NCBI GenBank assembly: GCA_030587475.2
Contig: JAUQYZ020000224.1
Location: 1 to 10,952, forward strand
DNA length: 10,952 nt
Direction: 5' to 3'
Source of the DNA: Candidatus Sigynarchaeum calidifontis
GTDB lineage: Archaea; Asgardarchaeota; Lokiarchaeia; Sigyniarchaeales; Sigyniarchaeaceae
A program made the translations under genes and the position numbers. Shown here piece after piece: positions 1-10,952 of the stretch (positions within the stretch are counted from its first letter, which is position 1; each line of letters opens with the position of its first letter). The notes under the pieces are model-generated. The model was not told the origin of the DNA, did not search any database, and saw nothing but the letters and a program-made list of their open reading frames with translations.

Positions 1-27
1 TTCTTTTTTATTTCTCCGGGATAACAT
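1..27 (-). CDS. Possible 5' end of a divergently transcribed gene running off the left edge (MLSRRNKKE...)
   Basis: Minus-strand ATG at 27-25 is open to the window edge (9 codons) and preceded by GTGAAGTGATC (SD-like). Too short to confirm; the same T-rich stretch could be a terminator of a + strand gene. Confidence 0.25.
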
Positions 28-143
28 AGCGATCACTTCACTATCCCTAGGCCTGCCACCGGGACAGAACACAATCGCCTCGGATAGCGCGGGTGGCCAG
101 CGTGCTCGAGCAAGTTGCGCATCGTCGTTGACGATCTTGGGGT

Positions 144-188
144 TGGTCACCCAATATAGTGACCATGTTATACAAATTGTGGGACATG
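144..188. promoter_or_regulatory. Two abutting dyad elements (putative transcription factor operators) upstream of the phosphoesterase gene
   Basis: TGGTCAC(144-150)-N8-GTGACCA(159-165), and CATGT-N3-ACAA-A-TTGT-N3-ACATG (164-188). The second lies directly before a T-rich TATA-like stretch. Confidence 0.45.
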
Positions 189-233
189 TTTTTTATCCAC
201 TCCAGGACCAGAGCCAATCAAGCATCATGGTGA
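189..233 (+). promoter_or_regulatory. TATA-like box and GGTGA Shine-Dalgarno-like motif for the 243 CDS
   Basis: TTTTTTAT at 189-196; GGTGA at 229-233, 9 nt before the ATG at 243. Confidence 0.4.
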
Positions 234-242
234 AAGGCTGAA

Positions 243-1604
243 ATGCGAGCTTGGAAACCAAGTTCCAGGACGGCAAAATTTGCCGCTTTATTGTTCACGT
301 GGGGCAGCTTCGCCTTGCTCCTCGCCGGGGGACTAATGCTGCTCGAATTCTACGAGGAGAGCGTTACCCCATATATTGGATCCTTTTGCATCGTGGTTAT
401 CGGGACGGGAACGATGTTCGCATTCTTGACGTGGGGAATTTTGCGTGACAAGAAGATCTCGACTGCCGATCGCGTGCCTCTCGTCTTTTGGACATGTATC
501 GTGCTCGCCGGTGGCATGGCGGGCACGATCATCGCGGGCCCGAAGTTGAACGAGTATATCTCCACGTCGCCCTACCTCACGTGGATCGACGGGCAGGATC
601 CGAGCTCTGCAATCACGGTCAATTGGATCACGACATATCCAACTACCGATTCTGTTTCTTACGGGACGAACCGCTGGTCGCTCACGCAAGTCGCACCTGC
701 CGGCGTCAACACGCGCTTCCACCACGCAGTATTGACCGGCTTGGCGTCAAACACGACCTATTATTACCAGGTGCCTGGATTTCCCGTCAAACAATTTAAA
801 ACTGCCCCGACGGGTGCGTTCAATTTCACTTTTTACGCGTGGACGGATCACAGGACGAATTCGGATTATGTTCTATCTTGCTTCCAGCCGAACGTCGTGG
901 AGGGCATCGCGTCCTACGCCGCCACGAAAGGGGTGCCGGGCGCATTTAGCATCTGCTGCGGGGATATCACATCCACGTCCAACGATTATCAAGGCTGGGA
1001 CGTGTTCTTCAACGACATTGCCTACCAGGATTGGACGGCCAACAAGTCGCTGCAGCTAATCTATGGCAACCACGAGCGGAACGGCGACCCGGGTAAAGTC
1101 ATCGTAAAGAACATGTTCCCGTACCCGCAAAAGGCTGACACCAACTTTTTTTACTCGTTCGATTACGGTATGGCGCACTTCATCATGCTAGACCCTTATG
1201 ACATCGGCCACTCGTGGTCGTCCGAGTTCTCGGCAGAGCAACTCGCGTGGCTCGAGAGCGATCTCGCGGCGAGCACGGACGCGAACTTTACCTTGATTTT
1301 CATGCACCCGCCCCCGTGGAGCCTTGGCGGCGTGAGGACAGCGCTCGCGCGGTTGGTCAATATCGAGGGCTACGACATCGACGTTATTTTTTGCGGCCAT
1401 GACCACGTCTTTGACCGCCGGATCCTCGCCACAACCTCGATCCCGGTGCTCACGCTTGGTCTCGGCGGAAACCCGACCAGTGAATACAGCGATTTTGATT
1501 GCGACACGGCATTCGCACGGTTCGACATCTCGACCACCGGGATCGAGGTGACGTCCATATTCATCAACGGTACCATCCTGGACACCTTCACGATCCCGGC
1601 GTGA
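243..1604 (+). CDS. Membrane-anchored metallophosphoesterase (3 N-terminal TM helices + purple acid phosphatase N-terminal FN3-like domain + calcineurin-like catalytic domain)
   Basis: Three hydrophobic segments in aa ~13-100. FN3-like 'ITVNWIT...VSYG...HHAVLTGLASNTTYYYQV...FKTAP'. Metal motifs D(HR) 846-854, GD 960-965, GNHE 1065-1076, FMHPP, GHDH 1395-1406. Confidence 0.88.
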   Translation: MRAWKPSSRTAKFAALLFTWGSFALLLAGGLMLLEFYEESVTPYIGSFCIVVIGTGTMFAFLTWGILRDKKISTADRVPLVFWTCIVLAGGMAGTIIAGPKLNEYISTSPYLTWIDGQDPSSAITVNWITTYPTTDSVSYGTNRWSLTQVAPAGVNTRFHHAVLTGLASNTTYYYQVPGFPVKQFKTAPTGAFNFTFYAWTDHRTNSDYVLSCFQPNVVEGIASYAATKGVPGAFSICCGDITSTSNDYQGWDVFFNDIAYQDWTANKSLQLIYGNHERNGDPGKVIVKNMFPYPQKADTNFFYSFDYGMAHFIMLDPYDIGHSWSSEFSAEQLAWLESDLAASTDANFTLIFMHPPPWSLGGVRTALARLVNIEGYDIDVIFCGHDHVFDRRILATTSIPVLTLGLGGNPTSEYSDFDCDTAFARFDISTTGIEVTSIFINGTILDTFTIPA

Positions 1605-1627
1605 GCTCGCTGGTTCCTCCATTTAGC

Positions 1628-1634
1628 TTTTTTT
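1628..1634 (+). terminator. Oligo-T (archaeal-type) terminator candidate after the phosphoesterase
   Basis: T7 run 24 nt after the stop codon, with no GC-rich stem in front of it. Confidence 0.45.
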
Positions 1635-1685
1635 GCTCACGGCTCGTTATACTATTCCTCCATCAATGCATCATGGGCATATGCC

Positions 1686-2537
1686 ATGAAGATCCCCGCA
1701 AAACCGCTCGCACGCGGCATGAACTGGGTCGTGAAGATAGACGAGTTGCCGTGGGATGACCCGCGAAACGCGAAAATGGACTTTGCTATCCTGTTGCTCG
1801 AAAAAAGCCAGACCATCGTTATCGACCAGCCCCTCGAAAAGGCGTTCTTGCTGCTAAAAGGTGACGCCGTGCTATCGTGGAAGGACATGATCACGGGTAA
1901 AGTCATCGAGAAGAATGTAAAGCGCGCATCATTTTTCGACGAGGATCCGCATTGCTTGCACGTGCCTGCATCCGTGGCCGTCACGATCACCTCCGCCGCT
2001 TCGGTTCAAAGCGAGCTTGCCATCTTCATGACGCGGAACGAGACTTCTTTTTCCCCGAAGCTCTACCTCCCTTCCGAATGCCGCAGCGAGCAGCGGGGCG
2101 AGGGTACCATGCGCGAGACGTCGACCCGCATCGTGCGCACGATCTTCGACATCGACAACGCGCCCGATGCCAAGCTCGTCCTCGGCGAGGTCATCAATTA
2201 CCCCGGGAAATGGTCGAGCTATCCCCCGCACAAGCACCCCCAACCCGAGATATACCACTACCGGTTCTTGCCGGAGAACGGGTTCGGGTTTTGCATGCTC
2301 GGCGAGGACGTGGTGAAGGTAAAGCACGGCGACACGGTCAAGATCTTTGGCGTCGAGCACCCGCAAACGGCGGGACCTGGCTATGCAATGTTCTACATCT
2401 GGGCCATCCGCCATCTCGACGGGAACCCGTACGGCGCCAAGTTCGGAACTCCCATCTTCGACCCCGAACACGCGTGGGTCATGAAAAAGGAGAACGATGA
2501 TAAGATCTGGCCACCGCCGGCCAAGTTCAAGAAGTGA
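1686..2537 (+). CDS. iolB: 5-deoxy-glucuronate isomerase (IolB/KduI cupin family)
   Basis: 'R...R.VRTIFD...LVLGEVINYPGKWSSYPPHKH..PEIYHYRF.PENGFG' is the IolB signature; the stop lies 7 bp before iolD. Confidence 0.92.
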   Translation: MKIPAKPLARGMNWVVKIDELPWDDPRNAKMDFAILLLEKSQTIVIDQPLEKAFLLLKGDAVLSWKDMITGKVIEKNVKRASFFDEDPHCLHVPASVAVTITSAASVQSELAIFMTRNETSFSPKLYLPSECRSEQRGEGTMRETSTRIVRTIFDIDNAPDAKLVLGEVINYPGKWSSYPPHKHPQPEIYHYRFLPENGFGFCMLGEDVVKVKHGDTVKIFGVEHPQTAGPGYAMFYIWAIRHLDGNPYGAKFGTPIFDPEHAWVMKKENDDKIWPPPAKFKK

Positions 2538-2544
2538 AGCAAAC

Positions 2545-4452
2545 ATGCCACACGAGAAAACGATCCGTTTGACCATGGCGCAGGCACTCGTGAAGTTCCT
2601 GGGCCAACAATACATCGAGATCGACGGGACGAGGCATAAATTCGTGAAGGGCGTGCTCGGCATCTTCGGGCACGGCCAGGTGACTGGCCTCGGCCAAGCG
2701 CTCGAGCAATTCCATGAAATCTTGAAATACTACCGCATACAGAACGAGCAAGGCGGCGCGCTGCTCGCGACGGGTGCCGCGAAGCACCTCAACAGGTTAG
2801 GCTGCTTTGCCGTGACGTCATCGATCGGGCCGGGCACGACCAACCTCGTGACCGCGGCCGCCGCGGCGACGACGAACCATGTCCCTCTACTGCTATTAAC
2901 AGGAGATATCTTCGTCGACCGCCAGCCCGATCCCGTCCTCCAGCAGATCGAGCACCCGCATGACTTGAACATCCAGGCAAGCGACGCCTTGCGCCCTGTT
3001 TGCCGGTACTGGGATCGCATCGTCCACCCGCAGGCACTAATGACCAGTGCGATCAACGCGATGCGTGTCCTGACCGACCCGGTCGACACGGGCGCGGTAT
3101 GCATGGCTCTTCCCCAAGACATCCAAGACGTCGCTTACGACTACCCGGAGGAATTCTTCAAGGAACGCGTCCACCGCATCGATCGTCGCCCGATTTCGAA
3201 GGCATCGCTCGACGTTGTGGTCAAAAAGATCCAATCGAAGAAACGTCCCTTGATCATTGCAGGCGGCGGCGTGCACTATTCCCTCGCCACGAAATCGCTC
3301 AAGTCGCTCGTCGAACGGACTGGTATCCCCGTCTCGTTTACGACTTCGGGAAATAGCGCCTTGCGGTGGGATCACCCCCAGAACCTCGGCGGGACAGGCG
3401 TGATGGGCACGGCGGCTGCTAACATAATCGCAAAATCGGCTGACTTGATCATTGCCATCGGCACGCGGCTCATGGACTTCACGACCGTGTCGAAGGCCGC
3501 GTTCCAAGCTCCCGGCGTCGAGATCGTGGCGATCAACGTTTCCAATTTCGATGCGTACAAGATGGACGCGATCCAAGTGCTTGCCGATGCGCGGGAGGCG
3601 ATAGACGCGATCAACAAGGAGCTGACGGCCGCCGGGTACCATGTCGATGCCGCTTACCAGGCCGAGTACACCAGGCTCAAGCAGGCATGGGACAAGGAGG
3701 TCGATCGCCTCAGGGGAATCAAGCCAGATGCGGGCGATGTCCACTTGCCACAGCCAGCAGCCATCGGCGTGCTCAACGATTTCATGGGGGATGACGACAT
3801 CGTCATCAACGCCGCGGGCAGCATGCCCGGCGACCTCCTCCGGACGTGGCGGTGCAAAGAGCCAAAGACCTTCCACGTCGAATACGCGTATTCGACTATG
3901 GGTTATGAAATTGCCGCGGGGCTCGGTATCAAGCTCGTTGACCCGGATCGCAACGTGTACGTGATCCAGGGCGATGGCGGGTATCTCATGATGCACACGG
4001 AGATCGTCACGAGTCTCATGGAACACAAGAAGCTCGTGATCTTGCTGTTCGACAGCGAGGGCTTCAACAGCATCAACGGCCTCGCGACCGGGCACGGCTC
4101 CGAAGGCTTCGGCAAGGGCTCCAAGGGCTTCGGGAACGAGCTGCGCGATCGTGATCCCGAGACCGACAAGCTTGTCGGGCCCATCCACTTGATCGACTAT
4201 GCTGCCAGCGCACGCGCCTATGGTGCCGCCGCATACACGGTCAAGTCCCTCGAGGAGCTCAAGGAAGCACTCCAAAAGGCGCAAAAGGAAGACAAGACCA
4301 CGCTCATCCACTTGAAGATCAAGGAATTTTCGCAATCCCCCAACTACGAGTCGTGGTGGCGGGTCGGCGTGGCGGAAGTGAGCACGATGCCCAAGGTCAA
4401 GGCCGCCCGGGCGAAAATGGACGAGAACATGAAGACGGTACGCAAGTATTGA
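2545..4452 (+). CDS. iolD: 3D-(3,5/4)-trihydroxycyclohexane-1,2-dione acylhydrolase (ThDP-dependent)
   Basis: N-terminus 'TIRLTMAQALVKFL', 'GIFGHG', 'NEQG', 'TSSIGPG', 'RQPDPVLQQIE', 'EYAYSTMGYEIAAGLG', 'GDGGYLM', C-terminal 'WWRVGVAEVS'. ATG 2545 preferred over the track start 2497, which overlaps iolB. Confidence 0.96.
   Translation: MPHEKTIRLTMAQALVKFLGQQYIEIDGTRHKFVKGVLGIFGHGQVTGLGQALEQFHEILKYYRIQNEQGGALLATGAAKHLNRLGCFAVTSSIGPGTTNLVTAAAAATTNHVPLLLLTGDIFVDRQPDPVLQQIEHPHDLNIQASDALRPVCRYWDRIVHPQALMTSAINAMRVLTDPVDTGAVCMALPQDIQDVAYDYPEEFFKERVHRIDRRPISKASLDVVVKKIQSKKRPLIIAGGGVHYSLATKSLKSLVERTGIPVSFTTSGNSALRWDHPQNLGGTGVMGTAAANIIAKSADLIIAIGTRLMDFTTVSKAAFQAPGVEIVAINVSNFDAYKMDAIQVLADAREAIDAINKELTAAGYHVDAAYQAEYTRLKQAWDKEVDRLRGIKPDAGDVHLPQPAAIGVLNDFMGDDDIVINAAGSMPGDLLRTWRCKEPKTFHVEYAYSTMGYEIAAGLGIKLVDPDRNVYVIQGDGGYLMMHTEIVTSLMEHKKLVILLFDSEGFNSINGLATGHGSEGFGKGSKGFGNELRDRDPETDKLVGPIHLIDYAASARAYGAAAYTVKSLEELKEALQKAQKEDKTTLIHLKIKEFSQSPNYESWWRVGVAEVSTMPKVKAARAKMDENMKTVRKY
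4096..4137 (+). repeat. 21-bp in-frame tandem duplication inside iolD (GSEGFGK/GSKGFGN)
   Basis: GGCTCCGAAGGCTTCGGCAAG (4096-4116) vs GGCTCCAAGGGCTTCGGGAAC (4117-4137): 17/21 identical. Confidence 0.7.
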
Positions 4453-4458
4453 TGCGCC

Positions 4459-4487
4459 CTCTTTTTCCAGCTTTACTTTTTATCTTT
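4459..4487 (+). terminator. Pyrimidine/oligo-T terminator candidate for iolBD, overlapping the 3' end of the convergent hydrolase gene
   Basis: CTCTTTTTCCAGCTTTACTTTTTATCTTT follows the iolD stop; only 20 bp separate the convergent stop codons. Confidence 0.4.
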
Positions 4488-5615
4488 GCTCAACGAAGTG
4501 AACGCGGCGATCGCGGCATCGTTGCCCTGGAGGGCATTGGCCGGGCGCGGGTGGCTTGAATCGAACGCGGCCATGGTTTCACGGGTCTCTATAATGTTAC
4601 TTGCCATGTCCCACGTCCCGTCAGCGTTCTTGGCACCATCGATGGCGAGCCGGAGATGCTTGGCGAAAAATGCGAAGACCTGGGCTCGCTTGGATGGGCC
4701 ATAATCATGTTTCTCGTCGGGGATGTGGAATTGCTCGAGCTTGTCCGCGGCCCCGTAGAGCTCGTAGTGATGCCGAATGAACGGGTACTCGAGCACGGGC
4801 ACGAACCTGCTCCAGTCCCTCCCGATGGAGACGATGAGCTGGGGGCGCGGGGCGGCCATGGCCGCGATCTCGGCGTTATTCGTCTTGTAGCCGGCTCCCT
4901 TGTGTATCGGCATCCCGCTCTCGCAAATGCAACCGCCGAAAAAGAACGACGACACCATGACCACCGGTGCGCTTATTGTGACCCGGTCATCGATCGCCGC
5001 AAGCATGAACGCTTGCGTCCCGCCTCCAGATGCCCCGCTCACGCCGACCCGCGACGGGTCAGCACGTGGCAAGGACAAGGCGAAATCGAGGGAGCGGATC
5101 GAGTTCCAGAGCTGCATCTGGAAAGCTCGGGGGTTGTTGTGGGATACTTGCGTACTATCGTTATAACCGACCATGTCATAGGCGAAGGCATAAGCCCCCA
5201 TCCGGGCCATCGTCGCTGCGAGGTGCTGGAGGTCGGGCTCGAAGCGGCCGAGCTTGAAGTGACCGTGCGGGAGCAAGACGATGGCCACGCTCTTCGGCAA
5301 ATCCAACGGGGAGTACAAGTTTCCCGACACGTAAAAACCCGGGATGCTCTCGAAAAACACGTTCTCCACGGCATATGTCCCGTGCTCCCTGCGGCTATGG
5401 ATGACGGGGTTCAGCGGGGACTTCGCGGGCGGTGGCCACAAGCCCGCAGTGGAAAGGATGCCCTGGCGGATGGTGGCCTTGCGTGCCTCCCACGCGTCCC
5501 TGGTCGGTGCGAGCTTGAGCAATTTTCTCAAGTTTTGCTCGCCGTAGGAGCGGAAGCGAAAACCCAATGCCCACTTGTAGGCCTTGTCTGCGATGGTATA
5601 GCGTGGCTGCACCAT
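4473..5615 (-). CDS. Alpha/beta-hydrolase, acetylxylan esterase-like carbohydrate esterase
   Basis: Nucleophile elbow GASGGG (5019-5036), 'VENVFFESIPGFYVSGNLYSP', 'LLPHGH', 'YDMVGY', 'GGCICESG', 'AAPRPQLIVS.G.DW', and candidate catalytic His in 'EKHDYG'. No signal peptide evident. Confidence 0.85.
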   Translation of the reverse strand: MVQPRYTIADKAYKWALGFRFRSYGEQNLRKLLKLAPTRDAWEARKATIRQGILSTAGLWPPPAKSPLNPVIHSRREHGTYAVENVFFESIPGFYVSGNLYSPLDLPKSVAIVLLPHGHFKLGRFEPDLQHLAATMARMGAYAFAYDMVGYNDSTQVSHNNPRAFQMQLWNSIRSLDFALSLPRADPSRVGVSGASGGGTQAFMLAAIDDRVTISAPVVMVSSFFFGGCICESGMPIHKGAGYKTNNAEIAAMAAPRPQLIVSIGRDWSRFVPVLEYPFIRHHYELYGAADKLEQFHIPDEKHDYGPSKRAQVFAFFAKHLRLAIDGAKNADGTWDMASNIIETRETMAAFDSSHPRPANALQGNDAAIAAFTSLSKDKK

Positions 5616-5683
5616 GCATTATCACGGGATGAGGCAATGAAGGCACCTATGCTTTTTTGGGTTTCCCGGTGAGAGATCGTATC

Positions 5684-7531
5684 ATGAGTCAAAAACCAAA
5701 CGTCCTCATCTTTTTCACGGATGACCAGCGGTTCGACACGATCCACGCGCTGGGGTACGACGAAATGATCACGCCGAACATGGATCGCCTCGTGGCGATG
5801 GGCACCGCGTTCACGCACGCGCACATCCCGAGCGGCACGAGCGGGGCAGTCTGCATGCCTAGCAGGGCGATGCTCTTGACTGGTCGATCCTTGTTTCACA
5901 TCCACGGTGCTGGCGAGACCATACCGGCAAGCCATGCCATGATCGGGGCAACTCTCCGCGAGCACGGATACAAGACGATCGGCATCGGCAAGTGGCACAA
6001 CGGCAAGGAGACCTTCAACCGGTGTTTTTCCGATGGAAGGGAAATATTTTTCGGAGGCATGGCGGATCACTGGAACGTCCCCGCCTTTGACTACGACCCC
6101 GCGGGCAAGTACGTTGGCAGCTGCAAGTACATCAAGGACCCGTTTCGCTCGAACAAGGTCGAGTTCCGGGACTACGACCACATGCAAGAGGGAAAGCATT
6201 CCAGCGAGCTGCTCGCCGGAGCCGCCATTCAATGGCTCCAAGAACACGACAAGTCGGTGCCCTTCTTCATGTACCTCGCATTCCTTGCACCGCACGATCC
6301 TCGAACGATGCCCGAGCGCTTCTTGAACATGTACGACGAGAACAAGATCAAGCTTCCGCCCAATTTCATGCCCAAGCACCCGTTCGACAACGGCGACTTG
6401 TACGGCCGGGACGAGAACCTTGCCCCGTGGCCACGCACTCCCGAGATCGTGCGCCGTCACCTGAAGGAATACTACGCCATGATCACGCACCTCGATCACG
6501 AGATCGGGCGGGTGCTCGACGTGCTCGAAGCGCGGGGAATGCTGGACAACACGATCATCGTCCTCGCCGGGGACAACGGGCTTGCGATAGGCCAGCATGG
6601 CCTCTTCGGAAAGCAAAGTTGCTATGAACATAGCAACCGCGTGCCGCTGGTCTTCGCCGGGCCAGGCATCCCGGTGGGCAAGCGGTCCGACGCTTACGTG
6701 TATCTGTTCGACATCTACCCCACGATCTGCGAGCTGTTGGGCATTGAAATTCCTCCCGGCGTCGACGGGCGGCCATTGCTGTCCAGCATGAAGGATGCAA
6801 GCGATAAGCAGCGCGAGTACATGTTTTATGCCCACCGTGGCTTCACGCATTCGGTCAAGGATCGAAAATACAAGCTCATCGAAACCGTGCTCGGCGGGAA
6901 GCACGCGAAAACCCAATTATTCGATATCGATACAGACCCGTGGGAGACCCAGGACTTGGCCGGCGACCCGCATCAGAGCGGCACGATCCGGCGGCTGCGC
7001 GAGCAGCTTGCCCGGTACCGGGACGAGTGGGACGAGCTCGACACGCCGTGGGGCATCGAGTTTTGGCGAGGACTTGCAAGGACATGTCCCGACTTGTGCA
7101 AGGAACCGGCCTTGTTCGCCACGAACCGGGTAGCAATCGAGGGGACGATCCTGATCGATGATGACGGCGTCGTATGTATGAAGGTACAATTCTCGCCGCA
7201 AAACACGGCCTTGTTCGACGTGCCGATACAGGAGCTGGTCGAATTCGCCCTGGACAAGGAGATCGTGCTCCAAGTGTCGGGTAAGAGCCATGTCGGCCAG
7301 CTGCATGTTGATGCCAGGGGTCATCTAGCCTTCACGAGGCGCGAGGGACGTGAAACAGTCCCTGTTACATCGTTGATCCCGGCACAACTCGTCGGCACGG
7401 CCGCCGTCCTGCAATCATGGTCTGATATCCCTGATAAGGACATCGCGATGCTGGCCGGTACAGATGCGAACGCAGAGGCGGTCAAGGCACTCGCCATGCC
7501 GAGGGTCATCATCCGGGCAGCTCGGCCCTAA
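5684..7531 (+). CDS. Formylglycine-dependent (S1) sulfatase with ~150 aa C-terminal extension
   Basis: '[13 protein letters not shown]', CxPxR motif '[12 protein letters not shown]' (5852-), 'GKWH', 'APHDP', 'GDNG...GQHGLFGKQ', 'DIYPTICEL'. ATG 5684 with GGTGA at 5668-5672. Confidence 0.93.
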
Positions 7532-7606
7532 CGATCGTCCTTTGATCCTCCATCAGAACAACTTGGCTACCACAAGAGTCGCCGGGTGCCATTTTTCGAG
7601 GTGTCC

Positions 7607-7627
7607 CGGGGAAGCTTTTAAACCCCG
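7607..7627 (+). promoter_or_regulatory. Archaeal-type TATA box candidate for iolEG inside an inverted repeat
   Basis: CGGGG-AAGC-TTTTAAA(7616-7622)-CCCCG; purine-rich bases precede the TATA box (BRE-like position). Confidence 0.45.
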
Positions 7628-7663
7628 ACGTGGATTTAGGTGGCGAACACTTACTTGATCAGC

Positions 7664-7706
7664 CGATGTACAATTTCTTCCATAACATGTTTCAAAAAAG
7701 ACATCG
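7664..7706. promoter_or_regulatory. Putative operator upstream of iolE
   Basis: ATGT(7666-7669)-N15-ACATGTTT(7685-7692) has the same spacing as the motif at 165-191. CGATGT (7664-7669) and ACATCG (7701-7706) are also inverted repeats. Confidence 0.4.
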
Positions 7707-7801
7707 ACCAAATCACTTCGGGATCGAGATGTAAGCATCCTGTTATTCAAATCGCGTGATGGTAAAAGGATTTCAATCATCTAATGGAGGAATCGAGTGA
7801 A

Positions 7802-8704
7802 ATGCTTGATCCAAAAAAAATAAAACTCGGGATCGCACCGATTGCCTGGTGCAATGACGATATGCCCGAACTCGGTGGTGAAACCACGTTCGAGCAAATC
7901 ATCAAGGAAATGGCCGAGGCTGGCTATCAAGGCAGCGAGGTCGGCAACAAGTACCCGAAAGATCCCGCGGTGCTCAAGAAGGCACTCGCGCCGTACAAGC
8001 TATCCATTGCGTCCCAATGGTTCAGCTCGTTCTTCACGACCAAGGACCAAAAGGAGACCATCGAGGCGTTCAAGAAGCACATGGCCTTCCTCAAGGCGAT
8101 GGGCGCCAAGGTCATCGTGATCTCAGAGCAAGGCAACAGCATCCAGGGCCAGATGGACACGCCGCTGTTCGACAAGAAGCCCGTGCTCGACGAGGCGGGC
8201 TGGAACAAACTGGCGAAGGGACTCGAGACGATCGGTGCACTCGCGGTCAAGGAAGGAATGAAGATCGTGTACCACCATCACATGGGCACGGTCGTGCAAA
8301 CCGCTGCCGAGGTGGACAAGCTCATGGCCAAAACCGACCCGAAGCTCGTCTGGCTCCTGCTCGACACGGGGCACATGTACTATTCCGACGGGGGAAACAG
8401 CCCGCTCGAGGTGCTCGAGAAGCACGCCAAGCGCATCGCCCACGTGCACCTCAAAGACATCCGAGACCCCGTCAAGAAAAAAGTGATCGACAAGAAGCTA
8501 TCATTCCTCCAATCCGTGAAGGAAGGCGTGTTCACGGTTCCCGGCGATGGTGCCGTCGATTTCAAGCCCATCTTCGAGGGACTCGCGAAAGCCAAGTACG
8601 AGGGCTGGTTCATCGTCGAAGCCGAGCAAGACCCGGCGAAGGCTAACCCCCTGGAGTATGCCAAGAAAGCCAGGGCATACATCAAGACAGTAGCAAGACT
8701 ATAG
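7802..8704 (+). CDS. iolE: myo-inosose-2 (2-keto-myo-inositol) dehydratase
   Basis: 'KLGIAPIAWCNDDMPELGGE.TFEQ', 'YHHHMGT', 'LLLDTGH', 'HVHLKD.R', 'FTVPGDG', 'VEAEQDP..ANPLEYA'. ATG 7802 preferred (GGAGG at 7786-7790); 7784 is an alternative start. Confidence 0.97.
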   Translation: MLDPKKIKLGIAPIAWCNDDMPELGGETTFEQIIKEMAEAGYQGSEVGNKYPKDPAVLKKALAPYKLSIASQWFSSFFTTKDQKETIEAFKKHMAFLKAMGAKVIVISEQGNSIQGQMDTPLFDKKPVLDEAGWNKLAKGLETIGALAVKEGMKIVYHHHMGTVVQTAAEVDKLMAKTDPKLVWLLLDTGHMYYSDGGNSPLEVLEKHAKRIAHVHLKDIRDPVKKKVIDKKLSFLQSVKEGVFTVPGDGAVDFKPIFEGLAKAKYEGWFIVEAEQDPAKANPLEYAKKARAYIKTVARL

Positions 8705-8736
8705 ATCCTTGATAGGATGATTCAGGTGAAATGAAA

Positions 8737-9756
8737 ATGGCAGACAAACAATTCGTTGTTGGTATTCTGGGCGCGGGCCGCATCGGCAAGATCCACGCGG
8801 CAAACTGCGCCCAGATTCCCGGTGTTAAAATCAAGACAATCGTCGACTTGAAGGTTGACGGGCTCAAGGATTTCGCTGCGAAGCTTGGCGTGCAGAAACT
8901 ATCCACGGACCCGAAAGATATCTTTGGTGACCCCGAGATCAACGCCGTCCTCATCTGTTCGAGCACGGACACGCACGCGAAATTCATCGTGGAAGCTGCA
9001 AAGGCAAAGAAAGACATCTTTTGTGAAAAACCCATAGATTACGACATCAAGCGCATCAAGGATACCCTCGCGGCGGTGGACAAGGCCGGGGTGAAGCTCA
9101 TGATCGGCTTCAACCGCCGCTTCGACCACAACCACAAGCGTGTCCGTGATGCGGTCGTGAATGGAGAGGTCGGGAAGGTCCACATCGTGAAGGTGACGTC
9201 GCGCGACCCGTCCCCGCCACCCATCGAATACGTGAAGGTATCGGGCGGTCTTTTCTTTGACATGACGGTGCACGATTGGGACATGCTCGCCTACCTTGCA
9301 GGCGAGGATATCGTTGAAGTGTATGCCGCTGGTGGCGTGCTAGTCGATCCCAAGATCGGCGAGGCTGGCGACATCGACACGGCGGCGGTTGTCGTCAAAT
9401 TCAAGAGCGGTGCAATGGGTCTCGTCGACAACTCGCGCCAAGCCGTCTACGGTTACGACCAGCGCACGGAAGTCTTTGGATCCAAGGGTGGTGCATGGGT
9501 CGATAACGATTTCCCGAACACGGCCAGGATCTACAATGACAAGATCGTCGGCGGCGACAAGATGCACCATTTTTTCCTCGAGCGATACATGGGCTCTTAC
9601 CGGGCGGAGCTTGAAGAATTCTTTGATTGCCTCGCGAAAAACAAGAAACCTTCTGTCGGGGGCATCGACGGCCTCAACGCGGTGCTCGTCGCCACGGCTG
9701 CTAAGAAATCCCTCGAGGAGAACCGGCCGGTCAAGATCAGCGAAATAAAGGCTTAG
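8737..9756 (+). CDS. iolG: Inositol 2-dehydrogenase (Gfo/Idh/MocA family)
   Basis: Rossmann 'GILGAGRIGKIHA', 'CEKP', 'GFNRRFD', 'TSRDP.PPP..Y...SGGLFFDMTVHDWD', 'YGYDQR.EVFGSKG', 'FFLERY'. AGGTGA at 8724-8729 is 7 nt before ATG 8737; 8731 is an alternative start. Confidence 0.95.
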   Translation: MADKQFVVGILGAGRIGKIHAANCAQIPGVKIKTIVDLKVDGLKDFAAKLGVQKLSTDPKDIFGDPEINAVLICSSTDTHAKFIVEAAKAKKDIFCEKPIDYDIKRIKDTLAAVDKAGVKLMIGFNRRFDHNHKRVRDAVVNGEVGKVHIVKVTSRDPSPPPIEYVKVSGGLFFDMTVHDWDMLAYLAGEDIVEVYAAGGVLVDPKIGEAGDIDTAAVVVKFKSGAMGLVDNSRQAVYGYDQRTEVFGSKGGAWVDNDFPNTARIYNDKIVGGDKMHHFFLERYMGSYRAELEEFFDCLAKNKKPSVGGIDGLNAVLVATAAKKSLEENRPVKISEIKA

Positions 9757-9773
9757 AATGTACAGCCTCTTGC

Positions 9774-9793
9774 TTTTTTTTCCATTATGTTTT
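9774..9793 (+). terminator. Oligo-T terminator candidate after iolG
   Basis: T8 run at 9774-9781 and a second T run shortly after; no hairpin. Confidence 0.5.
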
Positions 9794-9942
9794 CTGAATT
9801 GAAGGCCGATTTCATCTTCTCGCCATCAAGAACAACAAGAACGCGATCCCGGTGATTATTTTGGAGATATTCGCAGTATGACCTTTCGAGTGGGAGTAAA
9901 CGTGAAAAAAGGAAGGAACTCAAGATGCAGCCATGCTCTCAT

Positions 9943-9962
9943 ATCCCCAAATTATAGGGGAT
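9943..9962. promoter_or_regulatory. Inverted repeat enclosing a TATA-like core upstream of the V4R-like gene
   Basis: ATCCCC(9943-9948)-AAATTATA-GGGGAT(9957-9962). Confidence 0.35.
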
Positions 9963-10026
9963 CATCATATTAATCAAGCTCGCAATCATATGAATGGATA
10001 TTGAAAACCACGGCAGAACGATTAAA

Positions 10027-10611
10027 ATGTTTGATGATGCAACCTTTTATTCGGTGTTAGGGATAGCGATCGGGCTAGCAGCGTTCTTGATAATCTTCTT
10101 GTTATTTGTCAAGAAACTGATGCCCCATCCTTTGATGATGAAGGTCACTGCGACCTTGCACGCTTGCTTGTTCGGCTATGAAACCGCCATGATCGAGCTC
10201 ATCGGCCCCCGGGGATACCGGACACATGTTTTCCCCAAGATCATGGAGACCATCGCCAAGCTGAAGGGCGAAGACAAGCTGATCGACGCCGTCATGAACG
10301 CGAAAACGGCGAAAGAAGCGATGGAACGGTGGATCGAGGTGTTGAAGCTCACCAGGATCTCCAAGGATGCAAACATAACAGATTATGGCGATGGGAGCTA
10401 TCTGATCAACATCCCCCACTGCCTGATGTGCAACCCGATCCACAACGTGATGGGAACCGACGTGAAGGGCATCTGTCCGATGGCTTTCATCGTCGGCGCG
10501 GCTAGTTCTTTCGGAGAGAAAGGAAAAACAGTCGAGATGGATTACAGCAAGATAACGCCCACGGGGACGTCAACGAGAATCGTCTTCAAGGACAGCGAGC
10601 CAGTGAAATAA
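10027..10611 (+). CDS. Membrane-anchored hypothetical protein with V4R/MetOD1-like (H-NOX/Bet3-fold) Cys-motif domain
   Basis: One N-terminal TM (VLGIAIGLAAFLIIFLLFV, then KK). Helical region, then 'YLINIPHCLMC.PIH...GICPMAFIVGAA...KTVEMDYSKITPTGTSTRIVF', matching the strand-C...C-helix-strand-strand layout of V4R-like domains. Start 10027 or 9994. The CDS is solid; the family call is tentative. Confidence 0.6.
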   Translation: MFDDATFYSVLGIAIGLAAFLIIFLLFVKKLMPHPLMMKVTATLHACLFGYETAMIELIGPRGYRTHVFPKIMETIAKLKGEDKLIDAVMNAKTAKEAMERWIEVLKLTRISKDANITDYGDGSYLINIPHCLMCNPIHNVMGTDVKGICPMAFIVGAASSFGEKGKTVEMDYSKITPTGTSTRIVFKDSEPVK

Positions 10612-10634
10612 CATTCCGCGGGTCGAAGCGATCG

Positions 10635-10952
10635 ATGATCAAATCCTATCTCATCATGAGCAGCTCGGGGGTCCCCTTGTATACCCGGTCTGTCGAAAAG
10701 GTTTTTGATGAAACGCTCGTGAGCTGCTTTTTAAGCGCTATCCAGAGCTTCGCGAAGGGGATTAGCCAGTCTTGCATCGATAAGATAGACATGGAGAAGA
10801 TGACTTTTTTTTACGCATTCAAAGGCCCCATCTTCTCTATCATCGTTGCTGAAACAGCTGACGAAACGGAAAGCCGGGTTTACCGCATAATAGCGGAAAG
10901 ATTGGGTCGTAGTTTCATCAACAAATATTCCGCCGAGTATATTAACAAGTAT
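10635..10952 (+). CDS. Longin-like domain protein (3'-truncated by window edge; not in ORF track)
   Basis: 106 open codons: MIKSYLIMSSSGVPLYTRSVEKVFDETLVSCFLSAIQSFAKGISQSCIDKIDMEKMTFFYAFKGPIFSIIVAETADETESRVYRIIAERLGRSFINKYSAEYINKY. Pattern b1-b2 ('LI...G.PLY'), a1 ('DETLVS.FLSAIQSFA'), b3-b5, a2 ('LGRSFINKY') fits the longin fold. Confidence 0.8.
   Translation, partial: MIKSYLIMSSSGVPLYTRSVEKVFDETLVSCFLSAIQSFAKGISQSCIDKIDMEKMTFFYAFKGPIFSIIVAETADETESRVYRIIAERLGRSFINKYSAEYINKY

Follow-up and report, generated by a model that had tools for sequence, protein, structure and literature searches.

A bacterial-type inositol catabolic gene island in a Loki-type Asgard archaeon, with a transaldolase-like enzyme as the probable replacement for the kinase and aldolase steps

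Results

The window, by which we mean the whole stretch of DNA analysed, is an entire 10.9-kb contig (C134) of the genome G000. It opens with a gene for a membrane-anchored, binuclear metallophosphoesterase whose N-terminal domain is of the purple-acid-phosphatase type (243..1604, plus strand; Pfam Pur_ac_phosph_N 35.5 bits, Metallophos 34.2 bits), followed on the same strand by an IolB-like 5-deoxy-glucuronate isomerase of the anaerobe type (1686..2537; Pfam KduI/IolB 173.5 bits; TIGR04378 91 against a cut-off of 205) and by IolD, the ThDP-dependent ring-opening 3D-(3,5/4)-trihydroxycyclohexane-1,2-dione acylhydrolase (2545..4452; TIGR04377 838 bits, cut-off 715). Translation of IolD is likely to start at Met17 (2545) and not where the ORF opens (2497), since alignments of orthologues start around residue 17–22. 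An alpha/beta-hydrolase esterase of the BT1017 (pectin/RG-II methylesterase) family, predicted to be cytoplasmic, lies on the minus strand (4473..5615), and the remaining genes are again on the plus strand: a putatively cytoplasmic Cys-type (formylglycine) sulfatase (5684..7531; PF00884 164 bits, SGSH_C 62 bits), whose likely start is the ATG at 5684 and not the TTG at 5657 from which the ORF runs; IolE, myo-inosose-2 dehydratase (7784..8704; TIGR04379 437 bits, cut-off 290); and IolG, inositol 2-dehydrogenase (8731..9756; TIGR04380 455 bits, cut-off 355). Downstream are a single-pass membrane protein, Cys-rich in its C-terminal part and with orthologues in Asgard relatives (9994..10611), then the N-terminal 106 of 248 residues of a longin/roadblock-type protein (10635..10952, the contig end), the rest of which is encoded by bases 1–478 of contig C242. 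The longin match (Fuz_longin_1, 24.7 bits) is slightly below the Pfam cut-off, and it is the orthologues that confirm the gene, as had been proposed for this position. The original prediction of four iol genes interleaved with three hydrolase genes is likewise borne out, as all seven are intact ORFs with the coordinates it gave, family scores agree and the iol block is found again and again, in seven Asgard contigs.

Four genes have an oligo-T tract at their 3′ side, namely those of the phosphoesterase (T7, between its stop codon and IolB), IolD, the sulfatase and IolG (T8, 3′ of the stop codon); the hydrolase genes are probably transcribed apart from the iol genes. The island contains no IolR-type repressor or transporter, and an inositol transporter is absent from it in G000.

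The genome itself, a metagenome-assembled genome (MAG) estimated to be 89% complete with 5.2% contamination, encodes actin (436 bits) and the archaeal ribosomal protein S3Ae, and the window is physically joined to conserved Asgard genes. The longin gene spans C134 and the 72-kb contig C242, both in G000: the last 49 nucleotides of the window match the first 49 of C242 at 46 positions, the reading frame runs on, and the two halves match a single 258-residue ORF in G003 (81% and 78%), with a single ORF also in G001. The membrane-protein/longin pair is conserved in families f1, f2 and f4 of the order with identities that broadly track taxonomy, orthologues of the membrane protein being 82% identical in G001, 75% in the single-contig assembly G003 and 47–60% in f2 and f4, and always adjacent to the longin gene. 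These markers confirm what had been proposed as a probable Asgard origin. The iol block is present in seven Asgard contigs, so that its clustering is not due to chance; in G001 and the metagenome contig L131, IolG, a flavodoxin, the transaldolase-like gene discussed below (TAL) and IolA lie on one contig.

Several observations would fit a contig that is bacterial or was assembled as a chimera: all carrier genomes are MAGs (80–89% complete, 4–6% contamination), the iol-carrying relatives are all fragmented, none of 90 high-quality Asgard genomes has IolD, and the segment between IolG and the flavodoxin varies, holding the membrane protein and longin genes in G000 and a CE15 esterase in G001 and L131 (with AHSA1 also in L131). 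However, the conserved Asgard genes have iol-island genes on either side with both junctions inside contigs, the contig break falls within a gene that is a single ORF in two relatives, and the block occurs in seven independent Asgard contigs. One of these (L133) is 313 kb long with flanking genes 49–57% identical to those of G000, and another, from G023, also has a longin-Roc GTPase gene. Tetranucleotide composition of the window is typical of G000, and IolD identity among the five carrier genomes peaks in the congener (90%) and is lower in family f2 (58–69%). The contig is not contamination, and the idea that it might be, already largely refuted, retains only a very slight probability.

IolD, IolE, IolG and IolA (the last encoded on C242) all score above the cut-offs of NCBIfam equivalog or subfamily models built on inositol-pathway enzymes, and we assign their putative substrates by these family scores. 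The IolB-like protein falls below its equivalog cut-off (TIGR04378), but is 44–55% identical to IolB encoded directly 5′ of IolD in Clostridia, Lucifera and Spirochaetota, compared to only 27–30% for Bacillales IolB; its sole PDB match is an “IolB-like protein” (PDB ID: 2QJV), with no KduI among its PDB matches. Trees for the iol enzymes, a check suggested with the original prediction, were built from the best 80 loci among the matches listed, a sample outside which the true donor lineage possibly lies. Asgard sequences form one clade for IolD (SH-aLRT 99, amid bacterial sequences), IolE (seven sequences, SH-aLRT 90), IolG (SH-aLRT 97) and IolA (support 100, among bacterial sequences), and the IolB tree is compatible with a single Asgard clade; in the sampled IolD, IolE, IolG and IolB trees all non-Asgard members are bacterial. 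The B-D-E-G gene order of the island is also that of anaerobic Bacillota and Spirochaetota.

Within the Asgard archaea IolD is rare, being present in 5 of 400 genomes, all within one order. In a 2022 survey of 1,511 archaeal genomes only five, with no Asgard one among them, had iol clusters, and its authors judged the trait to be confined to bacteria (PMC9430895). The idea that an Asgard archaeon has an iol cluster of bacterial type is upheld, and the rarity of IolD and its position as one clade among bacterial sequences make the suggested horizontal acquisition of the block from bacteria very probable. The single Asgard clades in the IolD, IolE, IolG and IolA trees fit one bacterial acquisition, which was probably made as a block by an ancestor within the order.

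The three hydrolases have a different character. The phosphoesterase has 2–3 N-terminal hydrophobic segments and several NxT sequons, and is probably outward-facing. It retains the GNHE, FMH and GHDH motifs, but GDITS replaces the GDxxY of purple acid phosphatases (PAPs), so the Tyr ligand is absent, and its nearest solved relative, wheat purple acid phytase (PDB IDs: 6GIT; 6GJA), is matched at only E 5e-11. The esterase, about 50% identical to pectin methylesterase, aligns over ~350 residues (20–370) with the catalytic module of BT1017 from Bacteroides thetaiotaomicron (PDB ID: 6GOC; E 2.5e-69, 237 bits; PMC7939467), but unlike BT1017 has neither a signal peptide nor a DUF3826 domain, and is therefore probably cytoplasmic. 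The sulfatase, also without a signal peptide, has a CMPSR maturation motif at residues 66–70 and an extra C-terminal region of ~150 residues missing from its orthologues in G019 and G023, which lie on other contigs; among solved structures those of glycan and choline sulfatases are nearest to it, and for sulfatase maturation G000 has an enzyme of the anaerobic type (TIGR03942, 480 bits against 349). In the esterase alignment GxSxGG is kept, along with the Asp and His in motifs whose position leads us to take them for the catalytic D352 and H388. G000 has at least nine paralogues of the phosphoesterase and at least 13 of the sulfatase, and the two annotated paralogue neighbourhoods (contigs C86 and C242) are rich in glycoside hydrolases.

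When neighbourhoods were compared across Asgard MAGs, as the original prediction had proposed, the hydrolases were found beside iol genes in genus g1 only (G000, G001 and L131, at ~80–87% nucleotide identity). In G019, G023, G027 and L133 either IolD directly adjoins IolE or the hydrolases are missing; there the esterase and sulfatase orthologues sit on different contigs among unrelated neighbours. Esterase orthologues in G002, G003, G019, G023 and G027 have no iol genes beside them. Of 77 bacterial IolD loci, not one encodes homologues of these hydrolases within 8 kb. This leaves unsupported the earlier proposal that the hydrolases act on substituted inositols, be it phytate, lipid head groups or compatible solutes, removing phosphate, acyl or sulfate so that the iol enzymes can degrade the freed ring, and we consider it improbable. 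The three genes do lie inside the iol block, an arrangement retained in G000, G001 and L131, but at such nucleotide identity descent alone predicts synteny, and the linkage is missing from the four other Asgard loci and from the bacterial ones. Nor does the phytase relationship add much, the match being remote and the PAP Tyr ligand missing, and the phosphoesterase, whose probable outward orientation would suit such a role, does not form one compartmental pathway with a cytoplasmic sulfatase and esterase. Unrelated HAD hydrolases near iol genes in L133 and G023 speak for the proposal, but the two are not orthologous (20% identity). With an esterase so close to pectin methylesterase, and with many paralogues, of which the two annotated neighbourhoods are CAZyme-rich, the three have the look of enzymes for sugar polymers that are unrelated to the inositol route, and not of “unmaskers”. 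Three species-level lineages have kept the esterase–sulfatase insertion between IolD and IolE, a pattern that would agree with a functional tie of some kind to the iol genes.

On a second reading, the island belongs to a region for glycan utilisation, and the substrate of the iol-like enzymes is not myo-inositol but another cyclitol or a keto-sugar acid set free from sulfated or methyl-esterified polysaccharides; the common source of the hydrolases and the iol-like genes would then be an upstream polymer and not an inositol derivative. CAZyme genes do adjoin iol blocks (CBM96 and GH2 on C242 of G000, GH29 and GH78 in L133, GH3 in G019), the esterase is of the BT1017 family, a CE15 glucuronoyl esterase is next to IolG in G001 and L131, and IolB is below its equivalog cut-off. 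However, the other four enzymes pass models derived from inositol-pathway enzymes, the same B-D-E-G unit occurs in bacterial inositol clusters that have no such hydrolases, and we know of no cyclitol released from such glycans. We therefore think this reading unlikely.

The adjoining contig C242 encodes IolA and a transaldolase-family protein 1.5–4 kb past the window; these genes lay outside the reach of the original prediction and are the most informative part of the island. The TAL gene is present in exactly the five IolD-carrying relatives, with no TAL-family match in any other of the 61 relatives scanned, and is thus not a housekeeping enzyme of the order. It lies within or adjoining the iol block in G001, G023, G027, L131 and L133. 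Of the metagenome TAL loci, 39 span at least 6 kb; 12 of these have IolD within 10 kb, as do five of the eight that are fully flanked; the other 27 have no nearby iol gene, and this large family may have roles beyond inositol. IolC/IolJ, the split transketolase and TAL are mutually exclusive in the 60 IolD loci and the 16 TAL+IolD loci compared.

Alignment with transaldolases in the PDB shows that the protein (~360 residues) retains the Schiff-base Lys, the Asn and the Thr, but has Gln in place of the catalytic Glu, as fructose-6-phosphate aldolase (FSA) does, and Met in place of Phe. It scores far below every equivalog cut-off for transaldolase (114 against 367) and for FSA, and its chemistry is uncertain, as both known acid/base residues (TAL Glu, FSA Tyr) are missing. 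Transaldolase and FSA donors have a free hydroxymethyl beside the keto group, which is found in 5-dehydro-2-deoxy-D-gluconate (DKG) and not in DKG-6-phosphate. Judged by sequence and gene context, the TAL-like enzyme probably replaces the IolC kinase and IolJ aldolase steps.

It is also conceivable, if doubtful, that the lower pathway follows the textbook, with its steps catalysed by an unlinked generic PfkB kinase and a class II aldolase and with TAL being only a nearby pentose-phosphate enzyme. G000 does have eight generic PfkB homologues (98–150 bits) and three class II aldolase homologues (34–35% identical to IolJ), and most metagenome TAL-like loci have no iol neighbours. But IolC was not found in G000 (best score 150 against a cut-off of 300, best identity 26%), and a pentose-phosphate role fits poorly with a gene restricted to the IolD carriers, mutually exclusive with IolC/IolJ in the loci examined, scoring below all transaldolase equivalog cut-offs and without the catalytic Glu. 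The free hydroxymethyl of DKG, generally expected of transaldolase and FSA donors, points the same way.

Discussion

Close parallels to the island are TAL-type, “kinase-free” iol clusters in uncultured bacteria, found in Alkalispirochaeta (L099) and ~15 metagenome contigs. These have the same TAL-like family (62–70% identity) with the same Glu-to-Gln change, placed amid IolD, IolE, IolG, IolB and IolA and without IolC and IolJ, whereas the Asgard cluster is archaeal and has hydrolase genes interrupting it, as does a pair of native Asgard genes in the case of G000. We found no paper describing the Gln-type variant, and no biochemical characterisation of any member of the TAL-type clusters. The nearest IolB, IolE and IolG sequences (53–65% identity) come from split-transketolase clusters of anaerobic Bacillota (Lucifera butyrica L062, Clostridiaceae L056), which share the IolB-IolD-IolE-IolG order but have a two-part transketolase 5′ of IolB, no TAL and no IolA. 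Bacillus subtilis iolABCDEFGHIJ is similar in its clustered genes, in IolG, IolE, IolD and IolA that pass the NCBIfam models, in an IolB-family isomerase and in the conversion of malonate semialdehyde to acetyl-CoA; the Asgard island differs in having a Gln-type transaldolase-family gene instead of IolC and IolJ orthologues, a divergent “anaerobe” IolB, no IolR-type repressor or transporter, and an archaeal host. With E. coli FSA and transaldolase B the TAL-like protein shares the fold family (PF00923), the Schiff-base Lys, the active-site Asn and Thr, the first of two distal-anion-site Arg residues and presumably, judging by TalB motifs, the second. The Gln in place of the transaldolase Glu is also the FSA residue at that position; the TAL-like family differs from both enzymes in having Met where transaldolase has Phe and FSA its catalytic Tyr, and in its length and sub-threshold scores.

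The window would thus represent the upstream two-thirds of an inositol-catabolic gene island. By established family function, IolG would oxidise myo-inositol or a stereoisomer to an inosose, IolE would dehydrate this, IolD would open the ring and the IolB-like isomerase would yield DKG. Lys145 of the TAL-like enzyme may then form a Schiff base with the C5 keto group of unphosphorylated DKG, splitting off malonate semialdehyde, which IolA would convert to acetyl-CoA, and either releasing dihydroxyacetone or passing the three-carbon unit to an acceptor aldehyde (for example glyceraldehyde-3-phosphate, giving fructose-6-phosphate). The hydrolases would stand outside this route, as lineage-specific insertions from the organism’s large glycan-degrading repertoire. 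The best explanation, which we hold with moderate confidence, is that a Loki-type Asgard archaeon (Promethearchaeota) carries an island of bacterial origin in which a TAL-like enzyme would complete inositol catabolism, the hydrolase genes being separate insertions.

Results

An iol-type gene cluster and the contig that carries it

The cluster of iolB, D, E and G named in the original prediction is borne out, with three of the enzymes over their equivalog cut-offs and the fourth clear as to family. Contig C134 (10,952 bp, 56% G+C), the whole of which forms the window, holds nine genes and comes from a metagenome-assembled genome (MAG; G000) of 4.99 Mb in 269 contigs, with 89% completeness and 5.2% contamination. 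IolD (2497/2545-4452, + strand) scores 838 bits with TIGR04377 against a cut-off of 715, and the TPP_enzyme_N, M and C domains are all found; IolE (7784-8704, +) scores 437 bits with TIGR04379 (cut-off 290) and 123 bits with AP_endonuc_2, a xylose-isomerase-like TIM barrel; and IolG (8731-9756, +) scores 455 bits with TIGR04380 (cut-off 355) and has the N- and C-terminal GFO/IDH/MocA domains. The IolB-family isomerase (1686-2537, +) lies under its equivalog cut-off (TIGR04378, 91 bits vs 205) and matches the Pfam KduI/IolB family at 173 bits, its sole PDB relative being an 'IolB-like protein'. It is directly upstream of IolD, the same position as that of the 44-55% identical IolB of anaerobes, and on Pfam membership and this placement we class it as a putative IolB-like isomerase. 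Identity as the uronate isomerase KduI was rejected, since there was no KduI match in NCBIfam or PDB and the gene is co-inherited with IolD.

Searches of the MAG with RF01959 and RF00177 gave no rRNA gene, so taxonomy was taken from protein markers. Among these are a eukaryote-type actin (436 bits) and the archaeal ribosomal protein S3Ae. The window ends with a single-pass membrane protein (9994-10611, +) and the first 106 codons of a longin-type gene (10635-end, +), which form an adjacent pair in three families of the order (f1, f2 and f4). Identity to the G000 pair falls from 82-86% within the genus, through 75-81% in a family member assembled as a single contig, to 40-76% across the two remaining families. 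These markers, the linked pair, and the small-GTPase and longin genes found at iol loci confirm the suspected Asgard host. The membrane protein has a Cys-rich tail (CxxC...C), and its partner, 248 aa when complete, is of longin/roadblock type.

The longin gene also identifies the adjoining sequence. The last 49 nt of C134 are identical at 46 of 49 positions to the first 49 nt of C242, a 72-kb contig of the same MAG, and the longin frame continues through them to give the 248-aa protein. As single ORFs in two relatives, G003 (258 aa) and the congener G001, match both longin halves, we regard C134 and C242 as neighbours. Besides this inexact overlap, a search of the C134 ends against the other contigs gave only an exact 20-nt match to C225. 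The tetranucleotide distance of C134 is at the 67th percentile among the contigs of the genome, and the make-up of the iol segments is inside the range of random 3-kb pieces of it.

Beyond the join, C242 carries the rest of the longin gene (1-478, +), a flavodoxin-like gene (620-1141, -), a transaldolase-family gene of 365 aa (1330-2427, +; here TAL) and an aldehyde dehydrogenase, IolA (2457-3938, -). The last scores 479.5 bits with TIGR01722 against 448.5, which is over the subfamily cut-off for CoA-acylating (methyl)malonate-semialdehyde dehydrogenase. Directly after IolA (C242:4774-13000) are two dCache/HAMP sensors, one of them fused to TPR and VWA domains, which are candidate regulators of the catabolic region; beyond them come a CBM96 protein and then a GH2 glycosidase.

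Layout of the block in Asgard relatives

The same genes are found together on unbroken contigs elsewhere. In G001 a single contig reads IolB-IolD-esterase-sulfatase-IolE-IolG-CE15 esterase-flavodoxin-TAL-IolA, and a metagenome contig of the same genus, g1 (L131), has this order with an AHSA1-domain gene added between IolG and the CE15 esterase. Blocks of family f2 are compact and are without the three hydrolases of the window: IolB-IolD-IolE-TAL-IolA-IolG in G023, with a longin-Roc GTPase gene on the contig; IolB-IolD-IolE-IolG-TAL in G027, with an MFS transporter near; and IolB-IolD-IolE-IolG-TAL-IolA in L133, a 313-kb metagenome contig on which the flanking genes share 49-57% identity with genes of G000. 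A further relative, G019, has on a 10-kb contig (C367; L013) an opposite-strand GH3 glycosidase between IolD and IolE, with a penicillin-amidase-family gene and a TIR-LRR gene at the flanks, and neither IolB nor IolG is on that contig. HAD-family hydrolase genes lie near the block in two cases (L133:3776-4468; G023 L014:14733-15485). We considered these as a conserved phosphatase partner and rejected them, the two being non-orthologous (20% identity) and recurring nowhere else.

Only in G000 does the membrane-protein/longin pair lie within the iol island (window 9994-10952 and C242:1-478), where it occupies the place of the CE15 esterase of G001 and L131, and of the AHSA1-domain gene of L131. 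The replaced segment runs exactly from the IolG stop to the flavodoxin stop. Both junctions are inside contigs, for which reason we take the rearrangement to be real, not chimeric.

Distribution and origin

Of 61 relatives, 5 carry IolD; across the phylum the count is 5 of 400 genomes, and the carriers all belong to families f1 and f2 of one order. In quick maximum likelihood trees, unrooted and drawn from the best 80 loci, the Asgard sequences form a single clade for IolD, IolG, IolE and IolA (SH-aLRT 99, 97, 90 and 100), and for IolB and TAL they are compatible with one clade. Among these best 80 loci the non-Asgard members of the IolD, IolE, IolG and IolB trees come from named bacterial genomes, and the nearest entries in the TAL and IolA trees are metagenome contigs. 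The B-D-E-G order is common to the nearest bacterial blocks, which among the matches listed are 52-65% identical and belong to anaerobic Bacillota, Spirochaetota and a few Gammaproteobacteria and Desulfocapsaceae MAGs.

The rarity of the genes in Asgard archaea, their breadth in bacteria and the single Asgard clade for each gene favour a single gain of the block from bacteria, probably followed by descent with much loss or by some spread within the order. Horizontal acquisition of the enzymes, part of the original prediction, is thus supported by single Asgard clades in otherwise bacterial IolD, IolE and IolG trees. One further event is suggested by the IolG of G001 (L012, contig C327:8449-9471), which is 66% identical to that of G000 where the flanking genes are 85-94% identical, and which groups in the tree with the IolG of L133; this looks like a single-gene replacement inside the cluster.

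A transaldolase-like protein as the proposed substitute for the kinase and aldolase

The G000 genome (89% complete) has no IolC kinase at the TIGR04382 threshold (best score 150 bits vs 300; best identity to a verified IolC 26%) and no IolJ-type aldolase, the only homologues being generic class II aldolases at 34-35%. Lacking both, the locus fails as a complete canonical iol pathway, and from its predicted enzymes we place it among iol-type clusters for the upper four steps and IolA. The split transketolase of the closest bacterial blocks likewise has no match in G000. TAL, however, is distributed exactly as IolD is, occurring in the same five of the 61 relatives, and the others gave no TAL-family match at E <= 1e-10. 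IolD lies within 10 kb of TAL in 12 of 39 TAL-anchored metagenome loci of at least 6 kb, and in 5 of the 8 with full flanks. Among 60 genome loci anchored on IolD and no shorter than 12 kb, 29 carry IolC, alone or with IolJ, 6 the split transketolase and 3 TAL, and no two of the three co-occur; nor was IolC, IolJ or transketolase found in any of 16 metagenome loci having both TAL and IolD.

The TAL protein belongs to the PF00923 superfamily (137 bits) and, with a best transaldolase/FSA equivalog score of 114 against 367, is placed by these models outside every characterised subfamily. It retains the Schiff-base Lys (K145 in VKIPVT), and likewise the active-site Asn and Thr. Aligned with solved transaldolases, the family has an invariant Gln for the catalytic Glu and an invariant Met for a Phe. 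Fructose-6-phosphate aldolase (FSA) has Gln at the Glu position and Tyr at the Phe position. The TAL family therefore differs from both enzymes in being without either known acid/base residue, the transaldolase Glu or the FSA Tyr. It is also large, with more than 8,000 matches at E < 1e-20, and its members from different phyla share 62-70% identity.

A cleavage of this type is conceivable for 5-dehydro-2-deoxy-D-gluconate (DKG), because DKG mimics the ketol end and the distal anion of fructose-6-phosphate: its C6-C5-C4 end would present the free hydroxymethyl-keto-hydroxy motif of the C1-C3 end of the sugar phosphate, and its C1 carboxylate would stand at the place of the distal phosphate. A TAL/FSA-type enzyme might thus cleave unphosphorylated DKG between C3 and C4, so that malonate semialdehyde would be freed for IolA and the C3 unit would be either released as dihydroxyacetone or passed to an acceptor aldehyde. 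TAL/FSA enzymes are not known to accept donors that carry a phosphate on the hydroxymethyl beside the keto group, which argues against DKG-6-phosphate as the substrate. No Dak1-type dihydroxyacetone kinase turned up in the genome, which is 89% complete; this hints weakly at transfer rather than release of dihydroxyacetone.

Read across the contig break, the island probably encodes a complete, kinase-free route for inositol. The fuller proposal is that a Loki-type lineage has a complete inositol route free of kinase and ATP, running through a Gln-type TAL acting on DKG itself, and that all six genes of the module came over from bacteria together in a single block; this we put forward tentatively, judging it slightly less probable than its negation.

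Three hydrolases beside the iol genes

The window also encodes a phosphoesterase, an esterase and a sulfatase. The alpha/beta-hydrolase esterase (4473-5615, -) matches the catalytic module of BT1017 (6GOC) with E 2.5e-69. It has GASGGG for the GxSxGG motif, and Asp and His are conserved in motifs placed by position at D352 and H388, the catalytic residues of BT1017, a Bacteroides methylesterase essential for the use of rhamnogalacturonan-II (PMC7939467). With homology, Ser-Asp-His and GxSxGG all found, it is classed as a predicted carbohydrate methylesterase of the BT1017 family. The sulfatase (5657/5684-7531, +) matches PF00884 at 164 bits and has the Cys-type maturation motif (C/S-x-P-x-R), which reads CMPSR (residues 66-70), and contig C31 of the MAG codes for an anaerobic sulfatase-maturating enzyme (480 bits vs 349). 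As domain, motif and maturating enzyme are all present, it is a predicted type I (formylglycine) sulfatase, with glycan and choline sulfatases as solved relatives at low identity. Its C-terminal 150 or so residues (window 7090-7531, residues ~470-615) have no Pfam match; the region is common to G001, partly to G002, and missing from the 509-513-aa orthologues of G019 and G023. No signal peptide was found in either the esterase or the sulfatase.

Two or three membrane segments at the N terminus of the phosphoesterase (243-1604, +), together with several NxT sequons, indicate that it probably faces outward. Of the five metal-ligand motifs of purple acid phosphatases (PAPs), GNHE, FMH and GHDH are retained, with GDITS in place of GDxxY, which supplies the Fe(III)-binding Tyr. 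The best solved relative is the wheat purple acid phytase 6GIT, at just E 5e-11. Identity as a purple acid phosphatase or phytase was rejected for want of GDxxY, and we class the protein as a PAP-like metallophosphoesterase.

That these enzymes 'unmask' substituted inositols ahead of ring catabolism, as first proposed, is not borne out. The linkage of hydrolases and iol genes is confined to genus g1, and the 77 bacterial loci examined have no homologue of any of the three inside 8 kb of IolD. IolD adjoins IolE in G023, G027 and L133, and the esterase and sulfatase orthologues of G002, G003, G019, G023 and G027 are on other contigs with unrelated neighbours. G000 has at least 13 paralogues of the sulfatase and at least 9 of the phosphoesterase, and the annotated neighbourhoods on C242 and C86 hold GH2, GH29, GH127 and CBM96 genes. 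Oligo-T tracts, the usual archaeal terminator signal, lie 3' of the phosphoesterase, IolD, sulfatase and IolG genes, and a TATA-like TTTTAAA is present in the 252-bp gap before IolE; these elements suggest that hydrolase and iol genes are on separate transcripts. Since the linkage is restricted to g1, the orthologues lie elsewhere, the paralogues are many and the signals suggest separate transcripts, we take the hydrolases to be insertions, specific to this genus, out of the organism's repertoire for degrading glycans. We leave a small probability to a functional tie of the esterase-sulfatase pair to the iol genes, for which it speaks that the pair is kept between IolD and IolE in three species-level lineages. 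The adjacency of a sulfatase, an esterase and a phosphatase in a genome so rich in CAZymes is no ground for inferring a substrate link.

Two other regions of the genome recall parts of this locus. On C86:28000-42000 (L017) a phosphoesterase paralogue (35% identity) adjoins a ThDP enzyme 23% identical to IolD, surrounded by genes for a GH29 fucosidase, a molybdopterin oxidoreductase, GH127 and DUF362. A second cyclitol-flavoured cluster on C35:1-13000 (L229) has two tandem genes of the myo-inositol-1-phosphate-synthase family with a CE15 glucuronoyl esterase, NUDIX, an S51 peptidase, a DegT-type aminotransferase, an MFS transporter and a PfkB kinase, and may serve the synthesis or breakdown of an aminocyclitol or inositol derivative.

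Discussion

In a survey published in 2022, just five of 1,511 archaeal genomes had iol clusters, no Asgard genome being among the five, and the capability was judged to be bacteria-only (PMC9430895), a view that the G000 locus contradicts. We found no published work tying Asgard archaea to iol genes or inosose, and no published description of a transaldolase-type enzyme in inositol catabolism; one modelling paper predicted myo-inositol as a compound donated to Asgard archaea (PMC9746113). What is new here is the archaeal occurrence and the exact co-distribution of TAL with IolD.

The transfer of a catabolic module into Loki-type archaea is unsurprising by itself; this is a clean case of a multi-gene module that passed from bacteria to an Asgard lineage and was retained. 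The role proposed for TAL gains independent support from the exact co-distribution of its Asgard copies with IolD. If true, the proposal would add an undescribed ending to a textbook pathway and assign inositol-catabolic capacity to Asgard archaea for the first time, and replacement of IolC and IolJ by the TAL-like protein, if confirmed, would be a new, ATP-saving ending that is widespread in uncultured anaerobes.

The physiology of Asgard archaea is known from very few cultures. The locus gives them a defined and testable heterotrophic capacity, through which they could draw carbon from inositol or other cyclitols, and the use of cyclitols might aid their enrichment and cultivation.
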